Below, in pieces: positions 1 through 64,000 of a stretch of DNA of 64,000 nucleotides. The number at the start of each line of letters is the position of its first letter. Positions within the stretch are counted from its first letter, which is position 1. The DNA is taken from positions 42,572 through 106,571 of the forward strand of contig JBAZKA010000003.1 of assembly GCA_041651015.1 (NCBI GenBank), given 5' to 3'. The notes beneath the pieces were generated by a model. That model worked only from the letters and a program-made list of their open reading frames with translations. It searched no databases and had not been told where the DNA came from. The stretch comes from Patescibacteria group bacterium (GTDB lineage Bacteria; Patescibacteriota; Patescibacteriia; Magasanikbacterales; GWA2-37-8). The translations under genes and the position numbers were made by a program.

Positions 1-48
1 TATTCATTATGTCCGAAATCTGAATATGCCACCACGTCACTTAAGTTA

Positions 49-360
49 TTGGAGGATGAATTATATTATGCAAGTATTACAAATTGGTCTGAGTACATAG
101 AATATTTGAAGGAAATTTCAACCGATGAAATAAATATCGGAATCAATATTAATGATGTTAAAAAGTGGCACAATCTATTAAATTGCTATTTTCAAACAAA
201 GCCAAGCACAAAAAGCATCACCGATTTTATGCATGGCATTTATTTTACCGATGACGTCATACGAGAAATATTTAAAAATCTTGATATTATGAGAACTAAT
301 AAAAAAATCATTGAAATTTTAAAAAATCTATACAAAAATTTTGATACATTAATTACCTAA
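49..360 (+). CDS. hypothetical small protein (103 aa), AT-rich, no recognisable domain
   Basis: Intact ORF from the six-frame track. Lys/Ile/Asn-rich, no motif recognised. Confidence 0.35.
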   Translation: MEDELYYASITNWSEYIEYLKEISTDEINIGININDVKKWHNLLNCYFQTKPSTKSITDFMHGIYFTDDVIREIFKNLDIMRTNKKIIEILKNLYKNFDTLIT

Positions 361-394
361 ACTGGAAGACATATCGTTTAACACGGTGTATCCG

Positions 395-440
395 GTTCGG
401 GAATTTTTCACATTCATCCTGAACTCGGCAATAATATAAC
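395..440. repeat. Degenerate partial copy of the GTCATCCTGAACTCG palindromic repeat family
   Basis: 'cattcatcctgaactcggc' resembles 'gtgtcatcctgaactcgtttcaggatc' at 22362-22430. Lies between the 103-aa ORF and the 3' end of ftsW. Confidence 0.3.
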
Positions 441-491
441 ATCAACAAAAATCCCCCGCACATGCGAGGGATTTGTTTGTTAATTTAGATT

Positions 492-1595
492 TTATTCCCG
501 ACTTACACTCGCCACCACGCCTGCGGCCGCGAGACAAACAAGCATGGACGATCCACCGTGGCTTACGAATGGTAATGTCACTCCGGTTAACGGCAAAAGT
601 CCGACCATGGCCCCGATGTTCATACAAGCCTGCCAAAAAAACCAAATACTGACACCGCAAGCCAGCAAAAATCCGTAACGGTCCGGCGCTTCTTTGGCAA
701 TCTTGAGCCCGCGCCAAGCAATGAGTAAAATCAAACCGATTAAGGCGCACGAAATAACAAAACCCATTTCCTCGGAGATGATGGCAAAAATTGAATCCGC
801 TTCCACTTCGGGTAAGTACTGGTATTTTTGGCGCGAATGTCCGTAGCCTAGCCCGCCCCACCCGCCCGAACCAATGGCCAAATACGCTTGGCTCACATGA
901 TACCCAATGCCTTGCGGGTCAAGCTCGGGATGCAAAAATATTTTTAATCGGTCCGAACGATACGGCGCCGTGATAATGAGAATAATTACTGCGACTACGC
1001 CCGCGGCCGCGAGCGCGGCCAAAATCGGCTTTGATGTGCCGGCCACAAATAAAATTCCCACAACCATGCCTGCAATCACCACCAGTGTGCCGATGTCGGG
1101 CTGAACCGCGATGAGAAGCAAAGCTGGCGCGATCACGCCAAGCACGGGCAAGAGTCCGTTTTTCCAATCATGCAAATTTCTATCCGGGTCAGACAATAAA
1201 TCAGCCATGATAAATATAATCGCGAGTTTGGCCAATTCCGCCGGCTGAAAATGCATGAACCCTAAATTTATCCATGACGCCGCTCCTTTACCAAATGACG
1301 TGCCTATATGCGGAATAAAAACCATCACCAAAAGCGCCAGGCAGGCAATATAAAATACTCTACCGAGTTTACGCCACAAATCTGTATTAAAACGCGCGCA
1401 AATCAAAAACGCCAGCAAGCCCGGCAAGACGCCTTTGAGCAGTTGGGATTTTATAAAATAATATGTATCGCCGTGAACGCTGTAGCCGACCGGAGCGCTG
1501 GCCGAAGTCAAACAAAATAAACCAAAAGCCAACAATATTCCAATGCTGACCATATAAAATCTATCGGCTTTTTTGGCATTACCGGCAAGCGCCAT
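492..1595 (-). CDS. ftsW: SEDS-family peptidoglycan glycosyltransferase (FtsW/RodA/SpoVE)
   Basis: Polytopic membrane protein with the SEDS C-terminal signature '...GGWGGLGYGHSRQKYQYLPEVEADSIFAIISEEMGF'. Sits at the distal end of a dcw-like operon; ftsW rather than rodA is inferred from that context. Confidence 0.8.
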   Translation of the reverse strand: MALAGNAKKADRFYMVSIGILLAFGLFCLTSASAPVGYSVHGDTYYFIKSQLLKGVLPGLLAFLICARFNTDLWRKLGRVFYIACLALLVMVFIPHIGTSFGKGAASWINLGFMHFQPAELAKLAIIFIMADLLSDPDRNLHDWKNGLLPVLGVIAPALLLIAVQPDIGTLVVIAGMVVGILFVAGTSKPILAALAAAGVVAVIILIITAPYRSDRLKIFLHPELDPQGIGYHVSQAYLAIGSGGWGGLGYGHSRQKYQYLPEVEADSIFAIISEEMGFVISCALIGLILLIAWRGLKIAKEAPDRYGFLLACGVSIWFFWQACMNIGAMVGLLPLTGVTLPFVSHGGSSMLVCLAAAGVVASVSRE

Positions 1596-1597
1596 AT

Positions 1598-1951
1598 TTA
1601 CAAATTAATATCCACAATCAAATATACGGCTAAAGCCAAAAATAATTCCAGCACGGCCGTAAAAACCGTGAGGATGCGCGACAAAAGTTTGTCCGAGTTG
1701 AAAGTGTATATACCGGCGATAAAATTTATTATTACGAAAGCTAAGCCGACCACGGGCATAATCAAAATTCTCCACCATTCACCGACATAATCCACGCCAA
1801 AAATAATATTGTAATGCAAAAATAATGTACCGCCTTGCGTTCCCAAATTAAAAAAAATATACGGCCACATAAAAACTTGCGCCAAAGCCGATATGGCAAG
1901 CGGAACAAACACCCACGGGTCCTTAAAAAAAACTTTTAATAGGTAAAACAT
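1598..1951 (-). CDS. small integral membrane protein (117 aa), hypothetical
   Basis: Three or more hydrophobic helices. Tightly packed between ftsW (2-nt gap) and the Clp-like gene (3-nt gap). Confidence 0.45.
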   Translation of the reverse strand: MFYLLKVFFKDPWVFVPLAISALAQVFMWPYIFFNLGTQGGTLFLHYNIIFGVDYVGEWWRILIMPVVGLAFVIINFIAGIYTFNSDKLLSRILTVFTAVLELFLALAVYLIVDINL

Positions 1952-1954
1952 AAT

Positions 1955-4723
1955 TTAAGCGGTTATAATTTTTCCTCCCTCGCCGATAATAATTTTGTCT
2001 CTACGTTTGACCGAACCGGACAAAAGCAATTCGGCCAGTTTATTTTCCACGCGTTCTTGCAAAGCCCGTCGCATCGGACGCGCGCCAAAATCCGGATCAT
2101 AACCCACGTCAGCCAAGAATTCCAAAGCCGCATCTTCAATAATAAGTTCAATGCCTTTGGCCTCCAAATCTTTGGCCGTGCGCGCCAACATAAAGCCCGC
2201 GATTTGTTTGATGTTTTCCCGAGTTAGGGCTCGGAACAGCACAATACCGTCAAAACGATTTAAAAATTCGGGACGGAAATATTGTTTGAGCTCTCCATGC
2301 AACAACCGGTCTTTGATAGCATCAGACGACAAACCGGCGCGCAATTGCTCGGCCACATACGAAGTGCCGGCGTTTGAAGTGGCGATAATAATTATATTGG
2401 TGAAATCCACCACTCGTCCGGTGCTGTCGGTCAATCGCCCGTCATCCATCACTTGCAAAAATAAATTTAAAATATCCGGGTCGGCTTTTTCAATTTCATC
2501 CAACAGTAGAAGCGCGAATGGCTGACGGCGGATGGCTTCGGTCAAAATACCGGTTCCCTTTTCTCCGGGCGCACCAATCAGACGATACACACCGGACTTG
2601 TCCATGTATTCACTCATATCCAAACGGATCATTCGGTTCTCTCCGCCAAAATAAACTTCGGCAATGGTTTTAGCTAATTCTGTTTTGCCCACGCCGGTCG
2701 GGCCGAGAAATAAAAAGTTGGCAATCGGGCGGGTCTTGGAACGAATTTCCACGCGGGCTCGGCGCAAAGCGTTGGCCACCAAATCCACGGCTTCATCCTG
2801 GCCGACCACGCGTTTGTGCATTGCCTCTTCCAACAACATTAATTTACTTGATTCATCGGACGTCACGGTCGTGGCTGGAATGCCGGTTTTGTCTGCCACC
2901 ACCTGCGCCACCTCTTCACCCGAGACAAGGGAATCCGCGCCCTTTTTGTTGCGCGCATGCGAGCCGGCTTCACTGGCAATTTCTATGGCACTGCCCGGCA
3001 AACAATTTTCATGTAAAAATCTTTGCGCCAATTGCACGGATTTTTCCACCGCGTCATAAGCAAAAAATACTTGATTCTTGTGTTCAATCAAAGCGACTTT
3101 GGATTCCAAAACTTGGATGGCTGAGTTCTCGTCCATTTCGTGCACTTCCACTTTAGCAAAAACATTTCCCAACGCCGAATTGGAAATATAACGCGCAAAA
3201 TCTTCATCCGTACTCGTGGCAATGGTCAAAAACCGGCCGCCGCGTAAAAAATCCGCCAGTGTTCCGGCCACATCCAAACTACTACCTTCGCCGGCTGATA
3301 CGCCAATCAACTCGTGGACATTTGGAATATACAAAATCACATTTCGCGCGCGGGAAATTTCATTCATCATGGCAATCAAGCGTTCAATCGCGCCCGAAGC
3401 AGTCGTACCGGAAAGAAGTGAGGATACATTTAATTTAACCAAACGTTTGTCGCTCAAACGGCGAGGAACATCGTCTTCAATCATTTTGTCGGCCAATCCT
3501 TCCACAATACTGCGCTTGCCCACGCCATTAGAACCGGTGAGAAGCACGTTGGCCGCTCCGCCGTCCACCACGCGGAAAATTTCTTCAAATTCTTTTTCGC
3601 GCGCCACGCAATAATCAAATTGATTGAGTTGGGCCAAACGCGTCATGTCATCGCTAAAATTATTCAAATACGGCGTGGCTAAAGCGGTCATGGCTTTGTC
3701 CATGCCATATTTGGAGCGATGCGAACCCGCCCGCGCATGCTTCACATATTCGCGATATAATCTTTCACGGATACGCGCCCATTCCACCACGTTCATTAAT
3801 TTATTTTTTTCAATTTCCATGTCATACAATAATTCTTGCAGGGGCGGAGATTGTTTGATGCAGGCGACCAAAAGTTCGGTGACGCTCACGTATTCTTGAT
3901 GAGCGCTGTAGGCTTCTTCATACGCGCGAAATAAAATTTGCTGTATGTCAGGCGATAGAAGGGGCATGGAATGCGCGTTTTGCACTTGCGACGGCGCGTC
4001 AAAAAGCGAAACAATCCCCTCTTGCAATGATTTGGCCGGCAAACCAAGCCGGATAAAAATATTACCGATGCGATTAAACGAAAGTAAAGTGTAAAATAAA
4101 TGATTGGCTTCCACGTGCGCATAGTTTCTTTTGTCCGCGAAATTATAGGCTTCGGCCAGCACAGCCATGGCCTCATCGGTGAATGTCTTGTCAATTGCTA
4201 ATCGTTTACTGGAAGGAATTTTTTGGATTTGCTTCCAATCGGTTAGCGCCTCGGACTCTTCGGACGCGGACGTATGCTCATAATCAAATTTTTCCACCTC
4301 TAAATTTTTCTTGCGTTCGGTAATTTTGCGATACCAAAAATAAAGCAAAAACAAGGCGCCGAGACAAAATAAAAATTTGGAATAATACGGCAAACCTAGA
4401 ATCGCTGTCAGCCACTGTTCGGGCAGAGAAATAAAAGCCTGATAGGCGCCGGCGCGATAAGCAAAAAATATTGCCCACACCCAGAAGTTGAGCCAGAGGA
4501 CAATAAAAGTAATCCGGCGAATTTTGTTTCCGATTCTTCGGCCATTCACCATGGCGATGTTGTATCGCGTCAGAGGATATGTCCAAGCCAGCCATTTACC
4601 GCGCATCCGCACGCCCATGGAACGCCCACGGCATTCTTTGCAGACGCCAAAACCGCGCAAACCCGTTCCTTTGCACGAAGGGCATGTCGCGACATTCATT
4701 GGCGGTAGTTGCTCAAACAGCAT
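1955..4723 (-). CDS. ClpA/ClpC-like double-AAA+ ATPase with N-terminal C4 zinc ribbon and 2 TM helices; D1 degenerate, D2 intact
   Basis: N-terminus 'CPSCKGTG...CKECRG' (CxxC-x10-CxxC), then hydrophobic helices (about residues 70-130), then Clp_N-like repeats. D1 Walker A is 'GSNGVGKRS' (the Thr after Lys is Arg). D1 Walker B is 'ILYIPNVHE' where Clp has 'ILFIDELH'. D2 is canonical: 'GPTGVGKT', 'LLLDEIEKA', 'ATSN', and arginine finger 'GARPMRR'. Confidence 0.8.
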   Translation of the reverse strand: MLFEQLPPMNVATCPSCKGTGLRGFGVCKECRGRSMGVRMRGKWLAWTYPLTRYNIAMVNGRRIGNKIRRITFIVLWLNFWVWAIFFAYRAGAYQAFISLPEQWLTAILGLPYYSKFLFCLGALFLLYFWYRKITERKKNLEVEKFDYEHTSASEESEALTDWKQIQKIPSSKRLAIDKTFTDEAMAVLAEAYNFADKRNYAHVEANHLFYTLLSFNRIGNIFIRLGLPAKSLQEGIVSLFDAPSQVQNAHSMPLLSPDIQQILFRAYEEAYSAHQEYVSVTELLVACIKQSPPLQELLYDMEIEKNKLMNVVEWARIRERLYREYVKHARAGSHRSKYGMDKAMTALATPYLNNFSDDMTRLAQLNQFDYCVAREKEFEEIFRVVDGGAANVLLTGSNGVGKRSIVEGLADKMIEDDVPRRLSDKRLVKLNVSSLLSGTTASGAIERLIAMMNEISRARNVILYIPNVHELIGVSAGEGSSLDVAGTLADFLRGGRFLTIATSTDEDFARYISNSALGNVFAKVEVHEMDENSAIQVLESKVALIEHKNQVFFAYDAVEKSVQLAQRFLHENCLPGSAIEIASEAGSHARNKKGADSLVSGEEVAQVVADKTGIPATTVTSDESSKLMLLEEAMHKRVVGQDEAVDLVANALRRARVEIRSKTRPIANFLFLGPTGVGKTELAKTIAEVYFGGENRMIRLDMSEYMDKSGVYRLIGAPGEKGTGILTEAIRRQPFALLLLDEIEKADPDILNLFLQVMDDGRLTDSTGRVVDFTNIIIIATSNAGTSYVAEQLRAGLSSDAIKDRLLHGELKQYFRPEFLNRFDGIVLFRALTRENIKQIAGFMLARTAKDLEAKGIELIIEDAALEFLADVGYDPDFGARPMRRALQERVENKLAELLLSGSVKRRDKIIIGEGGKIITA

Positions 4724-4724
4724 A

Positions 4725-5084
4725 TTAAATAATTGTCTTGGAATGAATCATGCAGTACACAACCGCGACCGGTAGAGCCAGCCACACAAAAAACAATGCG
4801 ACGCAAACCAACATCCAGCCAACCAGCGCGATAGTCCGCGCTATCACTTGAATCAAACGCATCAGAAAACTGATAATTCGCCCTTGAATATCATACTGGC
4901 CAAACATGGGCACAAAAATATTCTTAAACCAAAGCCCGGGCGCGAGCGTGGCATTGCCGGACATAAATACTTGCGCGCACCAAACAATGGCGTGTTTGGC
5001 GCCAACCGTGTACCACCAAACCGGAAAATAAAATAAATCAAGAATGGCCAAGCCAAAAATTCTGGTAAATACAGTGATAAACAT
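4725..5084 (-). CDS. small integral membrane protein (119 aa), hypothetical
   Basis: Hydrophobic ORF. Its stop overlaps the start of the Clp-like gene (ATGA-type coupling). Confidence 0.45.
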   Translation of the reverse strand: MFITVFTRIFGLAILDLFYFPVWWYTVGAKHAIVWCAQVFMSGNATLAPGLWFKNIFVPMFGQYDIQGRIISFLMRLIQVIARTIALVGWMLVCVALFFVWLALPVAVVYCMIHSKTII

Positions 5085-5159
5085 ACGGGAGTATTATAAC
5101 ATAAAATGACAGAAAATAAAAAACCCATGGACATAGCCAAGGGTTTTCATATTTCATAA

Positions 5160-5588
5160 TTATTTTTTTGCCACCACTGACCCAACCGCGCTCAAATAGG
5201 TAATATTGTCCGCTCGGGTCAATCCGGCATTGGCAATTCGTTTCTCCAAAACAGGTAAGGAGTTGGCCGCCGCCATCTGCACATCCAAACCGCGAATTTC
5301 TTCATTGAGCGAAGCAACTTTATTTTGCAAATCACGCATTTCATAACCGCTGGTCGCGGCCGCGCTCACTTCGCGCACATACGCAAACACCAACAAGACT
5401 AGTATGCCCAGATAAATTCCGCGCGCCGCGCGCCCTTTTAACCATTCAGGGATGGCGCCACCGCGCGTTATTGTTTCCATATAACGGCGCAGGTAATTCA
5501 TCTGATATTTGATTTTTCGTTTTAGGGTCATAAAAAACGGTTGCAATATATTTGTCCCCTCTTCGCAAAAATTATTAAATTTTCTCAA
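5160..5588 (-). CDS. ftsL: FtsL-like septum formation initiator (single TM + coiled coil); true start probably at the internal Met near 5531
   Basis: Sits immediately downstream of rsmH as in dcw operons. Has a TM helix 'GIYLGILVLLVFAYV' followed by a coiled coil 'RDLQNKVASLNEEIRGLD'. The annotated start overlaps the rsmH 3' end by 14 nt. Confidence 0.5.
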   Translation of the reverse strand: MRKFNNFCEEGTNILQPFFMTLKRKIKYQMNYLRRYMETITRGGAIPEWLKGRAARGIYLGILVLLVFAYVREVSAAATSGYEMRDLQNKVASLNEEIRGLDVQMAAANSLPVLEKRIANAGLTRADNITYLSAVGSVVAKK

Positions 5589-6483
5589 TCACTCGCAATT
5601 TTGCGCTTCGCGAGCGTCGGTTTGCTTCTAATTCCGCCTCACCGGCCGTAATCGGTTTGGCTGTAATCAACTTGGCTTCACCGGACGACAGTGTCTGAAA
5701 ATAATGCTTTACAATTCTGTCCTCCAATGAATGAAAGGTGATCACCGCTAACCGCCCGTTGCCGGCCAAACTCTCGTAGGCTTGAGGCAATGCTTGTTTC
5801 AACACCTCAAGTTCGCGATTGACGGCAATGCGCAGGGCTTGAAAAACTTTGGTCGCCGGATGTATTCCGCCAATCCAAGGAATTTCTTTTTCAGTTTTCA
5901 ATTTACTCCGATAAACTTGTAAAATTATTTCCGCAAGCTCGCGCGTCGTCTTTATCTGATTAACTTTCCTTACAGCATCTATGGCTTCGGCAATTTCTTT
6001 TGATAAATCCTCCTCGCCAAATCGTCTGAAAATCTCCTCCAATTCTTTCACGTTCCATTCGTTTATAATTTTTTCCGCCGTCGTCTCCGAACCATTTACC
6101 GGCGTGTAGCGCATGTCCAAAGGTTCGTCACGTTCAAAACTAAACCCCCTGTTCCGTTCTTCAAATTGCGGAGATGACCAGCCCAAGTCCATTAAAATCG
6201 CGTCAGCCAATCCAAAATTATTGTCAACAATTATTTTTGATAAATTTTCAAAATTGTCGCGCGCGTAAACCACTTGCTCGCCGAATCTATATAAAAATCT
6301 TTTGGCGCGGAGCAATGATTCCGGGTCGGCGTCAATGCCGAGCAGTTTGCCTTTCGGGCCGATCGCTTCCAGAATCGCCTCGGCATGTCCCCCGTCGCCC
6401 AAGGTGCAGTCAATAACGCGACCGCCTTTTCTCAGGTTCATCGCTTCAATCGTTTCATGAATTAGGACCGGTTCGTGTCGCAT
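5575..6483 (-). CDS. rsmH: 16S rRNA (cytosine1402-N4)-methyltransferase RsmH/MraW
   Basis: 'HEPVLIHETIEAMNLRKGGRVIDCTLGDGGHAEAILE' and '...DLGWSSPQFE...' are the MraW signature. Follows mraZ. Confidence 0.9.
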   Translation of the reverse strand: MRHEPVLIHETIEAMNLRKGGRVIDCTLGDGGHAEAILEAIGPKGKLLGIDADPESLLRAKRFLYRFGEQVVYARDNFENLSKIIVDNNFGLADAILMDLGWSSPQFEERNRGFSFERDEPLDMRYTPVNGSETTAEKIINEWNVKELEEIFRRFGEEDLSKEIAEAIDAVRKVNQIKTTRELAEIILQVYRSKLKTEKEIPWIGGIHPATKVFQALRIAVNRELEVLKQALPQAYESLAGNGRLAVITFHSLEDRIVKHYFQTLSSGEAKLITAKPITAGEAELEANRRSRSAKLRVIEKI

Positions 6484-6504
6484 AACTTTATATCAATTTT
6501 CAAT

Positions 6505-6539
6505 ATTTCGTAATTTCGTAAATTTTCGTATTTCGTATC
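6505..6539. repeat. 4 tandem TTTCGTA(A) units in the mraZ-rsmH spacer
   Basis: 'atttcgtaatttcgtaaattttcgtatttcgtatc'. The same hexamer recurs in tandem at 13731-13768 and at 15706-15722. Confidence 0.5.
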
Positions 6540-6542
6540 TTT

Positions 6543-6974
6543 TTAGACTCCCAGCTCGGCCATTCTCTCGGCAATCTCTCCGCTTTCTTTTTCAGTTTTG
6601 GTTTTGAATTCGCCCCATTTGGTTTCATCCCAAATTTCCAAACGGTTATAAAGTCCGGCCACAATCACACTCTTTTTCAATCCGGCGAACTGGCGCAGAT
6701 ATTCAGGCAGGACCGCCCGGCCTTGTTTGTCCATTTCCACATCCATGGCGCCGGCAAGCATCAGGCGCGCGAACGCCCGGCTGTTAGCTTGGCTGATGGG
6801 CAAAGCCGCCAATTTCTCGGCCAGCTTTTCCCATTCTTTTTTGGTGTACAGAAACAAACAATTATCCAAACCTCTCGTCACCACCGCGCCTTTCACGAGT
6901 TCATTGCGAAACTTGACCGGTATGGCTAACCGGCCTTTTTCATCCAAATTGTGAGAGTATTCGCCGATGAACAT
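6543..6974 (-). CDS. mraZ: transcriptional regulator MraZ
   Basis: 'MFIGEYSHNLDEKGRLAIPVKFR' plus a second 'DKQGRAVLPEYLR' repeat (two MraZ/SpoVT-AbrB half-domains). Confidence 0.9.
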   Translation of the reverse strand: MFIGEYSHNLDEKGRLAIPVKFRNELVKGAVVTRGLDNCLFLYTKKEWEKLAEKLAALPISQANSRAFARLMLAGAMDVEMDKQGRAVLPEYLRQFAGLKKSVIVAGLYNRLEIWDETKWGEFKTKTEKESGEIAERMAELGV

Positions 6975-6977
6975 ACC

Positions 6978-7016
6978 GAAGTTAAAAGTTTATAAAGTTC
7001 ATAAAGTTATAAAGTC
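6978..7016. repeat. Tandem 9-mer (CTTTATAAA-like) element immediately 5' of the mraZ start codon; second copy at 55005-55043
   Basis: Minus-strand reading: 'gactttataactttatgaactttataaacttttaacttcggtATG'. It shares 'ctttataactttatgaacttt..aacttcg' with 55005-55043. Likely mraZ promoter/operator DNA. Confidence 0.55.
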
Positions 7017-7236
7017 GCACAGTTTGTGGGGCGTAGCGCAAGCGAAGCCCCACCACTTCTCACCACTACACTCCATTTTATACCACAATCAAACACCCGT
7101 CAACACCATTCTCCATTTTTATTTTGGCTAATGTAAAACAAAAAATCCCGCTGTAAGCGGGATTGTGGATAAGTTTATTGATAAAATCAGGATATGCGCC
7201 TCCTCCATCACAGCAATGGCAGACCTCAACTACTTT

Positions 7237-7572
7237 TTATTGAGTTAACTTGTCCGCTATTTTTGGAATCAAACATGTAACAAATTGGGCTGAAATGAAA
7301 ACAATTATGGCGGCGACAACCCAGATTATTTTATCTTTAATCGACGACCATGCTAAGGATTTAATTTCTGTTTGTAACGGCACCGAATCTTTTATCGCCG
7401 CACATATCTTGTTATCGAAATTTTTGCCTTCAAACTCCTGCTTAAACACAACGAGGGCGTCCACTTTTTGTGTATACTGCTCTTGGTTAAAATCATTGTC
7501 AGGTCTGGGCATAAGAAAAAAATCAGACTTTTTTCTTTTTGATATTCTCCGAAGGAATAAGTGCGTTGCCAT
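7237..7572 (-). CDS. hypothetical C-terminally membrane-anchored protein (111 aa; start possibly the internal Met near 7512)
   Basis: C-terminal TM 'IIWVVAAIIVFISAQFVTCLI'. Follows the 74-aa ORF. Confidence 0.35.
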   Translation of the reverse strand: MATHLFLRRISKRKKSDFFLMPRPDNDFNQEQYTQKVDALVVFKQEFEGKNFDNKICAAIKDSVPLQTEIKSLAWSSIKDKIIWVVAAIIVFISAQFVTCLIPKIADKLTQ

Positions 7573-7747
7573 TTATACTAATAGGACTGCCGTTGGCTTG
7601 AGATATAACAGAGAGTACAAAACCCAACGCATCTTCATTGCCAATAAGATCATAATCTCGAACTATCTTCTCAAGTGCCTGAACATGGCCATTGTCCATT
7701 TCAATGCTCAATTTTCCTTCACCAACATCATTGATCTTTATAGACAT
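7523..7747 (-). CDS. hypothetical small soluble protein (74 aa)
   Basis: ORF only. Upstream partner of the 7237-7572 gene. Confidence 0.35.
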   Translation of the reverse strand: MSIKINDVGEGKLSIEMDNGHVQALEKIVRDYDLIGNEDALGFVLSVISQANGSPISINGNALIPSENIKKKKV

Positions 7748-7840
7748 AATGGTTTATATTAATGATTCATTTTTAGTATAACATAACCCCGCACAAATGA
7801 CAACAATATTATCACGGATTCTTCAATGCCTCCAAACACG

Positions 7841-7908
7841 TCTGGATCCCCGCCTTCGCGGGGATGACACTGCCGAAGGGATTCCTCGGCTTCGCTCGGA
7901 ATGACAGT
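7841..7908. repeat. Composite GC-rich palindromic repeat (module B GGATCCCCGCCTTCGCGGGGATGACAC + module A CCGAAGGGATTCCTCGGCTTCGCTCGGAATGACAG)
   Basis: Module B matches 52024-52050 and 58568-58615. Module A matches 41255-41318. Made of nested short hairpins. Intergenic here. Confidence 0.7.
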
Positions 7909-7910
7909 TT

Positions 7911-9272
7911 TTACACCTCCACCGCCTCCTCCGGATCAGCCACGGAAACTCGCACGCCCAATTCACTCTTAATTTTATCGGCTAAAGGCTGGCTTTGCTC
8001 GGGCTCGCCGTGATTCAAGACCACGCATTTGGGCGTTGAACCGTTGTTTTTAATCCAATTAAAAATTTTAATTCTATCCGCGTGCGCCGAGAGCACATCA
8101 ATAAACTCCACATGGCATTTGACTGCCACGTGTTCATTCAAGACGTCCACATGAGTCGCGCCATCCAAAATCTTCCTGCCCGGCGTGTGCATGGCTTGGA
8201 AACCGGTGAGAAATAAAGTATTGCGATTATCAGACAAATAGCGCAACGCGTGATACTGGATGCGTCCGCCGTTCATCATACCCGAACCGGCAATAATAAT
8301 TTTTTGGCCAATGACCGTATTGATGCGCTTGGAATCATCGCGCGAACGGGTCATTTTCAATCCGCCGAATTGGAACAAATCATCACCGGACCGGATATAC
8401 CTTTCCGCTTCTTCATCAAAATATTGCGTGTAGCGGTTAAACACGCCCGTTGCGTTGATGGCGAGCGGGCTGTCCAAAAAAATCGGAATGTTCGGCGGTA
8501 AAACTTGGTCGCGGTCAATCAAATCATTTAAATCATACAAAATTTCCTGGGTGCGTTCCACGGAAAAAGCCGGCATCATCAAAGTACCGCCCCGCTCAAG
8601 CGCCTCGGCCACAACTTTTTTAATGGCAGACTTGCGGTCAATACTCGTGTCGTGTTCGCGGTCGCCATAAGTGGACTCGCAAATCAGCAAATAAACATCT
8701 TTGGGCAAGGCGTCGGTATCGCGTAAAATCGGGACATTCACATTGCCCAGGTCGCCGGAAAAAACAACTTTTTTGCCGGCTAAATTTATTTCCAAAAATG
8801 CCGAGCCGAAAATATGACCGGCTTCATAAAATTTAAACCTGATGTTTGATGCCGGTAAATCAAAATCATCATAATAATCCACTTGGCGCATCATACCGAT
8901 AACCTTGGCCACATCATCTAAATTATACAGAGCCGGCCGGCCAAATTTCCGGGCGTGATATTCCATGATTTCGCATGCATCCTCCAAAATCAATCTGGCG
9001 ATTTCAATAGTCGGCGGGGTGGCATAAATTTGCCCGCTGAATCCGCGCTTTATGAGCAACGGCAAGCGTCCGACATGGTCCAAATGCGCGTGCGTGACAA
9101 ACACAGCCGTGAGAGCGCTGGCGTCAAAAGCAAATGGGTCGGCATTACGGTCTTCCACAAAGTCCCCTCCCTGAAACATCCCGCAATCAACCAAAATTTT
9201 AATATCTCCCTCTTCCAGCAAACTGCACGAACCGGTGACTTCTCCGGCCGCGCCAAAAAATGATAATTTCAT
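7911..9272 (-). CDS. metallo-beta-lactamase / beta-CASP family ribonuclease (RNase J/CPSF-like, COG1236-type)
   Basis: 'FGAAGEVTGSCSLLEEGDIKILVDCGMFQGG' and 'HAHLDHVGRLP' (the HxHxDH MBL motif). About 450 aa with a beta-CASP C-terminus. Confidence 0.7.
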   Translation of the reverse strand: MKLSFFGAAGEVTGSCSLLEEGDIKILVDCGMFQGGDFVEDRNADPFAFDASALTAVFVTHAHLDHVGRLPLLIKRGFSGQIYATPPTIEIARLILEDACEIMEYHARKFGRPALYNLDDVAKVIGMMRQVDYYDDFDLPASNIRFKFYEAGHIFGSAFLEINLAGKKVVFSGDLGNVNVPILRDTDALPKDVYLLICESTYGDREHDTSIDRKSAIKKVVAEALERGGTLMMPAFSVERTQEILYDLNDLIDRDQVLPPNIPIFLDSPLAINATGVFNRYTQYFDEEAERYIRSGDDLFQFGGLKMTRSRDDSKRINTVIGQKIIIAGSGMMNGGRIQYHALRYLSDNRNTLFLTGFQAMHTPGRKILDGATHVDVLNEHVAVKCHVEFIDVLSAHADRIKIFNWIKNNGSTPKCVVLNHGEPEQSQPLADKIKSELGVRVSVADPEEAVEV

Positions 9273-9280
9273 GATATGAC

Positions 9281-9335
9281 GTTAAATAATCCGCTCTTGG
9301 CGAATCGCCCCCAGGGGGCATTTAACAGGTTAAAT
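9281..9335. repeat. Inverted-repeat element GTTAAAT...CGCCCCCAGGGGGC...ATTTAACAGG (family 2); second copy at 41148-41197
   Basis: 'cgcccccagggggcatttaacaggttaa' here versus 'cgcccccaaggggcgatttaacagggttaa' at 41172. Lies in the divergent promoter region between the RNase gene and the 9396 gene. Confidence 0.55.
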
Positions 9336-9395
9336 TATACCACATTTTACCCCCTACACAAATTCATCTATTTCTGATACAATGTCGCTATCATT

Positions 9396-10139
9396 ATGAA
9401 TCAAGAAGAACTGCTTAAAGACGTGGAAATAGTGGAGCCGCCAATGCAAGAGTTCAGAAAACGCGGACACTGGTTTGCCACTGCTTGCTTGTCCGGCTCA
9501 GGCTGTGTTTTGTTATTTATCGCGTCCATTGTCATTGGAATCAAATTTTATATTGGTGCCGGGCCGGCCACTGTCAAAAATCTGCCGACAAACTTCCCGA
9601 CCGATGTGCCGATTTACGACCAATACAACATTGACAAAATTACTTACATTTCCGGACGATATAAAAGCCGTTCTATGGAGATGGCTACTTTCTTTCCCAA
9701 ACTGGTCCTGTCGCCTGTGATTTCGCGCGAACAAAATGCGCCGTCAACCTCGGCCAAAGAAAACGGAAATATATTCAAAGAAGTCTTCCGCATGATCTTG
9801 AAACCAATCGGCGACTCTCGCGATATGATTCAAGTTGAATGGCGCGACATCACCAGCGATGTAAATACCATGATAACTTATTATAAAAGAAATTTAACGA
9901 CTAACGGTTTTACGATTGAATCAGAAACTCAAGGCAACAACTATCGTCAATTAACTTTCAGCCGGCAAGATAATTTGAGCGGGACAATTTTCGCGGAATT
10001 TTCCGACCAAAAAACCAAAAAAGTAACTTACGCGTTTATCATGGTAAATTTGCCCTATCCGGCCGAAGTCGTGAGCACGAACACCCAAACCCTCACCACT
10101 ACAACATCAACCGAACCTGAATCAAATGATACTCTCTAG
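9396..10139 (+). CDS. hypothetical N-terminally membrane-anchored protein with Thr-rich C-terminus (247 aa)
   Basis: TM 'CVLLFIASIVIGIKFYIG'. C-terminal 'TQTLTTTTSTEPESNDT'. Overlaps the murJ start, so probably cotranscribed. Confidence 0.45.
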   Translation: MNQEELLKDVEIVEPPMQEFRKRGHWFATACLSGSGCVLLFIASIVIGIKFYIGAGPATVKNLPTNFPTDVPIYDQYNIDKITYISGRYKSRSMEMATFFPKLVLSPVISREQNAPSTSAKENGNIFKEVFRMILKPIGDSRDMIQVEWRDITSDVNTMITYYKRNLTTNGFTIESETQGNNYRQLTFSRQDNLSGTIFAEFSDQKTKKVTYAFIMVNLPYPAEVVSTNTQTLTTTTSTEPESNDTL

Positions 10140-11745
10140 CTTAAACAACCAATCCAAAACCGTCACCGGCGCGGCTTTGATTATTGCGACCGCGACTTTG
10201 GCCAGCCGTTTTGTCGGCTTGATTCGCGACCGCATCCTCGCCCATTATTATGGCGCAGGCCCGGTCATGGACGCTTATTACGCGGCTTTCAAAGTTCCCG
10301 ACTTGGTTTATACTCTCTTAATTGTTGGCGCGCTGACAGCCGGATTCATTCCGATTTTTACTAAACTATTTTTTCAAGGCGAAGACAAAACTCCGGCTTG
10401 GCGCTTGGCTAATAATATTTTCAACATCGCCGGCGCGGCTCTGATAATTCTATGTAGCATCGGGATAATCCTATCCAAACACATTGTCCCCATTGTGGCG
10501 CCCGGATTTTCCGGCGATAATCAACATCTGGCGATTGCCTTTACCCGAATAATGTTTTTGTCTCCCCTGCTCCTCGGCCTATCTATGACCTTGGGCGGTG
10601 TCTTGCAATCGCTCCGCCGATTTGTGCTTTATTCCATTGCCCCGATTTTTTATAATTTGGGAATTATTATCGGGGTATCCGTGTTCGCCAAATTTATCGG
10701 CCCGACCGGAGTGGCCTGGGGTGTGGTGTTTGGCGCGGCCATGCACCTCGCGCTCATGGCCATTGGCGCCTACAACTCCGGCTGGAAATGGTCATGGGTT
10801 TTTGATTTAAAAGACGCAGGCACACGCACAGTGGGCAAACTTATGCTACCGCGCACAGTGGGCGTGGCTGTCTCCGAAATAAATATTTTGATTACCACCA
10901 TGCTCGCGTCGCTCCTGCCTATTGGCAGTGTGGCGGTGTACAATTACGCCGCCAACCTACAAGCGGTTCCGACAGGCATTATCGGCATCCCGTTTGCCCT
11001 CGCCGTATTTCCGGTTTTGTCCGCGGCTGCGGCCAGGAATGATATGGCGGACTTTACCAAGAACCTGTCGTCCACCATCGGCAAAATTCTATTTTTGATT
11101 ATTCCCCTTTCCATTATTTTGCTTTTACTCCGCGCGCAAATTGTCCGCGTTATTCTCGGCACCGGGCAATTTGATTGGACCGCCACCACCAATACGGCCA
11201 ACGCGCTCGCGTTTTTTGCTTTTGGACTTTTCGCCCAATCGCTCGTCCCACTGTTTGCCCGCGCATTTTTTTCGCTGTCGGACACCAAGACGCCTCTCGC
11301 CATTGGCGCGTTTTCCGAAATCATCGCCATTGGTTCGGCTTTAATTTTAATGCGTAGTTTGGGTGTGGCGGGATTGGCCTTGGCTTCATCCATTGGCGCG
11401 ATTATCAACGCGTCTTTGCTTGCGGTATTTCTTCGCGTACAAATACCGACATTTAATGGCGCAAAAATCATTGCTTCGCTTTTAAAAATTTCCGCGGCCG
11501 CGATTATCATGGCCGTGGTGGTTCAAATCTTAAAATATCCGTTAAATAAAATTTTTAACTTGGATTATTTCTGGGGCGTCTTTGGCCAAGGCGTAATTGC
11601 CGGAGTTGTCGGCCTCGTAGTTTACGCGGGAATATGCTGGTTGCTCAAAGTGCCGGAGTTAACTGAAATAAAACAATCATTCGCCCGCCGTTGGTTTAGA
11701 GCGCGGAGTGTCGGCGCCACGGATATTATTGATTCAAAGGAATGA
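10126..11745 (+). CDS. murJ: lipid II flippase MurJ (MviN)
   Basis: 'ATATLASRFVGLIRDRILAHYYGAGPVMDAYYAAFKVPDLVYTLLIVGALTAGFIPIF' is the MurJ N-terminal signature. About 14 TM helices. Confidence 0.85.
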   Translation: MILSSLNNQSKTVTGAALIIATATLASRFVGLIRDRILAHYYGAGPVMDAYYAAFKVPDLVYTLLIVGALTAGFIPIFTKLFFQGEDKTPAWRLANNIFNIAGAALIILCSIGIILSKHIVPIVAPGFSGDNQHLAIAFTRIMFLSPLLLGLSMTLGGVLQSLRRFVLYSIAPIFYNLGIIIGVSVFAKFIGPTGVAWGVVFGAAMHLALMAIGAYNSGWKWSWVFDLKDAGTRTVGKLMLPRTVGVAVSEINILITTMLASLLPIGSVAVYNYAANLQAVPTGIIGIPFALAVFPVLSAAAARNDMADFTKNLSSTIGKILFLIIPLSIILLLLRAQIVRVILGTGQFDWTATTNTANALAFFAFGLFAQSLVPLFARAFFSLSDTKTPLAIGAFSEIIAIGSALILMRSLGVAGLALASSIGAIINASLLAVFLRVQIPTFNGAKIIASLLKISAAAIIMAVVVQILKYPLNKIFNLDYFWGVFGQGVIAGVVGLVVYAGICWLLKVPELTEIKQSFARRWFRARSVGATDIIDSKE

Positions 11746-11937
11746 TATGATGTCCCACATGCTTACAAATATACTTTTTCGTTTCATCTTCTTTCTACCA
11801 TACTTCATGCTTGCCGCCTCAGTAATATTATTTCAAAAATATAAAAACCGCTTATTTAGAGTATATTTATTAATAATGACCACTATATTGGTCCCCACAT
11901 ATTGGATTCTATTATCGCTATGGACAGGGACAGTTTA

Positions 11938-13725
11938 ATGAGAAATTTTTGCATCATCGCCCACATTGACCACGGGAAATCCACCCTGGCCGATAGATTT
12001 TTGGAATTGACTGGAACAGTTTCACATAGGGACATGAAAGAACAATTATTAGATTCCATGGATCTGGAACGCGAACGTGGTATCACCATCAAACTCACGC
12101 CGGTCAGAATGAACTACACGGCCAATGACGGCAAAAAATATATTTTAAATTTAATTGATACGCCCGGACACGTGGATTTTAATTACGAGGTGTCCCGCTC
12201 GCTCGCGGCCGTGGAAGGCGCCATACTTCTCGTGGACGCGACTCAAGGCGTGCAAGCGCAAACGATCGGCAATTTGTATTTGGCGCTGGAACAAAATTTG
12301 ACCATCGTGCCGGTTATCAACAAAATTGACACTCCGGCCGCTAATGTTGAAAAAACTAAAGAAGAAATTATCCATTTAATCGGCTGTAAAGATGAAGATA
12401 TTTTGCTCGCTTCGGGCAAAACCGGCCAAGGTGTGCCGGAAATATTAGAACGCATTATCACGGTTGTTCCCCCACCAATGATTACCGCCGATCGTCCGGC
12501 GCGCGCTTTGATTTTTGATTCTTCATACAACGAATACAAAGGCGTGGTTGCTTCGGTCAGAATGATTGACGGCCAAATGAAAAAGGGCGACAAAATATTA
12601 TTAATGACCACCAAAACTCCCGCCGATGTTTTGGAGATCGGCTACTACACGCCAAAATTTAAACCAGCCGATGTTCTCGTAAGCGGTGAAACCGGTTATA
12701 TTGTCACAGGCCTGAAAGAAGTCCGCGAGTGCCGTGTCGGCGACACCATTACATCTATCAGCGAACCGGCGAGCGAAGCCTTGCCCGGTTACAAAGAAGT
12801 TAAGCCTATGGTCTTTGCCGGAATTTTCCCCAAAGAAGGCAACGAATACCAAGAATTGCGCGACGCGATAGATAAATTAAAATTAAGCGACTCCTCGCTT
12901 TATTATGAACCCGAACATTCGCAGGCGCTCGGCTTTGGTTTCCGCTGTGGTTTTCTCGGCATGCTTCATCTGGATATTTTTCAGGAACGTTTGCGCCGTG
13001 AGTTTAATATTGATATTGTCATTACCGTGCCGAGCGTGGCTTACAAAATTATCAAGACTGCCGGCGACGAAATAATTATTCATGGCCCTCAAGAAATGCC
13101 CGACCCGTCGCACATCCGCGAAGTCCACGAGCCATGGATGTCCTTGGACATCATCACGCCCAAAGAATATGTTGGTAACGTGATGGGGCTAATTTCCGAA
13201 CGCAAAGGCCGTTATGTCAACACTGAATATCTCTCGGCCGGAGCCGGACAACGCGCGGCCATTCATTATATTATCCCTCTTGCCTCGCTCATCACGGATT
13301 TTTATGATAAACTAAAAACTGTCACTTCCGGCTACGCTTCCATGAATTATGAGTATCGCGGTTATGAACCGACTAAAGTGGTAAAACTGGATATTTTAAT
13401 CGCCGAGGATCCGGTGGAAGAATTGTCCACATTAGTTTGGGATGATGAAGCTTACAAAACCGGCAAAAAAATTGTGGAATCTCTCAAAGAATCTTTGCCT
13501 CGCCAACAATTTGAAATTAAAATTCAAGCCGCTATTGGTGGAAAGATCGTGGCCTCGGAACGATTGAGCGCCTACCGCAAAGACGTCTTGGCAAAATTAT
13601 ACGGCGGAGACGTCACGCGTAAAATGAAACTTTTGGAAAAACAGAAAAAGGGAAAACGTAAAATGGCTTCGCACGGCAAAGTGGACATTCCCACTGAAGC
13701 ATATTTAAAAGTGCTAAAACGATAA
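11938..13725 (+). CDS. lepA: elongation factor 4 (LepA)
   Basis: 'RNFCIIAHIDHGKSTLADR', 'DTPGHVDF', 'NKID', and the C-terminal LepA domain '...YGGDVTRKMKLLEKQKKGKRKM'. Start set at the conserved MRNF, not the upstream in-frame Met of the track ORF. Confidence 0.92.
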   Translation: MRNFCIIAHIDHGKSTLADRFLELTGTVSHRDMKEQLLDSMDLERERGITIKLTPVRMNYTANDGKKYILNLIDTPGHVDFNYEVSRSLAAVEGAILLVDATQGVQAQTIGNLYLALEQNLTIVPVINKIDTPAANVEKTKEEIIHLIGCKDEDILLASGKTGQGVPEILERIITVVPPPMITADRPARALIFDSSYNEYKGVVASVRMIDGQMKKGDKILLMTTKTPADVLEIGYYTPKFKPADVLVSGETGYIVTGLKEVRECRVGDTITSISEPASEALPGYKEVKPMVFAGIFPKEGNEYQELRDAIDKLKLSDSSLYYEPEHSQALGFGFRCGFLGMLHLDIFQERLRREFNIDIVITVPSVAYKIIKTAGDEIIIHGPQEMPDPSHIREVHEPWMSLDIITPKEYVGNVMGLISERKGRYVNTEYLSAGAGQRAAIHYIIPLASLITDFYDKLKTVTSGYASMNYEYRGYEPTKVVKLDILIAEDPVEELSTLVWDDEAYKTGKKIVESLKESLPRQQFEIKIQAAIGGKIVASERLSAYRKDVLAKLYGGDVTRKMKLLEKQKKGKRKMASHGKVDIPTEAYLKVLKR

Positions 13726-13730
13726 TAATA

Positions 13731-13768
13731 ATTCGTATAATTCGCATGCATTCGTATATTCGCATCGC
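13731..13768. repeat. Tandem TTCGTATA/TTCGCATG units downstream of lepA
   Basis: 'attcgtataattcgcatgcattcgtatattcgcatcgc', related to the 6505-6539 repeats. Confidence 0.4.
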
Positions 13769-13774
13769 AACAAT

Positions 13775-13870
13775 ATGAAACACAAAACACTCAAATCACT
13801 TTGGGCGCTGGTGGCGGTCGTGGGCGTGCTCGCCATGATAATGTTCACTATCCTGCCGTTGTTCCAATAA
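13775..13870 (+). CDS. candidate 31-aa single-TM micropeptide (MKHKTLKSLWALVAVVGVLAMIMFTILPLFQ)
   Basis: ORF below the track cutoff, entirely hydrophobic after a KHK N-terminus. Lies between lepA and recJ. No SD. Confidence 0.3.
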   Translation: MKHKTLKSLWALVAVVGVLAMIMFTILPLFQ

Positions 13871-13874
13871 TTTT

Positions 13875-15653
13875 ATGCTCAAAAAATGGGTCGTCCGGCC
13901 GGAACCGCCGGCTGAATTTATAAATTCTCATCCTGAACTGCCCTTAATCGTGGCGCGTTTGCTTTGGAACCGCGGACTCAAAACCCAAGAGCAAATTGAC
14001 GAATTTCTTAATCCTGATTATCTGGCCGACATCCACGACCCGTTTTTGTTCCGCGATATGGACAAAGCGACAGATATTATTTTTGACGCCATTGCCCAAG
14101 ATAAAAAAATTGTGGTGCATGGAGATTATGACGCGGACGGAGTTTGCGCCACTACCATCCTTACCAAAACATTGAAAAAATTAGGCGCAAAAAATTTATC
14201 CGTATTTTTACCCAGCCGGATTGACGATGGTTATGGTTTGAATTTGAAAACCATTAAATCATTCGTGGAACAAAAAAATGATTTGATCATCACTTGTGAT
14301 TGTGGCATCACCAATGTGGCGGAGGTGAAAGCGGCCAAAGACGCCGGGCTCACCGTAATTATCAGCGACCACCACACTCCGCCGGAAATCATACCGCCGG
14401 CCGATGCCGTTATCCACGCCTTTCAACCCAACGAAACTTATCCGGACAAGGGGTTGGCCGGCGCGGCTGTAGCCTTCAAATTGGCGCAGGGACTATTAAA
14501 AAAACATCAAAAAAATAATTCTATTCTGACTGACGGGCAAACACATGAGGCCTTTGAAAAATGGCTGTTGGACCTGGTGGCCATTGCCACTATCGGCGAC
14601 ATGGTGCCACTCATCGGCGAATCACGTACGCTTGCCCGCTACGGCCTTACAGTTATCAACAAGACGCGCAATATTGGCCTTAAGCAACTACTGGTCGTCG
14701 CATCGCTCGTGGACGAAAACGGTAAACCCAAACGTAATTCTTTTGACTCCGAAACAGTCAGTTTCCAAATTGTGCCGCGCCTCAATGCCGCCGGTCGTAT
14801 GGACCACGCCAACACAGCCTATGCCTTGCTCGCCTCCGAAGATAAGACAGACGCGGAAAAATTAGCCTTAATGCTCAACCAAAATAATATTGACCGCCAA
14901 AAAATGACTGAGGAATTGACGAACCGGGCGATCAAACAGATAAATTCTGTTGATCAAACAAAAAACTTTGTGCTGTTTTTTTCTGACGAAGCTTTGTCCG
15001 TTGGCATTGCCGGACTCATCGCCGGCAAAATCAAAGATACTTACAATAAACCGGCTATTGCTATCGGACTGGGGGGCGAAGAAATTACCGGCTCAGGCCG
15101 AAGTATTCCGGAATTCAATATCATGGAGGCCTTGCATTCTATGCCGGAATTTTTTCTCAAATATGGCGGCCACCCGCAAGCTTGCGGATTCTCGCTCAAA
15201 TCCCGCGACGACTTGGAAAAATTTCAATCAACCATGAATGAATACGCCTCAAAGACTATCAAGGATGTTGACATGACCCCGCAAATTTTGGTGGACGCGG
15301 AAATAAATCTGGAAGATGTTGATTGGAAGCTTTATGATATTTTACAAAAATTTGAACCGTTCGGCGCGCGCAACGAAGAACCGATTTATACCGCGCGCAA
15401 CCTCACCGTGGTGGAAATAAACCCTGTCGGCAACGACGGAAAACATCTTAAATTAATGGTCCGCCACAATTCACACACTGTCCGCAAAACCATTGCCTTT
15501 GGCTTTGGAGATATTAATAAACATCCGCTTGATTGGAAAAAGATTTTACATGCCGGGGATAAAATTGATTTGGTGTTTACGGTTGGCGTGAACGAGTGGA
15601 ACGGCAATCGCGAACTGGAATTGTCGGTCAAGGATATGAAAGTGAGCGAATAG
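13875..15653 (+). CDS. recJ: single-stranded-DNA-specific exonuclease RecJ (DHH/DHHA1)
   Basis: 'VVHGDYDADGVCATTIL', 'IISDHHTPP', and the DHHA1 'GGHPQACG' motif. Confidence 0.85.
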   Translation: MLKKWVVRPEPPAEFINSHPELPLIVARLLWNRGLKTQEQIDEFLNPDYLADIHDPFLFRDMDKATDIIFDAIAQDKKIVVHGDYDADGVCATTILTKTLKKLGAKNLSVFLPSRIDDGYGLNLKTIKSFVEQKNDLIITCDCGITNVAEVKAAKDAGLTVIISDHHTPPEIIPPADAVIHAFQPNETYPDKGLAGAAVAFKLAQGLLKKHQKNNSILTDGQTHEAFEKWLLDLVAIATIGDMVPLIGESRTLARYGLTVINKTRNIGLKQLLVVASLVDENGKPKRNSFDSETVSFQIVPRLNAAGRMDHANTAYALLASEDKTDAEKLALMLNQNNIDRQKMTEELTNRAIKQINSVDQTKNFVLFFSDEALSVGIAGLIAGKIKDTYNKPAIAIGLGGEEITGSGRSIPEFNIMEALHSMPEFFLKYGGHPQACGFSLKSRDDLEKFQSTMNEYASKTIKDVDMTPQILVDAEINLEDVDWKLYDILQKFEPFGARNEEPIYTARNLTVVEINPVGNDGKHLKLMVRHNSHTVRKTIAFGFGDINKHPLDWKKILHAGDKIDLVFTVGVNEWNGNRELELSVKDMKVSE

Positions 15654-15683
15654 TAATTTGTAATTAATAATTTACACAATAAA

Positions 15684-15710
15684 ACACCCCGCATTTGCGG
15701 GGTGTTTTTC
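15684..15710. terminator. bidirectional rho-independent terminator (recJ / YtxH-like gene)
   Basis: 'acaccccgcatttgcggggtgt' followed by 'ttttt', with an A-run upstream. A near-identical hairpin occurs at 62886-62913. Confidence 0.75.
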
Positions 15711-15739
15711 GTTCTTTCGTAAATTTTTGCAGGCGGTAT

Positions 15740-16051
15740 CTATCCGTTTCTGATTTCTTCTTCCAGTCCATCCCATTTTTTTGACAATTCACGCACCAAA
15801 TTATTTTTTACATCTGCGGCTAATTCTTTCTTGGCGGCGTATTCTTCCACCGCGCGCTCCACCAGAGCGTCCCACATTTCTTTGGTCGGGCCCTCCAGCT
15901 TCATAATGCTGGTTTTGAGTTCACAATATAGCGGTTCAAGATGCGCCAAAATTTTAGTGCGATATTCCTTGCCTTTAACTGTGGCATTGAGCCACATCAA
16001 TCCGGCGCCCAAAATCCCACCAACCACCACGCCTTTATTGAACTTACCCAT
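15740..16051 (-). CDS. YtxH-like small membrane-associated protein (103 aa)
   Basis: N-terminal 'GVVVGGILGAGLMWL' glycine-zipper helix, then a charged helical tail. Confidence 0.45.
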   Translation of the reverse strand: MGKFNKGVVVGGILGAGLMWLNATVKGKEYRTKILAHLEPLYCELKTSIMKLEGPTKEMWDALVERAVEEYAAKKELAADVKNNLVRELSKKWDGLEEEIRNG

Positions 16052-16077
16052 AGGATGTTAAATTAGGTATTAATTTT

Positions 16078-16126
16078 TTAGCTAACTCCCTGCGGGAGTT
16101 CCCCCGTAGGGGGACAGCTCAATATT
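16078..16126. repeat. back-to-back GC hairpins (AACTCCCtgcGGGAGTT / CCCCCgtaGGGGG) 3' of the DsbA-like gene
   Basis: Read directly from the sequence. Resembles the CCCCC-N3-GGGGG core of family 2. No T-tract. Confidence 0.4.
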
Positions 16127-16966
16127 CTAACTACAGCTTGCATCGGTGGCCGCGCCGGCAGTATCGCCAAAACTGGCCGAAAAACTTTGCGTACTGAGAG
16201 TCTTGTCGCATTCGCTCGGCGCTTTACTAAATGCGGCGCAGATTGCTTGTTTGACCGCTTCTGGAGTACGGCCGGAATCAATTTGCACTCCATTAATCAC
16301 GAGGGTTGGCGAACCCTGCACGCCATATTTATCGTTTTCAGTTTGATGAACCGTATAAACCGGATAGGTATTTGAAAGCCATGTAGATTTGTCATTATAC
16401 ATTTCGGTAATTTTGAACGTTTTGTCTGTTTTGGCCACACAGGCGTTCATTTTGCTCGTATTCACACCCGCGGTTTTCAAACACGTCGTTGAATCTCCAC
16501 TACCGGTAAAACATTTCAAATAGGAATTAAATTTAGCAACCTGTTCTTTCTGAATACAATACTGCCGAGTATTCTCATCCAGTTCTTTCTTTTCATGCAT
16601 GGCATAAGACACAAACTTCACACTCATGTCGGCTTTTTTACCGAGCAACTCCATAACCGGTAAATAGGCTTTTTCCATTTGCAAACCATACGGGCAATAC
16701 GACATCACAAATAATTCCACCACCGGCTTGTCAGTTTTTGGCGCGACAGCCACCGTCTCCGTTTGATCGGTGGTATCTGAACTAGCGACCGCGGTATTTT
16801 TTACCGTTGAACCGGCCGAACAATTCAGACCATTAGTGGCGGCCATTACCGCCAAAACAATAAAGCCGATAGTACAGACAATCATCAACCCTCCAACAAT
16901 ACCAAGAATCATGGCGCTCTTTGGCTCCAGAATCTCAAACAAATTTTTCTTTGGCTCGTTCTCCAT
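16127..16966 (-). CDS. membrane-anchored DsbA-like thiol:disulfide oxidoreductase (thioredoxin fold)
   Basis: N-terminal TM, then 'VMSYCPYG' (a CxxC motif) and 'GSPTLVING' (DsbA-family cis-Pro loop region). Confidence 0.7.
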   Translation of the reverse strand: MENEPKKNLFEILEPKSAMILGIVGGLMIVCTIGFIVLAVMAATNGLNCSAGSTVKNTAVASSDTTDQTETVAVAPKTDKPVVELFVMSYCPYGLQMEKAYLPVMELLGKKADMSVKFVSYAMHEKKELDENTRQYCIQKEQVAKFNSYLKCFTGSGDSTTCLKTAGVNTSKMNACVAKTDKTFKITEMYNDKSTWLSNTYPVYTVHQTENDKYGVQGSPTLVINGVQIDSGRTPEAVKQAICAAFSKAPSECDKTLSTQSFSASFGDTAGAATDASCS

Positions 16967-16969
16967 AAT

Positions 16970-17500
16970 TTAGCTAATAAACGATGAATAAATAGATACG
17001 CAGGCTTTTGCCTCCATATCCGAATGCAATAATTTTAACTCATCCGCCGTATAAGTCAAGTGGATTTTGTCAATAACCCGGCTACATAATTTAGAAATTT
17101 TCGGCCAATAATAACAATTATATAAATAAACAAATACTGAAAATAAATCGGTAATTTTCATCTCGCGCCAAACAGTCGCGACCAAAATTTTATCCGGATT
17201 AGATTTTTTCCAAGCCAGCAAATTTTTAGCCAAGCCGAAAAATGGACAGTGTAAGTGAACAATATCGTAATTACCCAGATCATTAATTAAATCTCCGCCA
17301 TTAATCAGTCCACTAAAATTTAGACCCGGAGCTTTTTGCGAAATTAAATTTTGTTCACGCCGAGTAGCCGCGCCATACTGCAAAGTGTAGGCCTCCGCGT
17401 CAATCCCCATCTCACGTTCGACGTTTACCAAAGCCATCGCTTTATCGCGGATATCGTTAAAATAATCAAAGGCTGATGGAATCAAATGAATAACTTTCAT
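16970..17500 (-). CDS. stand-alone GT4 glycosyltransferase N-terminal half domain (paralog of the N-domain of the 18313-19428 GT4); possible remnant
   Basis: 'MKVIHLIPSAF...NYDIVHLHCPFFGLAKNLLAWKK' parallels 'MKIANLVSTFP...GFDVVHLHYPFYGALGSLIKAKK' in the neighbouring GT4. No C-terminal catalytic (EX7E) half. The track ORF extends upstream to 17575. Confidence 0.5.
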   Translation of the reverse strand: MKVIHLIPSAFDYFNDIRDKAMALVNVEREMGIDAEAYTLQYGAATRREQNLISQKAPGLNFSGLINGGDLINDLGNYDIVHLHCPFFGLAKNLLAWKKSNPDKILVATVWREMKITDLFSVFVYLYNCYYWPKISKLCSRVIDKIHLTYTADELKLLHSDMEAKACVSIYSSFIS

Positions 17501-18303
17501 AATTTTTTGGCGACAATATGAACATTGGGCGACGGCAGCCAAAATAATAATTTTGATTCCAATGTAATCAAACAATTTACAAATTTCTTAAGCTTAGAAA
17601 ATCCGGCCGATGATTCTTGGGCAAAAAATGTTTCGTTGTTGATTTGCCCGCCCGATTTATTGGCCGCACGCCCCATGGCCTTGAACACGGCCACACCGAG
17701 GATTTGGCCGAGGATATTTTCCGCGTAAGTTTCCGACTTGATGCGAAAACCGGAATTGATAAAAATTTTACGCGCCTCCGCGAGCGAGAAAAAATTTACA
17801 TGTCCGGCAAATCTGTTGGTTAAATTATTTTTCCATCCCAATTTGTCCAGCCAACGCCAGAGCGACGTCTTGTCCCCTTCGCACGGCACGAAACCGTACA
17901 TAATTCCTTTTGTTTTCAGGACGCGTTTGATTTCCGCGACAAAATTCTCCGGTTCACTCACGTGTTCCAAAACATCCATAAATATAACAGCATCAAAATT
18001 ATTATCCTCGTAGGGAAAACGTCCGCCATCAAACGCAGTATAACGCACACCATCAACCGCACCCACTGCTGTATTAATTGCTTCTTGACTCAAATCCACG
18101 CCAAAACATTCCCACTCGGGACGGATTTTTTTTATTGCCCGGATAAACGCGCCCGCACCACAGCCGATTTCCAAAATCTTCGCGCCTTCGGGTAATTTCC
18201 TCAAAGATTTCAAACATCGCCCAAGCCGGATGTTCATCGGATCAGACCATTTGAGCGTGGCCGTCCCCCGCCCCCAAATTGATTGTTCGTAATTAAATGA
18301 CAT
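17497..18303 (-). CDS. class I SAM-dependent methyltransferase
   Basis: 'AKILEIGCGAGAFIRAI' (motif I) and 'DAVIFMDVLEHV' (motif II/post-II). Confidence 0.8.
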   Translation of the reverse strand: MSFNYEQSIWGRGTATLKWSDPMNIRLGRCLKSLRKLPEGAKILEIGCGAGAFIRAIKKIRPEWECFGVDLSQEAINTAVGAVDGVRYTAFDGGRFPYEDNNFDAVIFMDVLEHVSEPENFVAEIKRVLKTKGIMYGFVPCEGDKTSLWRWLDKLGWKNNLTNRFAGHVNFFSLAEARKIFINSGFRIKSETYAENILGQILGVAVFKAMGRAANKSGGQINNETFFAQESSAGFSKLKKFVNCLITLESKLLFWLPSPNVHIVAKKL

Positions 18304-18312
18304 GGAAATATA

Positions 18313-19428
18313 TTATAGCGCTAAATAGACTTCCTTCAACTTCCTCATATGTTCCTCAACGGAATATTTCTTGGCCGACTCGCTCGCTCGCTCGGAAATA
18401 ATTTGCCTTTCCACTTCGGACAAATTTAAAATTTTATTTAGTCCATCTATCCAAATTTGCTCATTATTAACCTTGAGCAAAAATCCATCTTCATTATTTT
18501 TTATTCTACCACGAAGACCGGACACTTCGCTTCCAGCTACAATCGCGCCCCCGGCCATGGCTTCCACGGCCACGAGCGAAAACGATTCTGACAGAGACGG
18601 TATCGCGACTACGTTCGCCACGCGATAATAATCTGAAAGCAGTTCGCGCGAAACATCATTGCCTAAAAATATAATTTTATCTTGTAATTTTTTCTCGTTA
18701 ACCAAATCGCGGATACTCTGCTCTGCATATCCCCCGCCGACAATCGCCAGCCGAGCGTCATTATCTAAATTCGGCAAAATTTTAATTAATAATTGCAAAT
18801 TTTTTACGGGCAAAAGATTTCCCACAAACAAAATTACTTTTTTGCCCGTTAGCTCCTGATGTCCGAGCTCAAGCCATGTTTTGATTGAGGCCGGCTTGAA
18901 CACGGATAAATCCACGCCGTTGGGTAAAACCACGGATTTATCTTTACCGATATAACGTCCAAATTTTGATGCTTTAAAATAATCTTCATCCACCACGATG
19001 ACTCTATCAGCAACACTAAATAATTTTTTGGAATAAATTTTATCGTAAAGATTATTGGCAAAACTCAAACATCCCGCCCGTTGCGCGTCCATATGATACG
19101 TGACCACTAATTTAAAACCGAGCAATTTTTTTGCTTTGATGAGCGAGCCAAGCGCGCCGTAAAAAGGATAATGGAGATGAACGACATCAAATCCTCGTAA
19201 AAGTTCTTCCAAATTACGTAAAATTCCGCCGTCACCAATTTTAATAAACGGCTTGAGACGAAAAATTTTATATGATAAATCTTCATCCTCATATTTGTAA
19301 TTAGGGTATGCCAGCGTAAACACCGCAACTTCATGCTCGGGAGCGAGGCGCACCGCTTCATCCTCGCAAACCAAACCCATACCGCCCTTGTGCGGTGGAA
19401 AAGTGGAAACAAGATTTGCGATTTTCAT
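18313..19428 (-). CDS. GT4-family glycosyltransferase
   Basis: N-terminal 'STFPPHKGGMG'. C-terminal 'VVAIPSLSESFSLVAVEAMAGGAIVAGSEVSGL' (the EX7E region). Confidence 0.8.
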   Translation of the reverse strand: MKIANLVSTFPPHKGGMGLVCEDEAVRLAPEHEVAVFTLAYPNYKYEDEDLSYKIFRLKPFIKIGDGGILRNLEELLRGFDVVHLHYPFYGALGSLIKAKKLLGFKLVVTYHMDAQRAGCLSFANNLYDKIYSKKLFSVADRVIVVDEDYFKASKFGRYIGKDKSVVLPNGVDLSVFKPASIKTWLELGHQELTGKKVILFVGNLLPVKNLQLLIKILPNLDNDARLAIVGGGYAEQSIRDLVNEKKLQDKIIFLGNDVSRELLSDYYRVANVVAIPSLSESFSLVAVEAMAGGAIVAGSEVSGLRGRIKNNEDGFLLKVNNEQIWIDGLNKILNLSEVERQIISERASESAKKYSVEEHMRKLKEVYLAL

Positions 19429-19432
19429 AAAA

Positions 19433-20305
19433 TTATAAAATGCTTCCTTCCCTGTCCTCATCGTCAACTGCAATTGGTAATATATACACATCAGCGTTAT
19501 AACTATCAACCCCGACTAATTCCGCTTCACCGCGCGCAATAATTTCAAACGAACGGCAGTCAGGGCAACCGGCATCGCCATTGGGACACTTGAATCTTTC
19601 AATCTGACGCGCCATCTTAATTTGTCGCGCCACATCCAAAACGCGCGCCCTCCCCTCTTCCAAATCCGGCAAAATTTTGTCAGTCAACACATCGCTGAAA
19701 CCCAGGTACCAATAACCGGCATTAGACACTTTGCGCTTTTGACAATTCTGTACCAATAAATTATATATGGGCAGTTGCAGTGAACCTGCGTCCTCTTCAC
19801 GCTTGCCGGTTTTAAAATCAATAATTTGCACGCTGTCAATTTCCGGAAGGTATTTTAGCCAATCAATCTTGCCACACAAAATAATATTTTCTTCTTCGTC
19901 CAGCCAAAAATATGGCAGATCCATATTTATTTTTACCGAGAGTTCTGTGATTGGTCCGGGGTGATTCATCACACGGCGCATCATTTCCTCGCCGCGCATG
20001 CGATAGCGATATTCCACTTCTTCGTTTGGAAAACCACCCTTTTTACCGCTAACATTTTTCCACGCTTCGTTAAATTTTGTCACCAATGAATCTTGCAAGC
20101 GTTTTTCGCGCGGTAAAACCGATAAAGATTCCAAAACCTCGTGCGCGATTTGCCCGAGCGCGAGCGAGGGTGTCATCAATTTTATCTTGTGATTATTTTT
20201 CGGGTCGCGATAAACATTTTTCAAATAATACGCGCGCGGACAACGCAAAAAATCACTGATGGAAGAATGGGAAACCCATGTAGCTGAATATTTATCAGGA
20301 GGCAT
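19433..20305 (-). CDS. PD-(D/E)xK nuclease, RecB/Cas4-like with Cys4 cluster
   Basis: 'ILCGKIDWL', 'IIDFKTGK' (a D-x-K motif), 'QLPIYNLL' (the QhxxY motif of RecB-family nucleases). Cys22 plus the C-terminal 'CPNGDAGCPDC' (C-x5-C-x2-C). Confidence 0.55.
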   Translation of the reverse strand: MPPDKYSATWVSHSSISDFLRCPRAYYLKNVYRDPKNNHKIKLMTPSLALGQIAHEVLESLSVLPREKRLQDSLVTKFNEAWKNVSGKKGGFPNEEVEYRYRMRGEEMMRRVMNHPGPITELSVKINMDLPYFWLDEEENIILCGKIDWLKYLPEIDSVQIIDFKTGKREEDAGSLQLPIYNLLVQNCQKRKVSNAGYWYLGFSDVLTDKILPDLEEGRARVLDVARQIKMARQIERFKCPNGDAGCPDCRSFEIIARGEAELVGVDSYNADVYILPIAVDDEDREGSIL

Positions 20306-20306
20306 A

Positions 20307-20651
20307 TTATTTGTTTTCTTTTAAAGACAACGTGCGCGTCAATTCGGTAATTTCATGTTTTTGTTTTTCCACTTTTGCGGTCAAACGAAAGACGGAAAAA
20401 AATAATACAACTAAAGCCAGATAGACAACCAAATCAGCGCCTCGGCCAATACCAATTTTATTCGCGATAACAAATGTCGCGTCCGGCCAAACCACAATGC
20501 CGGCGGCCGCCACCCAAAACGCCAGCCAATAAACAAAACCGAGCAAACGAATGTCGCCGGCGCGAAATTGAACAAAAGCTTTAACTACGGCAAAGACGAA
20601 AAAAATCAGGAGCAAAATTTGGATTAGAGTCATATTAAAAAATTTTACCAA
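20307..20651 (-). CDS. DUF2304-like small membrane protein, the usual partner of GT2 DPM1-like transferases
   Basis: 114 aa, 3-4 TM helices, charged C-terminus. Overlaps the end of the GT2 gene (gene pair). Confidence 0.55.
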   Translation of the reverse strand: MVKFFNMTLIQILLLIFFVFAVVKAFVQFRAGDIRLLGFVYWLAFWVAAAGIVVWPDATFVIANKIGIGRGADLVVYLALVVLFFSVFRLTAKVEKQKHEITELTRTLSLKENK

Positions 20652-21291
20652 ATAATAAATCTTTTAAAATCGCCAGGCCGCCCAAAGCGCTTTGGCCGTA
20701 TTCATTGTATCGCACCTCCACCGGACACTCGGAGTATTTGAGTTTGGCCCGACGCGTTTTGGCCACAATTTCTGAATTATGCGCCATTCTATCTTGAGTA
20801 ATCGTAATCGCTTCGTATGCGCGCCGATTCATCAGGCGGAAACCGTTATGGGCGTCGGTCAGGCGCACGCCGGTGATGCAAAAATTTATCAACCGCGCGA
20901 TTGGCAAAACAAAATATTTTTTACTAAAGGGAATTTTGGAACGCGCGTCTAAAAACCGGGAACCAAAAACAATGTCTAAATTATTTTCCCGCAATAATTT
21001 TTCAGCAATGCGGATATCAGCCGGATTGAATTGCCCGTCAGCATCAAAATGCGCCACCAAGTCCGCGCCATGGGCAAAAGCATAATCATTGCCGGTTCTA
21101 AGCGCCGCGCCTTGCCCGCGGTTAATCGCATGGCGCACCACCATTGCTCCGGCGCGGAGCGCTTCATCCGCGGTCTTGTCGGTTGAACCGTCGTCAACCG
21201 CCACCACCTTGGTAAAACCGTTTTCAAAAAGGCCGCGTATGACGCGACCTATTGATTTTTCTTCATTGTAGGCGGCAATGACGACAAACAT
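20635..21291 (-). CDS. GT2-family glycosyltransferase (dolichyl/polyprenyl-phosphate sugar synthase-like)
   Basis: 'MFVVIAAYNEEKSIGRVI...VVAVDDGSTDKT' and 'DADGQ' (the DxD region). Confidence 0.8.
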   Translation of the reverse strand: MFVVIAAYNEEKSIGRVIRGLFENGFTKVVAVDDGSTDKTADEALRAGAMVVRHAINRGQGAALRTGNDYAFAHGADLVAHFDADGQFNPADIRIAEKLLRENNLDIVFGSRFLDARSKIPFSKKYFVLPIARLINFCITGVRLTDAHNGFRLMNRRAYEAITITQDRMAHNSEIVAKTRRAKLKYSECPVEVRYNEYGQSALGGLAILKDLLFGKIF

Positions 21292-21293
21292 AA

Positions 21294-22316
21294 TTAACGT
21301 CTATGATTGAACATGAGGGATTCTTTGTTGGCCACCACATATTCAATGGTTTTCTCTAAACCATCCTCCAAGCGCACCAAAGGCATCCAGCCCAGAGAAT
21401 TTTTGGCAAAGGTCAAATCGGCCGCGCCTTTTTTCGTTAAAAATAATAGCGGTTGCTCAAACACAATTTTGGAATCTGAATTAGTCATCTGAATAATCAT
21501 CTTGGCCACATCGGCAAAACTGACAATTTTATCCTCGCCCAAATTAGTAACTTTGACTTCATTGTCGGAAGACATCAACTTAACTAACCCGCTTACCATA
21601 TCATCAACATAACAAAGCGAGGTGGTAAAATTTTCATCACCGTAAATCACCAAATCCTCGTTGTTGATAGAATTGATGATAAAATCCGGAATTAGCAATC
21701 CTTGGAACAATCGCATGCGCGGACCAAAAGTGGTAAACACGCGCGCGATCTTCGCGTCCAATCCATGTACTTGCGAATAAGTCGCCACGCAGGTTTCGGC
21801 AAATTTTTTGCCTTCATCATAGCAGGCGCGTTCGGATAAATGATTGACCAAACCGATATCGGTCTCTTTAAAAACATTTTTCGCGTCGGTCGCATCACCA
21901 TAAACCACCGAGCTGGACGCAAAAACATATTTGGCTTTGTGCTTGACAGCCAAATCCAACGTATTAAACAAGGCATCGGAATTGGCGTGCAAGGTCTGCA
22001 TCTTCAAACTTTCAAAATCTTTGGGGCTGGTCGGGCAGGCCAAGTGATAAATTTCCTGGATGCCTTGAAATTTTATTTTGAACTTATTTAATTCTTCAAA
22101 TTGGTCCGGATCAAACGGCTGGGAGATATCGTGATTAATAAATTCGAAATCCGGATATTGCAAGAGGTGGCTGATGTTGGACGGGTCGGAATTAGAAAAA
22201 TCATCAATACAAATAACTTTGGCTTCTTTGAGCAAGCGCTCGCAGAGATGCGAGCCGATAAAACCGGCGCCGCCGGTGACGAGTACGTTTTTCTTTTCAA
22301 AAATTGGGGTATCCAT
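21294..22316 (-). CDS. NAD-dependent epimerase/dehydratase, UDP-glucuronate decarboxylase (UXS)-like
   Basis: 'VLVTGGAGFIGSHL', catalytic 'ACYDEGKKFAETC' (the YxxxK motif), and 'IYGDENFTTSLCYVDDMV'. Confidence 0.8.
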   Translation of the reverse strand: MDTPIFEKKNVLVTGGAGFIGSHLCERLLKEAKVICIDDFSNSDPSNISHLLQYPDFEFINHDISQPFDPDQFEELNKFKIKFQGIQEIYHLACPTSPKDFESLKMQTLHANSDALFNTLDLAVKHKAKYVFASSSVVYGDATDAKNVFKETDIGLVNHLSERACYDEGKKFAETCVATYSQVHGLDAKIARVFTTFGPRMRLFQGLLIPDFIINSINNEDLVIYGDENFTTSLCYVDDMVSGLVKLMSSDNEVKVTNLGEDKIVSFADVAKMIIQMTNSDSKIVFEQPLLFLTKKGAADLTFAKNSLGWMPLVRLEDGLEKTIEYVVANKESLMFNHRR

Positions 22317-22361
22317 ATTTGAGTAATTGGTAGTTAGTAATTGGTAATTTGGGAAATTTTA

Positions 22362-22430
22362 GCGTGTCATCCTGAACTCGTTTCAGGATCTATGGCCGAA
22401 AGATGCTGAAACAAGTTCAGCATGACGGTG
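22362..22430. repeat. double-hairpin repeat variant (GTCATCCTGAACtcgTTTCAGGATC ... ATGCTGAACaaGTTCAGCAT-GAC)
   Basis: Read directly. Shares the GTCAT/ATGAC ends with the other repeat family members. Lies between the UXS-like and S8 peptidase genes. Confidence 0.55.
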
Positions 22431-22467
22431 AATTTAGTTTATCAAATAAGCCTATTTTAAGCAAGTA

Positions 22468-24384
22468 TTATAATAATTTTGGCAAGACAACTGTTTTTAA
22501 CACCACCCCCTTGCCGGTGGCGACTTTAAATTCACCTCCGGTCAATTGATAGCGTAAAATATCGTATAAACCGTCGTGATTATAATCATCGGCTGTGAAG
22601 CGCGACGACACCGCTGATTTTGGGTATGCTTCTCGGCTGAAAGACCCGGAATCTAAATCCAAAGTGACAAGCGAACTGCCGGCCGAGTCGCCAATGGCCG
22701 CGACTGCTTGTTCACCGCCTCCCCGCCACACTTTCTTGATTATCAACCGCTCCACACTTTTGGCCGGCGATCCAACGACAGTTTGGAGCTTCAGGCCGGT
22801 AAAATCATACTTGTTTAGTGTGAGTTTGCCCGATGCCACACGAGCGCTCCAAAAATTTCCCAGCGAGTCCAAAGAATAATCCCCTATCGCGCCGGAAAAA
22901 GAAAATGAATTTTTGAGCGCGCCGTGCAAATTATAAATCGCCACGCGAGTGGATTTTTTCACGCCATCATAACCGGAGACGACCGCGCGCCACTCGCCGC
23001 CCAAATAAAATAATTTCAACTTATCATAAGTTTTATCCAATTTCCACGAACCGGACAAAATCCCGTTATCGGCATAAACAAAAATTTTGGAACCATTTTT
23101 TGTTTTGGTCAACGCCATGGTATAATCATCCGCCACCCAGTCTGAATCAACAATCTGTTCGCCCGCATTGGCGAGATAAATATTTTTTTCGCCCTCCGCG
23201 TCATAGCAATACAGCTTGGTTGATTTGTAATAACAAATTCTATTTAAATCGCCGGACGCGTGTTCTTCAGTCGCGGCTCGCGCCACCGCCGAAGCCACAT
23301 TCAACCGGCCATAACCCATTTGACCGGCAAATCCTGAATTTTTGGCGTCCACATCATCGGACGATGAAAGTAAAACAGAAATAATATCACGCGCCGTCCA
23401 TTCTGGACGCACGGATTTAACAAGCGCGGCTGTTCCGGCCACCAGCGGAGCGGAAAATGATGTCCCCTGCCAAGGCCCGCTAAAGACATTGTGTCCATTC
23501 TCATAAGACACTCTTTGGATGCTGTAAATATTTTCTCCGGGTGCCGACAAATCCACACAAGTGCCATAATTGGCAAAATCGCTTAGCCTATCCGCGCTAT
23601 CAACCGACGTCACTCCGATCAGCCAATTTTCGCTATCTTCACGATCAAAACATATGGGGTAATTCGGCGACTCATTTTCATCGCCTTTACCAATCACACG
23701 GTTGTTGCCGGCCGCCACCGTCACCATGATACCGCGATCATAAGCGCGACGCAGAGCATAACTCAAATCCTCATCATTGGCATTGCCGACAAAACTAATG
23801 TTTATGATATCCGCCCCATTATCTACCGCATAATTTATCGCTTTGGTGATGGTTTCATAAACACCGGAACCATAATTATCAATCGCCCGAATAGGCATAA
23901 TTTTAATTTTCCAATTAAGTCCGGCGCCAAACACATTATTATTTCCGATGGCGCCAATCAAACCGGCAATGGCCGTGCCGTGTGATAATGTCTCTTCATC
24001 AACTATATTATTATTTGAATCGATCACTTGCGGGTCATTATTATTCTCAATAAAATTCCACCCGCGCACATCGTCAATATAACCGTTTTGATCATCGTCA
24101 ATGCCGTTGTCCGCTATTTCATCGCTATTGGTCCAGATATTTCCCGCCAAATCCGGATGGTTATAATTTACGCCAATATCAATCACCGCCACAACGGTAT
24201 CAGGTGAGCCGGTCGTAGTCTGCCAGGCCTCTGGCGCGTTAATTTGCGCCCACATGGCCTGCTGATATGAATATCCCTGGTCGTTCAGCGCCGCGGCACT
24301 AACCGGAACCGCCAAAAACAAAAACAAGCCTGCCATCAGGCCAAATATTGATTTTTTTGCCAAAATATAATATGATGAGGTCAT
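22468..24384 (-). CDS. secreted subtilisin-like serine peptidase (S8) with C-terminal extension
   Basis: Signal peptide. 'AVIDIGV' (Asp), 'HGTAIAGLIGA' (His), 'GTSFSAPLVAGTAALV' (Ser). Confidence 0.85.
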   Translation of the reverse strand: MTSSYYILAKKSIFGLMAGLFLFLAVPVSAAALNDQGYSYQQAMWAQINAPEAWQTTTGSPDTVVAVIDIGVNYNHPDLAGNIWTNSDEIADNGIDDDQNGYIDDVRGWNFIENNNDPQVIDSNNNIVDEETLSHGTAIAGLIGAIGNNNVFGAGLNWKIKIMPIRAIDNYGSGVYETITKAINYAVDNGADIINISFVGNANDEDLSYALRRAYDRGIMVTVAAGNNRVIGKGDENESPNYPICFDREDSENWLIGVTSVDSADRLSDFANYGTCVDLSAPGENIYSIQRVSYENGHNVFSGPWQGTSFSAPLVAGTAALVKSVRPEWTARDIISVLLSSSDDVDAKNSGFAGQMGYGRLNVASAVARAATEEHASGDLNRICYYKSTKLYCYDAEGEKNIYLANAGEQIVDSDWVADDYTMALTKTKNGSKIFVYADNGILSGSWKLDKTYDKLKLFYLGGEWRAVVSGYDGVKKSTRVAIYNLHGALKNSFSFSGAIGDYSLDSLGNFWSARVASGKLTLNKYDFTGLKLQTVVGSPAKSVERLIIKKVWRGGGEQAVAAIGDSAGSSLVTLDLDSGSFSREAYPKSAVSSRFTADDYNHDGLYDILRYQLTGGEFKVATGKGVVLKTVVLPKLL

Positions 24385-24430
24385 ACCGTTCCATTATATT
24401 ATACATCATAATACAACCTCCGAACAACCT

Positions 24431-25819
24431 ATGTTTCACCGAATCAAACAAATTACCCTTGTGCTCGGCGACCTGCTGGTGCTAAATCTGTCGCTATGCG
24501 TCGCTTTGTGGCTCAGATATTTCTCATGGCCGGCCGACCAATGGGCGGAACTGTTTTATCCCATGGCCGGATTATTTACCGCCGCCATTATTATTTTTTT
24601 CGTTGTCGGCCTCTACGACATCGGGCAAGCCAAAAATAATCTGAGATTTTTCCAAAAAATCTATATCGGTTTGAGCATCTGGCTGGTGTTTGGTTTAATA
24701 TTTTTTTACTTAAACCATAAAATTACCGCTCAACCAAAAACCATCATCGCACTCTGCGCCCTAGTCGGGGCAGTGTTGATTTCTGTCTGGCGCGCTCTGC
24801 ACAATAAATTTTTATCAAAATCAATTCTCAAGACAAACATTGTATTTGTCGGTCTGTCGCCCGAAGTATTTGAACTGATCGCCAAAATTGAACGCGAACC
24901 CGCGCTCGGTTATGAAATAGTCGGGCTAATTCGCACTCCGCACGACACTTGCCAAGAACAATTGCCCGGATTATCCGGATATATCACGACCGATAATTTG
25001 AACGAGCTGGCGACAAAACAAAATAAGGCCGCGCAAATTTACATTATCGCGCCACAAGCGGCGCAAGACGAAAATTTTTCCAAGGAACTTTACGCGAGAT
25101 TATTTGAACAATCCGGCACTATCTTTCTAGCCAGATTTTATGAAGACATAATGACCCGAATTCCACCGTTTATTTTTTCCGATACATGGTTTCTGGCAAA
25201 TCTGGATGAACAAAGAAAAAAAATTTACGACCGCGCCAGAATTTTTGTGGATTTTATCTTTGCCGGATTTATGGCTGTGACTTTTGCCATTTCATTTCCT
25301 TTTGTCGCCCTGGCGATTAAATTATCTTCGCCCGGGCCCGTATTTTTTATTCAGGAACGAGTCGGCCGGAATGGCAAAACATTTAAAATTATTAAATACC
25401 GCACTATGAAAGTGTTGTCGGCCGACGGCAGCGCCGAGACCGGCGGCGCGCAATATGCGTCAGTTAATGACGCGCGAATTACCTCGGTTGGAAATTTCTT
25501 ACGCAAATCGCGGATTGATGAACTACCTCAATTTATAAATATTTTCCACAATGAAATGGCTTTGGTCGGCCCGCGCCCCGAGCGTCCGGAATTTGTGGCC
25601 GAGCTTTCCACCAAGATGCCCTACTACTCTTTACGCCATTTGATCAAACCCGGACTGACCGGCTGGGCGCAAATCCAAAAATCTTACTACGGCACAATTG
25701 AAGAAAACTTACGCAAGCTTGAATTTGATTTATATTATCTAAAAAATCGCGGCGTCATTTTGGATACCGCGATTATACTTCGGACGTTTAATATCTTGGG
25801 GAGATTGGGGGGGAGATAA
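24431..25819 (+). CDS. polyprenyl-phosphate glycosyl-1-phosphate transferase (WbaP/CpsE-type bacterial sugar transferase)
   Basis: About 5 N-terminal TM helices. C-terminal 'GPRPERPEF...IKPGLTGWAQ' sugar-transferase signature. Confidence 0.85.
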   Translation: MFHRIKQITLVLGDLLVLNLSLCVALWLRYFSWPADQWAELFYPMAGLFTAAIIIFFVVGLYDIGQAKNNLRFFQKIYIGLSIWLVFGLIFFYLNHKITAQPKTIIALCALVGAVLISVWRALHNKFLSKSILKTNIVFVGLSPEVFELIAKIEREPALGYEIVGLIRTPHDTCQEQLPGLSGYITTDNLNELATKQNKAAQIYIIAPQAAQDENFSKELYARLFEQSGTIFLARFYEDIMTRIPPFIFSDTWFLANLDEQRKKIYDRARIFVDFIFAGFMAVTFAISFPFVALAIKLSSPGPVFFIQERVGRNGKTFKIIKYRTMKVLSADGSAETGGAQYASVNDARITSVGNFLRKSRIDELPQFINIFHNEMALVGPRPERPEFVAELSTKMPYYSLRHLIKPGLTGWAQIQKSYYGTIEENLRKLEFDLYYLKNRGVILDTAIILRTFNILGRLGGR

Positions 25820-25889
25820 AAAAGCCGCGCCGGAGGACCGGCGCGGGAAAGAGACTGAAGGGAGAAGGAGCTGCATGGGATTATTATGC

Positions 25890-25964
25890 TTAAGTACTAA
25901 ACGCGAGTGCAAAGGCAATCACAACGGGCCCTAATATCAACACCCAATCAATATTTTTTAACAT
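25890..25964 (-). CDS. candidate 24-aa hydrophobic micropeptide (MLKNIDWVLILGPVVIAFALAFST) with consensus SD
   Basis: GGAGG lies 5 nt upstream of the ATG. Its own TTGACA-17-TATGAT promoter is at 25993-26021. Confidence 0.35.
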   Translation of the reverse strand: MLKNIDWVLILGPVVIAFALAFST

Positions 25965-25992
25965 TTTGTCCTCCTTTTGGTTTCTAAAAATT

Positions 25993-26021
25993 ATCATAAT
26001 ATAAAAAGACAGGCGTGTCAA
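25993..26021 (-). promoter_or_regulatory. sigma70-like promoter TTGACA-17-TATGAT for the micropeptide
   Basis: Minus strand: 'TTGACAcgcctgtctttttatatTATGAT'. The -35 sits inside the terminator hairpin at 26010-26032. Confidence 0.45.
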
Positions 26022-26039
26022 TGGCACACCTGCTTTTTT
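26010..26039. terminator. bidirectional hairpin terminator downstream of pyrG
   Basis: 'caggcgtgtcaatggcacacctg' followed by 'ctttttta', with an A/T run on the other side. Confidence 0.6.
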
Positions 26040-26054
26040 AGTCGGTTCTGAAAA

Positions 26055-26100
26055 CCGTGGGATTGCCACGTCGCCCCTTCGGGGCTCCTCGCAATGACAA
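26055..26100. repeat. GC hairpin element 'GCCCCTTCGGGGC...CGCAATGACAA' immediately 3' of pyrG
   Basis: Ends in an AATGACA motif like the dispersed repeat family. Confidence 0.35.
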
Positions 26101-27729
26101 TTACTTTTTACTCACCGCCGCTTTAATCAAACCCATAAACAACGGATGCGGGGCGAGCGGACGGGATTTTAATTCCGGATGAAATTGCGAACCGACAAAA
26201 AACGGATGGTCTTTGAGTTCAATTATTTCCACCAAATCTGATTCTTTGTTTATACCGACTATTTTCAGGCCGGCCTTATCCAGTTCATCGCGATACTTAT
26301 TATTAAACTCAAAACGATGGCGATGGCGCTCGGAAATTTTATCCGTGCCATATAATTTCTGCACTTTACTCCCCGGTTTCAATTCACAATCATAAGCGCC
26401 CAGGCGCATGGTCCCGCCGTATTTCGCCTCTTGAATATTTTTCGCTTGATTGGGATTGACTTGGATAATAATGTTTGAACTTTTCGGATTGCATTCCACC
26501 GTGTGCGCGTCTCTGTAGCCCAGGACATCGCGCGCGAATTCAATGGCCGCGAGTTGCATGCCATAACACAAGCCAAGATACGGAATTTTATTTTCCCGCG
26601 CGTATTTAATCGCGGATATCACACCTTCCACTCCGCGTGTGCCAAATCCGCCCGGTACGACAATGGCGTCGAACCCGGACAATTCCTTCAATAGTTTGAC
26701 GTCTTTTTCATATTTTTCCGCGTCCACCCAAACCAATTCCGGCGATGCGCCATTATACCAAGAGGCGGTCTTGATGGCTTCAATCACTGAAATATACGAA
26801 TCGGCCAAAGTATAATTGCCGGTGCCAAAATATTTACCAATCACCGCCACTTTAATTTTTTTCTTAGCGGTATTTTTTTTGTTGATAAAGGCCGCCCACT
26901 CTTTGCCGTCTTTTTCTTTCAATTTCAATTTTAATTTCTTGGCGATAACCTTGCTGATATTATATTTTTCAAAATTATCCGGAATATCATAAATGGATTT
27001 CACATCCGGTGCCGGAATAATATCTTCTTTGGATTTAAGCGAACAGAAGAAAGCTAATTTTTCACGGCGCGGTTCATCCAATTCATCCTCTCCGCGAGCA
27101 ATAATAATATCCGCCTGCAAACCGGAATTGTTAAGCGTGCGGGCGGCGAACTGAGTAGGCTTGGTTTTCATCTCGCCCAAATGTCCGGGCACGGGCAAAT
27201 AGCTGACCAAAACAAAAATCACATCATCAGGCGTATCCATCTTCATCATGCGGGCCGCTTCCAGAAATAACACATTTTGATACTCGCCCAATGTACCGCC
27301 GATTTCAATCATCATTACTTGGGCTTTGGTTTTCTTGGCAGCGTTTTTGATCCGACCGATAACTTCCAACGGAATGTGCGGTACCACCTCCACGCAACGG
27401 CCCTTGTAGGCCATGCTTCGTTCCTTTTGGATGACGCTCTGGTAAATGCGTCCGGTGGTCATGTAGTTGATGGAAAAAATATCCGAGTTCAAAAATCTTT
27501 CATAATTTCCAATGTCCTGATCTGTCTCGTCGCCATCATCAGTCACAAATACTTCTCCGTGCTCAATCGGGTTCATGGTGCCGGCATCAACATTTATATA
27601 CGGGTCAATTTTCACGGCCGACGCGTGGATGCCATGATTTTCCAAAATGCGTCCGATTGACGCGACTGTAATCCCCTTGCCCACTCCGCTCATCACCCCC
27701 CCGATCACGAAAATGTATTTCGTCTTCAT
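26101..27729 (-). CDS. pyrG: CTP synthase
   Basis: 'MKTKYIFVIGGVMSGVGKGI', 'GLCYGMQ' (the GATase Cys), and 'HRHRFEFN'. Confidence 0.95.
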   Translation of the reverse strand: MKTKYIFVIGGVMSGVGKGITVASIGRILENHGIHASAVKIDPYINVDAGTMNPIEHGEVFVTDDGDETDQDIGNYERFLNSDIFSINYMTTGRIYQSVIQKERSMAYKGRCVEVVPHIPLEVIGRIKNAAKKTKAQVMMIEIGGTLGEYQNVLFLEAARMMKMDTPDDVIFVLVSYLPVPGHLGEMKTKPTQFAARTLNNSGLQADIIIARGEDELDEPRREKLAFFCSLKSKEDIIPAPDVKSIYDIPDNFEKYNISKVIAKKLKLKLKEKDGKEWAAFINKKNTAKKKIKVAVIGKYFGTGNYTLADSYISVIEAIKTASWYNGASPELVWVDAEKYEKDVKLLKELSGFDAIVVPGGFGTRGVEGVISAIKYARENKIPYLGLCYGMQLAAIEFARDVLGYRDAHTVECNPKSSNIIIQVNPNQAKNIQEAKYGGTMRLGAYDCELKPGSKVQKLYGTDKISERHRHRFEFNNKYRDELDKAGLKIVGINKESDLVEIIELKDHPFFVGSQFHPELKSRPLAPHPLFMGLIKAAVSKK

Positions 27730-27773
27730 AAATTAAATCAGTTTATTGGTTTACTGGTTTATTAGTTTATTTG

Positions 27774-28469
27774 TTAATCAACATATGCCTCAATCTGCGC
27801 GACTTTATTTATTATTTTTAGTTTTTCAGCCAGTTCGGGAAATATCGTTTTTTGTCTTAATCCCATCCATAAATCATCCAATAATGACGACCCCGGGTAT
27901 GGATGCAAATTATAATTTTTGCCTTCAAGACCCAAACCATTAAGAAGAAAGGGCAATTCGTCAATAATGTAGGCGGCTAATCTATCCAATTTATCACGAC
28001 CAAAACCATCCACGCGTTTTTTAAAATTTTCTTTAATTATGTCTAAAATATATTGATGAAATTCAGTATCGTTTTCAAACTCTTCAACAATTACTGAAAT
28101 TGAATCTTTGTAAAATTGCGATTCTTTATAGTCCCGCCATTTTGCTATTTTTATCAAATGTCGTTTTTCTTTCGGCAAACTATTTTTTATTTCATTTATC
28201 ATAACCTCTATCTCCGTGCCTTTTCTTAAGGCCACACTCGCAGCCCTCTCGGCTGAATAACCATCAAACACTTCATAATTAATGGCATGAATTTCATCCG
28301 CAATCAATATCGCCACATCATCTTTGGTTTTGTCTAATGCCCATAAAATATATTTTTCAATATTTTCTTTTGAAAAGTATTTATTCCCCAAACTGATTCC
28401 GACAAAAAAATTGAATTGTCTTGCATCTATTTCGTCTTGCGTGCAGTTAAAATATTTTTCTATCCGCAT
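27774..28469 (-). CDS. tRNA-dependent cyclodipeptide synthase (CDPS) family protein
   Basis: 'FFVGISLGNKYFSKENIEKYILWAL' matches the AlbC-type catalytic-Ser pocket 'IGISAGNSYFSQKN..LLQWA' as recalled from memory. 'EEFENDTEF' resembles 'FEEDAEF'. 'AAYIIDELPF' matches the Y-x3-E catalytic pair in 'NYVLAEAPLF'. Length (231 aa) fits the family. Confidence 0.6.
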   Translation of the reverse strand: MRIEKYFNCTQDEIDARQFNFFVGISLGNKYFSKENIEKYILWALDKTKDDVAILIADEIHAINYEVFDGYSAERAASVALRKGTEIEVMINEIKNSLPKEKRHLIKIAKWRDYKESQFYKDSISVIVEEFENDTEFHQYILDIIKENFKKRVDGFGRDKLDRLAAYIIDELPFLLNGLGLEGKNYNLHPYPGSSLLDDLWMGLRQKTIFPELAEKLKIINKVAQIEAYVD

Positions 28470-28472
28470 ATT

Positions 28473-28925
28473 TCATTTTTTCTCACCAAGTCCGACCACC
28501 ACCAAACTTAATTTTGCTTCCAACCCATGGCGCAATTTGACGCGCGCTTCATATTCACCCGGTTCTTTGATTGGTTTGATAGTAATATTATTTTTGGCTA
28601 CATCAAAACCCATCTTTTTCAAGGCGTCGCTGATTTTCTGAGCGGTGACAGCCGCATACAAAAAACCGGCTTCGTTGGTCTTCTCGGTGATAGTCACCGG
28701 GAGTCCATCTAGCCGGCTGGCAAGCGACTGCTGGGTTCTTAATTCTTCTTCCGAGGCTTTGGCCCGGCGGGCGCGGTCGGTCTTGAGGTCGTTTAACGAC
28801 TTGGGCGACGCGGAAATAGCCAGATGGTTGGGGAACAAAAAATTCGTGGCATAACCATCGGCTACGTTTACTATATCATCAATAGCGCCAAGTCCAGGGA
28901 CTTTGGCGAGGAGGATTACCTGCAT
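28473..28925 (-). CDS. rplI: 50S ribosomal protein L9
   Basis: 'MQVILLAKVPGLG...GYATNFLFP' L9 N-domain. The start is taken at the conserved MQVIL. Confidence 0.85.
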   Translation of the reverse strand: MQVILLAKVPGLGAIDDIVNVADGYATNFLFPNHLAISASPKSLNDLKTDRARRAKASEEELRTQQSLASRLDGLPVTITEKTNEAGFLYAAVTAQKISDALKKMGFDVAKNNITIKPIKEPGEYEARVKLRHGLEAKLSLVVVGLGEKK

Positions 28926-28981
28926 AGACTTGTAATTAGTTCGCACATATTATACAATAAGACCCAAGGAAATTCAAAATA

Positions 28982-29884
28982 ATGTCAACACCCCCTATGA
29001 CTGAAAAAACCACAGAAAACACCGAGGCCAAAAAATGCGGTTTCATTACGCTTATCGGCCGTTCCAATGTGGGCAAATCTACTTTGCTCAATACTTTGGT
29101 TGGCACCAAACTGGCCATCGTCACTCACCGTCCGCAAACCACGCGCAATATTATTCACGGTGTGCTTAACCGTCCCGAAGGGCAAGCGGTTTTTGTGGAC
29201 ACACCCGGTATTTATAAAGAAAAGAAAAATTTCTTGGCCGGCAAATTGACTAAGCGCGCCGAAGAAGCGCTGGATGATATTGATCTGATTATTTATGTGG
29301 TGGACCCGTCCAAAAATATCGGCGCCGAGGAACGCTATATGATGTCCGTGGTGCGCAAAGCCAAAGCCCCGAAAATTTTAGTTATCAACAAATCCGATTT
29401 AATGGAAAAAGAAAAACCATATTTGGATGATTACAAACTTTATGGCCAAGAAGAAGGTTTTGAAGCGGTCTATGAATTATCCGCCTTGGCCGACCGCCAC
29501 GTGGAACCCTTGCGTGAAAAAGTTTTTGAATTTTTACCGGTGGGCGAAGAGGTGTATCCGGACGACCAACTCACCAACACCAGCCCGAATTTTTGGGTGG
29601 CGGAATTAATCCGTGAAAAAATATTTCTAGCTTTGCGCAAAGAAGTCCCCTACACCACGCACGTGGAAGTGACCGAGATGGAAGAAAAACCGGATTTATA
29701 CACCATCAGGGCGACCATCTATACTTACGACAGCCATTACAAAAAAATGATTATCGGCGCCAAGGGCCGGGCCATCAAGGAAATCGGCATTGCCGCACGC
29801 AAAGAATTGGAAACCGCGCTCAATAAAAAAGTTTTTCTGGATTTGGAAGTGGAAACGGACAAACATTGGGAGTTGAGAGCGTAA
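28982..29884 (+). CDS. era: GTPase Era
   Basis: 'ITLIGRSNVGKSTLLN', 'DTPG', 'NKSD', and the C-terminal KH domain 'IIGAKGRAIKEIG'. Confidence 0.9.
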   Translation: MSTPPMTEKTTENTEAKKCGFITLIGRSNVGKSTLLNTLVGTKLAIVTHRPQTTRNIIHGVLNRPEGQAVFVDTPGIYKEKKNFLAGKLTKRAEEALDDIDLIIYVVDPSKNIGAEERYMMSVVRKAKAPKILVINKSDLMEKEKPYLDDYKLYGQEEGFEAVYELSALADRHVEPLREKVFEFLPVGEEVYPDDQLTNTSPNFWVAELIREKIFLALRKEVPYTTHVEVTEMEEKPDLYTIRATIYTYDSHYKKMIIGAKGRAIKEIGIAARKELETALNKKVFLDLEVETDKHWELRA

Positions 29885-29900
29885 AAAATATTACAAAAAA

Positions 29901-29936
29901 ATACCGCCCGGGAAGGACGGTATTTTTAATTTTTTA
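29901..29936. terminator. bidirectional terminator between era and ctpA
   Basis: 'ataccgcccgggaaggacggtat' followed by 'ttttaattttttatt'. Confidence 0.6.
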
Positions 29937-31232
29937 TTTCTGCGTGGTAGTCGCGTCTTTCACCGGAGGCCAGAGCGAAGCCGACAATAAATCCAATGCT
30001 TTGTCTAACATTTTATCTTCGCCGATTTTTTCATTAGTCCAATCCTCCACTAATTTTATGTCAGGTGCGATGCCGTCTTTGTTTATATTTCGTCCATTCG
30101 GCGTATACCACTCGGCCACGGTTAATTTCAAAGCCGAGCCATCGGTAAATGTTTGGAAATCCTGAACCGAACCTTTGCCAAAAGTTTTTTCACCGATGAT
30201 GGTCGCTAACCCGTGGTCTTGCAAAGCGCCGGACACAATTTCCGAAGCCGAGGCCGAACCTCCGTTTACAAGCACGACGGTTTTAATGCCATTCAAAAGA
30301 TGTTTACCCGAAGTCAAATGTTGATTGTCCACCCCATTGTCGGATTTTTCACTCACAATCACGCCGTTATCCACCCACTCACTCGCCATACTCACGGCCG
30401 CATCCAAAAATCCACCCGGATTATTGCGCAAATCAAGCACGATGCCCTTCGCGCCTTCACTGGTTAATTTATTTGTATATTTATCAAACAGGCTTTCCGT
30501 ATCCTCATTAAATTGTAAAATTCTAATGTAAGCAATTTTATCTCCCTTCCAAGAAAATTCCACCGAGGGCACATTGATTTTTTGCCGGGTAATTTTTACG
30601 TCAAACGCATCGCTCAATCCATCACGACTGATCGTTAAAGTGACGACGCTACCGGCCTCACCGCGAATATAATTCACAGCCGTGTTCACATCCAAACCAT
30701 AAGTGCTAGTCGCATCAATCGCCAAAATTTTATCACCGGCATGCAAGCCCGCTTTCTCGGCCGGAGAATCAGCCAGAGGACAAACAATCATCAATTGCTC
30801 GCCTTTGATGCCTATTTCCGCGCCAATGCCTTCAAATTCACCGGATAAATCCTTGGCAAATTCATCAGCCACGGTCGGCACCATATACATTGAATACGGG
30901 TCGCCGAGCGAATACACCAAACCTTGAATTGCGCCGTAAAATAAATCCGCGTCTTTCACGTCTTTATTTACATATTTTGATTTGACGGTATCCCACACTT
31001 CCCAAAATTGATTGAAATCAACCGAATCGGATTTATTTATGGAACGATTCAGATTCAAAACCTTGCTGATAGAAATTTCGCCATTGGCATCGGTCGTTTG
31101 CTTTTTGACAATCAGCATCTGCCCGGTAAGAAGACCGAGGCCGAAAGCCGCCACAAATAAAATTACGGCGAAATAAACGCCGATGTATTTTTTAAAACGC
31201 GCGCGAGACGGCGCGATATTTGTTTCGGGCAT
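29934..31232 (-). CDS. ctpA: carboxyl-terminal processing peptidase (S41, PDZ-containing)
   Basis: N-terminal TM, a PDZ region, and 'GIVLDLRNNPGG...GGSASASEI' (the S41 Ser/Lys motifs). Confidence 0.85.
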   Translation of the reverse strand: MPETNIAPSRARFKKYIGVYFAVILFVAAFGLGLLTGQMLIVKKQTTDANGEISISKVLNLNRSINKSDSVDFNQFWEVWDTVKSKYVNKDVKDADLFYGAIQGLVYSLGDPYSMYMVPTVADEFAKDLSGEFEGIGAEIGIKGEQLMIVCPLADSPAEKAGLHAGDKILAIDATSTYGLDVNTAVNYIRGEAGSVVTLTISRDGLSDAFDVKITRQKINVPSVEFSWKGDKIAYIRILQFNEDTESLFDKYTNKLTSEGAKGIVLDLRNNPGGFLDAAVSMASEWVDNGVIVSEKSDNGVDNQHLTSGKHLLNGIKTVVLVNGGSASASEIVSGALQDHGLATIIGEKTFGKGSVQDFQTFTDGSALKLTVAEWYTPNGRNINKDGIAPDIKLVEDWTNEKIGEDKMLDKALDLLSASLWPPVKDATTTQK

Positions 31233-31236
31233 AATA

Positions 31237-32544
31237 TTATTTGTTGATGATTTTAATATCAGCGCCGGCTTTGTTTAGCACGGCATAAAAATTTTCATAA
31301 CCGCGGTCAATCATATAAGTGTTGCGCAGAATGGATTTACCGCGCGCCGCGAGCATACCAATAAGCATGACGACCGCGCTGCGCAGAATCGGCGGGCAAA
31401 CAGCTTCGTTCGCGGTAAATTCCGTCGGGCCCTCCACCCAAACTCGGTGCGGGTCAAGCAAGGTAATCTTCGCGCCGAGCTTTTGTAATTCCAAATAACT
31501 CACGGCCCGATTTTCATAGGGCCAATCGTGAATCAGCGTCCGGCCTTTGGCCGTCGCGCAAATCGGAACAAATAATGGCAAGTTATCTATATTCAAACCC
31601 GGAAACGGACGGCATTCAATTTTATCCGACAAAGCAATTAATTTTGACGGAATAATTTCAATATCCGCCACTTCAAAATAATTATTTTTTGATCGGCGCG
31701 AATTTTTAATTTTAATTTTTTGTCCCATGTGTTCCAATTTAGTCAACTCCAATTCCAAAAATTCCATGGGGCAATTTTGGACGGTAAGACGCGAGCCGGT
31801 CGCGATACCGGCCGCGATATAAGTCATGGCCGCGATCGGATCAGGCATAATGGAATAATCGGCCACTGATTTTAATTCTTCTGCACCTTCAATTTCCAAA
31901 GTGGTGGAGCCGATGCCGGAAATTTTTGCGCCGGCTTGATTTAAGAAATAACACAAATCCTGCACCATGTAATTGGCCGAAGCCATTTTAATAATAGTTT
32001 TTCCTTTGGCCAGCACCGCGCCCATAATCGCATTCTCGGTGGCAGTGTCGCCGGATTCATACATTACAATTTTCGCGCCATGAAGAACGGGCGAATTTTT
32101 TATAACGTAAAATTTATCTTGCGAAATGACGCTCACACCAAACTTTTCCAAAGCGTACAGATGTGGACGAATGGTTCGCTCGCCGAGTTTGCATCCGCCG
32201 GATTTCGGCAATTTGAACTCACGCACGCGGGATGCCAGGGCGCCAAACAAAAATAAGGACGAGCGGGTTTTCTCCGAAGCCGGCCGGTCAATTTTATTGG
32301 TAATAATTTTACCCGAAGCATCAAGACGATATTTACCATGCCCGATTTTATCAATCTTAATTCCCATGCTCTTCAGGAGTTCAATGATGCGATAAACTTC
32401 TTCAATTTCCGGTACATCAGACAACGTCACAACGCCTTTAATCATGGCCGAAGCGCACAAAATCGCCACCGCCGAATTCTTGGCCGTTTGGTTAATTATC
32501 ACGCCGTGAAGTTTCTTTCCGCCGTTAATTTCCAGATATGACAT
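31237..32544 (-). CDS. murA: UDP-N-acetylglucosamine 1-carboxyvinyltransferase
   Basis: 'LEINGGKKLHGVI...SKNSAVAIL' and 'PGLNIDNLPLF...KGRTLIHDWPYENR' are typical of MurA. The start is set at MSYLEING. Confidence 0.9.
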   Translation of the reverse strand: MSYLEINGGKKLHGVIINQTAKNSAVAILCASAMIKGVVTLSDVPEIEEVYRIIELLKSMGIKIDKIGHGKYRLDASGKIITNKIDRPASEKTRSSLFLFGALASRVREFKLPKSGGCKLGERTIRPHLYALEKFGVSVISQDKFYVIKNSPVLHGAKIVMYESGDTATENAIMGAVLAKGKTIIKMASANYMVQDLCYFLNQAGAKISGIGSTTLEIEGAEELKSVADYSIMPDPIAAMTYIAAGIATGSRLTVQNCPMEFLELELTKLEHMGQKIKIKNSRRSKNNYFEVADIEIIPSKLIALSDKIECRPFPGLNIDNLPLFVPICATAKGRTLIHDWPYENRAVSYLELQKLGAKITLLDPHRVWVEGPTEFTANEAVCPPILRSAVVMLIGMLAARGKSILRNTYMIDRGYENFYAVLNKAGADIKIINK

Positions 32545-32610
32545 AGTTGACTTTGAGCAAAAATACAAGTAATATGATTATACAATAATTGCGAAGCTAA
32601 ATCAAGCCGC

Positions 32611-33966
32611 ATGGAATACCCAAATTCAAAAATCACCAAACCCATTCGCACGATAATTCTCGTGTTTTTTATCGTTTTATTTTTAGTGCTCGCTCCGGGC
32701 ATCATTCTTTACACCAGCGGATATCGTTATGACTGGCAATACGGCCTGCTCCGCGAAACCGGTTCCATTAATGTGGATATTGCTCCGGATACCGCGTCTA
32801 TTTATATTAACGATGTTAGAATTAAATCCGGCATGCCGGTGCGTTTGAATGATCGGGTACCGGGCAAATATAAAATTCTTATTTCTAATGACGGATATTT
32901 TGACTGGCAAAAAGAAGTATTGGTGAAAAACAAACAAACAGTTTACATCAAGGATATTTCCATGCTCAAAACCGGAGCGCCTCAAGCGATCATCTCGGGT
33001 AAGGATATCGCCTCAATACAAATTTCGCGCGACAAAAAATATTTGGCTTATGCGGAACGCGTCAACACGACTTCAGTAGCGCATTTATACAATTTATCAA
33101 CAGCCCAGGACACAACACTGTTCACACTCTCATCCGCGGACGGCGGAATGAAAATTGAATTCGCGCCCAACAATAATTATTTATCAGTGAGCGATGGGTC
33201 CGCGCCTTATGAATCGGTTTTAATTTTCAATGCCGATGAACCGGCCAAAGAAATAAATCTGACCGAACGCATCAAATATCCGATTGATAAATACCAATGG
33301 AAAGAAACAGTTGGGCCGGAATTATATTTCAGCGCCAACAAACGCCTAATGTCCATCGTCGCCACGACTGAGCAACGCTATGTGCTTGGTAAAAATTCTT
33401 GGATTGACTGGCTGATGCAAAACGGCCAGCTTTGGACTTTGCAAACCGCGTCGGGCACAAAACAAATCAAGCTGGTGCGTGATACTTTGGGATTTAGTTC
33501 GGATTACGCCGATGCTAATAGGTTCACCTCGGCGGAACAAGATTTACAATTGGCGGCTGCTTACGCTGATACCATCTTGCTGAAAAAAAATAACAAATCG
33601 GAAATGATTTTATTGAGCAATGGCAACAAATACACGGTCGCCGGAGAAAAATTTTTACTATCAGAATATAATGACTGGCTCATTATTTGGACGCCGTGGG
33701 AAATTTGGACCTATTCCAAAGGCGAAGAGCCGAACTTGTTAAACCGCTCGGGCGAACAGCTTAATGCCGTTCTGCCCCTGGATAAATACAACACGCTCGC
33801 TCTAGTTTGGAACGATAAAACCACGGCCCTATTTCCATATTATCTGGTGACGCATGATTTTATCAACGCTTCCATTAATTCCACGGCCGCGGATACATTG
33901 AACAGAACTATGTATTTCGCGGGCAAGGTTAACAACTCGGAAGGACTTTGGAAATTGAATTATTAA
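32611..33966 (+). CDS. PEGA-domain-containing membrane-anchored hypothetical protein
   Basis: N-terminal TM, then 'INVDIAPDTASIYINDVRIKSGMPVRLNDRVPGKYKILISNDGY' (PEGA-like), then a long beta-rich domain. Confidence 0.5.
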   Translation: MEYPNSKITKPIRTIILVFFIVLFLVLAPGIILYTSGYRYDWQYGLLRETGSINVDIAPDTASIYINDVRIKSGMPVRLNDRVPGKYKILISNDGYFDWQKEVLVKNKQTVYIKDISMLKTGAPQAIISGKDIASIQISRDKKYLAYAERVNTTSVAHLYNLSTAQDTTLFTLSSADGGMKIEFAPNNNYLSVSDGSAPYESVLIFNADEPAKEINLTERIKYPIDKYQWKETVGPELYFSANKRLMSIVATTEQRYVLGKNSWIDWLMQNGQLWTLQTASGTKQIKLVRDTLGFSSDYADANRFTSAEQDLQLAAAYADTILLKKNNKSEMILLSNGNKYTVAGEKFLLSEYNDWLIIWTPWEIWTYSKGEEPNLLNRSGEQLNAVLPLDKYNTLALVWNDKTTALFPYYLVTHDFINASINSTAADTLNRTMYFAGKVNNSEGLWKLNY

Positions 33967-33969
33967 AAT

Positions 33970-34374
33970 ATGAGACTAACCATTTTTACCGACGGCGGAG
34001 CAAGGGGTAACCCGGGACCGTCTGCGACCGGCATCGTCATTAAAAATGATTCCGGAAAAACCATTGATTCATTTGGCGAATACTTAGGCGAGCAAACAAA
34101 TAATTTTGCCGAATACTCGGCGCTTATCGCCGGAATGAAAAAAGCCAAAGCACTGGGCGCGGATGAATTGGAATGTGTTTTGGATTCGGAGCTGGTGGTC
34201 AAACAAATGCAACGCGAATACAAAGTAAAGGAACCGACCTTGCAAAAAAAATTTATTGAGGCCTACAATGCTTCCATGCAATTCAAAAAAATCACTTTCA
34301 GACACACGGCGCGAGAAAATAACAAAGAAGCGGACGCGATTGTGAATCGGATTTTGGATGAAAGAATGAAATAA
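33970..34374 (+). CDS. rnhA: ribonuclease HI (RNase H type 1 domain)
   Basis: 'IFTDGGARGNPGP' (the catalytic Asp), 'EYSALIAG', and 'NKEADAI'. Confidence 0.8.
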   Translation: MRLTIFTDGGARGNPGPSATGIVIKNDSGKTIDSFGEYLGEQTNNFAEYSALIAGMKKAKALGADELECVLDSELVVKQMQREYKVKEPTLQKKFIEAYNASMQFKKITFRHTARENNKEADAIVNRILDERMK

Positions 34375-34379
34375 AAACA

Positions 34380-34600
34380 GCCCACAACCCCTATTGGGAT
34401 CGTGGGCCTCGACGTGAGGAGCGACTCGTTGCTCTACACGTCGGCCATGACGTTCTTCGACGGCGATTGTTGGCTCGGCTGACGGCTGTTGGACACAAAC
34501 GAGGAACCTTTGTTGCGAACCATGAACCACCTCCTTTGAACGCTCTCTGAGCGCCCTTGCAAAAATCCATGCCGGCTCGACATGCCGCGCACAGATTGAA
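34380..34600. other. GC-rich structured intergenic island (candidate ncRNA or acquired fragment) between the convergent rnhA and dnaJ
   Basis: GC is clearly above the flanking sequence. Hairpins 'cgacgtg...cacgtcg' and 'cccacaacccctattgggatcgtggg'. Contains 'ccacctccttt' (34527-34537), which equals the extreme 16S 3' end sequence, i.e. SD-like on the minus strand. Confidence 0.3.
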
Positions 34601-34664
34601 AAAACAATGAACTGATTAAGATGATATCAATTTTTTATCCACAAGTCAAATTAAAAAACGAGCC

Positions 34665-35768
34665 TTACAGCTCATTTTTTAATTCTTCCAAAAGTTGTTT
34701 GGCTTTTTTACTTAATTTTTTCGGCACTAGTATTTTTATTTTAACATAATGGTCTCCCCTGCCCGAACGGCCCAATTGGGTAATACCGTGACCCCGAAGG
34801 CGGATAAGCTGGCCTGATTCCGTGCCCTCGGGCACGACCACGGTCAATTCACCATCCAAGGTCGGCACTTGAATTTTATCACCAAGCGCGGCTTGAGAAA
34901 AATTTATTTCCGATTCAGTGTAAACATCGAAATTTTCCCGATGAAAAACTTTTTGCGGTTTAACATGCGCTCGCACATATAAATCCCCGGACATACCGCC
35001 GTGAGGCGCGGCCTCGCCGTGGCCGGTCAAACGAATCGCTTGGGCGTCATCAATGCCAGCCGGAATCTTGACGTTCAAATCCACAGACTTGGATAAAATT
35101 CCGTCTCCGCCACAATGTTTACATTTGGCCGATGGTTTTTCGCCCCGCCCATGGCAATCCGGACAAGTAGCCACAGTTTGCATCACGCCAAGAAATGTTC
35201 GTTGTTGTTGAACCACTTGACCCTTGCCGTGACAAGTACTGCAGGTATCCATCTTACTGCCCGGTTCGCTACCCGAACCATGACAGACATCACATTTACT
35301 TTGTTTACGCAATGAAATATCTTTTTGTACGCCAAACGCCGCTTCGACAAAAGTAATTTCCACATCAACCTGAATATCAGACCCTCTTCGCCCGCCTCGG
35401 CCCGAGGCCGATCCGCCTCCACCAAAACCAAACACATCGCCAAATATGTCGCCGAAATCGAATCCGCCAAAATTGACATTGCCAAATCCCCCGCCTTGGC
35501 CGCTTCTGGCCGCGCGCATAAATTCTTCCCAGCTCGCTCCGCCAAATCCGCCTTGCTGATCAAAATCAGCGCCAAACTGATCGTACTTGGCGCGTTTCTC
35601 CGCATCGCCGACGACCTGAAAAGCCTCGTTTATTTCCTTAAACTTTTTTTCATCACCACCTGGTCTGTCCGGGTGATGTTGCATGGCCAATTTCTTGAAG
35701 GCCTTTTTTATTTCGTCTTGCGTGGCGGATTTATCCACGCCGAGCATTTTGTAGTAGTCTTTGGACAT
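34665..35768 (-). CDS. dnaJ: chaperone DnaJ
   Basis: J-domain 'YYKMLGV...HPDR', a G/F region, and four 'CxxCxGxG' zinc-finger repeats. Confidence 0.92.
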   Translation of the reverse strand: MSKDYYKMLGVDKSATQDEIKKAFKKLAMQHHPDRPGGDEKKFKEINEAFQVVGDAEKRAKYDQFGADFDQQGGFGGASWEEFMRAARSGQGGGFGNVNFGGFDFGDIFGDVFGFGGGGSASGRGGRRGSDIQVDVEITFVEAAFGVQKDISLRKQSKCDVCHGSGSEPGSKMDTCSTCHGKGQVVQQQRTFLGVMQTVATCPDCHGRGEKPSAKCKHCGGDGILSKSVDLNVKIPAGIDDAQAIRLTGHGEAAPHGGMSGDLYVRAHVKPQKVFHRENFDVYTESEINFSQAALGDKIQVPTLDGELTVVVPEGTESGQLIRLRGHGITQLGRSGRGDHYVKIKILVPKKLSKKAKQLLEELKNEL

Positions 35769-35774
35769 GAAAAA

Positions 35775-37727
35775 TTATTTTACTACTTCGCCCTCTATCG
35801 GACCTTCATCAGTCTTTGGCGGCTCCTGTTGAGTATTTTGTTGGCCTGCCTGCCCGCCCGCCGAGGTGGGTCCGCCTTTGGCGGATTCGGCCTGGTACAT
35901 TTTTGTGCCGACCACTTGCGCGGCTTTAGACAATTCCTCGCCGGCTTTCTTGATCGCTTCCACATCATCTTTATCTTTTACTTCTTTCACTTTGGCGAGC
36001 GCGTCATTCACCGCCTTTTTCTCGTCATCGGTGATTAGTGGGGCTTTTCCGCCCGAGGCGGATCCGCCTTGGGCGGATTTCTCTTCCACGTCTTTCATCA
36101 TTTTTTCCGTGGTGTAAATCATGGTGTCAGCCAAATTGCGCGCCTCAATCAATTCTTGCTTTTTCTTGTCTTCGTCCGCGTGCGCTTCAGCTTCCTTTTT
36201 CATCTTTTCCACTTCATCTTTGGACAAACCGGACGAAGCGGTAATTTTAATTGATTGTTCTTTGCCTGTGGCTTTGTCTTTGGCTTTGACACTCAAAATT
36301 CCGTTCGCGTCAATGTCAAACGACACTTCAATTTGCGGAATACCGCGCGGAGCCGGCGGAATTCCGTCCAACATAAATCGTCCGAGAGTTTTGTTGTCAG
36401 ACGCCATCGGACGTTCGCCTTGGAGCACATGAATCTCCACACCCGGCTGGTTATCGGCCGCGGTGGAAAATACTTGCGTTTTTGATGTTGGAATCGTGGT
36501 GTTGCGTTCAATCAAACGCGTCATCACTTGCCCCATAGTTTCAAGACCGAGCGAAAGTGGCGTCACGTCCAAAAGTAAAATATCTTTAACTTCACCTTTG
36601 AGCACACCGCCTTGCACGCCCGCGCCAATCGCCACTACTTCATCCGGATTCACGGTGATGTTCGGCTTCTTGCCGAAAAACTTTTCCACGGTGGAAAGTA
36701 CGAGTGGCATGCGGGTCATACCACCGACCAACACCACTTCATTTATATCTTTTACATCAAGTTTAGCATCAGTCAAAGCATTGCGCACCGGGCCCAAAGT
36801 TTTTTCTACCAGATCACCAACCAATTCTTCCAGTTTCGCGCGGGTCAATTTCATGACCAAATGTTTCGGTCCGGTCGCGTCAGACGTGATAAACGGCTGA
36901 TTGATCTCGGATTCCATGGCTGTGGATAACTCAATCTTGGCTTTTTCCGCCGCTTCTTTGATGCGTTGCAGAGCCAAATTGTCTTTGCCCAAATCAACAC
37001 CGTTCTCGCGCTTGAATTCATCAATAATCCAATTAATCAAAACCTGGTCAAAATCATCACCGCCCAAATGCGTATCACCGTTGGTGGACAGCACCTGCAC
37101 GTTATCCGGCGCGACTTCCAAAATGGAAATGTCAAAAGTTCCACCGCCCAAATCATAGACCGCGATTTTTTGTTCAGTCTTTTTGTCAAAACCATAAGCC
37201 AAAGCGGCCGCAGTTGGTTCGTTCACAATGCGGAGCACATTGAGGCCGGCAATCACGCCCGCGTCCTTAGTCGCCTGGCGTTGCGAATCATCAAAATACG
37301 CCGGCACGGTAATGACCGCGTCAGTAATTTTCTCGCCGATTCGTTCTTCGGCATCGGCTTTCATTTTTTGCAAAATCATAGCCGAAATTTCTTGCGGAGA
37401 ATATTCGCTTCCTTGCATCGCCACTTTCACGCCCTCGCCCGCTTGCACAATTTTGTACGGCATCAATTTCAAATCACGTTGGACTTCGGCGTCGTTAAAA
37501 TGACGGCCGATGAGGCGTTTGATGGAATACAAAGTGTTTTCCGGATTAGTGACAGCTTGGCGTTTAGCCAGTTGGCCGACCAGGCGTTCACCTGATTTTG
37601 AAATTGCCACGATTGACGGCGTCGTACGCGCCCCCTCTTTGTTTTCCAACACCTTTGGCTGACCGCCTTCAATGATGGCCATGCAGGAGTTGGTTGTACC
37701 CAGATCTATTCCTAATACTTTAGACAT
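35775..37727 (-). CDS. dnaK: chaperone DnaK (Hsp70)
   Basis: 'GIDLGTTNS', 'DLGGGTFD', and '[11 protein letters not shown]'. Confidence 0.95.
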
Positions 37728-37759
37728 ATATAATGTGTTAAATTATTATTTATTTTAAA

Positions 37760-38827
37760 TTAGTTACCCATCGCCTTCCTCAATTCCGGATCTAAATCGT
37801 CTTCCGCATACTGCTTTGCAATTTTGTCAATAACAATGAATGGCTGCGGACCTTCACAATAAGTGGAAATTTCTGACAACGATACTTCCGCCATTTTTGT
37901 GGGGGATGTTTTTCTTAATTTATTCAATAAATCTTCGCTTACATTATCTTCAGTTAAATATGTAAGTAAACCGTTATTGGCAAGCGCGGCTGCATCACCA
38001 GAGGCAAATAGGCGTTGAAAGATTATGGGTAAGTTATCTGTATCAAAATTATAAATATGAAATACATATGGGGCACAATAGGGGTTGTAAGGATTGTTGT
38101 CGGCGTCGCATTTTTCTTCTTCAAACCAGCCACGCACGGTGGTACTGCCGCTATATATTGGCCCAAAACAATCATCCATTGGGTTACCATGAGTCATTTC
38201 CCAATATTTGTTATCGCCGTTCGTGTTCTTGTCGCTATCTATTACGGGAAACTGCCTAATAGAAACGTAAAGACTGTCCCTGCCAGACATGGCCGATTGG
38301 ATATTTAAATTTATCGGATTATCCACGGTAGCCTTTTTTAGCCCCGATAACACGCTCTCTTGAGATATGAACAATGGATCCCAGCGCAATACAACTTTGC
38401 TAACATTTCCGCCATAAACTTTTATCGGCAATTTATCCAAATCAGACTGATCAATGCCTAAGACGTACGCATTGTCGTAACCGTCCCCCAATTCATTAAC
38501 CCATATTACTTTGATTGACGCATTACCAATATATGAAGAATCTCCGATTTTTTTCCATGTTCCGACAGATTGAAAGGCAGTGCTCGCATCATTTTGTTCA
38601 GGCTCTAATATGCCAGCGTCACTATTGCGAGCATCATACATATTGCTCTGATTCTCTTCAATATTTTCGTCAGCAACGTTGGATGAAGACCGATTAATGT
38701 CCTGTGATTTATTTTTGGCCAACAAAAACCCGAAATAAATCACAACTACTATCACCCCAACAAAAACTACCGCCGCGATAATATGCACGGTCAATAATTT
38801 TTTGTTGTTTTTTAGGATTTCGAACAT
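37760..38827 (-). CDS. hypothetical N-terminally anchored exported protein (355 aa), 32 bp upstream of dnaK
   Basis: TM 'LLTVHIIAAVVFVGVIVVVIYFGFLLA'. Cys-containing, Asn/Asp-rich ectodomain. No motif recognised. Confidence 0.45.
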   Translation of the reverse strand: MFEILKNNKKLLTVHIIAAVVFVGVIVVVIYFGFLLAKNKSQDINRSSSNVADENIEENQSNMYDARNSDAGILEPEQNDASTAFQSVGTWKKIGDSSYIGNASIKVIWVNELGDGYDNAYVLGIDQSDLDKLPIKVYGGNVSKVVLRWDPLFISQESVLSGLKKATVDNPINLNIQSAMSGRDSLYVSIRQFPVIDSDKNTNGDNKYWEMTHGNPMDDCFGPIYSGSTTVRGWFEEEKCDADNNPYNPYCAPYVFHIYNFDTDNLPIIFQRLFASGDAAALANNGLLTYLTEDNVSEDLLNKLRKTSPTKMAEVSLSEISTYCEGPQPFIVIDKIAKQYAEDDLDPELRKAMGN

Positions 38828-38831
38828 ATTT

Positions 38832-39044
38832 TCATTTTTTTAACTCCCACGGAGTATTGCAAACAATTTTGTATAAAATTTTCATTTTTTCTACCGACAA
38901 TTCAACCAACTTTTCCATTTCTTTTCTCGCCTGTGCGCTTTTTACCGAATGGCCGATTTGCGAATATTTTTCTTGCAAACGGCCTTCCGCGGCCAAAGCT
39001 TCACAGACATCATGCAACTTCGGTTTATTTTCGTTTTTGGACAT
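38832..39044 (-). CDS. hypothetical small protein (70 aa)
   Basis: ORF only. 4-nt gap to the downstream gene. Confidence 0.35.
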   Translation of the reverse strand: MSKNENKPKLHDVCEALAAEGRLQEKYSQIGHSVKSAQARKEMEKLVELSVEKMKILYKIVCNTPWELKK

Positions 39045-39061
39045 ATGACTAAAATAAATTA

Positions 39062-39532
39062 TTAAATTTTTTTCTTCATTAACATTCTAAAATCTTCAAA
39101 GCCCCACTTTTTATAAATATCGCGGGCAAAATTTGTATGCATGACATTCAAAGAAACATACTTGACGCGGCGCTGTTTGAAATATTTCATTGAACACAAA
39201 AAGAGCGCTTTGGCAATCCCGTTCTTCCGATACTTTTTTTCAACATACAAACTGCGGATAAATCCTTGGCGTGGCATAACTTTCACTCCGTCCTGTTTGC
39301 CGTCATCAATACGAAACTGGACATATCCGGCCAGCACGCCATCCAAAAGGGCGAGATAAAACAAATCCTTTTTATTATTCATCAATTTCTTTAACGCTTT
39401 TTCATCTCTCAACTTTAGAAAATCATAAAAATACTTTTTAACAAAAACTTTTTGACTACTACTAAAATCATTCTCAAAACCGGCGAGTGTCTTCGCGTCT
39501 TTTTTTGTGGCTTTTATGATTTTTACGATCAT
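39062..39532 (-). CDS. GNAT-family N-acetyltransferase
   Basis: 'QFRIDD...IRSLYVEKKYRKNGIAKALF' (the acetyl-CoA-binding motif A). The start is taken at the ATG MIVKIIKA, not the upstream TTG in the track ORF. Confidence 0.75.
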   Translation of the reverse strand: MIVKIIKATKKDAKTLAGFENDFSSSQKVFVKKYFYDFLKLRDEKALKKLMNNKKDLFYLALLDGVLAGYVQFRIDDGKQDGVKVMPRQGFIRSLYVEKKYRKNGIAKALFLCSMKYFKQRRVKYVSLNVMHTNFARDIYKKWGFEDFRMLMKKKI

Positions 39533-39543
39533 ATTATTATCTC

Positions 39544-39572
39544 TTGACAAAACCGACAATCTGTATTATAAT
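39544..39572 (+). promoter_or_regulatory. perfect-consensus sigma70 promoter TTGACA-17-TATAAT (plus strand, orphan)
   Basis: 'TTGACAaaaccgacaatctgtatTATAAT'. Both neighbouring genes are on the minus strand. Confidence 0.6.
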
Positions 39573-39579
39573 TCAATTA

Positions 39580-39640
39580 ATCACGATGAGAGGACTACCA
39601 AAGGGTTTCGTCCCGAGGGAATGCCTCTTTTTTGTTTTAT
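39580..39640 (+). ncRNA. candidate about 55-60 nt sRNA (or 21-aa micro-ORF MRGLPKGFVPRECLFFVLSFF) driven by the 39544 promoter, ending at hairpin + T-run
   Basis: Predicted TSS about 7 nt after the -10. 'gagggaatgcctc' followed by 'ttttttgtttt' at 39615-39640. Confidence 0.35.
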
Positions 39641-40125
39641 CTTTTTTCTAATTTTGTTTTAAATAACTGGATATTTACAATATACTTGCTGAATTTTCGT
39701 AACAACGAGGAATAACGGAAATTTGGCACCACCACTTTTGATAATTTTTCTTTGTCGTTCAGATATTCCAGCAAGCAATGAAAGTCGCCATCGCCACTCA
39801 CAATGAGAGCCTGTTCATAATTCGGAAACTCAATCATCGTATGCAAAACTAATTCCGCATCAACGTTTCCTTTTATCTGAACTTTATTCCCATATTTTAC
39901 CTCCAGTGTTGGCTTGAACACGCAAATATATCCGGCGTCTTGCAGGGATGTATATAATTGCTGGTTACCTGGAACAAAACCAATAAACAGAAACGCTTTG
40001 CTAATGTGATACTTATCTTCAAGAAAAACTCTAAACCTCTTGAAATCCAGCAACCACCCTTGACTTTTTACACCTAAATTAAGATTTTGACTGTCAATGA
40101 ACGCAAAATTATTTGGCCTCGCCAT
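39637..40125 (-). CDS. NYN/LabA-like (DUF88) nuclease-domain protein
   Basis: 'FAFIDSQNL', 'KGNVDAELVLHTM', and 'IVSGDGDFHCLLEYL'. Confidence 0.7.
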   Translation of the reverse strand: MARPNNFAFIDSQNLNLGVKSQGWLLDFKRFRVFLEDKYHISKAFLFIGFVPGNQQLYTSLQDAGYICVFKPTLEVKYGNKVQIKGNVDAELVLHTMIEFPNYEQALIVSGDGDFHCLLEYLNDKEKLSKVVVPNFRYSSLLRKFSKYIVNIQLFKTKLEKR

Positions 40126-40202
40126 ATTTTCCCTCCTTAAAAATTAAATTTTTTCTCCCCGATTCATCCGCGAAATTATTCGCGAATGTGCGGAAAGACA
40201 AA

Positions 40203-40628
40203 TTATTTTTTCACAATTTTAACATCCACTTTATTCGTCTTTGATTGCGTCGCTTTCGGACAAGTAATTCTCAAAATACCATCTTTAAATTCAGCCGCGG
40301 TTTTGTCGTCCAAAACCGGCGCGGGCAAAGCAATCTCGCGATAAAACGTGCCACTGCGAACTTCTTTACGGTAATAATTTTTTTCTTCAACTTCGTGTTC
40401 TTTTTTGGTTTCACCGCGAAGCGTGAGCACGCCTTTTTCCACACTCACTTGCACATCCTCAGGGCGCATACCGGCGAGCGGGGCTTCCACCACCACGGCA
40501 TTGTCTGTCTCATAAATATCCACTGCCGGCACAAAGGCCTTGAGCGAAGGATTGACGGCCGGCAAACGCATTGACTCATCCAATTCCGCGAACGGATCCC
40601 ACATCGGAGACCAACGGATTAAACTCAT
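40203..40628 (-). CDS. Hsp20/alpha-crystallin small heat-shock protein
   Basis: 'AVDIYETDNAVVVEAPLAGMRPEDVQVSVEKGVLTLRGE' alpha-crystallin domain. SD 'aaaaaggag' lies 8 nt before the ATG at 40628. The track ORF begins upstream at 40721. Confidence 0.8.
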   Translation of the reverse strand: MSLIRWSPMWDPFAELDESMRLPAVNPSLKAFVPAVDIYETDNAVVVEAPLAGMRPEDVQVSVEKGVLTLRGETKKEHEVEEKNYYRKEVRSGTFYREIALPAPVLDDKTAAEFKDGILRITCPKATQSKTNKVDVKIVKK

Positions 40629-40722
40629 ATTAAACTCCTTTTTCCCATTTATTACCGCGAGGTAAAAAATGAATATTAATATATTATTGGAAATTTGGCA
40701 TTTGGCATTTGACATTAACAAA

Positions 40723-41340
40723 CTATTTCGCGAGCATAACCCTTGCGGCCTTAATCACTCTGTCCCCCATCTTAAAACCACCGGAAATTTCTTTGACGAT
40801 TTCGTCTTCGCCCGCGCCTTCAATCGTTTCATGCCCGACCGCCTCATGATATTTCGGGTCAAACTTTTCACCAACAGTTTTTATTTCTTCAACGCCGTGC
40901 GCTTTCATAATATCAGCAAATTGTTTGAGCACGTGATTCACGCCGTCAAGCCAAGGATTATTTTCACCCGCGACTCCGCTCGTGGACATTTTCAAATGCT
41001 CGTAAACCGGAATAAATTCTTCCAATATCTGCTGTTCACTCATTTGCGCCCATTCGGCCCGGCGGGCCAAAGTTTCTTTTTGTAAATTTTGATAATCCGC
41101 CAGAGCTCTCTGCCAGCCAATTTTATATTCTTCAGCTTCGGCTTTTACCCTGTTAAATTCAGCTTCGCTGACGCCCCCAAGGGGCGATTTAACAGGGTTA
41201 ACTTTTTCACAATTCTTGCAGGTCTTGTGAAAAAATGATTTTTTTTCCGCTACTGCATCACCCCGAAGGGATTCCTCCGCTTCATTCGCTTCGCTCGCTC
41301 CGGTCGGAATGACAGGTGGAATATTTTGTTCGTCAGACAT
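40723..41340 (-). CDS. grpE: nucleotide exchange factor GrpE (N-terminal about 65 codons composed of repeat elements; true start uncertain)
   Basis: C-terminal GrpE core 'WQRALADYQNLQKE...KMSTSGVAGENNPWLDGVNHVLKQF...GHETIEGAGEDEIVKEI..GFKMGDRVIKAARV'. Confidence 0.8.
   Translation of the reverse strand: MSDEQNIPPVIPTGASEANEAEESLRGDAVAEKKSFFHKTCKNCEKVNPVKSPLGGVSEAEFNRVKAEAEEYKIGWQRALADYQNLQKETLARRAEWAQMSEQQILEEFIPVYEHLKMSTSGVAGENNPWLDGVNHVLKQFADIMKAHGVEEIKTVGEKFDPKYHEAVGHETIEGAGEDEIVKEISGGFKMGDRVIKAARVMLAK
41148..41197. repeat. family-2 inverted-repeat element (CCCTGTTAAAT...CGCCCCCAAGGGGCG...ATTTAACAGGG) inside the grpE 5' coding region
   Basis: Matches 9281-9335. Would be translated as NPVKSPLGGVSEAEF. 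Confidence 0.55.
41255..41318. repeat. module-A palindromic repeat (CCCGAAGGGATTCCTCCGCTTC...CGGAATGACAGG) inside the grpE 5' coding region
   Basis: Matches 7871-7908. Would be translated as PTGASEANEAEESLRGDAV. Confidence 0.6.
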
Positions 41341-41344
41341 AATT

Positions 41345-42040
41345 TTACAATGAATTTTTTATTTTATTCAAAATCGCCAAATTCTTTTTGTAATCCATAC
41401 GTACCGGACCCAAAATCACAAACATGCCTTCTTTGGTATCGGCCAACCGCGCCGCCACCACGCTCAAATATCCGCCAAACGGATGCTCATTGCCAATATA
41501 AATTTTCGGCTCGGCGGTAATCTTTGATTCAAAACGGCCAAGGCATTCCTCGCACTGGTCAAACATGCGCGAAGTGTTGACAACCATTTCCGCGTTTATA
41601 AATTCCGGCTTTTCAAACAAATTGGAAAATCCCGTGTAATAAATTCTGTCCAGTGTAAAAGCGACAATCACCGCGTCGCGCGATATGGCCGAGGCTTCTT
41701 TAGCCGTGGATTTGCAAATTGATTCACGTTCATCGGCCAACGACATTGTTCGTTCCATTCTCTCGCTATCTTTGGCAGATAATTTGATTTTGGAATCATC
41801 TATGGAATCCACGTAAAACCGATAACCAAGCTCAGTCGGAATTCGGCCCGCGGAAGTGTGCGGATGAGTCAAGTATCCGGCTTCTTCCAACGCCCGCAAA
41901 TCATTTCTGATAGTCGCTTCGCTCCAACCAATTTTTTCCTCGTATGCCAAAAATTTGGACCCGACCGGTTCGGCCGAATGGATAAAACTCTCAATTACGA
42001 GAATCAGTAATTCTTCTTGTCTCGGGTCTAATTCCGGCAT
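41345..42040 (-). CDS. hrcA: heat-inducible transcription repressor HrcA
   Basis: 'ELLILVIESFIHSAEPVGSKFL' winged HTH. Length about 230 aa. CIRCE operator immediately upstream. Confidence 0.85.
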   Translation of the reverse strand: MPELDPRQEELLILVIESFIHSAEPVGSKFLAYEEKIGWSEATIRNDLRALEEAGYLTHPHTSAGRIPTELGYRFYVDSIDDSKIKLSAKDSERMERTMSLADERESICKSTAKEASAISRDAVIVAFTLDRIYYTGFSNLFEKPEFINAEMVVNTSRMFDQCEECLGRFESKITAEPKIYIGNEHPFGGYLSVVAARLADTKEGMFVILGPVRMDYKKNLAILNKIKNSL

Positions 42041-42049
42041 ATTGGTAAT

Positions 42050-42076
42050 TTATCACTCATACGTCTTGAGTGATAA
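42050..42076. promoter_or_regulatory. CIRCE operator (TTATCACTC-N9-GAGTGATAA) upstream of hrcA
   Basis: A perfect 9-9-9 inverted repeat matching the CIRCE consensus TTAGCACTC-N9-GAGTGCTAA at 16 of 18 positions. Lies between the -10 and the hrcA ATG. Confidence 0.75.
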
Positions 42077-42102
42077 TACACCAAACACGTCCACAGTGTC
42101 AA
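42073..42102 (-). promoter_or_regulatory. hrcA promoter TTGACA-18-TATTAT overlapping CIRCE
   Basis: Minus strand: 'TTGACActgtggacgtgtttggtgTATTAT'. Confidence 0.55.
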
Positions 42103-42285
42103 GAGACCAGTTTTGTAGCTAAAATAGCACAATAGCGAGGCGAAACAAATATATGTTTATGACAACTGCGGAGCGGGTTTAACACCCGCGAGCATTAGGG
42201 CGACGAACCGATTATCTGACATATGAGCCATCATATTTAGAGGAGACCCGTGTCAGAAACATATATTTGTAGAGCTGAGCGTCTG

Positions 42286-42323
42286 CAAACAAAAAAATCC
42301 CTCAGCGCAAGGCTGAAGGATTT
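42286..42323 (-). terminator. rho-independent terminator of the SPFH gene
   Basis: Minus strand: hairpin 'aaatccttcagccttgcgctgagggattt' followed by 'tttttttgtttg'. Confidence 0.6.
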
Positions 42324-42336
42324 TTAACGTTATTTT

Positions 42337-42906
42337 TTAGTTTATTGTCTGTATCTCACTCAAGAGCACATTTTCCACATAAATACCGCGGGTGTAAAAG
42401 ATGCTTTCCAATTCTTGTTTCAACATCTCCTCCACCTCATCACGCCGTCCCCCGACAATATCCTGATAATTAAACCTGGAATAAACCATACGTATACGCG
42501 AACGGATAGTCGGACGGACAATCTTTTCCACGAAATCCTCACCAATCGTTTGCCAAATAAGCGGTACCTGATGCACATCCAGACGAAGTAAAATCGTACC
42601 TTCGGTGCTGACGCGTTTGCCGTCCATGGTAATGGCGGCAATCGGAATATCCCCCAAAGATCGCGGCATATCTGCGTTGAATTGGCGCGAGATGCTATAT
42701 TCCAAAGTTTGTGTGTTGAACAATTTAGCTTTTTGCCAAAACGGAATTTTTAGGTGCAAACCCGGAGTCAAAACCTTTTTCAAAACTCCCCGTCCCAAAT
42801 CATAAACGCAAGCCACATATCCCGGCGGGACATGAATAAAAAAGCCCTTCAAAACATCCTCCACCACGAACGAATACATCAGCTTATCCAAGGAATCTCC
42901 GGACAT
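42337..42906 (-). CDS. SPFH/band-7 (prohibitin-like) domain protein
   Basis: 'VSTEGTILLRLDVHQVPLIWQTIGEDFVEKIVRPTIRSRIRMVYSRFNYQDIV' is a typical SPFH core. Confidence 0.65.
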   Translation of the reverse strand: MSGDSLDKLMYSFVVEDVLKGFFIHVPPGYVACVYDLGRGVLKKVLTPGLHLKIPFWQKAKLFNTQTLEYSISRQFNADMPRSLGDIPIAAITMDGKRVSTEGTILLRLDVHQVPLIWQTIGEDFVEKIVRPTIRSRIRMVYSRFNYQDIVGGRRDEVEEMLKQELESIFYTRGIYVENVLLSEIQTIN

Positions 42907-42916
42907 AGTATTAAAA

Positions 42917-43630
42917 TTATTTTTTTGCCGTTTCGGCAGCGGGTTTCGCAGCCGGCACGAGCAAATGACGCAATAAAGACAATATATCAGAAAATACCAT
43001 TGTGGTCAAGATAAAGAGGGATTTGGCCATGGGTAGCATCCAAAGTAAAACAAACGTAAAGATTGGAAATAACACCAAAAAAACCGCTTCCGACTTCTGC
43101 CAATTCTTGTCCGTAATTTTTTGAAACAAATTCATCACGAACAAATACAACCCGCAAATGCCCGCCCAAAGCACGTCATGGACTTCACCGACATTATGAC
43201 CATAAAAATTATTATTAATCAGTCCCGGAAAACTTACAGACGGATACAACAGTTGTATTAATTTTTCCCCAAAAATTCCTCCGACAAAAACATAATACAA
43301 AAGCAAAAATACTAAAAATTGAAGCAAAAGCACGATTGATTTCGCCCAAGGCGAAACCCGATTTTTCTTCATCATTTTTCTGTATTCTTCTTTTTCCGCT
43401 TCCGGATCGTTTTTGAACGAAGCGGCCACGCGCCGCGCTTCTTCTTCAACTTTCTTTTGACGGTCCGAATCACGCCCGGAAATTATGGACAGAGGTAATA
43501 GAACCACGCGTAAACATACGGTCAAAATAATTACAGCCCAGCCCATATTCTGATGGGCCAAAGTGTTATAAATCCAAACCAAGGCGTTTAATAGTGGCTG
43601 AAACAAACAAACAGACCAAATAAATCCCAT
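42917..43630 (-). CDS. yidC: membrane protein insertase YidC (short form)
   Basis: 'LNALVWIYNTLAHQNMGWAVIILTVCLRVVLLPLSI' is the conserved YidC TM2/3 region. 5 TM helices and a charged loop. Confidence 0.7.
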   Translation of the reverse strand: MGFIWSVCLFQPLLNALVWIYNTLAHQNMGWAVIILTVCLRVVLLPLSIISGRDSDRQKKVEEEARRVAASFKNDPEAEKEEYRKMMKKNRVSPWAKSIVLLLQFLVFLLLYYVFVGGIFGEKLIQLLYPSVSFPGLINNNFYGHNVGEVHDVLWAGICGLYLFVMNLFQKITDKNWQKSEAVFLVLFPIFTFVLLWMLPMAKSLFILTTMVFSDILSLLRHLLVPAAKPAAETAKK

Positions 43631-43631
43631 A

Positions 43632-44327
43632 TTATAATTTCAATAAATCAATAATGTAATCTCTAAATCTTAATTGTTCGGACAGAGGATTTTCCACTTC
43701 AATCGCGGCAATTGATGGAAACATTTCGCGCGGATAATTCTTTAGATAATTAAATCGTTCATTTGATTCGGCGTGATGATAATCTAATCTACCAACCGTC
43801 TGTTTTAATCCGTGCCAAATTTTTTCCACCGGTTTTAAATAAATTGCCGCAATGTGCGCGCAACCGACTTTACCTTTCTCGATCGTGGCCACGACTTGTT
43901 TGTAATTTTCTTCATTCGTCAATCTGGCATTCTCCAAATGCGAAAAGTCTAAACAAATACCGGCAAAACCGCTCAAATCATTTTCTTTTAAATCCCAAAT
44001 ATTTTCCACATAAATTTGATCGCGATATTTAGACAAGGATTCATTGCGCCCCTCTCCCCGGTCGGGATGAATATTAAATATTTCCGCGCCCCATCTTTCA
44101 ACGAAATACTTTATCTCATTTTCATCCATGTCCTCTTCGCGTAAATGCACGAACGGTATTTTTTGCAAATCAGTCTTTTCCAATAATTTGTAAAGTTCTT
44201 GGCGTTCATCGTGTTCAATCGCGGTTGGAAATAATGCAATTTCTTTCAGACCGAGCGCGTCAATTTCATTTATCTTATTCCTCCATTCATCTTTAACAAG
44301 CGTAGTCAGAGTCGGCAATAATTTCAT
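43632..44327 (-). CDS. hypothetical protein (231 aa)
   Basis: ORF only. 1-nt gap to yidC, and overlaps the pgsA-like end. Confidence 0.45.
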   Translation of the reverse strand: MKLLPTLTTLVKDEWRNKINEIDALGLKEIALFPTAIEHDERQELYKLLEKTDLQKIPFVHLREEDMDENEIKYFVERWGAEIFNIHPDRGEGRNESLSKYRDQIYVENIWDLKENDLSGFAGICLDFSHLENARLTNEENYKQVVATIEKGKVGCAHIAAIYLKPVEKIWHGLKQTVGRLDYHHAESNERFNYLKNYPREMFPSIAAIEVENPLSEQLRFRDYIIDLLKL

Positions 44328-44911
44328 ATGCTATAAGTAAATAAGGATATTATGGCGAAAGCAATGGCCATGTAAAATGACCCGCGCGACACTGGAATCA
44401 AGGCATCAAAATTAAACGCGAGCGATAGGAGCAAAAAAACCACACCAACCACCTGCAAAATCATCTTGATTTTTCCCCAAAAATTTGACTGGACGTCCAC
44501 ACCATCGCGCCTCTTAACCAAGGCCGCTACAATAATTATGCTCTCCAGAATAATTATCACCCAAGCGGTAAAAAAGTCAACATATTTAAGCACCAGAACA
44601 AATACGACTGTGCAGATTAAAAACTTATCAGCCAGGGGGTCAAATAACTTCCCCCAGGCGGTAATTTGGTTGCGCGTTCTGGCCAAAGCGCCATCCAAGG
44701 CGTCGGTCAGGGCGGCGGCCAGAAACAAAATCAAACCAACCCAATAATTTCCCATCCAGATAAATAACGCCACCCACGGCACCATTATCAGGCGCACGGC
44801 GGTCAAATAATTCGGCCTGACTTTGTGAGGGATAAGCCTAAGCAATGTCCGGCTGAAAATCTTATCAGTCAAATAAATTTTTATCGGCTGTCCTCCCCCT
44901 TCGTTGGTCAT
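44324..44911 (-). CDS. CDP-alcohol phosphatidyltransferase (PgsA-like)
   Basis: 'DALDGALARTRNQITAWGKLFDPLADK' (D-G-x2-A-R-x8-G-x3-D-x3-D). Confidence 0.8.
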   Translation of the reverse strand: MTNEGGGQPIKIYLTDKIFSRTLLRLIPHKVRPNYLTAVRLIMVPWVALFIWMGNYWVGLILFLAAALTDALDGALARTRNQITAWGKLFDPLADKFLICTVVFVLVLKYVDFFTAWVIIILESIIIVAALVKRRDGVDVQSNFWGKIKMILQVVGVVFLLLSLAFNFDALIPVSRGSFYMAIAFAIISLFTYSI

Positions 44912-44912
44912 A

Positions 44913-45764
44913 TTACTTTTCTATGATATCAACACTGGTTATTTTTATGGGATTTAGCGGAACGGATTTTTCCGTACCATAATCATTCATCCGAACCGGC
45001 GCCTCGGCGATTTCATCCACCGCTTCCATGCCGGAGACAACGTGCCCGAAAATTACATAATCTTTTTGCAAGCCAACATCCGCGTGCATGATAAAAAATT
45101 GACTGCCGTTGGTATTGGCGCCCGAGTTGGCCATGGCCACGGTACCGCGCGTATACTCACCTTCAAAATATTCATCCGCGAATTTATAGCCCGGCCCACC
45201 CGTACCATCTCCCTTGGGGTCGCCACCCTGAATCATAAATCCTTTAATAGCGCGGTGAAAAACCGTGTTGTTATAAAATCCTTCTTTGGACAGATAAACA
45301 AAATTATTGACCGTAATCGGGGTCATCTTGGTGTCCAAAACAATTTCAATATCACCCGCCTCGGTATGAAGCACGGCAATATAATTTTTTGATTGATCAA
45401 CTGTCATCGGCGGCGTATCCATATTATTTGATTGTTGGGTTTGCGTTGGCTGGCCCGATGATGAAGATTCTTCCGCGGAAGACGTACTCGCGGCTACACC
45501 CGGTTGGGATTTACCGGAGGCAATATCATCAAGCCGGCTATCCAGCATTTTATCAGCGTTTTCAAAGGTTGCCGTTTCATCTTCGGATGGCAACGATCTG
45601 GGCGTTTGATAACTGCCGGAAAATACCACGCATCCCGAACAAGTTAAAATAAATAAAATTAAATAAATTGAAAAAAATTTCGCACGGAACATAAGTATAT
45701 TCATTTTACCCCAAAAACACGGATAAGAAAAGACCCCGAAGAACATCTCCCTTGATTCAGCCAA
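44913..45764 (-). CDS. exported cyclophilin-type peptidyl-prolyl cis-trans isomerase
   Basis: 'FHRAIKGFMIQGGDP' and 'GTVAMANSG...NGSQFFI'. N-terminal signal or lipobox 'ILTCSGC'. Ser/Thr/Gln-rich linker. Confidence 0.85.
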   Translation of the reverse strand: MAESREMFFGVFSYPCFWGKMNILMFRAKFFSIYLILFILTCSGCVVFSGSYQTPRSLPSEDETATFENADKMLDSRLDDIASGKSQPGVAASTSSAEESSSSGQPTQTQQSNNMDTPPMTVDQSKNYIAVLHTEAGDIEIVLDTKMTPITVNNFVYLSKEGFYNNTVFHRAIKGFMIQGGDPKGDGTGGPGYKFADEYFEGEYTRGTVAMANSGANTNGSQFFIMHADVGLQKDYVIFGHVVSGMEAVDEIAEAPVRMNDYGTEKSVPLNPIKITSVDIIEK

Positions 45765-45833
45765 AAATGTGTTATTGGCCGAACCTTGTTTGACGTCTGC
45801 GAGGCCGCCGAAAACGCCGAGCGTTTTACAGCA

Positions 45834-46247
45834 CTAACTCGGAACTCCCTCAAAAACCGATACGCCATCATTCGGTGCTCCGTTGGTGTTGCCAAAGTCA
45901 ACGCGTGAGCGCGCGACTCGGGCGCGTTTGGGTATCGGCAAATGCCGACCCATTTGGTTGAGATGCGAAAGAACGAGGCGTACTTCATCGGGAACCAGTG
46001 TACGCCCCGAAACCATGAAGTACATTACGTCTTCCCACCGCTTGCCAATGCTATCGCGCGGATCCGATTGCCTGTCGCACGACCCCCGCCTTTTGGCTGT
46101 GGCCAAAAGCGCGGTCAACGTTTTATGCACCTCGCTTTCTTTCATCTCTCCGGATGAAACCTTTTGCCTCGTCCGCACCCATTCGGCGCGGACCGAGAGC
46201 GTCCCCAATTCATGCGACGTCACGCTGATAGAACTCATTGTCGCCAT
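45834..46247 (-). CDS. GC-rich ORFan (137 aa, Arg-rich) with perfect Shine-Dalgarno; possible horizontally acquired gene
   Basis: 'aaaaaaGGAGGtgcgctATG'. GC is visibly about 55-58% against about 44% in the flanks. No motif recognised. Confidence 0.45.
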   Translation of the reverse strand: MATMSSISVTSHELGTLSVRAEWVRTRQKVSSGEMKESEVHKTLTALLATAKRRGSCDRQSDPRDSIGKRWEDVMYFMVSGRTLVPDEVRLVLSHLNQMGRHLPIPKRARVARSRVDFGNTNGAPNDGVSVFEGVPS

Positions 46248-46342
46248 AGCGCACCTCCTTTTTTGGCGAACAGCTAAACTTTTACGCGCACCATTGCGCG
46301 AAGAAGTTCCGTTTTGAAAGGACGATACCTGTCATTTGTAGT

Positions 46343-46372
46343 ATAACACAAAGCCGGGCATAGTCACCCGGC
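46343..46372 (-). terminator. rho-independent terminator of the ZIP transporter gene
   Basis: Minus strand: 'gccgggtgactatgcccggc' followed by 'tttgtgtt'. Confidence 0.6.
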
Positions 46373-46402
46373 GTTGTCAAGATTTCACACGATTACAGGG
46401 TA

Positions 46403-47164
46403 TTAATTACCGTGGTTGCATTTAAACACAAACATCAACGCGACGCCGCCAAAAAAACAAATAAAAGCAACCAAAGATTTTATGAATTTTGACTCCTTGT
46501 GCAATTCCGGAATCAAATCCGAAGCGGAAATGTAAATAAAACCGCCGGCCGTCAAAGCTGTGAGCAAAGGAATTATTCCTTGGATGGTATTAACCAGAGC
46601 AAAACCGCACAACGCTCCAATAACGGCAAAAATTCCAGAGAGGAAATTAAATAAAAGGGCCTTAAATTTTGTAAAGCCTCCATAAATAAGAACGCCAAAA
46701 TCGGAAATCTCTTGCGGTATCTCGTGTAATATTACTCCGACGGTCGTGGCCACGCCCAATTCAAAACTTAAGGAAAAAGAGGCGACAATTACCACGCCGT
46801 CAATAAAATTATGGAACACGTCGCCAAACAGATTTAGATATGTAAAAGGATGAACCTCGCAATCCCCGCCATGTTTGTGACAATGATGCCAGTGCAAAAT
46901 TCGTTCTAAAATAAAAAATAACGCAAAACCGACAAGCACGGCGATAAATATATTTTGAATGTCGCCGGCGCCTTTCGCGCTTTCCAACGCTTCCGGTAAT
47001 AGATTCAGGAAAGCGCCACCCATGAGCGAACCGGCCGAAACCGCCACCAGATAAAAAACAATTTTATTTAAAATTTTGTCTTTTAAAAATAAAGTCAAAA
47101 TACCGGCAAACGAGATGGCGCTCACCGCAAACGTGGCGACAACGGAATAAAATAACACATCCAT
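46403..47164 (-). CDS. zupT: ZIP-family zinc transporter (ZupT-like)
   Basis: 8 TM helices, His-rich loop 'HWHHCHKHGGDCEVH', and 'HEIPQEISDFGVL'. Confidence 0.8.
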   Translation of the reverse strand: MDVLFYSVVATFAVSAISFAGILTLFLKDKILNKIVFYLVAVSAGSLMGGAFLNLLPEALESAKGAGDIQNIFIAVLVGFALFFILERILHWHHCHKHGGDCEVHPFTYLNLFGDVFHNFIDGVVIVASFSLSFELGVATTVGVILHEIPQEISDFGVLIYGGFTKFKALLFNFLSGIFAVIGALCGFALVNTIQGIIPLLTALTAGGFIYISASDLIPELHKESKFIKSLVAFICFFGGVALMFVFKCNHGN

Positions 47165-47180
47165 AAAATTACAAATTACT

Positions 47181-47555
47181 TCAGGCGCATTTATTGCACA
47201 CGCCGGTTAAGGTTAAATGATGAAAAACATCCTTGAAATTTTTGAATCTTCCGAAATCATGGTGGCATTTTATCGCTTCCATATAACCGCATTTCTTGCA
47301 AATAATATGGTGATGCGGTTCATCGGCCAAGCAATAAATTTTTTCTTTACCTATGATTTCAACATTCACCAGATGTAATTCTTCAAATAAATTTAATGTT
47401 CTATAAATTGATGCTTGGTCGCAATGTTTGATATGTTTGTGAATATCTCTGGCCGATCCGGCCGCGTGATGACCGGACAAATATTCTAAAACAGCCAAAC
47501 GCGATTTGGTTAATTTATATCCGTCACCCGCCAGTTTTTGTTTAAGTTTCTCCAT
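47181..47555 (-). CDS. zur: Fur-family metalloregulator, probably Zur
   Basis: 'SRLAVLEYL...SARDIHKHIKHCDQASIYRTLNLFEE', 'HHHIICKKCG', and a C-terminal 'C..C'. 16 bp upstream of zupT. Confidence 0.8.
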   Translation of the reverse strand: MEKLKQKLAGDGYKLTKSRLAVLEYLSGHHAAGSARDIHKHIKHCDQASIYRTLNLFEELHLVNVEIIGKEKIYCLADEPHHHIICKKCGYMEAIKCHHDFGRFKNFKDVFHHLTLTGVCNKCA

Positions 47556-47577
47556 AGCGGGATAAGCTTAACACAAA

Positions 47578-47592
47578 TGCGAACGGTTCGCA
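47578..47592. promoter_or_regulatory. 15-bp perfect palindrome TGCGAACgGTTCGCA in the zur promoter region (candidate Zur/Fur box)
   Basis: 7-1-7 palindrome located 23 to 37 bp upstream of the zur start codon. Confidence 0.45.
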
Positions 47593-47629
47593 AGTGGATA
47601 ACTCCCCCGCCATGCTTTTTAATTTTACT

Positions 47630-49567
47630 CTATTGAAGAGGCTGAATCTGAATATCGGATTCTTCAGCCGTGGATGACGCAATATCATCTTCAGACGAAA
47701 AGATCTCGCCGGTTTCCTCATAAACGGCCGAGGTAATTTCCACTCTCCCATTTTGAAATTCTTGACGCTTTAAATTTTTCGGTTCTTGCAAATAGATTAT
47801 TTCCGCGTTATCACCGGCTTTGGCATCCAATAAAAACAAAGAATTAATTTCCACCGAGCTTCTGTCTTCGGATTCAACCACTGCTTCCTCGGTTTTTAGA
47901 TCAAAGGCGGATACTTCGGCGTAGCCGGATGTTTTAATTTGTAATTTGCGCACCGTACCACCAAGCGTGACGCTGGAAAATACACCGGCGTCAATTTCTA
48001 TTGTCTCGGAGTTTAATTCCTGGGCTATTAATCGTCCATTTCCTTCCAGCACGGCTTTTAAAATTTTCGGACTCCCCACCACTTCCAAACTACCATTTGT
48101 TCCGGCAATGTAGCTCGTCATTGTGGTACTGCTGGAAAAAACTTTAACATCCGCCGATTCACCAACATTAACTTTTATGTCTTTGCCAAAATCCGCTACC
48201 TCGGCATTTACTCTATCAAAAGCAATGAATGAATCCAATGCCGAAGCAGTTATCACAATTTTCGCTCTTTTTTCAAAACAAAATATACAGAAAGTTTTGT
48301 CTTTGCGCGACTGGGTAATTTTAAGTTCGCCGTCCACAGTCTCATATTTATATTCTTTCAGAGCATCCTTGTCGCCTGTGACAGTGACGGTAAACTTATC
48401 ACCCGGCACCACTTTAACATCAGTCAAACCGCCCACGCGAATTTTGTTTACGTTATCAAATGAATAATTTTCACTAACGGTATTTTGCGCGATTCGTTGA
48501 TCATATTTATCCTTGGCCAACGGCACAATTTGCAGGGTTGACACTGTGACCGCCACCAACGACACTATCCACAAAATAATCAATAGAATAGTGCTTTTCA
48601 AGCGAAACAAATTTTTGCGGTTCATCAAACTAACACTGACAATTAGTAAAAATATCAGCGGGATTGACGCGGTCAAATATGCGCCCGCCAAACCCGCGTA
48701 ATAATATGCCGTGCCGGTAATCTCCCGAAGCGGAATATCCGATATCAAATACGGCGAATTGATGTTGAAGAGCAAGATTCCAATCACCATGGTCAAGCCA
48801 ATAACCGCGCCGGCCGCGCCTAAACACAAACCCACGCCAATCAGAATGCTAATTATCGGCAGAATTATTTTTAAAGTTTTTTTTAGAAACATTACAACAT
48901 GACGAATAACGTCAATCGGAAAAGAAAGAATTTTATTAATCCACTTACGATTATTCTGCCAGGCATTTTTCCCTTCATGCGCCATTTGCGTGGTTTTTTC
49001 TTTAACCACTTGTTCCAATTTTTGTAAATTCACCGGCCGTCCGCGCATTTCTAATTTTTGCGAATTTGTTTCCGCTGTCGGCATCACCAGCCACAAAACT
49101 AAATAGGCCAGCAAACCAATGCCGTTAGCAAACAGCAAAACAATAAAAATGATACGAACATAAACCGGATCAATGCCAAAATACGCCGCCAATCCCGAAC
49201 AGACGCCGGCGATAATCATATCATCGGGATTGCGATACAGCCGGCGAGACGATTTGCCCTCCCGCGAATCCGACTTTGACGACACTCCCGCCTCCGCCCC
49301 CGTATTCTCCTGAGCGAACTCTTCCACTGTTCCCATTATTTTTATTGCCTCTTCAACATCGGCCAAAGTAATTGTTTGTTTGGCCACACTGAGCCGCGCA
49401 GAAAATTTTTCCGCTAAATTTGATTCAATATCGGTTAAGATTTCCCGACTGTCATCCGAACTATAATGATTCTTGATGGAATCAAGATAATTATTCAACT
49501 CGGCAAAAGCATCTTCTTCAATATTGAATACCATGCCGCTCAAACTGATATTAAAATATTTCTTCAT
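47630..49567 (-). CDS. PspC-domain membrane protein with long C-terminal beta-rich (DUF4097/toastrack-like) domain
   Basis: 'RLYRNPDDMIIAGVCSGLAAYFGIDPVYVRIIFIVLLF' is the PspC motif. Multiple TM helices. Confidence 0.8.
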   Translation of the reverse strand: MKKYFNISLSGMVFNIEEDAFAELNNYLDSIKNHYSSDDSREILTDIESNLAEKFSARLSVAKQTITLADVEEAIKIMGTVEEFAQENTGAEAGVSSKSDSREGKSSRRLYRNPDDMIIAGVCSGLAAYFGIDPVYVRIIFIVLLFANGIGLLAYLVLWLVMPTAETNSQKLEMRGRPVNLQKLEQVVKEKTTQMAHEGKNAWQNNRKWINKILSFPIDVIRHVVMFLKKTLKIILPIISILIGVGLCLGAAGAVIGLTMVIGILLFNINSPYLISDIPLREITGTAYYYAGLAGAYLTASIPLIFLLIVSVSLMNRKNLFRLKSTILLIILWIVSLVAVTVSTLQIVPLAKDKYDQRIAQNTVSENYSFDNVNKIRVGGLTDVKVVPGDKFTVTVTGDKDALKEYKYETVDGELKITQSRKDKTFCIFCFEKRAKIVITASALDSFIAFDRVNAEVADFGKDIKVNVGESADVKVFSSSTTMTSYIAGTNGSLEVVGSPKILKAVLEGNGRLIAQELNSETIEIDAGVFSSVTLGGTVRKLQIKTSGYAEVSAFDLKTEEAVVESEDRSSVEINSLFLLDAKAGDNAEIIYLQEPKNLKRQEFQNGRVEITSAVYEETGEIFSSEDDIASSTAEESDIQIQPLQ

Positions 49568-49580
49568 ACGTTAAAATTAT

Positions 49581-49937
49581 TTATTTATATTTTTTAAGAA
49601 GAGAATTTAAAGATTTATCCAAAGATTGCCAAGTCTTGGATAATTGTTTCAAAACCGCGCCGCCTTCAGGCGTCAAAGTATAATACTTGCGCGGCGGTCC
49701 GCTCTTGCTCTCCTCCCAATCATAGGCCAAGAGACCGGAATTTTTTAACCGAGCGAGCAAAGGATAAACCGTACCTTCCACCACAAGCAAATCCGCCTTC
49801 TTCAATTCTTTCAAAATATCCGAAGCGTAAATTTTTTCTTGGGAGATGACGAGCAAAACACAAAACTCCAAAATGCCCTTGCGCATTTGGGCTTTGGTAT
49901 TTTCCACGTTAAATTCTAATTTTTGTTCCGTGTCCAT
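49581..49937 (-). CDS. PadR-family transcriptional regulator
   Basis: 'ILEFCVLLVISQEKIYASDILKEL...GTVYPLLARLKNSGLL...PRKYYTLT'. Confidence 0.85.
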   Translation of the reverse strand: MDTEQKLEFNVENTKAQMRKGILEFCVLLVISQEKIYASDILKELKKADLLVVEGTVYPLLARLKNSGLLAYDWEESKSGPPRKYYTLTPEGGAVLKQLSKTWQSLDKSLNSLLKKYK

Positions 49938-50082
49938 AAGATGACAATTAATTCTATTTACAGTATACCACTAACTACCGTGTAATGCAAGGTAGCAGGT
50001 TATCCACAGGGTATGAATATAAAAAAAGCCCGACAATAAACCGGGTAACCTCCCTACTCCAATACTATATAGTCATTGTGGT

Positions 50083-50331
50083 TTATTTGTCTTTATCACC
50101 CCAACGCCAACCGGGCTTTTCGCCCGTCTTGTAACAAATGTAAATCAATAAACCGGACAAAACGAAAACCGAGAGAATATAAATGACCAAATATTTTTCA
50201 ATATCTGATTCAAAAATGTAAATTAACGAAACAAGAATGGCGGTATATAACAATAACACCAGCCACCCTTGCCATGTGGCGGGATACCAGCCAAAACCGT
50301 ATTTCTTAGCTTTGAACCAGAGAGTTTTCAT
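50083..50331 (-). CDS. small 2-TM membrane protein (82 aa), hypothetical
   Basis: ORF with two hydrophobic helices. Confidence 0.4.
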   Translation of the reverse strand: MKTLWFKAKKYGFGWYPATWQGWLVLLLYTAILVSLIYIFESDIEKYLVIYILSVFVLSGLLIYICYKTGEKPGWRWGDKDK

Positions 50332-50471
50332 AATGTATTAACAATACCATAAATATACGATTCCGTGAATATGAAATTTTGCTCTATTGTAAACAAAAAA
50401 CGGAACCTATTGAAGTGAGGTTCCGTAAAAAAAATAATTTGCAGCAAAAGAACTAAATCTAAATCCAAAAA

Positions 50472-51125
50472 CTATTTTGAAAGTGATTGCAAGACAACCC
50501 ATTTAACATCATCCGCGGCTTCAATCTCTCTATGTGAGGGGGTTTCAAACGTAAATACCTCTTCATCTTTGGGAATATAACGTCTTACCCCACGAAATTT
50601 TGTTTTACCGATGAATTTATCAAGAGAAGTTTCCATCACTCCTGGCATCCGGTTGCAGCTGGTAGCGTGAACAATCGTTCCGTCGCCAGAAGCGATACCG
50701 ACATGCCCGACGCCGCACGCAGGGTCGTCGCGATAATAATTAATCCATCCGGAAACGAACACAACATCACCCGCGATAATGTCATTAATGCCGATTGTCT
50801 CGCCGAATTCATATTGCTGAATTGACCGTCGTGGCAGCCAGATACCGCGCTGAGCGTAAAGCCACTTGATGAAACTGGAACAATCGACGATCGCCGGAGC
50901 CTCAACTAACCGGGCACCTCGACGGTATTTAGAAATGCCGATGCACTGCCGAGCGAGCGTGACAATGTCCACTTCCACCAATGAAAAACCTTTTTGACTT
51001 AATATAATCAAAGCTTCCTCGCGCGAAATCGGCAGATGCAGAGAACTAAGGGAGACCGCGCAACGATTGGCAACAGCTCGATAATCCATCTTTTCCTCCT
51101 CAGTGGTATTTTGATTAAAGGACAA
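50472..51125 (-). CDS. NlpC/P60 (C40) family cell-wall peptidase
   Basis: 'AIVDCSSFIKWLY' (Cys), 'GHVGIASGDGTIVHATS' (His...His). Confidence 0.7.
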   Translation of the reverse strand: MSFNQNTTEEEKMDYRAVANRCAVSLSSLHLPISREEALIILSQKGFSLVEVDIVTLARQCIGISKYRRGARLVEAPAIVDCSSFIKWLYAQRGIWLPRRSIQQYEFGETIGINDIIAGDVVFVSGWINYYRDDPACGVGHVGIASGDGTIVHATSCNRMPGVMETSLDKFIGKTKFRGVRRYIPKDEEVFTFETPSHREIEAADDVKWVVLQSLSK

Positions 51126-51276
51126 TAAAAAAACCCGCCCCAGTCGGGCAGATTTTGAGACTTAGAATATTCAAAGTCTACCCACTAGGTCAGGAGGATA
51201 AAAGATACGCCAACAAAGCTAGACCAGGTTTTTATTTGATGATTGTGCATCATAAACACACCATTATTTCTGCCGC

Positions 51277-51360
51277 GGAAGGAGAGGGATTCGAACCCTC
51301 GATACCTTTCGGTATACATGCTTTCCAAGCATGCGCCATCGACCACTAGGCGACCCTTCC
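51277..51360 (-). tRNA. tRNA-Ser (anticodon GGA), type II with long variable arm
   Basis: Minus strand: 'GGAAGGGtcGCCtagtggtcgatGGCgCATGCttGGAaaGCATGtataccgaaaggtatcGAGGGttcgaatCCCTCtccttccG'. Folds as a cloverleaf with a 7-bp acceptor stem, T-loop TTCGAAT, and discriminator G. Confidence 0.85.
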
Positions 51361-51364
51361 AATT

Positions 51365-52183
51365 TTATTTTTGTTGTTTGATTCTACCCCAAACACGCCA
51401 TAAAGTCAAGATGATAAAAAACCCAACAATCCCCCACTGCGCCGGAGTTAAATGCCAATACCGCGCATCGGCGCCAATAACGTCATCGGCCCGAAGAAAA
51501 TCCAAAAAAAATCTGCCGAACGCGTAAAGCATAAACCCGAATACGGGTGAACCGACTTTTTTTATCACCCGAACACGGCGCGTGAATAATAAAATGAAAA
51601 AAATAATCAATGCCAGAATGGAATCCATCAGCCCCAAATCATAACGCGCGCCATAAGGAAAATTCACGGACAAGAAAAAATTCGTCAGACGTCCGACGTG
51701 GTCGTGAATCAAAAAACATCCGATGCGTCCAATCGCCCAGCCCAACCAAAAATATATGCCGATAATTTCCGCGTATGGTCTGAAATCCGTCCATTTTATT
51801 TTTTTATTTTTTAGAAATATCCAAAGACCGGCCAGCGCTCCCGCAAATCCACCAAGAGAAGACGCCCCGCCGTGCCAAATTTTTAGAATTTCCGCGGGAT
51901 TTTCCCAATAATAAATTGGTTCGTAAAAAATAATGTGAAAAATTCTGGCGCCGATGAAACCGCCGAAAATCAGCCAAAAGAATACGCTCCACATGGTCTC
52001 GGGATTCAAGATGACGCCCTCCTGGATTCCCGCCTTCGCGGGAATGACACGAACGGACGCTTTCATAATTTCCCGCAAACAAAAAAATAAAGCAATGAGC
52101 GCGCCCAGCGCCACGCAAATCCCCCAGACCTGCAGGGTAATCGGTCCGAGCGAAATTGTTTGCCAAGAAAAATACGGGATCAT
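51365..52183 (-). CDS. lgt: prolipoprotein diacylglyceryl transferase Lgt, carrying an in-frame repeat-element insertion in the TM1-TM2 loop
   Basis: 'ISLGPITLQVWGICVALGALIALFF', 'FFWLIFGGFIGARIFHIIFYEP', 'HGGASSLGGFAGA'. Loop residues 45-55 'RVIPAKAGIQE' are encoded by repeat 52024-52050. Confidence 0.85.
   Translation of the reverse strand: MIPYFSWQTISLGPITLQVWGICVALGALIALFFCLREIMKASVRVIPAKAGIQEGVILNPETMWSVFFWLIFGGFIGARIFHIIFYEPIYYWENPAEILKIWHGGASSLGGFAGALAGLWIFLKNKKIKWTDFRPYAEIIGIYFWLGWAIGRIGCFLIHDHVGRLTNFFLSVNFPYGARYDLGLMDSILALIIFFILLFTRRVRVIKKVGSPVFGFMLYAFGRFFLDFLRADDVIGADARYWHLTPAQWGIVGFFIILTLWRVWGRIKQQK
52024..52050. repeat. module-B palindromic repeat GGATTCCCGCCTTCGCGGGAATGACAC inside the lgt coding sequence (in frame)
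   Basis: Identical core at 7845-7870 and 58568-58615. The ATTCCC-N8-GGGAAT hairpin is encoded as VIPAKAGIQ. Confidence 0.7.
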
Positions 52184-53538
52184 TTTTGTCTAACGAGATT
52201 CAACAGCTCATTAATATCATCAGTGACACGGCAAAGTTCACGATCGCCGTGGCTGATCGTTTTGAAATCCGTATACATTACATTGATAAAATCCAAAAGC
52301 GGTTGCCAAAACTCACGGCCGTAAAGCACGAGCGGCATGGGTTCAACTTTTTTTGTTTCCACTAAGGTCAAAAGTTCAAATAATTGGTGAAGAGTACCAT
52401 ACCCGCCCGGAAAAAACGCAAAACCATGCGATGGCGCGGTGATAATTAATTTGCGCACGAATGGAAAAGTAAAACCAATAGTCCGTGACAAATAATTATT
52501 CCGGCGTTCCACTCCGCGCACACGCATATTAATACCAACACTCTCGCCGCCGGATTCATAAGCGCCACGGCTGACCGCTTCCATGATACCCGGACCGCCG
52601 CCGGTAATAGTCATATAGCCGTTCAACGCGAGTTCCCGGCCAAGATTGCGCGCATCTTCATAATATTTTGTGCCCGGCATGATGCTTTTGGTACCAAGCA
52701 CGGTGACATCATTTTTTACTTTATTCAAAAATTCAAAACCCTCCACCAATTCGGCCATAATCCGAAATATTCTCCACTCCACCTCGCGTTTATCCGCGCC
52801 GTGCAAATCAAAATCATTGGGTCGGTCGGTCGTATTTTTTATTAAATTAAAAGCATCCTCCGCGGTATCCACTACATGCCAATTTTTCAAATCCGCTTCC
52901 ACAATCGCGTTTGCGATTTGGCCGGATTTTTCCCGCAAAAATTTTAAAATTGGATTCCAAAAATCCGAACCGACCAGCACTACCGGCACGTCCGGCATAT
53001 AGCCCTGTTCAATCAAATCCACCACTTCAAAAAATTCATCCAAAGTGCCAAATCCTCCCGGGAAAAACACGAAGGCGTTGGCCGGCGAAGTGAGCATTAC
53101 TTTGCGAGTGAAGAAATAATAAAACGCGGCCGATTCTTTGACATACGGGTTGATACGCTGTTCAAACGGCAGTTGAATGTTGAGGCCGATTGATTCACCG
53201 CCGGCTTCAAAAGCGCCGCGGTTGGCCGCTTCCATGATACCCGGACCGCCGCCGGTAATGGTGGTAAAATTATTTTTGGCCAACAAACGCCCAAGTTCAA
53301 CCGCTATTTTATAATATTTGGAATTTGGCGTAATGCGCGCCGAGCCCAAAATCGTCACTTCATTTTTCAATTTGCCCAAAAATTCAAAACCTTCCACGAA
53401 CTCAGACATAATTTTAAAAATCCGCCATGATTCGCGGTAATCAACAGCCGCGCCGGCAGTGGCGATTTTTTGTTCCTCGGTAAAATCATGGACCTCGGGC
53501 AAATTTTTTAGTTCTTCTACGGCAATTTTCTGGGACAT
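52180..53538 (-). CDS. tandem double LOG-family (TIGR00730 / lysine-decarboxylase-like) protein
   Basis: Two full repeats: 'TITGGGPGIMEAANRGAFEAGGESIGLNIQLPFEQ...' and 'MTITGGGPGIMEAVSRGAYESGGESVGINMRV...', each with 'FFPGG(F/Y)GTL(D/H)E(F/L)FE' C-terminal motifs. Confidence 0.75.
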   Translation of the reverse strand: MSQKIAVEELKNLPEVHDFTEEQKIATAGAAVDYRESWRIFKIMSEFVEGFEFLGKLKNEVTILGSARITPNSKYYKIAVELGRLLAKNNFTTITGGGPGIMEAANRGAFEAGGESIGLNIQLPFEQRINPYVKESAAFYYFFTRKVMLTSPANAFVFFPGGFGTLDEFFEVVDLIEQGYMPDVPVVLVGSDFWNPILKFLREKSGQIANAIVEADLKNWHVVDTAEDAFNLIKNTTDRPNDFDLHGADKREVEWRIFRIMAELVEGFEFLNKVKNDVTVLGTKSIMPGTKYYEDARNLGRELALNGYMTITGGGPGIMEAVSRGAYESGGESVGINMRVRGVERRNNYLSRTIGFTFPFVRKLIITAPSHGFAFFPGGYGTLHQLFELLTLVETKKVEPMPLVLYGREFWQPLLDFINVMYTDFKTISHGDRELCRVTDDINELLNLVRQK

Positions 53539-53544
53539 ATTTTT

Positions 53545-55002
53545 TTAATTATTTTTTTCCAAAAAATTTCCCACGCGCAAAATCGTTGATTCATCCAAAC
53601 GAGCGCCGATAATTTGCGCGCCAATCGGCAAACCGGATTTAGTCTTGCCAACCGGCACGGACAATGCCGGCATGCCGGCTACAGCCGCGGGCGAGACCAT
53701 CACATCAGCCAAATAAAGCGATAATGGGTCATTTAGCTTCTCGCCCAAACCGAATGCCGGACTCGGCGTGGTCGGGGTAATCAAGGCATCAACTTTTTTA
53801 AATACTTTATCAAAATCATTTTTGATGAGCGTTCTCACCTTCTGCGCTTTTTTGTAATAGGCATCATAATATCCGGCTGAAAGCGCGTAAGTGCCGATTA
53901 AAATTCTGCGTTTGACTTCCTCGGGAAAACCTTGGGCGCGCGATTCAGCATACAAATCAAATAAATTTTTGGCTTCGACGCGTGAACCATAACGCACACC
54001 ATCCAACCGCGCCAGATTGGAACTATCCTCGCTCGGCACCAGAATATAATAAACCGCCATGGCATATTTAGTATAAGGCAAGCTCACATCAACAATTTTA
54101 CAACCGAGTGATTTTAATTTCGCGATTTGATTTTGAACGGCGCGCAATACTTCGTCATCAATACTAATCTCCCCGCCCGAGGCGGGTCCGCCTAGGGCGG
54201 AATAGTATTCTTTGGGCACACCAATAGTCATTCCCTTGATATCTTTACTAATTTCTTTGGAATATTTCGGCACCTCGTCTGACACAGTCGTTGCATCTTT
54301 CACGTCGGCTCCGGCCATAATTTCCATAAGCATGGCAATATCCTCAACGGTTTTCGCGATCGGCCCGACCGTGTCCAGAGACGAAGCCATGGGCATAATG
54401 CCAAAACGCGAATTACGGCCATAACTCGGGCGCAAGCCAACCACTCCGCAAAACGCCGCCGGCTGGCGGATTGAACCACCCGTGTCCTCGGCAACAGAAA
54501 AAATACATTCATGGTCAGCCACGGCCGCGGCCGAACCGCCGGATGAACCGCCGGCTACTTTGGTCGTATCATGCGGATTTTTTACCGGGCCATACATGCT
54601 GTTTTCATTGCTCGCGCCGTGGCCAAAAGCATCACAATTATTTTTTCCAATTACGACGCCGCCCGCGGCGCGCAATTTTTTTATCACTGTCGCTTCATAC
54701 GGCGGAATATATTTATCCAAAATTTTGGCCGCACCCGTGGAACGAATTCCCTCGGTCACAATTGCATCCTTCACGCTGAACGGCACACCGGTGAGAGCGC
54801 CTGCCTTCTTTTCTGAAATTAAAACATCGGCGGTCTTGGCGTCAGTTAACGCCTCTTCTTCATTCACAGTGATAAACGCGTTCAATTCTTTATTGCGCTT
54901 TTTGATTTGCGACAAACACGCCTCGGTTAATTCCATGGCGCTAAATTTCTTTTTCTTCAATCCTTCAACAGATTCTTTGATTGTCAGTTCGTTTAATTCC
55001 AC
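53545..55002 (-). CDS. gatA: Glu-tRNA(Gln)/Asp-tRNA(Asn) amidotransferase subunit A
   Basis: Amidase signature 'GGSSGGSAAAVA'. Follows gatC. Apparent GTG start. Confidence 0.92.
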   Translation of the reverse strand: MELNELTIKESVEGLKKKKFSAMELTEACLSQIKKRNKELNAFITVNEEEALTDAKTADVLISEKKAGALTGVPFSVKDAIVTEGIRSTGAAKILDKYIPPYEATVIKKLRAAGGVVIGKNNCDAFGHGASNENSMYGPVKNPHDTTKVAGGSSGGSAAAVADHECIFSVAEDTGGSIRQPAAFCGVVGLRPSYGRNSRFGIMPMASSLDTVGPIAKTVEDIAMLMEIMAGADVKDATTVSDEVPKYSKEISKDIKGMTIGVPKEYYSALGGPASGGEISIDDEVLRAVQNQIAKLKSLGCKIVDVSLPYTKYAMAVYYILVPSEDSSNLARLDGVRYGSRVEAKNLFDLYAESRAQGFPEEVKRRILIGTYALSAGYYDAYYKKAQKVRTLIKNDFDKVFKKVDALITPTTPSPAFGLGEKLNDPLSLYLADVMVSPAAVAGMPALSVPVGKTKSGLPIGAQIIGARLDESTILRVGNFLEKNN

Positions 55003-55004
55003 AA

Positions 55005-55043
55005 TACTTTATAAACTTTATAACTTTATGAACTTTCAACTTC
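55005..55043. repeat. tandem 9-mer element ACTTTATAA-ACTTTATAA-CTTTATGAA-CTTTCAA at the gatC/gatA junction (copy of 6978-7016)
   Basis: Plus strand: 'actttataaactttataactttatgaactttcaacttc'. Overlaps the gatC stop and the gatA RBS region. Confidence 0.55.
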
Positions 55044-55328
55044 GCTAAACACCGCCGGTACTTTTAATTCTCCGGCGTAAACATCGGGCATACAATCCAT
55101 CAATTCTTTTTTATTCGTAGATATCACAGCTTCGTCCTCCCGATAAACGTTGCTTAGGCCCGTCACTTGGGACGTTGGTTCAACGCCGTCAGTCGGCACT
55201 TCATTCAAAATTTTCATATAATCCAAAACCGCCGAAATGGTTTCGGCGTGGCGTTTTTCTTCGTCCGGAGTTAGCTTAATCCGAGCCAACAAGGCGATCT
55301 TCTTTATTTCTTCAAGGCTAATCGGCAT
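55026..55328 (-). CDS. gatC: Glu-tRNA(Gln) amidotransferase subunit C
   Basis: 'MPISLEEIKKIALLARIKLTPDEEKRHAETISAVLDYMKIL' is a typical GatC. The start is taken at the internal Met. Confidence 0.85.
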   Translation of the reverse strand: MPISLEEIKKIALLARIKLTPDEEKRHAETISAVLDYMKILNEVPTDGVEPTSQVTGLSNVYREDEAVISTNKKELMDCMPDVYAGELKVPAVFSEVESS

Positions 55329-55382
55329 ACGGGTTAAATATAACAAAATAACGGCTGTCGTGCAACCCCTCACGACGAAATA

Positions 55383-55973
55383 TTATTTAATATTTACAGT
55401 AATTTCCGTGTCCCCCGCCATATAACCAACCAGACGCTTGATTTCCTCTTTGGCCTTGTTATTCGCGGTCGCCATCATTTCCGTGGAGGTGGCTGCGCTC
55501 TCCGCTTGTTTGATCAGTTCAGCCATCGCCTGATTATAGCCGTCGTCATTTTCTAAAAATCTTTTTAATATGCCTTGAGTGTTTTCCACGCTAATATCCC
55601 CCACCAAACGCGAATTAAAAATTTCCGCACCCGGAATTTCCACGATAATTTTTTTGCCGGAAACCTTAATGTCTGCGGCGGACAATTTTTCTAAATCCAC
55701 ACCCAAATTAACTTCGGCCACGGCTGAGGCGTTAATCTCCTGACCCCAAAATAATTTTTTCCATAGACTGGCCTGATCGGTTTTGATGTTGGTCGCCACC
55801 GTAGAAACAATAGTCTCCGTCACCAAAAATCCGCGCTCGCGCAATGCCGTCAGGATAGTTTGATCAGTAATGGTTTTATCTACGGCTTGACCGCGCCCCC
55901 ACATCCAACCGATAAAAATTCCAAAAATCATGATACCGACTACCAACAAAATCGCTTTGACAAATTTATTCAT
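55383..55973 (-). CDS. DUF4230-like membrane-anchored protein
   Basis: N-terminal TM 'ILLVVGIMIFGIFIGWMW'. Follows corA. The start is taken at MNKFVKA. Confidence 0.5.
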   Translation of the reverse strand: MNKFVKAILLVVGIMIFGIFIGWMWGRGQAVDKTITDQTILTALRERGFLVTETIVSTVATNIKTDQASLWKKLFWGQEINASAVAEVNLGVDLEKLSAADIKVSGKKIIVEIPGAEIFNSRLVGDISVENTQGILKRFLENDDGYNQAMAELIKQAESAATSTEMMATANNKAKEEIKRLVGYMAGDTEITVNIK

Positions 55974-55974
55974 A

Positions 55975-56889
55975 TTAAACTTTTTTACTGCGAATAAGCA
56001 TGACGACCAACAACATGGTAAAAAGCGCCACGCCGATAAATAACGCAAAAACTTTTATCGGTTCGTCCACAAACGGCACATTTATGTTCATACCGTAAAT
56101 GCCGGAAAGTAAAGTGAGAGGCATGAGCGAAGCGGAAATAACGGTAAGTGTGGTAATGACACGGTTGGTGTGCTGAGAAATAAGGGACTCATTGGTGCGG
56201 TGCAAGCCGTCCACCATATCGCGATGGCTCTCCACTTCCACCCAAGTTTTTTCAATATAGTCATGGATGTTGTCAAAATAATTCGCCATCTCGGCCGGAA
56301 TAAATTCACGATCCAAATTGACCAGCACGTTGATGGTGAAGCGCTGCGGGTCAAGCAAACGGCGCAAGGTAAAAGTTGAACGCCTGATGAGCGCGAGGTC
56401 GCGGGCCACGCTCTTCAACTCGTTATCATAGACATCATCCTCCACTTCGGCAATTTGCCGGCCGACAATGTCAAACGCCTGATGCGACTCGCGGAATAAT
56501 TTTTCCAAAATCTTGTATAGTAAAAAACTAACGCCTTTTTCCACCCATAATTTTTTTAATTTACGACTGACGTTCACTCGTTCAAAAATATGATCCAAAA
56601 AAGGATTGGGGTTTTTGGCAACTGTGATAAGCGTATCACGATTTAAAAATATGTCCACCTCGCGTCCGCGGACTTTGAATTTTTCCTTGTCGTAATACGG
56701 AAAAACCGCGATTAAAAAAAGATAATATTTGTAAATATCAATTTTCGGCCGCTGGCTATCGGACATGACGTCCTCAATATCCAAAGCGTGAAATTTGAAG
56801 TTGTCTCTCAAATATGTTCCGGTGGATTCATCAATATCCGACAAATGTATCCAACGGCATTTTTTGCCTTTGATTTCTTTAACATCCAT
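55975..56889 (-). CDS. corA: CorA-family Mg2+/Co2+ transporter
   Basis: C-terminal 'LTLLSGIYGMNINVPF' (the GMN motif) plus 2 C-terminal TM helices. Confidence 0.75.
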   Translation of the reverse strand: MDVKEIKGKKCRWIHLSDIDESTGTYLRDNFKFHALDIEDVMSDSQRPKIDIYKYYLFLIAVFPYYDKEKFKVRGREVDIFLNRDTLITVAKNPNPFLDHIFERVNVSRKLKKLWVEKGVSFLLYKILEKLFRESHQAFDIVGRQIAEVEDDVYDNELKSVARDLALIRRSTFTLRRLLDPQRFTINVLVNLDREFIPAEMANYFDNIHDYIEKTWVEVESHRDMVDGLHRTNESLISQHTNRVITTLTVISASLMPLTLLSGIYGMNINVPFVDEPIKVFALFIGVALFTMLLVVMLIRSKKV

Positions 56890-56950
56890 ATTTTCCCAAA
56901 ATTTATTTTGTGAAATAATTATTTATATTATAGCACATCTAACGCGTGAC

Positions 56951-56989
56951 GGAAAATAAAACCGTCCCGGATAATTTATTCGGGGCGGT
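56951..56989 (-). terminator. terminator downstream of the ABC-2 permease
   Basis: Minus strand: hairpin 'accgccccgaataaattatccgggacggt' followed by 'tttattttcc'. Confidence 0.45.
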
Positions 56990-57013
56990 GTTTGAGAAGA
57001 TGGTGAGATAAAA

Positions 57014-57760
57014 CTAAATCTGTATCTTCCTAAAGAAATAACTACCCAGCGACCAGAACAATACAGTCACTGCGCCGAGGACGATAAAATCCATGGTCAA
57101 GCCGTAATGTCCGGCGCCGATAAGCAAAGCGCGAAGAGCGTCAATGCCGTAAGATAGCGGATCAATCTGCGCGATAATGGCGAGCGCGGCCGGCAGGCCG
57201 TCCAGCGGGAAAAGCGCGCCCGAGAGAAAAAATAACGGCATGACCAAAAAATTCATAATGAGTTGGAAGCCTTGCATATCGTCAAGCAAAGACGCGATCA
57301 TAGTGCCGAGCGAAGTAAAAAGAAGCGAAACCAAAAACATGATAAGAATAGCCGGAATAATCATGAGCCAACTTACCGGATGAAAACCAAACAGCATGGC
57401 GATAAACATCACGATCACGCCTTGCAAAGTCGCGACAGTCGCCCCACCCAAAGTCCGGCCGATCATAATGCTTAGGCGCGACATGGGCGCGACCAAAGTT
57501 TCTTTGAGAAAACCAAACTGCCGGTCCCAGATTACTTCCATACCGGAAAAAACCGAAGTGAACAAAATACTCATCCCGATAATTCCGGGCGCGAGAAAAT
57601 TTAAATAATTTCCCTCGCCGGCTTTTTGGTACACTGAACCAAAACCATAACCCATGGCCAATAAAAATAATAACGGTTGCGCAAGCGAACCGACAATGCG
57701 CGATTTGGAACGCAGATAACGCTTGATTTGTCTGAGCCAAAGAATGTATATTTTTTTCAT
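57014..57760 (-). CDS. ABC-2 type transporter permease
   Basis: 6 TM helices. 4-nt gap to the upstream ATPase gene. Confidence 0.8.
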   Translation of the reverse strand: MKKIYILWLRQIKRYLRSKSRIVGSLAQPLLFLLAMGYGFGSVYQKAGEGNYLNFLAPGIIGMSILFTSVFSGMEVIWDRQFGFLKETLVAPMSRLSIMIGRTLGGATVATLQGVIVMFIAMLFGFHPVSWLMIIPAILIMFLVSLLFTSLGTMIASLLDDMQGFQLIMNFLVMPLFFLSGALFPLDGLPAALAIIAQIDPLSYGIDALRALLIGAGHYGLTMDFIVLGAVTVLFWSLGSYFFRKIQI

Positions 57761-57765
57761 AATAG

Positions 57766-58572
57766 TTAGCGTTTGTTATTGGTATGCATGCGGTGCATGG
57801 CGCGGAAATGATCCATGGAACCGACCGTCTCCTCGCGAATACTCTTGCCGGTCAAAGCGAGAAACGCGTCTTCCAGCGAATTGGTATTGGTTTGCTTTTT
57901 CAAATCATCGGCCGTACCTGAGGCAATAATTTTCCCATGGTCAATCACGGCAATCCGATCGGCGATGCGCTCAGCTTCTTCCATGTAATGCGTGGAAAAA
58001 AATATTGTAGTCTTTTCGTTTTTATTTAGCTCGCGCAGATGCGCCCACAAAGCATTTCTGGTTTGCGGGTCCAATCCGAGAGTCGGCTCGTCAAGAAAAA
58101 ATATTTTCGGATGATGCAAAAGTCCGCGGGCGATTTCCAACCGGCGCTTCATTCCGCCGGAAAATTCTTTGACCAAATTATCTCGGCGTTCCCACAGTTC
58201 CACGAACTTGAGCAAATATTCAATTCTCTCTTTGCGTAATTTATCCGGCACATCATACAACACGCCGTGAAATTCCATATTTTCATAAGCGGTCAGATCA
58301 TCATCCAAACTCGGATCTTGGAACACAATACCAAATGACCGGCGGGCTTCATCGGATTCACGCACCGGGTCATGCCCGTTCAAATCCATTTCGCCCGAAG
58401 TCGGCTTGAGCAAAGTGGTCAGCATTTTAATGGTGGTGGATTTACCCGCGCCATTCGGACCGAGAAAAGCAAAAATTTCTCCTTCTTTAACTTCAAAGGA
58501 AATGTTGTCCACGGCCGTAAAGCCGTCAAATTTTTTCGTCAGATTTTTGACTGATATCATATTTTTTGTCAT
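57766..58572 (-). CDS. ABC transporter ATP-binding protein
   Basis: 'LGPNGAGKSTTIKML', 'LSGGMKRRLEIARGL', and 'IFFLDEPTLGLD'. Confidence 0.9.
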   Translation of the reverse strand: MTKNMISVKNLTKKFDGFTAVDNISFEVKEGEIFAFLGPNGAGKSTTIKMLTTLLKPTSGEMDLNGHDPVRESDEARRSFGIVFQDPSLDDDLTAYENMEFHGVLYDVPDKLRKERIEYLLKFVELWERRDNLVKEFSGGMKRRLEIARGLLHHPKIFFLDEPTLGLDPQTRNALWAHLRELNKNEKTTIFFSTHYMEEAERIADRIAVIDHGKIIASGTADDLKKQTNTNSLEDAFLALTGKSIREETVGSMDHFRAMHRMHTNNKR

Positions 58573-58615
58573 TCCCGCACCCGCTTCGCGAGTATAAACT
58601 CCGGCGGGAATCCAG
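58568..58615. repeat. module-B-like palindromic repeat GTCATTCCCGC...GCGGGAATCCAG overlapping the annotated ABC ATPase start codon
   Basis: The GTCAT end of the repeat is the reverse complement of the ATGAC at the annotated start. A second Met follows 4 codons later. Confidence 0.6.
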
Positions 58616-58739
58616 ATTTATATAGATAATTTACAAATTAAGCGTGAACATTATTGTATCATTTACTAGTGCAATAATCAATCCGCACTTTGTGGCAAAT
58701 AAAAAAGCCGGCGGGACAACCCCCGACGGCTCAATAGTC

Positions 58740-59138
58740 TCACACGCCGGCCAAAATCCTACACGAGGAAATATACTGATGTAATCTCCCGTATAACTGA
58801 GCGATCAAACGTGGATCACCGACTTGGGCAGCAAGTGTTGCAGGCTCGGAGATTTGTTCCGAAATAAAATTCAAATTCAAAACTTGCGGCATCAAATAAT
58901 CGTAAACATCGACTTCTTCCGGCAAACCGCACCGAGTCAATCCTTGAAACAACACTTCACCGCATTTGCTGCTGATGTCGCCCTGTTTCAACAAATGATC
59001 GACGAACGCACGACCAATGGTTTGCGAAAAGAACGGGCTAGAACAGTCAACTCCCTCGTGATAGATAAAGGCGGAATTTCTATTGAAAAAGGACTTATCC
59101 AACACAACCAGATGCACGGCATTAGCTTTTTTAGACAT
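58740..59138 (-). CDS. hypothetical protein (132 aa) with own promoter and SD
   Basis: 'gaggagggGCCATG'. Promoter TTGACA-17-TAGTAT at 59177-59205 (minus strand). Confidence 0.45.
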   Translation of the reverse strand: MSKKANAVHLVVLDKSFFNRNSAFIYHEGVDCSSPFFSQTIGRAFVDHLLKQGDISSKCGEVLFQGLTRCGLPEEVDVYDYLMPQVLNLNFISEQISEPATLAAQVGDPRLIAQLYGRLHQYISSCRILAGV

Positions 59139-59176
59139 GGCCCCTCCTCATGTGAAAATGTTGGAAAATTCAAAAT

Positions 59177-59205
59177 ATACTAACATATTTTTGTATATTT
59201 GTCAA
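59177..59205 (-). promoter_or_regulatory. sigma70-like promoter TTGACA-17-TAGTAT
   Basis: Minus strand: 'TTGACAaatatacaaaaatatgtTAGTAT'. Confidence 0.5.
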
Positions 59206-59231
59206 TAATAAAATCACCGCGCAAAGGCGGT
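59204..59231 (-). terminator. terminator downstream of arfB
   Basis: Minus strand: 'accgcctttgcgcggt' followed by 'gattttattatt'. Confidence 0.5.
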
Positions 59232-59265
59232 AAAATATCTCCGAATTATTTCAAAAAATATAACG

Positions 59266-59691
59266 TTAATCATCCGCGCCACGCCGCGCAATTTTAATTT
59301 TTGACCGATGAATTTTTGCTTCCAACCTCCGAATTTTTGACGCTTTGGTCGGACGGGTCGGCCGGCGTTTCTTGGGAATGACTAAGGCGCGCGATACCAG
59401 CGCCTGCAATCGCGCAATAGCCAAATCACGATTTTGCGCCTGCGTTCGTTCTTGTTCGGACACCACCACTAATTCATCACTCCAATTTATTTTGTTGGAT
59501 AATTTTTCCCGCACCCGCGCTTTTTGTTCCAAAGACAAAACCCGCGAACACCCAATCGGCCAATGCACGGTGGCTTTGGTGGAAGTCTTATTCACATTTT
59601 GTCCGCCCGCGCCGCTTGACCTTGCAAAGGTGATGCGGAGTTCGGATGATGGGATATACATATTTACGTCCTCGGATTTGATTTTTTCCAC
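59266..59691 (-). CDS. arfB: peptidyl-tRNA hydrolase ArfB (YaeJ-like, RF-1 domain with GGQ)
   Basis: 'ITFARSSGAGGQNVNKTSTKA' and a basic C-terminal tail 'KKRRPTRPTKASKIRRLEAKIHRSKIK'. Confidence 0.75.
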   Translation of the reverse strand: MEKIKSEDVNMYIPSSELRITFARSSGAGGQNVNKTSTKATVHWPIGCSRVLSLEQKARVREKLSNKINWSDELVVVSEQERTQAQNRDLAIARLQALVSRALVIPKKRRPTRPTKASKIRRLEAKIHRSKIKIARRGADD

Positions 59692-60305
59692 TCAATTATC
59701 CGGCCGGCGCAACGTTCCATTTTATCCGCCGGACGGAGGAATTTTTTATTTTTCGCGGGATAAATTCGTTTGTGCGGTGCCTCATCAATCGCTTCGGCAA
59801 TGGGATACAAATCCTCTTCGGTGGTAATCCATTTACTACCCAGACGGCGCAAGTCAAAAGGTTTGGCCGAATAACTCACCAAAACTTTTTTACCATTGCT
59901 GTTCAAAAAATATTCATGAAAATATGACAAGGCCAACTCGCGGAAAGTTTTGTGCACCGGGTCGCGGAAACGCAAAACCGCGTGATTAGTCTTGCTGATC
60001 GCGCCCCAGTATCCGTTTCGGCGGTATAGCGTCACCACATGGTCGTCATCCCCGTCGCATTTCAAATCAAAAAGCAGCGGTTTTTCCCCGCGAAGCCACA
60101 AGGCCGTAGCCGCGACCAGAGCGCCTTCCAAACAATGCATCTTGCGCCTTTTTAACGACAGGCGCGGAGACAAATATGTTTCTCCGTTCTTTTCATGATT
60201 CATCGGCATCTTATCCAAAAAATCCTGAATTTTTATCGGAGTGGAAAGTTTTTTTAAAATTTTTATTTCGGTTTTTGTGAGGCCGAACATAACCGGAATT
60301 ATCAT
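59664..60305 (-). CDS. hypothetical protein, possible papain-like/transglutaminase-like Cys-His fold
   Basis: 'HCLEGALVAATALW...DGDDDHVVTLYRRNGYWGAISKTNH'. The assignment is weak. Confidence 0.35.
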   Translation of the reverse strand: MIIPVMFGLTKTEIKILKKLSTPIKIQDFLDKMPMNHEKNGETYLSPRLSLKRRKMHCLEGALVAATALWLRGEKPLLFDLKCDGDDDHVVTLYRRNGYWGAISKTNHAVLRFRDPVHKTFRELALSYFHEYFLNSNGKKVLVSYSAKPFDLRRLGSKWITTEEDLYPIAEAIDEAPHKRIYPAKNKKFLRPADKMERCAGRIIEWKKSNPRT

Positions 60306-61048
60306 TTGGAATTCTCTTTATACTTATTTAAGATATTATAAATAATTTCAATTTTTTCATAATTCAATACATTTTGCGGAAAAGAATCTGCAATTAATTT
60401 TTCTAGCCAATCATAACCAATTACATATACTCCCCTCTTTTTATTCAACCCAAAATGGACAATAGCATTCGGATTTTCAAATACTATCACCGGCCAAACA
60501 TGCAATGTTAATTGCAACTCACTGAGAAGAGTTTCTTCAATTATTTTTTTCTGCGCCCATGCCTGGCGTAAAAAATTCTTTTCCTGGAACCTGCAGCCGT
60601 TACGAGTAAGCTCCTCGTCGTCATAACCAATATTTCCCTCATGGCTCTTAACTTCAATAGACCAAACTCCCGACGGACCAATAACCACAATATCAATATT
60701 TCCTCTGTCACCTATTACTAAATTATCAAGAATTTTATAGCTTCCGGACAGGCCTTTCAGAAGTTGCTTTTTAACATTATCCTCTGATTGCTTGCCAAAT
60801 ATTCTATTACCAATTTGGTATCCGAACTTACTGAACAATAATGCCAGTATGGCAAAACCACCCATCCATGCCAAGGACGACCACCAAAATTTTAGATATT
60901 TATAAAACGGATATTTATAATAGAAATATCCGACGACTATCACTAAAACAAAACATATAATACTCCGTGATAACGATTTCTGATAATACGATAATTTCAT
61001 AGTCAATATTTTACCCCCTCGCCTCAAAATCCTCCAACAAATCACCAA
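60302..61048 (-). CDS. NERD (nuclease-related domain) protein, N-terminally membrane-anchored
   Basis: 'YKILDNLVIGDRGNIDIVVIGPSGVWSIEVKSHEG'. 2 N-terminal TM helices. Confidence 0.65.
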   Translation of the reverse strand: MVICWRILRRGGKILTMKLSYYQKSLSRSIICFVLVIVVGYFYYKYPFYKYLKFWWSSLAWMGGFAILALLFSKFGYQIGNRIFGKQSEDNVKKQLLKGLSGSYKILDNLVIGDRGNIDIVVIGPSGVWSIEVKSHEGNIGYDDEELTRNGCRFQEKNFLRQAWAQKKIIEETLLSELQLTLHVWPVIVFENPNAIVHFGLNKKRGVYVIGYDWLEKLIADSFPQNVLNYEKIEIIYNILNKYKENSK

Positions 61049-61925
61049 ACGTCTCCAATTTATTCCTCACCGCAGGCGAGACATCAGTCCCGTCCAAAAT
61101 TTGTTTTTGTTCTTTGAGCGAAGCCGTGAGTTTAGCAAACACTACGCGTTCAACATCGGTCGGCGCGCTGTCCGGATCAAAATCCATTTTCCCCAACAAG
61201 TTTTCCAACTCAATGCTTTTTAATCCCAAATAAAATACCGGCAAGGTCGTCATTTCCGCGCGTTTTAATTTTCCTTTTTCCAGTTTCATGCCATAGCGCA
61301 CTCTGGCCCCGCCTTTCTTCGCCACCTTTTTTATTTTATCAATCTTCTCGCCGGTGCGTTCGCCAGCTCCGCCTTCGTGCACTTCATCAAAGGCGCAAAT
61401 CGCTTCGCCGGTGCGCTTGTTCAAAATAATATTATCCACGCCGTTGTTGTAATCATCAAACGCCGAAGCGCGGACAACCAAAAAATCATCTTTTAAAATT
61501 TTATGCAGGAGTCCGGTGACCGCCATTTCCATCTGACCATTTTTATTTATTATTTTTTCCTTGCGCCAGCGCTCCACAATCTCATCCGGAGTATTGGCGC
61601 CGTATTTCTCACGATAATATTCCTTAACTTGAGGCACGCCGGCACGGCTGAAATGCAGTTCTGATTCGCGCACGCGGTCATTGTCATCGGCGATATCTTC
61701 GGCCGAATACAAATCATCAGCATAACTATCCATATTTAACGAACCGTCTGCATGCAAAAAATCAGCCAAGCCATATTGCTCCGACACTTCACTATTTACA
61801 TGCTCGGATATTTTTTGCATCATTACCGCCAGTTTGCCCGCAAAGAATTCCGGACTTTTCTTCTTTTCCAACGAACGGCGCTCCACTAAATTTCGCGGGT
61901 CAACAAACTGATCAGGTCTAAACAT
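61011..61925 (-). CDS. hypothetical acidic protein (304 aa)
   Basis: ORF only. Overlaps the NERD gene start by 38 nt. Confidence 0.4.
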   Translation of the reverse strand: MFRPDQFVDPRNLVERRSLEKKKSPEFFAGKLAVMMQKISEHVNSEVSEQYGLADFLHADGSLNMDSYADDLYSAEDIADDNDRVRESELHFSRAGVPQVKEYYREKYGANTPDEIVERWRKEKIINKNGQMEMAVTGLLHKILKDDFLVVRASAFDDYNNGVDNIILNKRTGEAICAFDEVHEGGAGERTGEKIDKIKKVAKKGGARVRYGMKLEKGKLKRAEMTTLPVFYLGLKSIELENLLGKMDFDPDSAPTDVERVVFAKLTASLKEQKQILDGTDVSPAVRNKLETFGDLLEDFEARG

Positions 61926-61948
61926 AAGATATTTTTAATCTGTTAATC

Positions 61949-62347
61949 TCACCAATTCAAAAATGTCACCGTAAGCTGTAGAACCGTGGCAAAGGAAACC
62001 CAAAGCAAATATGGAATATTTATAAAAGTCACCCAACGAGCGCGCGGGTAAATGGCAATCATCGCCCAAATGAGCGTGCCAAGCACCAGCAAAATATCCA
62101 GGGCAGCCAATAAATTATTTTGCAGACCAAACTGTATCGGAGTAAAAATCAAATTAAAAACCAAATTCAAGGCAAACGGCAAACCAACCATGGCCGGAAT
62201 TTTCTTCTTGATAATTGCCCACAGCACCCAGCCAAAAGAAATGGCGATGAGAATGTATAAAACCGTCCAAACCGGGCCAAACAGCCAAGCCGGTGGCGCC
62301 CAGGACGGCCTGACGAGCGTCTGATACCATCCGTAAGCTAAGTTCAT
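61949..62347 (-). CDS. tspO: TspO/MBR (tryptophan-rich sensory protein) family
   Basis: 'WYQTLVRPSWAPPAWLFGPVWTVLYILIAISFGWV'. 5 TM helices, Trp-rich. Confidence 0.75.
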   Translation of the reverse strand: MNLAYGWYQTLVRPSWAPPAWLFGPVWTVLYILIAISFGWVLWAIIKKKIPAMVGLPFALNLVFNLIFTPIQFGLQNNLLAALDILLVLGTLIWAMIAIYPRARWVTFINIPYLLWVSFATVLQLTVTFLNW

Positions 62348-62445
62348 ACAATAAAATTAATAATTTAACAGCCATTTAATCAATTATACTCTATATAGCG
62401 CTTTAGCGTCAAAACAACAGAATATAGCCAATTTGCCCAGGAATC

Positions 62446-62548
62446 TGACCCCTCACTCAGAGACCATAAAAACGGAATAATCAAATTTCTATTAAATCAA
62501 TCATAGAAATTGTATGCGTCAAATCACGTTGGTCTCTGGGTGAGGGGC
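62446..62548. repeat. 18-19 bp inverted repeat pair (TGACCCCTCACTCAGAGACCA / TGGTCTCTGGGTGAGGGGC) about 65 bp apart, abutting the cspA -35
   Basis: The arms are reverse-complementary with a single C/T difference. Confidence 0.6.
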
Positions 62549-62577
62549 TTGACAAAACTCCCAAAATGTGCTATACT
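62549..62577 (+). promoter_or_regulatory. cspA promoter TTGACA-17-(TG)TATACT with about 85-nt 5' UTR
   Basis: 'TTGACAaaactcccaaaatgtgcTATACT'. Extended -10 TG. Confidence 0.65.
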
Positions 62578-62666
62578 GATAATACTAAAAAGTTTGCTTC
62601 CACGTAGAAACTAGTCGAATTTCTGCAGAGGCCTTCTTTGCAGCTTAGTTCACTATATACAACACT

Positions 62667-62870
62667 ATGACCGGAAAAATCGCAAGATTGACGGACAAGG
62701 GTTTCGGCTTTATTACTCCTGATGGAGAAGCCGGCGGAAAGGATATTTTCTTCCATTCCACAGCCCTCGTCGGTGTGACCTTCAACGAATTGCGCGAAGG
62801 TGATGCCGTGTCCTTTGAAACCGAGCAATCGGACAAAGGCCCGCGCGCTATCAACGTGCAACGCGTCTAA
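62667..62870 (+). CDS. cspA: cold-shock protein (CspA family)
   Basis: 'GKIARLTDKGFGFITPDGEAGGKDIFFHSTAL' RNP1/RNP2 motifs. 67 aa. Confidence 0.92.
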   Translation: MTGKIARLTDKGFGFITPDGEAGGKDIFFHSTALVGVTFNELREGDAVSFETEQSDKGPRAINVQRV

Positions 62871-62885
62871 TAATATAGACATTAA

Positions 62886-62913
62886 AACACTCCGCATTTG
62901 CGGGGTGTTTTTT
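62886..62913 (+). terminator. rho-independent terminator of cspA (near-identical to 15684-15710)
   Basis: 'acactccgcatttgcggggtgt' followed by 'tttttt'. Confidence 0.75.
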
Positions 62914-62922
62914 GTTTAAAAT

Positions 62923-64000
62923 TTATCCTCTCAAAAATTCCGTCACCAGCGGGTCGGAAATAATGTGGCGCGGAGCAATGGGTTGAATCAAGACAATCCC
63001 CTCCAGCGAGGTGCAACGCGATAAAGCCACATATAATTGCCCCGAAGCAAACATCCCCCGCCCGATATCCAAAACCACACGGTCAAAAGTTTTGCCTTGG
63101 GCTTTGTGGATGGTCACGGCCCAAGCGAGCTTGATTGGCAATTGCGTGAACGCGCCGGTTTCCTCGGCTTCCACTGAATTGCCGGCGGTGTTGAAAAAAT
63201 ATCTATAAGACTTCCAAGTGTGCGGGCAGACTTCCACAATCTCGCCCTCAGGCAATTCCACATGTACAATCGGCAAATTATAATTGTCTTTGGAAAATTT
63301 CTTGACCACGCCAATCGTGCCATTGACCCAACGTCCGGCCGTGTCGTTGTTGATAAGCATCACTTGAGCACCAATTTTTAATTTTAATTTTTCATCGGTC
63401 GGCTGAACGCGGTCGTCAAACCGGCCGTATTGATCCGCGGTAAAAGTCTCGGCCTTGCCACTCAGACGATTGAGGCGGGAATTATTTATTTCGGCCGCGA
63501 GATAATTGGTGGCCGTGAGATAAATATAATAATCTTCATCCAAAACAAAATTAGGATTATGCCGGCAATTGAGCTCGGCCAAATCCTCGGCCGTGGCTTC
63601 GTTATCGCGAATGCGATTGAGCAAGCGAATAAAGTTCTGGTCTTTCTGCCGATGAATTTCCAATAATTCAAATTTAATAAAATCAAAACCGCCGAGCAAC
63701 TGATGATCGGTAAAAACTTTGGATGAGAAAAAATACGGCGTGCGGTAAATGGAATAAAACGCCTCGCGTTCCATATCAGTGACGACCGGCGGTAGTTGGT
63801 GCAAATCTCCAAACACAATTAAACGTGCTCCGCCAAACGGCCGGCCTCGTTCACGTCCATTGAGCCGCATAAATTTATCCACGCAATCCAACAAATCCGC
63901 GCGCACCATGGAGACCTCATCAATCACAATCGCGTCCAGCTTGCCATACATTGTTTCGGCGCCATCCTTCTTCCCCATCTTGCGGATGTCGCTTACCGAC
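62923..64000 (-). CDS. PIF1/RecD-like superfamily-1 helicase, 5'-truncated by the window edge
   Basis: 'LDAIVIDEVSMV', 'IVFGDLHQLPPV', 'AVTIHKAQGKTFDRVVL', and 'QLYVALSRCTS'. Confidence 0.75.
   Translation of the reverse strand, partial: SVSDIRKMGKKDGAETMYGKLDAIVIDEVSMVRADLLDCVDKFMRLNGRERGRPFGGARLIVFGDLHQLPPVVTDMEREAFYSIYRTPYFFSSKVFTDHQLLGGFDFIKFELLEIHRQKDQNFIRLLNRIRDNEATAEDLAELNCRHNPNFVLDEDYYIYLTATNYLAAEINNSRLNRLSGKAETFTADQYGRFDDRVQPTDEKLKLKIGAQVMLINNDTAGRWVNGTIGVVKKFSKDNYNLPIVHVELPEGEIVEVCPHTWKSYRYFFNTAGNSVEAEETGAFTQLPIKLAWAVTIHKAQGKTFDRVVLDIGRGMFASGQLYVALSRCTSLEGIVLIQPIAPRHIISDPLVTEFLRG

What the first reader, a model, noticed from the sequence alone, without database searches (positions are those of the whole stretch)
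39544..39640. Orphan perfect-consensus promoter driving a about 60-nt transcript (candidate sRNA or 21-aa micro-ORF)
TTGACA-17-TATAAT, a match at 12 of 12 core positions, is unlikely by chance in 64 kb. It sits on the plus strand between two minus-strand genes. The predicted transcript carries an ATG-initiated 21-codon ORF (MRGLPKGFVPRECLFFVLSFF) and ends at a short GC hairpin plus T-run at 39615-39640. Any read-through would be antisense to the NYN-domain gene. This is a strong candidate for an unannotated regulatory RNA.
Basis: seen in the sequence. Interest (0 to 1): 0.55.

Follow-up and report, generated by a model that had tools for sequence, protein, structure and literature searches.

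The report
Conserved small RNA partnering NYN nuclease
The perfect promoter is real and drives a roughly 55-base structured RNA from a large RNA family I found in no database or paper searched; the RNA sits tail-to-tail with a predicted RNA-cutting enzyme (NYN) in many bacterial phyla and also occurs alone in phages, which suggests it neutralises or controls that enzyme.

Summary
TTGACA-17-TATAAT at 39544-39572 (+) is the only 12/12 promoter match in the window (0.04 expected).

It is not an orphan. The promoter, a 5' tail AUCACGAU that starts at the predicted +1 (39580), a three-helix hairpin and a U-tract make one unit. That unit recurs convergent to, and abutting the stop codon of, LabA-like NYN nuclease genes in 16 of 17 related genome loci from at least seven phyla.

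In 74 of 100 metagenome copies found by the RNA alone, an NYN gene lies next to it. Covariation supports the fold: 97.7% of cells are paired and 10 of 11 pairs show compensatory changes. G-U asymmetry, the promoter and the U-tract all fix the strand. NYN synonymous sites are saturated (29% identity) while the RNA stays 62% identical.

No Rfam family or paper matched. The 21-codon ORF is rejected, because the ATG is often missing or followed by an in-frame stop.

RNA-only copies occur as orphans beside NYN remnants. They also occur in phage genomes, where they lack promoter and terminator. An NYN relative without the RNA was seen once, in 1 of 17 genome loci.

Best reading: an RNA antitoxin or inhibitor of the NYN nuclease, with phage decoys. 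The function is inferred, not shown.

The parts
39544..39549 (+). -35 hexamer TTGACA of the sRNA promoter
   Evidence: TTGAC is invariant in 16 homologous loci. TTGACA is the commonest -35 in the metagenome copies (67 of the 94 copies scoring at least 9/12).
39567..39572 (+). -10 hexamer TATAAT, inside the palindrome ATTATAAT at 39565-39572
   Evidence: The A at position 2 and the T at position 6 are invariant in homologues. The -10 ends 6-9 nt before the conserved A1 in most of the copies that score at least 9/12.
39580..39638 (+). Predicted sRNA: about 55-58 nt, from the A of AUCACGAU to within the U-tract. It is a member of a new NYN-associated RNA family.
   Evidence: Covariance model R1 scores 85.6 bits, E = 1.6e-23, and this is the only copy in the window. 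No Rfam family matches.
39580..39587 (+). Single-stranded 5' tail AUCACGAU, the most conserved element of the family
   Evidence: Alignments A1, A2 and A4. It is retained even in the most divergent member, L019.
39588..39593 (+). P1 5' arm (GAGAGG). It pairs with 39624-39629 (CCTCTT) and also serves as the terminator stem.
   Evidence: Six pairs, all with compensatory changes, 97.7% of cells paired.
39624..39629 (+). P1 3' arm
39598..39599 (+). P1b 5' arm (CC). It pairs with GG at 39617-39618. It is flanked by a conserved asymmetric internal loop: ACUA at 39594-39597 and GAAUG at 39619-39623.
   Evidence: Both pairs covary, e.g. C-G to A-U or U-A. An extra pair between alignment columns 18 and 54 is C-G in most copies, G-C in 3 distinct copies including L030 and L066, and A.G in the window.
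39603..39614 (+). P2 hairpin: GGG (39603-39605), loop UUUCGU (39606-39611), CCC (39612-39614)
   Evidence: 99.6% paired, with two covarying pairs. The loop consensus is UUYYGU.
39630..39638 (+). U-tract of the intrinsic terminator. It overlaps the NYN stop codon (39637-39639, minus strand).
   Evidence: Sequence. In most loci the RNA 5' end lies 51-57 nt from the NYN stop. A U-tract is present in the promoter-bearing copies and absent from the phage-embedded copies.
39637..40125 (-). LabA-like NYN-domain gene (162 aa), the conserved protein partner of the RNA
   Evidence: Pfam PF01936, E = 1e-11. D11, N87, D89, D112 and D114 are invariant. The AlphaFold2 model (pLDDT 84) is closest to 2qip and to the MARF1 NYN domain.

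Best explanation
Shown from sequence and comparison: window 39544-39638 (+) is a complete small-RNA gene. A consensus sigma-70 promoter starts transcription at about 39580. The RNA has an 8-nt single-stranded 5' tail (AUCACGAU). It then forms an interrupted hairpin of three helices (P1, P1b, P2) with conserved unpaired bases: an ACUA/GAAUG internal loop, an AAA junction and a UUYYGU loop. P1 followed by a U-tract terminates the RNA exactly at the stop codon of the convergent NYN gene. The RNA and the LabA-like NYN nuclease gene form an autonomous two-gene module. That module sits in unrelated genomic contexts across many phyla; here it lies inside an HrcA/CIRCE heat-shock gene cluster.

Inferred: the RNA is the antitoxin or inhibitor partner of the NYN ribonuclease. 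It would be made in excess from its strong promoter, while NYN has no conserved promoter of its own. It most probably binds the protein directly, perhaps with the 5' tail occupying the exposed active site as a pseudo-substrate. Unavoidable pairing with the NYN 3' UTR, which is its exact complement, could add a second layer of control. Phages that carry the RNA alone would use it as a decoy that keeps host NYN inactive.
For: The gene is real and conserved:
- The promoter-tail-hairpin-U-tract unit abuts the 3' end of NYN in 15 of 17 NYN-anchored genome loci, and lies about 300 nt downstream in one more. These loci come from Patescibacteria classes, Omnitrophota, Thermodesulfovibrionia, Gammaproteobacteria, Elusimicrobiales, Rokuibacteriota and Dehalococcoidales.
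- In the RNA-anchored metagenome sample, 119 of 120 hits are real copies, and 74 of the 100 hits with enough flank have the convergent NYN gene.

The structure is supported:
- 97.7% of cells are paired and 10 of 11 pairs show compensatory changes.
- There are 127 double-change cells against 31.9 in shuffles (0 of 500 shuffles reach the observed value), and slid registers collapse.

The strand is fixed:
- G-U/U-G cells number 46 against 12 A-C/C-A.
- The promoter and U-tract are oriented for this strand.
- Every phage copy is sense to its flanking genes.

Selection, not recent transfer, explains the conservation. Four-fold synonymous sites of NYN are 29% identical, which is saturated, while the RNA is 62% identical.

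The pattern fits an antitoxin:
- NYN keeps its catalytic Asp/Asn residues and the NYN fold.
- No second conserved protein gene is present, NYN upstream regions are not conserved, and 136 flanking ORFs fall into 112 clusters.
- The RNA without NYN is common, about 25% of copies. These include orphan genes with promoter and terminator beside remnants of the NYN 3' end, often among other toxin-antitoxin genes as judged by eye from the sequences.
- NYN without the RNA was seen once (L016, 49% identity).
- In IMG/VR, about 16 RNA-only copies lie in phage packaging or structural regions next to terminase, portal and ParB-like genes. They have no promoter and no U-tract but keep all the conserved unpaired bases.
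- Phage-encoded antitoxin-RNA mimics are an established counter-defence for ToxIN (PMC3475682).
Against: - No expression, binding or toxicity data exist. All homologues are from uncultured organisms.
- NYN is unusually conserved for a toxin: 57-80% identity across phyla. That would also fit a housekeeping RNA-protein complex.
- The architecture (single copy, convergent, own promoter) differs from every described type III system.
- Co-occurrence and phage carriage would also fit an RNA that activates or guides NYN.
- PADLOC gives only a weak match to a longer LabA-like model (E = 3.9e-5), and no defence system is called.
- The metagenome and viral RNA samples were drawn with a sequence pattern that fixes the tail and P2. 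Conservation of those parts can therefore only be judged from the 16 NYN-anchored loci.
Confidence: 0.5

Rival explanations
1. Cis-antisense (type I-like) regulator. The sRNA acts only by pairing with the NYN mRNA 3' UTR, which must contain its exact complement. The duplex would trigger RNase III cleavage and mRNA decay, or convergent transcription would cause interference. This is how the Bacillus subtilis txpA/RatA and bsrG/SR4 pairs work.
For: The geometry is convergent and the RNA gene starts 51-57 nt beyond the NYN stop. No terminator lies on the NYN strand between the stop codon and the RNA gene: the hairpin there is preceded by an A-run and not followed by a U-run. Any NYN transcript therefore carries the complement of the RNA.
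Against: A cis-encoded antisense RNA is always perfectly complementary to its target, so pairing alone puts no constraint on its sequence. Yet the unpaired bases and the fold are conserved across phyla while neutral sites are saturated. Phage and orphan copies have different P1 sequences and so could pair only patchily with a host NYN UTR. Known type I toxins are mostly small hydrophobic peptides, with exceptions such as the nuclease toxin RalR; this partner is a 162-aa nuclease.
Confidence: 0.2
2. A functional RNA-protein complex rather than a toxin-antitoxin pair. The RNA would be a cofactor, scaffold, guide or dedicated substrate that NYN needs or processes. Phages would carry the RNA to redirect or exploit host NYN.
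For: Both partners are very highly conserved. Many Lys/Arg residues in NYN are invariant. The RNA 5' end coincides with the conserved tail. NYN is rarely without the RNA.
Against: Orphan RNA genes persist, with promoter and terminator, after NYN is lost. That is easier to explain for an antidote than for a cofactor. The 8-nt tail is constant, so it cannot be a programmable guide. It pairs with NYN codons 106-110 in the window only, not in relatives, and no rRNA or tRNA match was found in the E. coli rrnA operon. The module behaves as a mobile element in defence-like and toxin-antitoxin-rich neighbourhoods.
Confidence: 0.2
3. The functional element lies on the NYN strand, as a 3' UTR stabiliser or terminator of NYN mRNA, and the plus-strand promoter is incidental.
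For: A hairpin forms on either strand, and it directly follows the NYN stop codon.
Against: G-U pairs outnumber A-C by 46 to 12 on the plus-strand reading. The -35 and -10 are invariant in the antisense orientation. The U-tract is on the RNA strand. Phage copies that have no NYN gene at all are sense to the phage genes.
Confidence: 0.04
4. A chance promoter in AT-rich DNA, or a translated 21-aa micro-protein.
For: The region has low G+C (37.5%). An ATG-initiated ORF is present. The window does contain a real-looking 24-aa ORF with a promoter and a Shine-Dalgarno sequence elsewhere.
Against: The promoter is conserved in position and sequence across phyla. The ATG is missing in 6 of 16 unbiased homologues, and half of the ATG-bearing copies have in-frame stops inside the RNA. 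Substitutions follow base pairing rather than codons. There is no Shine-Dalgarno sequence, although this genome uses AAGGAGG.
Confidence: 0.02

Closest known systems
Type III toxin-antitoxin systems (ToxIN, CptIN, TenpIN) and the pseudo-ToxI decoy of phage PhiTE (PMC5086642, PMC3475682)
   Same: A protein (predicted) endoribonuclease is paired with a small structured RNA and no protein antitoxin. The module is compact and horizontally mobile. Phage genomes carry homologues of the RNA without the nuclease.
   Different: The toxin fold is NYN/PIN-like, not the ToxN/Kid-like fold. The RNA is a single roughly 55-nt unit with its own consensus promoter, and it is convergent to the nuclease gene. 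In type III systems the RNA is a tandem-repeat array upstream in the same operon. Binding, processing and toxicity are untested here.
Type I systems with antitoxin RNAs that overlap the toxin 3' end (B. subtilis txpA/RatA, bsrG/SR4, bsrE/SR5; from my own knowledge)
   Same: The sRNA gene is convergent at the 3' end of the putative toxin gene, has a strong promoter of its own, and must be complementary to the toxin mRNA 3' UTR.
   Different: Those toxins are small membrane peptides, and their antitoxin RNAs are not conserved in sequence or fold beyond close relatives. Here the partner is a 162-aa nuclease, and the RNA fold and its unpaired bases are conserved across phyla.
Nuclease toxins controlled by sRNAs: SymE/SymR (my own knowledge) and RalR/RalA (PMC4041452)
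   Same: A nuclease-type protein is countered by a small RNA.
   Different: Those RNAs act by pairing at the 5' region (SymR) or in trans over 16 nt (RalA), and both are narrow in distribution. No conserved pairing with the NYN coding region was found here.
LabA-like NYN proteins (NYN.COG1432; PDB 2qip; MARF1 NYN domain) (PMC5499597)
   Same: The protein partner has this fold and its acidic active-site residues.
   Different: In the searches made here, no paper reports an RNA partner for bacterial LabA-like NYN proteins. The 2017 classification of the PIN-like superfamily lists their function as unknown.

Membership tests
Sigma-70-type promoter | TTGACA and TATAAT hexamers separated by 17 +/- 1 nt | tested here: met
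   12/12 match with a 17-nt spacer, unique in the window, 0.04 expected.
Sigma-70-type promoter | Conserved in homologous loci at a fixed distance from the transcript start | tested here: met
   TTGAC and TAnnnT are invariant in 16 loci. 66% of 116 copies score at least 10/12, against 0.2% of controls. In most copies scoring at least 9/12 the -10 ends 6-9 nt before A1.
Sigma-70-type promoter | Mapped transcription start | not testable with these tools
   No transcriptome data are available.
Intrinsic (Rho-independent) terminator | Stable stem directly followed by a U-tract on the transcribed strand | tested here: met
   The P1 stem is followed by UUUUUUGUUUU. A U-tract is present in the promoter-bearing copies and lost in the phage-embedded copies. 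The simple scan missed it because the stem is interrupted.
Any Rfam 15 family | Covariance-model match | tested here: not met
   No hit with E up to 10 overlaps the RNA; the two weak hits in 39400-39800 lie in the flanking genes on the minus strand. There is also no gathering-score hit and no hit at E up to 1 in 10 further member loci.
New structured RNA family (NYN-associated RNA) | Helices supported by compensatory changes | tested here: met
   10 of 11 pairs show double changes and 97.7% of cells are paired; 0 of 500 shuffles reach the observed values.
New structured RNA family (NYN-associated RNA) | Sequence under purifying selection beyond neutral drift | tested here: met
   RNA identity is 62% against 29% at four-fold synonymous sites of the linked gene.
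Type III toxin-antitoxin | Toxin is a protein endoribonuclease | tested here: inconclusive
   The NYN fold and the catalytic D11/D89/D112/D114 are conserved. Activity and toxicity are untested.
Type III toxin-antitoxin | Antitoxin RNA is a tandem-repeat array upstream of the toxin, in the same operon, separated from it by a terminator | tested here: not met
   The RNA is a single unit, convergent, with its own promoter. Two tandem copies occur only in L209 and L227.
Type III toxin-antitoxin | RNA binds and inhibits the toxin protein, and the toxin processes the RNA | not testable with these tools
   This needs biochemistry.
Type I toxin-antitoxin (3'-overlap class) | Convergent antisense RNA complementary to the toxin mRNA 3' end | tested here: inconclusive
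   The gene geometry fits. The extent of the NYN 3' UTR is unknown.
Type I toxin-antitoxin (3'-overlap class) | Toxin is a small hydrophobic peptide | tested here: not met
   The partner is a 162-aa soluble NYN nuclease.
Translated micro-ORF | Start codon, reading frame and ribosome-binding site conserved | tested here: not met
   The ATG is present in 10 of 16 unbiased homologues. 33 of 64 ATG-bearing copies have an in-frame stop inside the RNA. There is no Shine-Dalgarno sequence.
LabA-like NYN domain (PF01936) | Pfam match above the curated cut-off, conserved acidic residues, PIN-like fold | tested here: met
   46 bits against a cut-off of 24.2. Foldseek matches 2qip at E = 8.9e-8 and MARF1 NYN at 8.8e-5.

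The most novel reading that the evidence does not exclude
The NYN gene and this RNA form a previously unrecognised class of RNA-protein toxin-antitoxin or abortive-infection module. It would be a LabA-like NYN ribonuclease held inactive by a single-copy, separately transcribed structured RNA that binds the enzyme directly, with the conserved 5' tail as a pseudo-substrate. The module is widespread in Patescibacteria and other uncultured groundwater and sediment phyla, and phages counter it with promoter-less RNA decoys embedded in their own transcripts.
Probability: 0.35. Interest if true: 0.85.

Novelty: new variant of a known kind. Interest (0 to 1): 0.8.

Why it matters
No RNA partner or biochemical role for bacterial LabA-like NYN proteins turned up in the papers I could search, although thousands of these proteins are annotated. 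A conserved, covariation-supported RNA that travels with one NYN subfamily gives a direct handle on what they do.

If the antitoxin reading is right, it extends RNA-antitoxin systems to a new nuclease fold and a new gene architecture. It places such a system in the little-studied Candidate Phyla Radiation. It also offers a second natural case, after pseudo-ToxI, of phages carrying RNA decoys against a host nuclease.

The system is small: a 162-aa protein and a 55-nt RNA. It can be tested directly in E. coli.

Tried and rejected
- **Micro-ORF.** Rejected. The start codon and frame are not conserved, in-frame stops are frequent, and there is no Shine-Dalgarno sequence.
- **Known RNA families.** No Rfam 15 hit overlaps the RNA at E up to 10 in the window region, and there is none in 10 other member loci. 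ARAGORN finds only a tRNA-Ser elsewhere.
- **Hammerhead-like core.** GAUGAG sits on one strand and CGAAAC on the other. I considered this by eye and dropped it because the two halves are on opposite strands and no ribozyme model matches.
- **Minus-strand promoter for the GNAT gene.** The palindromic ATTATAAT does give TATAAT on the minus strand, but the best -35 there matches only 3 of 6 (my reading). The palindrome is also not conserved, because relatives have TGCTATAAT and similar.
- **Pseudoknot between tail ACG(A) and loop (Y)YGU.** It is compatible in most copies, but there is no compensatory change, and tail variants (AUCAUC, AUCACC) are not compensated. It remains unresolved.
- **Trans pairing of the tail with NYN codons 106-110 (the LIVSG active-site motif).** This is striking in the window (CTCATTGTGAG against CTCATCGTGAT, -15.3 kcal/mol). 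The closest relatives use non-complementary synonymous codons, so it is not a conserved mechanism.
- **Mimicry of rRNA or tRNA.** There is no meaningful match in the E. coli rrnA operon.
- **Conserved element upstream of NYN, or a second conserved protein.** None was found.
- **Cultured representatives.** There is no close NYN homologue or RNA copy in GenBank phages or PLSDB plasmids.
- **Literature.** Six full-text searches, plus a term search within the 224-motif paper, found no description of an NYN-associated RNA.

Full report
**Observation.** The plus strand carries TTGACA (39544-39549), a 17-nt spacer and TATAAT (39567-39572). It is the only 12/12 match in the window on either strand, against 0.04 expected from shuffles. 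The site lies in the 104-nt gap between two minus-strand genes. One is a GNAT acetyltransferase (39062-39532) and the other a 162-aa NYN-domain protein (39637-40125). The two other near-consensus promoters in the window drive plausible genes: a cspA-like gene at 62549 (+) and a 24-codon ORF with an AAGGAGG ribosome-binding site at 25993 (-). Canonical promoters and Shine-Dalgarno sites therefore appear to be used in this organism. It is a Patescibacteria metagenome-assembled genome (ENA ERZ27247363, 186-kb contig). The 21-codon ORF exists. The single-sequence fold is unremarkable (-17.6 kcal/mol, z = -1.34), and no Rfam family overlaps the RNA even at E = 10.

**What relatives show.** I used the NYN protein to fetch 17 loci from GTDB species genomes.
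- In 15 loci, the same element directly follows the NYN stop codon. In one more (L018) it lies about 300 nt downstream.
- Read on the strand opposite to NYN, the element is TTGAC(A), about 17 nt, TAnnnT, 6-9 nt, AUCACGAU, a long interrupted hairpin and a U-tract.
- The loci come from Gribaldobacteria, Saccharibacteria, Staskawiczbacteria, Paceibacterota, Uhrbacteria, Omnitrophota, Thermodesulfovibrionia, Gammaproteobacteria, Elusimicrobiales, Rokuibacteriota and Dehalococcoidales.
- In the 16-sequence alignment, TTGAC and the A and T of the -10 are invariant, as are several bases of the transcript.

**Structure and strand.** I built a covariance model from eight sequences.
- It scores the window copy at 85.6 bits and finds no second copy in the window, even with filters off.
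- On 84 aligned copies, the three-helix model is paired in 97.7% of cells. Ten of 11 pairs show compensatory changes.
- There are 127 double-change cells against 31.9 in shuffles (0 of 500 shuffles reach this), and all slid registers collapse.
- An extra pair extends P1. It is C-G in most copies, G-C in 3 distinct copies including L030 and L066, and A.G in the window.
- G-U/U-G pairs outnumber A-C/C-A by 46 to 12, which places the functional RNA on the promoter strand.
- Four-fold synonymous sites of the linked NYN genes are 29% identical, which is saturated. The RNA is 62% identical, the same level as the protein. The conservation therefore reflects selection, and it includes the unpaired bases.

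In window coordinates the parts are:

| Part | Coordinates |
|---|---|
| 5' tail | 39580-39587 |
| P1 | 39588-39593 with 39624-39629 |
| Internal loop | ACUA (39594-39597) / GAAUG (39619-39623) |
| P1b | 39598-39599 with 39617-39618 |
| P2 | 39603-39605 with 39612-39614 |
| P2 loop UUUCGU | 39606-39611 |
| U-tract | from 39630 |

The U-tract overlaps the NYN stop codon at 39637-39639.

**The reverse association.** I scanned metagenome contigs with a pattern taken from the RNA alone.
- Of the 100 hits with at least 450 nt downstream, 74 have a convergent NYN gene directly after the RNA.
- At the expected position, 66% of 116 copies match the sigma-70 consensus at 10/12 or better, against 0.2% of control positions. 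In most copies scoring at least 9/12 the -10 ends 6-9 nt before A1, so the conserved tail starts at or next to the transcription start.
- In most loci the RNA 5' end lies 51-57 nt beyond the NYN stop, so the U-tract ends at the stop codon.
- NYN upstream regions are not conserved. The 136 flanking ORFs fall into 112 clusters.

The conserved unit is therefore just the NYN ORF plus the RNA gene, placed in many unrelated contexts. One recurrent context (7 loci) lies between a protein with a PLD-type nuclease domain and a large uncharacterised protein.

**Copies without NYN.** About a quarter of the RNA copies lack NYN, and they are of two kinds.
- *Orphan RNA genes.* These keep the promoter and terminator. 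Several sit next to a remnant of the last NYN codons (L126, L135, L176, L202). They often lie among what I identified by eye as HicB, RelE/ParE, MazF, AbrB, RelB and MNT-type genes; I did not test those by profile search.
- *Phage copies.* In IMG/VR, about 19 loci carry the RNA. Only L096 and L100 (and the NYN-anchored L230) have NYN. L080 is a relative of L096 that keeps the RNA and only a stub of NYN, between terminase and portal. The rest have no NYN, no promoter and no U-tract. They lie sense to the phage genes, next to terminase, portal, head-tail adaptor and ParB-like genes, and they keep the tail, the internal loop, the junction and the P2 loop.

The opposite case, an NYN relative without the RNA, appeared once (L016, 49% identity).

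**The protein.**
- It matches Pfam NYN (PF01936).
- D11, N87, D89, D112 and D114, along with many Lys/Arg residues, are invariant in 35 homologues (a 71-sequence alignment agrees).
- The AlphaFold2 model (pLDDT 84) is nearest to the uncharacterised LabA-like protein 2qip and to the MARF1 NYN domain.
- More than 8000 clusters at 90% identity match at E = 1e-10 or better.
- At 50% identity, 114 cluster representatives match at E = 1e-30 or better.
- The 2017 classification of PIN-like domains lists bacterial LabA-like NYN proteins as of unknown function.

**Mechanism.**
- *Shown:* a conserved, separately promoted, structured RNA gene is coupled to an intact NYN nuclease gene.
- *Inferred:* the RNA neutralises or controls NYN.
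- *Reasons:* the RNA has a strong promoter while the nuclease has none of its own. There is no protein antitoxin. The RNA survives loss of NYN, but NYN is almost never without the RNA. Phages carry the RNA alone, which parallels the pseudo-ToxI decoy of phage PhiTE (PMC3475682).

Direct protein binding is favoured over pure antisense action. A cis-antisense RNA is always complementary to its target, so pairing alone cannot explain why the loops, the tail and the fold are conserved across phyla. Antisense pairing with the NYN 3' UTR is nevertheless unavoidable and may contribute. A non-toxin RNA-protein complex, with the RNA as cofactor or substrate, remains a serious rival, because NYN is unusually conserved for a toxin (57-80% identity across phyla).

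**Tested and dropped.** These were the micro-ORF, a tail-loop pseudoknot (no covariation), tail pairing with NYN codons 106-110 (strong in the window only), rRNA mimicry and a minus-strand use of the palindromic -10.

**Novelty.** No Rfam 15 family matches the window copy or 10 other members. Six full-text searches, plus a term search within the 224-motif paper, found no NYN-associated RNA. No close homologue exists in cultured phage or plasmid collections. Within what I could search, this is an undescribed RNA family and an undescribed NYN-RNA module. I cannot exclude a description in subscription journals or in unpublished motif collections.

**Local context.** The module sits in a low-G+C stretch (37.5% against about 44%) between hsp20 and dnaK. 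This lies in an hrcA-grpE-hsp20-NYN-GNAT-hyp-hyp-dnaK-dnaJ cluster. The hrcA promoter of that cluster carries a CIRCE-like operator. NYN may therefore be co-transcribed with heat-shock genes while the RNA is made constitutively. That is speculation.

**Verdict.** The interpretation as a regulatory sRNA is right in kind but too modest and partly wrong: the RNA is not an orphan and it is not coding. I put confidence that this is a real, conserved sRNA gene partnered with NYN at about 0.9. I put confidence in the antitoxin or inhibitor function at about 0.5.

Noticed in passing
window 25900-26021 (-): An 11/12 promoter (TTGACA-17-TATGAT), an AAGGAGG ribosome-binding site, a 24-codon hydrophobic ORF (MLKNIDWVLILGPVVIAFALAFST) and a GC-rich hairpin with a T-run downstream. 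This is a candidate small membrane-protein gene.
   Followed up: no
window 62549-62870 (+): An 11/12 promoter (TTGACA-17-TATACT) drives a cold-shock-protein-like gene (MTGKIARLTDKGFGFITPDGE...) through a 5' UTR of roughly 85-90 nt. Such a UTR could hold a Csp-type regulatory structure.
   Followed up: no
window 42050-42102 (-): The hrcA promoter (TTGACA-18-TATTAT) overlaps a CIRCE-like inverted repeat, TTATCACTC-N9-GAGTGATAA (2 mismatches to consensus, 0 expected by chance). The whole minus-strand cluster, including the NYN gene, may therefore be under HrcA control.
   Followed up: partly
window 37760-40125: A low-G+C stretch (37.5% against about 44%) holds NYN, the sRNA, a GNAT acetyltransferase and two proteins with no Pfam match (70 aa and 355 aa). 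It is inserted between hsp20 and dnaK and looks like an acquired island within the heat-shock cluster.
   Followed up: partly
window 39581-39591 versus 39805-39815: In this genome only, sRNA nt 2-12 are complementary at 10 of 11 positions (-15.3 kcal/mol) to NYN codons 106-110, the LIVSG stretch next to the catalytic GDGD motif. Close relatives use other synonymous codons, so this is probably a coincidence of Ile-Val codons.
   Followed up: yes
L227 11467-11622; L209 630-793: Two RNA genes of the family lie in tandem about 40 nt apart. The second copy has a divergent tail (AUCACC or AUCAUC) and a divergent internal loop. This may reflect diversified specificities.
   Followed up: no
L128, L141, L153, L169, L175, L178, L228: In seven metagenome loci the NYN-RNA module sits between a protein of about 1064 aa with an N-terminal PLD-type nuclease domain and a protein of at least 528 aa. 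In six of the seven the PLD-type protein was the upstream ORF picked. This context resembles a restriction or defence system.
   Followed up: partly
L080 versus L096 (IMG/VR): Two related phage contigs carry the RNA between the terminase and portal genes. L096 has an intact convergent NYN gene. L080 keeps only a stub of the NYN 3' end. This looks like NYN loss with the RNA retained.
   Followed up: partly
L022, L051, L054, L061, L075, L085, L125, L204: In one phage group the promoter-less RNA ends 2-10 nt before the start codon of a conserved small protein of about 70-90 aa (MKT..AFPA.IK.ISVKSL...; no Pfam or PHROG match). That gene is followed by the terminase large subunit. The RNA might also influence translation of this small protein.
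   Followed up: no

Follow-up and report, generated by a model that had tools for sequence, protein, structure and literature searches.

Two unrelated palindromic repeats in frame in a Patescibacteria grpE gene, one of them from a family of Y-shaped repeats

Rickettsia palindromic elements (RPEs) are small palindromes dispersed in a reduced genome and many of them lie in frame in genes that are still functional, sometimes several in one gene and with DNA-repair genes among the hosts, as described in a survey and the work it refers to (Di Nocera et al., 2013, PMC3733652). CGTC/TGTC-tagged REP sequences are defined by an unpaired CGTC, TGTC or CCTC tag, a stem of 8-9 bp starting A-T, a loop of 4-5 nt and a CCA tail, and they include Neisseria dRS3 as well as Rickettsia RPE-4 and RPE-6 (Di Nocera et al., 2013, PMC3733652). 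Intragenic copies of CGTC REPs have been reported, and these repeats are listed mainly in alpha-Proteobacteria in a survey that predates Patescibacteria (PMC3733652). The same source characterises MITEs as elements 70-300 bp long that show target-site duplications and have a related IS (PMC3733652). Here, we describe a Patescibacteria grpE gene that carries two unrelated small repeats of this general kind within its coding sequence.

The window, by which we mean the whole stretch of 64,000 nucleotides analysed, holds grpE on the minus strand at 40723..41340 (205 codons plus stop, start ATG at 41338-41340), as given by the ORF list and by Pfam GrpE (PF01025). The profile match (E 7.7e-35), significant as expected of a member of the GrpE family, joins residues 58-205 to profile positions 16-165 and takes in both the dimerisation helix and the C-terminal domain. 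The search for homologues found 968; the window protein is 100% identical to an NCBI-named GrpE of a Patescibacteria MAG and its nearest relatives carry the label Magasanikbacteria. Compared with insert-free orthologues, the grpE core has a dN/dS of ~0.05, which means strong purifying selection. Directly upstream lies hrcA (41345..42040, minus; Pfam HrcA in the syntenic genes of the orthologous loci L001, L132, and L133), with a gap of 4 nt between its stop codon and the grpE ATG at 41340, as in orthologous operons, and an hsp20-type gene lies downstream of grpE. The control region of the operon (42050..42102, minus) is directly upstream of hrcA, where a strong sigma-70-like promoter, TTGACA-18-TATTAT, at 42102..42073 overlaps a CIRCE-like inverted repeat, TTATCACTC-N9-GAGTGATAA, at 42050-42076. 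Given this position of promoter and operator, heat-shock control needs no leader in grpE.

According to the initial annotation, the N-terminal part of grpE is encoded by two repeats that recur elsewhere in the window, and both repeats are real. The module-A pair, in grpE (approximately 41255-41318) and at 7871-7908, lies about where it was reported and is far beyond chance. CCGAAGGGATTCCTCSGCTTC occurs at 7873-7893 and 41263-41283 (0 expected from shuffles) and GCTTCGCTCGGAATGACA at 7889-7906 and, with 2 mismatches, at 41297-41314, and the strings of this module are confined in the window to 7873-7906 and 41263-41314 (chance expectation 0 to 0.03). The second, family-2 inverted repeat (41148-41197 and approximately 9281-9335), which we call the Y element, holds up equally well: GTTAAAT-N20-50-ATTTAAC is confined to 9281-9326 and 41152-41193 in the window, with 0.03 such arm pairs expected. 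Measured against the empty orthologue L002, the module-A insertion comprises 57 nt (41260..41316, minus; codons 9-27, PVIPTGASEANEAEESLRG) and includes a GTCATTCC...GGAATC part at 41270-41313 (minus). The Y insertion comprises 54 nt (41146..41199, minus; residues 48-65, NPVKSPLGGVSEAEFNRV), made up of AA, a 50-nt core at 41148-41197 and TA. Both lie 24-195 nt inside the translated ORF, and 37 of the first 65 residues of GrpE derive from them.

The alignment of orthologous N-termini that had been proposed as a check covers 28 GrpE orthologues. It shows a conserved start M-(S/T)-D-E-Q (MSDEQ in the window), a KKxFFxKxCKxCEK motif between the two repeats that is conserved despite different DNA, and an invariant core from about W76, with W76 itself invariant. 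The inter-repeat motif occupies codons 32-46 (EKKSFFHKTCKNCEK; 41203..41247, minus) and includes a CxxC; across its 15 codons, the window and the nearest orthologue L001 differ by 6 synonymous and 0 non-synonymous changes. This clade-conserved motif indicates that the stretch is translated in the grpE frame. With conserved motifs before and between them, the repeats are both present but do not form the whole N-terminus, as had been suggested; they are two insertions into an existing tail. In the same way, the Pfam domain does begin only at residue 58, although clade-conserved sequence precedes it, and the idea of a translated N-terminal extension was right as to translation but not as to an extension, the repeats being internal in-frame insertions. 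The remark that no ATG lies between repeats and core can be widened: after codon 1, the grpE frame has no ATG, GTG or TTG until codon 91, which is well within the invariant core. ATG 41340 is the sole usable start of grpE and the annotated start is correct. The inserts preserve the frame, as does the module-A length difference of 6 nt between the window and L001. Judged from these alignments, which show both repeat insertions to be in frame and translated from the normal ATG 41340, the expected junction and insert peptides are CEK-VNPVK, FNRV-KAEAEEYK, and MSDEQNIPPVIPTGA. The initial annotation would have given up its repeats for peptides shared among orthologues without similar nucleotide repeats elsewhere; the outcome is mixed, as some orthologues do have the peptides, but because they carry the same nucleotide repeats, which also occur elsewhere in genomes. 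AlphaFold predicts residues 1-58 as low-confidence coil and a long helix from residue 59, which puts both inserts outside the folded core, with module A in the disordered tail and the Y insert at the junction of tail and helix. The final seven residues of the Y insert (SEAEFNR) are predicted to lengthen this helix.

The tag and stem base of module A mark it as a relative of the CGTC/TGTC-tagged REP repeats that has degenerated and grown in its interior. The window has five GTCAT(T/C)CC...GG(A/G)ATC units against 0.12 expected. Two of its copies, at 7845 and 52025, fit the REP description fully, with a TGTC tag, an 8-bp stem starting A-T, a 4-nt GAAG loop and CCA. The former, TGTC-ATCCCCGC-GAAG-GCGGGGAT-CCA (7845-7868, minus), is the first of a REP-type pair (7845..7906, minus) just downstream of a metallo-beta-lactamase-fold gene (7911..9272), the second being the module-A unit that matches grpE (7873-7906, minus). 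The latter, TGTC-tagged ATTCCCGC-GAAG-GCGGGAAT-CCA (52025..52048, minus; fold z -3.9), is in frame inside an lgt-like ORF (51365..52183) and read as VIPAKAGIQ. The unpaired 5' tag TGTC precedes ATTCC in the grpE, 7880, 7845, and 52025 copies, and the 3' tail is CCC in the grpE and 7880 copies and the REP consensus CCA in the 52025, 7845, and 58568 copies. The grpE module thus shares the tag and the ATTCC/GGAAT stem base with these REPs but differs in its interrupted stem, of which just these 5 bp are left, and in an interior of ~30 nt; it is ~18 nt longer than the 7873-7906 copy, the extra length lying between two conserved ends. Its site is empty in L002, filled in L001, L132, and L133, and filled twice in L134, and a VIPT...EESL-type peptide is found in 11 of the 120 GrpE relatives listed. 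We read module A in grpE as an old, decaying insertion.

Folding of the region, also proposed earlier, separates the two repeats. Module A folds no better than shuffled sequence (z 0.08 and 0.36 by RNA and DNA folding), and the Y element reaches -30.3 kcal/mol as RNA (z -5.5) and -21.9 kcal/mol as DNA (z -8.6). Its core consists of CCCTGTTAAAT, the two hairpins CGCCCC-TTG-GGGGCG and TCAGC-GAA-GCTGA, and ATTTAACAGGG, with an outer stem of 11-12 bp and no unpaired junction bases. The second copy in the window (9279..9330, plus) is degenerate and lies between a divergent gene pair, with the three-part fold retained and other inner hairpins. A candidate third copy at 53002 was inspected and is not an element. 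Across the family, a closing stem of 15 bp, TTYA-CCCTGTTAAAT...ATTTAACAGGG-TRAA, encloses two hypervariable self-complementary hairpins, and the core measures 42-72 nt in the copies listed. The 11-nt arms were set by the search pattern, but four free positions on each side are also conserved and extend the palindrome to these 15 bp, so that the Y element has terminal inverted repeats as MITEs do. A perfect three-way-junction interior is seen in 73 of the 123 distinct copies listed, compared with 0.05 in shuffled interiors. In alignment A6, a 15-member length class picked in advance for its predicted fold, both sides have changed in 12 of the 14 inner pairs, a figure reached by 0 of 500 shuffles. 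Compensation extends to the outer stem, with variants such as TGTGAAAT/ATTTCACA and CCCCG/CGGGG. The hairpin loops are mostly triloops (AAA, GAA, TTT, and TTC). The two ends differ at position -2 (C vs. T) in 66 of 126 copies listed, and hairpin order inside the element shows no link with this asymmetry (28 vs. 21 of the copies listed). TGTTAAAT may resemble the XerD arm of E. coli dif and integron core sites, but the orientation of the arms is mismatched.

The Y family extends well beyond this locus. A scan of one genome per species gave 9 matches, 6 of them with the full architecture and from MAGs labelled Saccharibacteria, Staskawiczbacteria, Berkelbacteria, and others; the pattern used was too specific, and the window's own genome is absent from these 9. 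A metagenome scan that fixed the two 11-nt arms only yielded at least 120 loci and, together with the earlier genome matches, at least 127 copies. A UvrC that carries the element is labelled Portnoybacteria. A collection of viral contigs gave one match only, which does not indicate phage carriage. Distant arm pairs of the kind expected of an autonomous IS were absent from ~0.9 Mb of loci that are short and were chosen for short elements. Rfam 15 at gathering score detected tRNAs alone in the window and in 12 element-bearing loci, and a scan of 40900-41500 at a permissive E-value returned noise only. The literature searched, including that on REPs and MITEs in Patescibacteria, gave no description of the family, and one text with both arm strings proved to be a chance primer match. 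What appears to be new here is a Y-shaped repeat family spread across Patescibacteria that lacks a description in the literature searched.

In a census of gene context that rests on naive ORF calls, the 127 copies listed divide into 84 intergenic copies, 28 overlapping a gene end and 15 inside ORFs. Intergenic copies are spread over tandem, convergent and divergent gene pairs no differently from background. Nor is there a strand bias with respect to transcription, in stability (33 vs. 30, sense and antisense) or in G-U pairs (38 vs. 45), which speaks against a strand-specific RNA function. Thirteen of the 15 in-ORF copies are in substantial ORFs, and housekeeping genes contain ~10% of the copies listed. 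Of nine scanned host proteins besides GrpE, one of 641 aa had no match and the other eight matched Pfam families, namely PpsA, YqeY, RmlD, a MurD-like ligase, TsaD, UvrC, a TPP enzyme and RsmH, the UvrC gene carrying three Y copies. Since these housekeeping genes are unrelated, the element is not specific to heat-shock genes. All 13 copies share one frame, (I/V)(H/Y/N)PVK...FNRV(K), and the sequence accounts for this: in other frames the arms are interrupted by TAA, and the one further frame that they leave open is shut by the TRA flank. Their core length is 2 modulo 3 in 13 of 13, compared with 42% of all copies listed.

The net insert consists of YA, the core and TR, that is, core plus 4 nt. 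The UvrC site FKI^KI is empty in many orthologues. Five lineages have an element there, with interiors of four clearly different kinds, and the sequence at the corresponding point of three empty genes is ...ATT|AAA.... This comparison of empty and filled sequences shows that the YA-core-TR unit sits midway in TT^AA and that no target sequence is duplicated. The ancestral grpE implied in this way would be GAA AAA GTT^AAA GCC (EKVKA), and the empty site of L001 is GAA AAA TTA AAA GCC. Identical flanks occur in 4 of 125 copies listed at 4 nt and in 17 of 125 at 2 nt, so that the target-site duplication typical of MITEs is not seen, and models with duplications of 2, 3 or 4 nt are ruled out by these flank statistics and by core length modulo 3. 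Insertion 3' of TTYA, as in IS200/IS605, is also ruled out, as it predicts a stop codon or wrong residues at the UvrC sites.

The Y site of grpE is empty in the closest orthologues, L001 and L002, and the identical site is filled in two more distant ones, P0003/L139 (a NUDIX-GrpE fusion) and P0022/L140, which means that the insertion is not unique to the window and takes away the ground for calling it recent. A further GrpE, P0107, has two Y copies elsewhere in the tail. Among the 120 GrpE relatives listed, 116 are without a Y-type peptide and 117 without one at the window's site. The window and L139 are identical at 52 of 54 nt, both differences being loop bases, and show 0 silent changes in the 18 Y codons vs. 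16 in 62 flanking codons. All stem differences between the window and L140 are compensated (CCCTG/CAGGG to CCCGG/CCGGG and CGCCCC/GGGGCG to CGCCGC/GCGGCG), and the loop codon changes from L to Q or H among grpE lineages. The compensated changes indicate that the Y palindrome is maintained and not decaying, in contrast to module A. The patchy distribution could stem from one old gain and later precise losses or else from a hot spot that gained the element several times, and conservation above that of neighbouring silent sites could also mean function.

Considering all of the above, it is probable that grpE acquired two unrelated small palindromic repeats, both in frame and translated, while a functional GrpE was retained, and that Y elements form a non-autonomous mobile or selfish DNA family. 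Mobility is suggested by the empty and filled sites and the patchy distribution, and the elements may be acted on as DNA hairpins. The conserved closing stem in MAGs that bear the labels of several candidate phyla, the fully paired junction and insertion without duplication point to a putative trans-acting machinery. Coding insertions in other frames would be removed by selection, and the insert in GrpE would be tolerated at the junction of unstructured tail and long helix. As the changes in the stems are compensatory, the palindrome has been held intact over long times, possibly through hairpin-templated correction (quasipalindrome template switching), selection on DNA structure, or both. A bolder proposal, which we hold tentatively and think rather less likely than its opposite, is that Y represents a class of mobile DNA that is new and is active throughout Patescibacteria. 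It would be a perfect three-way junction of ~50 nt served by a putative conserved enzyme that recognises the hairpin or junction, with insertion at TT^AA without duplication, flipping inner arms and a self-repaired palindrome, and it would steadily supply essential proteins with insertions of 14-23 residues and, in composite forms, give rise to gene-proximal cassettes.

Among the other explanations, the one that we take most seriously, although we think it unlikely, is that the Y element is translated and is also kept for its local nucleic-acid structure, for instance as a dsRNase site in the mRNA, as a DNA structure that binds a protein, or as a point in a heat-shock message where translation pauses or meets a thermosensitive roadblock. 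Conservation of the element exceeds that of the silent sites next to it, its stems change only by compensation across three grpE lineages, its closing stem recurs in MAGs that carry the labels of different candidate phyla, and some copies lie at fixed distances from start codons beside a second conserved module. Yet Y elements occur in both orientations with equal stability and G-U counts, in many unrelated genes and all kinds of intergenic regions, and the closest grpE orthologues function without one. Their mostly GAA/AAA-type triloops would also speak against this role, as such loops would be more like stable DNA mini-hairpins than RNA tetraloops. The inserted peptides themselves could be adaptive, with the 18 residues after CxxC tuning, for example, the thermosensing helix of GrpE or its contact with DnaK. 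Retention of the insertion in three lineages and the predicted extension of the long helix by SEAEFNR would be in line with this, but a single peptide frame recurs in eight functionally unrelated Pfam-identified hosts, nearly all GrpE relatives listed (116 of 120) do without a Y-type peptide, and what is conserved is nucleotides and structure and not amino acids, as the L to Q or H change of the loop codon illustrates. We consider an adaptive peptide very unlikely.

Slightly less credible still is the alternative raised by the initial annotation, in which a non-canonical codon further downstream would initiate translation and the repeats would belong to a 5'-UTR or a regulatory RNA structure. 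The stability of the Y element as RNA and a Pfam domain that begins no earlier than residue 58 are compatible with it, but the MSDEQ start and the inter-repeat motif are conserved at the protein level, the DNA differences being synonymous only, canonical starts are absent up to codon 91 when invariant residues begin at W76, both inserts keep the frame, and grpE comes 4 nt after hrcA, with the promoter and CIRCE-like operator 5' of hrcA. The repeats do not form an untranslated leader that occludes the ribosome-binding site or start codon, as a 5'-UTR thermometer would. That grpE is a pseudogene, or that the insertions are assembly artefacts, has next to no probability; the source is a metagenome-assembled genome and nothing specific favours an artefact, whereas the ORF is intact with a core under purifying selection, L139 and L140 carry the insertion in independent assemblies from other samples, and Y copies are found in unrelated metagenomes (at least 120 loci).

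The reading of the two repeats as translated insertions implies that the genomes of the ultra-small Patescibacteria, reputed to be streamlined, may carry selfish palindromic DNA families that write into essential proteins. The hosts of repeat insertion include GrpE, UvrC, TsaD, RsmH, the MurD-like ligase, and PpsA, a parallel to Rickettsia. Recognition of the ...PVK...FNRV... signature could improve alignments, domain boundaries, and structure predictions for Patescibacteria proteins. As regards annotation, the grpE start is settled as correct and the leading residues that derive from repeats are accounted for.

How, then, do these repeats compare with known systems? MITEs such as Neisseria Correia/NEMIS resemble the Y element in being non-coding, dispersed, often gene-adjacent and co-transcribable, with terminal inverted repeats; the Y element differs in its 42-72 nt, in the lack of a duplication and in that no related IS was seen in the short loci scanned. 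Insertion without target duplication is common to Y, IS200/IS605, and REP/REPIN-RAYT systems, which rely on HUH tyrosine transposases that recognise hairpins. Short conserved tetranucleotides beside the hairpin foot are a further shared feature, and dependence on a DNA hairpin is plausible for Y. In contrast to IS200/IS605, insertion of Y fits best at the centre of TT^AA and not 3' of the tetranucleotide, and the GTAG tag of REP/RAYT is absent from the Y element. The T-shaped ITRs of adeno-associated virus, replication termini of a linear virus of ~125 nt, also have an outer stem that closes two small palindromes. This is a structural analogy only, with no relation in sequence or biology, but the uncoupling of inner-arm order from end asymmetry resembles flip/flop and hints at a possible hairpin intermediate in Y movement. 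RPE-1 is ~100-150 bp long and thus longer than the Y element. RPEs nonetheless would appear to be the closest described phenomenon, being likewise small dispersed palindromes in a reduced genome, with the added peptide placed in tolerant protein regions, according to the survey and the work it refers to (PMC3733652); the same would hold for Y in GrpE. The Y element has the same hallmark of an in-frame palindromic repeat in conserved genes, as purifying selection on grpE and the eight Pfam hosts attest. Compared by description alone, it differs from RPEs in its Patescibacteria host, its shorter length, its three-way junction in place of a simple hairpin, and its insertion signature.

About 12 copies of the Y element, a palindromic repeat with a 42-72-nt core, have behind them another conserved hairpin module that includes a TATAnT box, GATTTTTATAnTCRCTnCGYTCnTTAAAAATC. 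Among loci from other assemblies, this arrangement is found at L016 (2664-2794) and L035 (3157-3286), as well as at L093, L105, L112, L118, L130, L022, L111, L004, L066, and L038. The TATAnT-box module ends 4-5 nt upstream of the true ATG of genes that are unrelated to one another, namely typA, mraZ, msrA, nusA, and rplB. The only sequence that L016 and L035 have in common is a 131-bp composite built from the TATAnT-box module, the Y element and an inverted form of that module, and such a composite may represent a mobile promoter or leader cassette. Y elements are also found nested within, or in tandem to, other Y elements (L102, 663-737; L083, 5546-5641; L089, 1868-2155), with two identical copies lying 231 bp apart at L089. 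One full Y element is carried on contig L009, for which the depositor's label, “uncultured Gammaproteobacteria bacterium”, is one outside Patescibacteria.

A single UvrC gene (L095, 637-2070) contains three Y elements with core starts at 804, 1221, and ~1677, and at two of these three sites the element seems to have replaced ~14 variable-loop residues rather than simply having been added. Alignment of UvrC orthologues revealed that further recurrent repeat-like inserts, unrelated to both the Y element and the degenerate REP-related insert in grpE (module A), are abundant in the UvrC proteins of this group. These include TGKFTPYRTEGSG at the same FKI site that is used by the Y element, PSRSEGERRTNVLRT after NHF, and the inserts DYNPPTT...SGRAP and ...PTGQA.

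In the GrpE orthologue alignment, the N-terminal tails of the clade share the motif KKxFFxKxCKxCEK with its CxxC pair (window 41203-41247, minus strand), and the Y element enters grpE two residues past this motif. The CxxC pair could form a metal or redox site, a role that is conceivable because GrpE is a dimer. Many orthologues of the group, including the relatives P0003 (L139, 1359-2351), P0011, and P0019, have an N-terminal NUDIX hydrolase domain fused to GrpE (PF00293 + PF01025).

A canonical TGTC-tagged REP, also a palindromic repeat, lies in frame on the minus strand at 52025-52048 inside an lgt-like membrane protein gene (ORF 51365..52183), where it is translated as VIPAKAGIQ. This ORF is thereby, besides grpE, a second gene in the window with a translated repeat.

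Other repeats in the window include a third hairpin family, CCGCCCGAGGCGGRTCCGCCTNGGGCGGA, with three copies (35857-35894, 36049-36086, and 54173-54210), and a pair of terminator-like hairpins 47 kb apart (15665-15713 and 62868-62916), which are 90% identical and share their flanks, TAATAAT...AAAACACYCCGCATTTGCGGGGTGTTTTT. Additionally, the stretches 52544-52776 and 53195-53427 recur at 651-bp spacing with 76-90% identity, which suggests that they belong to tandem paralogous genes.

Directly upstream of hrcA, on the minus strand at 42050-42102, a sigma-70-like promoter (11/12 matches) overlaps a CIRCE-like inverted repeat. This repeat, TTATCACTC-N9-GAGTGATAA, is a variant form when compared to the classical CIRCE, TTAGCACTC-N9-GAGTGCTAA.

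Follow-up and report, generated by a model that had tools for sequence, protein, structure and literature searches.

How does a palindromic repeat come to lie in frame inside a conserved gene, what kind of repeat is it, and why is it kept there? These questions are raised by lgt in a 64,000-nucleotide stretch of DNA from a Patescibacteria group bacterium (GCA_041651015.1 JBAZKA010000003.1:42572-106571), analysed here at its full length and called the window. A sequence-only reading of this stretch had placed a 27-nt element with an ATTCCC-N8-GGGAAT hairpin within the lgt reading frame, encoding RVIPAKAGIQE in the loop between the first two transmembrane helices (TM1 and TM2). It had proposed an in-frame insertion, naming an alignment with orthologues as the check.

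Profile searches identified the product of the reading frame as Lgt. TIGR00544 matched with E = 7e-24, together with other Lgt models, with a score (84.7 bits) that lies under the equivalog cut-off of 118.9, and E. coli Lgt (PDB 5AZB) matched with E = 1e-6. The search returned 1329 homologues at E<=1e-10, and PF01790 was present in all 120 of the matches listed. An identical protein at NCBI, encoded on a 186-kb contig of a Patescibacteria MAG, is named prolipoprotein diacylglyceryl transferase. Sequence and fold agree on membership in the Lgt family (PF01790/TIGR00544): all 33 invariant columns of a 116-sequence family alignment are kept, and the helix order of the confident, multi-helix AlphaFold model agrees with the 5AZB alignment. 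Deletion of lgt is documented as lethal for most Gram-negative bacteria (PMC4728403). The G+C content of the window is about 44%, and its GC skew is negative throughout on the plus strand. Upstream of lgt lies a gene on the same strand, 52180-53538 (-), for a tandem two-domain LOG/lysine-decarboxylase-like protein of 452 aa; its stop codon overlaps the lgt start (ATGA), an arrangement also found in relatives. A tRNA-Ser(GGA) gene, 51275-51360 (-), begins 4 nt after lgt.

Table 1. The lgt gene, its insertion and the hairpin elements of the window, in window coordinates
Feature	Position	Strand	Basis
lgt, prolipoprotein diacylglyceryl transferase, 272 aa, host of the insertion	51365..52183	-	reading frame, Lgt profiles and homologues
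In-frame insertion, 45 nt, encoding V44-I58 (VRVIPAKAGIQEGVI)	52010..52054	-	protein and DNA alignments with empty-site orthologues
NTS/SRM core TGTCATTCCCGCGAAGGCGGGAATCCAG in lgt	52022..52049	-	27/28 to the NTS consensus; SRM pattern match
Second NTS copy, intergenic, with the compensatory stem variant ATCCCC/GGGGAT	7842..7869	-	SRM and 27-mer matches
Type-2 hairpin GTCATTCCGAGCGAAGCCGAGGAATCC with the same GTCAT...GGAATCC ends, intergenic, adjoining the second NTS copy	7879..7905	-	sequence
Long-loop NTS variant (25 nt between the same arms), at the 5' end of an ABC ATPase gene	58568..58613	+	sequence
grpE, N-terminal region: probable in-frame type-2 hairpin (VIPTGASEANEAEES)	41269..41313	-	absent from grpE of two relatives
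GTCAT...GGATC hairpin variant GTCATCCTGAACTCGTTTCAGGATCT, intergenic, different stem	22366..22391	+	sequence

The alignment check bore the proposed insertion out. In a 21-sequence alignment, a segment that the window Lgt carries between LREI.K.. and LNPE is missing from P0003 (74-78% identity to the window protein), P0004 (74-75%), P0006 (67-71%) and all more distant sequences, the identity ranges given for P0002-P0006 depending on the alignment used. The stretch from FFCL to NPETMW is exactly 8 aa long in 117 of the 120 homologues listed, the exceptions being the window (23 residues), P0002 (20) and P0005 (41). Across 71 diverse Lgt representatives drawn from a 50%-identity library, the distance between G21 and R80 is 43 residues in 58 proteins and 37-44 in 67, compared with 58 residues in the window Lgt. 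Considering that orthologues are free of the segment and that the loop is held at 8 aa in nearly all homologues listed, the segment is, on these alignments, a true insertion and not ordinary loop sequence. Its edges, taken from a DNA alignment of the window lgt with five relatives, are ambiguous by about 6 nt (about two codons). The loop had been described as about 11 residues longer than that of E. coli Lgt; it is indeed longer, by about 13 aa relative to E. coli (HMMER alignment) and by 15 aa relative to the orthologues.

The AlphaFold model of the window Lgt, built on 116 aligned sequences, has a mean pLDDT of 92.9. TM1 is predicted as a helix at residues 19-44 and TM2 at 61-87; between them, where the sequence-only reading had put the repeat peptide, lies a coil (45-60) whose block pLDDT is about 72. 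In the model the Lgt fold is kept and the insert is an unstructured coil. E. coli Lgt has its N-terminal strand, which comes before TM1, in the periplasmic head, and carries positive charge on its cytoplasmic face (PMC4728403); by homology, the TM1-TM2 loop of the window Lgt would be cytoplasmic. The insert is thus best described as a predicted cytoplasmic loop extension in an otherwise intact enzyme, and Lgt appears to tolerate it. As nucleic acid, the insert folds into a strong extended hairpin (RNA, -34.2 kcal/mol, z=-4.2; DNA, z=-3.5).

The 27-mer GGATTCCCGCCTTCGCGGGAATGACAC occurs exactly at 52024-52050 on the plus strand, as first described, and is read in frame as VIPAKAGIQ. Allowing up to three mismatches, it matches the window twice (at 52024 and 7844), compared with no match in 100 dinucleotide-preserving shuffles. 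At 52026-52045 it includes the palindrome ATTCCC-N8-GGGAAT, known as dRS3, which is contained in the 28-nt Neisseria Transformation Sequence, NTS, CGTCATTCCCGCGMAVGCGGGAATCYRG (Chenal et al. 2025, Nat Commun, PMC11893778). Under the search rule of that study, at most one mismatch to the consensus, the lgt copy is an NTS, differing in the first base alone (T for C on the lgt sense strand); T stands at this position in 38% of 144 copies from other genomes. The broader, degenerate Ssn-related motif (SRM), HGTCWYN(0-2)YYVSBRHN(0-5)WNVSBRGN(0-2)RNCYNB (PMC11893778), matches the window at 7842-7869 and 52022-52049, both on the minus strand, against a mean of 0.07 matches in 100 shuffles. As ssDNA the element is predicted to fold into a hairpin with an 8-bp stem and a 4-nt loop, extended by the flanks (-12.8 kcal/mol, z=-3.5). 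It is also repeated: 81 kb around the lgt copy (the window with L128 and L129) contain the strict form twice and the long-loop variant once, along with three related GTCAT...ATCC hairpins. To judge by sequence, the lgt element is a copy of the already described NTS/dRS3/SRM family. Rfam families do not cover the hairpin; the neighbouring tRNA was the sole match in that search.

A species-representative genome collection contains exact copies of the 27-mer in at least 120 stretches from more than 12 phyla. Hosts among the matches listed include Proteobacteria, Dehalococcoidia, Planctomycetota, Nitrospirota, Gemmatimonadota, Omnitrophota and Zixibacteria, as well as a Rickettsia endosymbiont and five Patescibacteria MAGs. 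Outside the 27-mer, the flanks of 144 listed copies share only a pyrimidine at -1 (C in 59%, T in 38%) and a depletion of G upstream. Among the matches listed for L008-L127, close 27-mer pairs are convergent (plus, then minus) in 16 of 21 cases and divergent in none, with spacers of 17-340 nt, a doublet organisation resembling REPINs.

Two further copies had been reported in the window. The intergenic one at 7845-7870 is real; its 27-mer spans 7844-7870, just 3' of the gene 7911..9272(-), and carries two mismatches that compensate each other in the stem. The other, placed at 58568-58615 and described as the same element in an intergenic position, is related and keeps the same arms, but proved to be the long-loop variant of Table 1, abutting a gene. 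The tail of its loop, GTATAAACTCCGG, is shared with L063 4161-4203, a copy in a Falkowbacteria MAG, and the variant is therefore better seen as a conserved sub-family than as a decayed copy. The predicted start ATG of the ABC ATPase gene falls within the GTCAT of this element. In grpE (40723..41340, -) the probable hairpin reads GTCATTCCGA...GGAGGAATCC at the DNA level; the same gene has a further insert of 18 aa, VNPVKSPLGGVSEAEFNR, which grpE of the two relatives also lacks. The hairpin at 22366-22391 lies just upstream of an epimerase-like gene, 21294..22316(-).

Hairpin inserts recur in the Lgt loop of other lineages. P0002 (76-78% identity to the window Lgt), which comes from an independent metagenome sample (JGI 3300035208), carries an NTS in the same loop and the same frame, read as VIPAKAGIQ. 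Its stem is ATCCCC/GGGGAT, and its core matches that of the window at 25 of 27 nt, both differences being synonymous and compensatory. Between host codons and the GTCAT of the core, the 5' flank measures 12 nt in the window as against 3 nt in P0002; on the 3' side the two sequences show no relationship. P0002 is the sister of the insert-free P0004 (98% bootstrap; 88% aa and 87% nt identity), and the window lineage falls outside this pair. Since P0004 is empty, and since two gains are more parsimonious than one gain followed by two deletions that each restore an 8-aa loop, the NTS copies in the window and P0002 were likely gained independently. P0005 (64-71% identity) carries 99 additional nt, placed a few codons further upstream; they consist of a convergent pair of hairpins of the other type (type-2), with the same GTCAT...ATCC ends. 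In P0199, a distant Lgt (42% identity), a tandem pair of TCCCCC-N-GGGGGA hairpins occupies this TM1-TM2 loop. The P0199 hairpins are in frame (L134 3120-3200, SPFNKGGLRGISPFVKGGGKGDF); a second insert in this gene (L134 3640-3740), GC-rich and hairpin-like, lies between later helices. Peptides of these repeat types were absent from the other 265 Lgt sequences examined, and a scan of metagenome contigs with the window Lgt protein returned nothing closer than relatives at 44-52% identity. With four lineages and three hairpin types, these alignments mark the Lgt TM1-TM2 loop as a naturally permissive site.

Copies in frame are not confined to lgt. The contig that encodes P0002 (L001) carries a second NTS at 16921-16948, in frame within grpE but in another reading frame, giving CHSREGGNPDA. 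Here 42 nt with the NTS stand where the sister sequence (L002) has about 33 nt, and the event therefore looks like the replacement of a patch rather than a clean insertion. An NTS also lies in frame in prmC of a different Patescibacteria MAG (L052). In the Rickettsia endosymbiont of Polydrusus tereticollis (L044 862-4272), ileS contains an in-frame inverted pair of exact 27-mers between its anticodon-binding and C-terminal domains, which suggests that at least some of the in-frame palindromes of Rickettsia contain SRM hairpins. This ileS also encodes a hairpin peptide of the MLNQVQHDG type. Among the matches listed, the exact 27-mer is in frame in two further Pfam-supported genes, hsdM of Pseudomonas saliphila (L071) and an Eco57I-like methylase (L076). 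Long frames across the 27-mer in L020, L025, L049 and L088, all in GC-rich genomes, were rejected as coding sequence since they hold no Pfam domain. The sequence-only reading had known of no in-gene insertions for this element family; once the family is recognised, that impression gives way, both to these genes and to N. meningitidis, where 2% of NTS lie inside genes (PMC11893778).

In all six single in-frame copies the forward strand of the NTS is the sense strand, which is weak evidence for an orientation bias. By inspection, three of three forward frames and two of three reverse frames of the NTS are open. In a small sample of Patescibacteria loci not chosen through lgt, 3 of 19 GTCAT...ATCC hairpins are in frame in genes, to be compared with the 2% of NTS given for N. 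meningitidis. A literature search for repeat-derived peptides or in-frame palindromic repeats in Patescibacteria/CPR found no relevant report.

The targets of Ssn proteins are NTS/SRM hairpins, in Neisseria and in Wolbachia (PMC11893778). Ssn (cd10448) are small single-domain GIY-YIG proteins that bind the hairpin and cut ssDNA just upstream of it, on one strand only, and in N. meningitidis this cutting lowers the integration of transforming DNA (PMC11893778). An IS-like NTS-ssnA-NTS unit has been put forward for the copying of NTS, only as a proposal (PMC11893778). The same layout is seen in a Desulfobacterales locus (L102), where the 27-mer lies on both sides of a gene for a GIY-YIG protein of 96 aa, and at three further loci a GIY-YIG gene lies beside the repeat. 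Across the 81 kb around the lgt copy, no ssn or other GIY-YIG gene came up in a motif search, in tblastn with the GIY-YIG protein of L005 or with an HMM of Ssn-like proteins flanked by NTS, so that any interaction of the insert with an Ssn nuclease in this organism is hypothetical. The L005 protein is encoded in a relative (1520-1908), by a gene for 85 aa between lgt and tRNA-Ser, and shows 33% identity, over just 51 aa, to an NTS-flanked Ssn-like protein. This gene is bounded by a duplicated GGAGAGGTCGCCTA, the 5' end of the tRNA; the C-terminus ...GEVA, found in many Lgt homologues and in the L005 protein, is a translation of the start of tRNA-Ser.

No consistent direct repeat, and so no target-site duplication or insertion footprint, was found around the inserts of the window lgt, P0002 and L001 grpE; the hairpin arms of the insert serve as its inverted repeats. 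Half-site-guided insertion, suggested by host DNA beside the lgt and grpE sites that resembles the 3' arm of the NTS, was considered and rejected: for five empty sites (lgt of L002, L005 and L007; grpE of L002 and the window), a fraction of 0.23 to 0.99 of random 60-nt background windows scored at least as high against the NTS.

The lgt copy resembles the described NTS/dRS3/SRM elements in 27 of 28 positions, in its oriented flanks GTCAT and ATCCAG, in its predicted ssDNA hairpin, in being multi-copy and spread across phyla, and in the occurrence of its 27-mer, unchanged, on either side of a small GIY-YIG gene in L102. It departs from them in that its host is a Patescibacteria MAG, a group absent from PMC11893778, in that the copy is intragenic and in frame, whereas that study reports the intragenic 2% without analysing them, and in having no ssn gene in the surrounding 81 kb. 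Another point of comparison is offered by the Rickettsia palindromic elements (RPE; Ogata et al. 2000, summarised in PMC10969869), which are about 100-150 bp long and encode a conserved peptide of 30-50 aa. RPE, too, are palindromic repeats that have entered housekeeping genes of a bacterium with a small genome while keeping the frame, at sites that the protein fold can accommodate. In-frame insertion at tolerated positions is what we see in lgt, grpE and prmC of Patescibacteria, and in ileS of the Rickettsia endosymbiont exact NTS 27-mers likewise lie in frame. The unit in lgt, in contrast, is a 28-nt hairpin in a 45-nt insert, well below RPE size.

REP/REPIN sequences are short extragenic hairpins that are almost never found in coding sequence, and their RAYT is an HUH/Y1 transposase. 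They share with the NTS the short hairpin, the frequent convergent doublets (seen in the 27-mer pairs described above) and a proposed dedicated ssDNA enzyme, but the enzyme family of the NTS is GIY-YIG (Ssn), not HUH/Y1, and the sequences differ. Intragenic ERIC and other MITEs (Delihas 2007; PMC10969869), elements of more than 100 bp with terminal inverted repeats and target-site duplications, give rise to in-frame fusions. They too are small mobile palindromic sequences with open frames inside genes; the lgt insert is shorter, and no target-site duplication was seen around it.

We consider the survival of a selfish NTS/SRM hairpin repeat at a permissive Lgt loop the best explanation of the locus, with a probability of about 0.8; the lgt insert is real but fairly ordinary selfish DNA in a coding region. 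The repeat, selfish or semi-domesticated and present in many bacterial phyla, would land widely. One copy entered lgt with an insertion of 45 nt in the TM1-TM2 loop, predicted to be cytoplasmic; a conserved gene would hold on to such copies only if their length, frame and position do no harm. This one would persist because its length is divisible by three, five of the six frames of the element are free of stops and the loop tolerates the added residues. The predicted outcome is a functional Lgt with a disordered extension of 15 residues and a presumably neutral peptide. Recurrence at this loop would then reflect selection that leaves only insertions at permissive sites, rather than sequence-specific targeting, and the presence of three unrelated hairpin types at one loop favours such filtering.

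A different history would be a single ancestral insertion before the window, P0002, P0003 and P0004 lineages split, with precise loss in P0003 and P0004 and the core retained by selection or gene conversion. The inserts of the window and P0002 lie at the same or nearly the same codon and share a frame, and the agreement of their cores, with its two synonymous and compensatory changes, exceeds the 76% nt identity of the whole gene (binomial p ~0.03); this higher conservation could reflect one old insertion with a constrained hairpin. We nevertheless hold this history to be unlikely: it takes three events, two of them deletions restoring the exact 8-aa loop, where two gains suffice; the DNA around the P0002 insert resembles that of its sister P0004 and not that of the window; the 5' flanks differ in length; and both stem variants also occur elsewhere in each genome. 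It is harder still to credit that the lgt loop is a sequence- or structure-specific hotspot, for instance one at which an ssDNA enzyme, of Ssn type or another, acts on a half-site in host DNA. Inserts do occur in this one loop in four Lgt lineages, and the host sequence TTGCGGGAAATT beside the site resembles the 3' arm of the NTS, but the inserts belong to three unrelated hairpin families, the resemblance of empty sites to the NTS does not rise above that of random 60-nt windows, and 147 listed copies from other genomes have no flanks in common beyond the pyrimidine at -1.

Even less probable, in our estimate, is exaptation of the insert, in which its 15-aa loop or its strong mRNA or ssDNA hairpin would serve, for example, to pause translation once TM1 is made, to bind a partner or to hinder the recombination of incoming DNA at this locus. 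The RNA hairpin is unusually stable, its stem differs between the window and P0002 by compensatory changes, and NTS/Ssn modulates transformation in Neisseria (PMC11893778). Against this, the nearest relatives do without the insert while Lgt is otherwise conserved, conservation of the peptide stops at the core (ASVR/EGVI compared with D/SREI), the pLDDT of the insert is low, and elsewhere the element is read in other frames (HSREGGNP in grpE and prmC). A role for the insert hairpin is possible but unsupported. To an ordinary loop that resembles the repeat by chance, or to an assembly chimera, we give next to no weight; the close match to the published consensus with none in shuffles, the segment missing from orthologues with the frame preserved, and the comparable insert in an orthologue from the independent metagenome all speak against it.

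Taken as a selfish repeat surviving at a permissive loop, the lgt insert extends the NTS/SRM-Ssn repeat family to Patescibacteria and documents in-frame NTS copies in the conserved genes lgt, grpE and prmC, where the paper describing the family mentions a 2% minority alone. A wider possibility, which we think doubtful, is that NTS/SRM-type and related hairpins enter coding loops in housekeeping genes of Patescibacteria at a much higher frequency than they do in Neisseria, as an RPE-like process in a second, unrelated lineage with reduced genomes. Filled and empty site pairs could then show copying, the grpE patch would hint at templated repair or gene conversion, and intragenic copies could mark genes for Ssn-type cleavage of incoming ssDNA in organisms thought to depend on DNA uptake. 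For annotation, the recurrent peptides VIPAKAGIQ, HSREGGNP, SFPRRRES, WIPAFAGMT and LDSRLRGND can be read as translations of one DNA repeat. The permissive TM1-TM2 loop would be useful for engineering or tagging Lgt, a drug-target enzyme, and the pairs of filled and empty sites (P0002 and P0004 in lgt; L001 and L002 in grpE) could help to establish how these hairpins spread.
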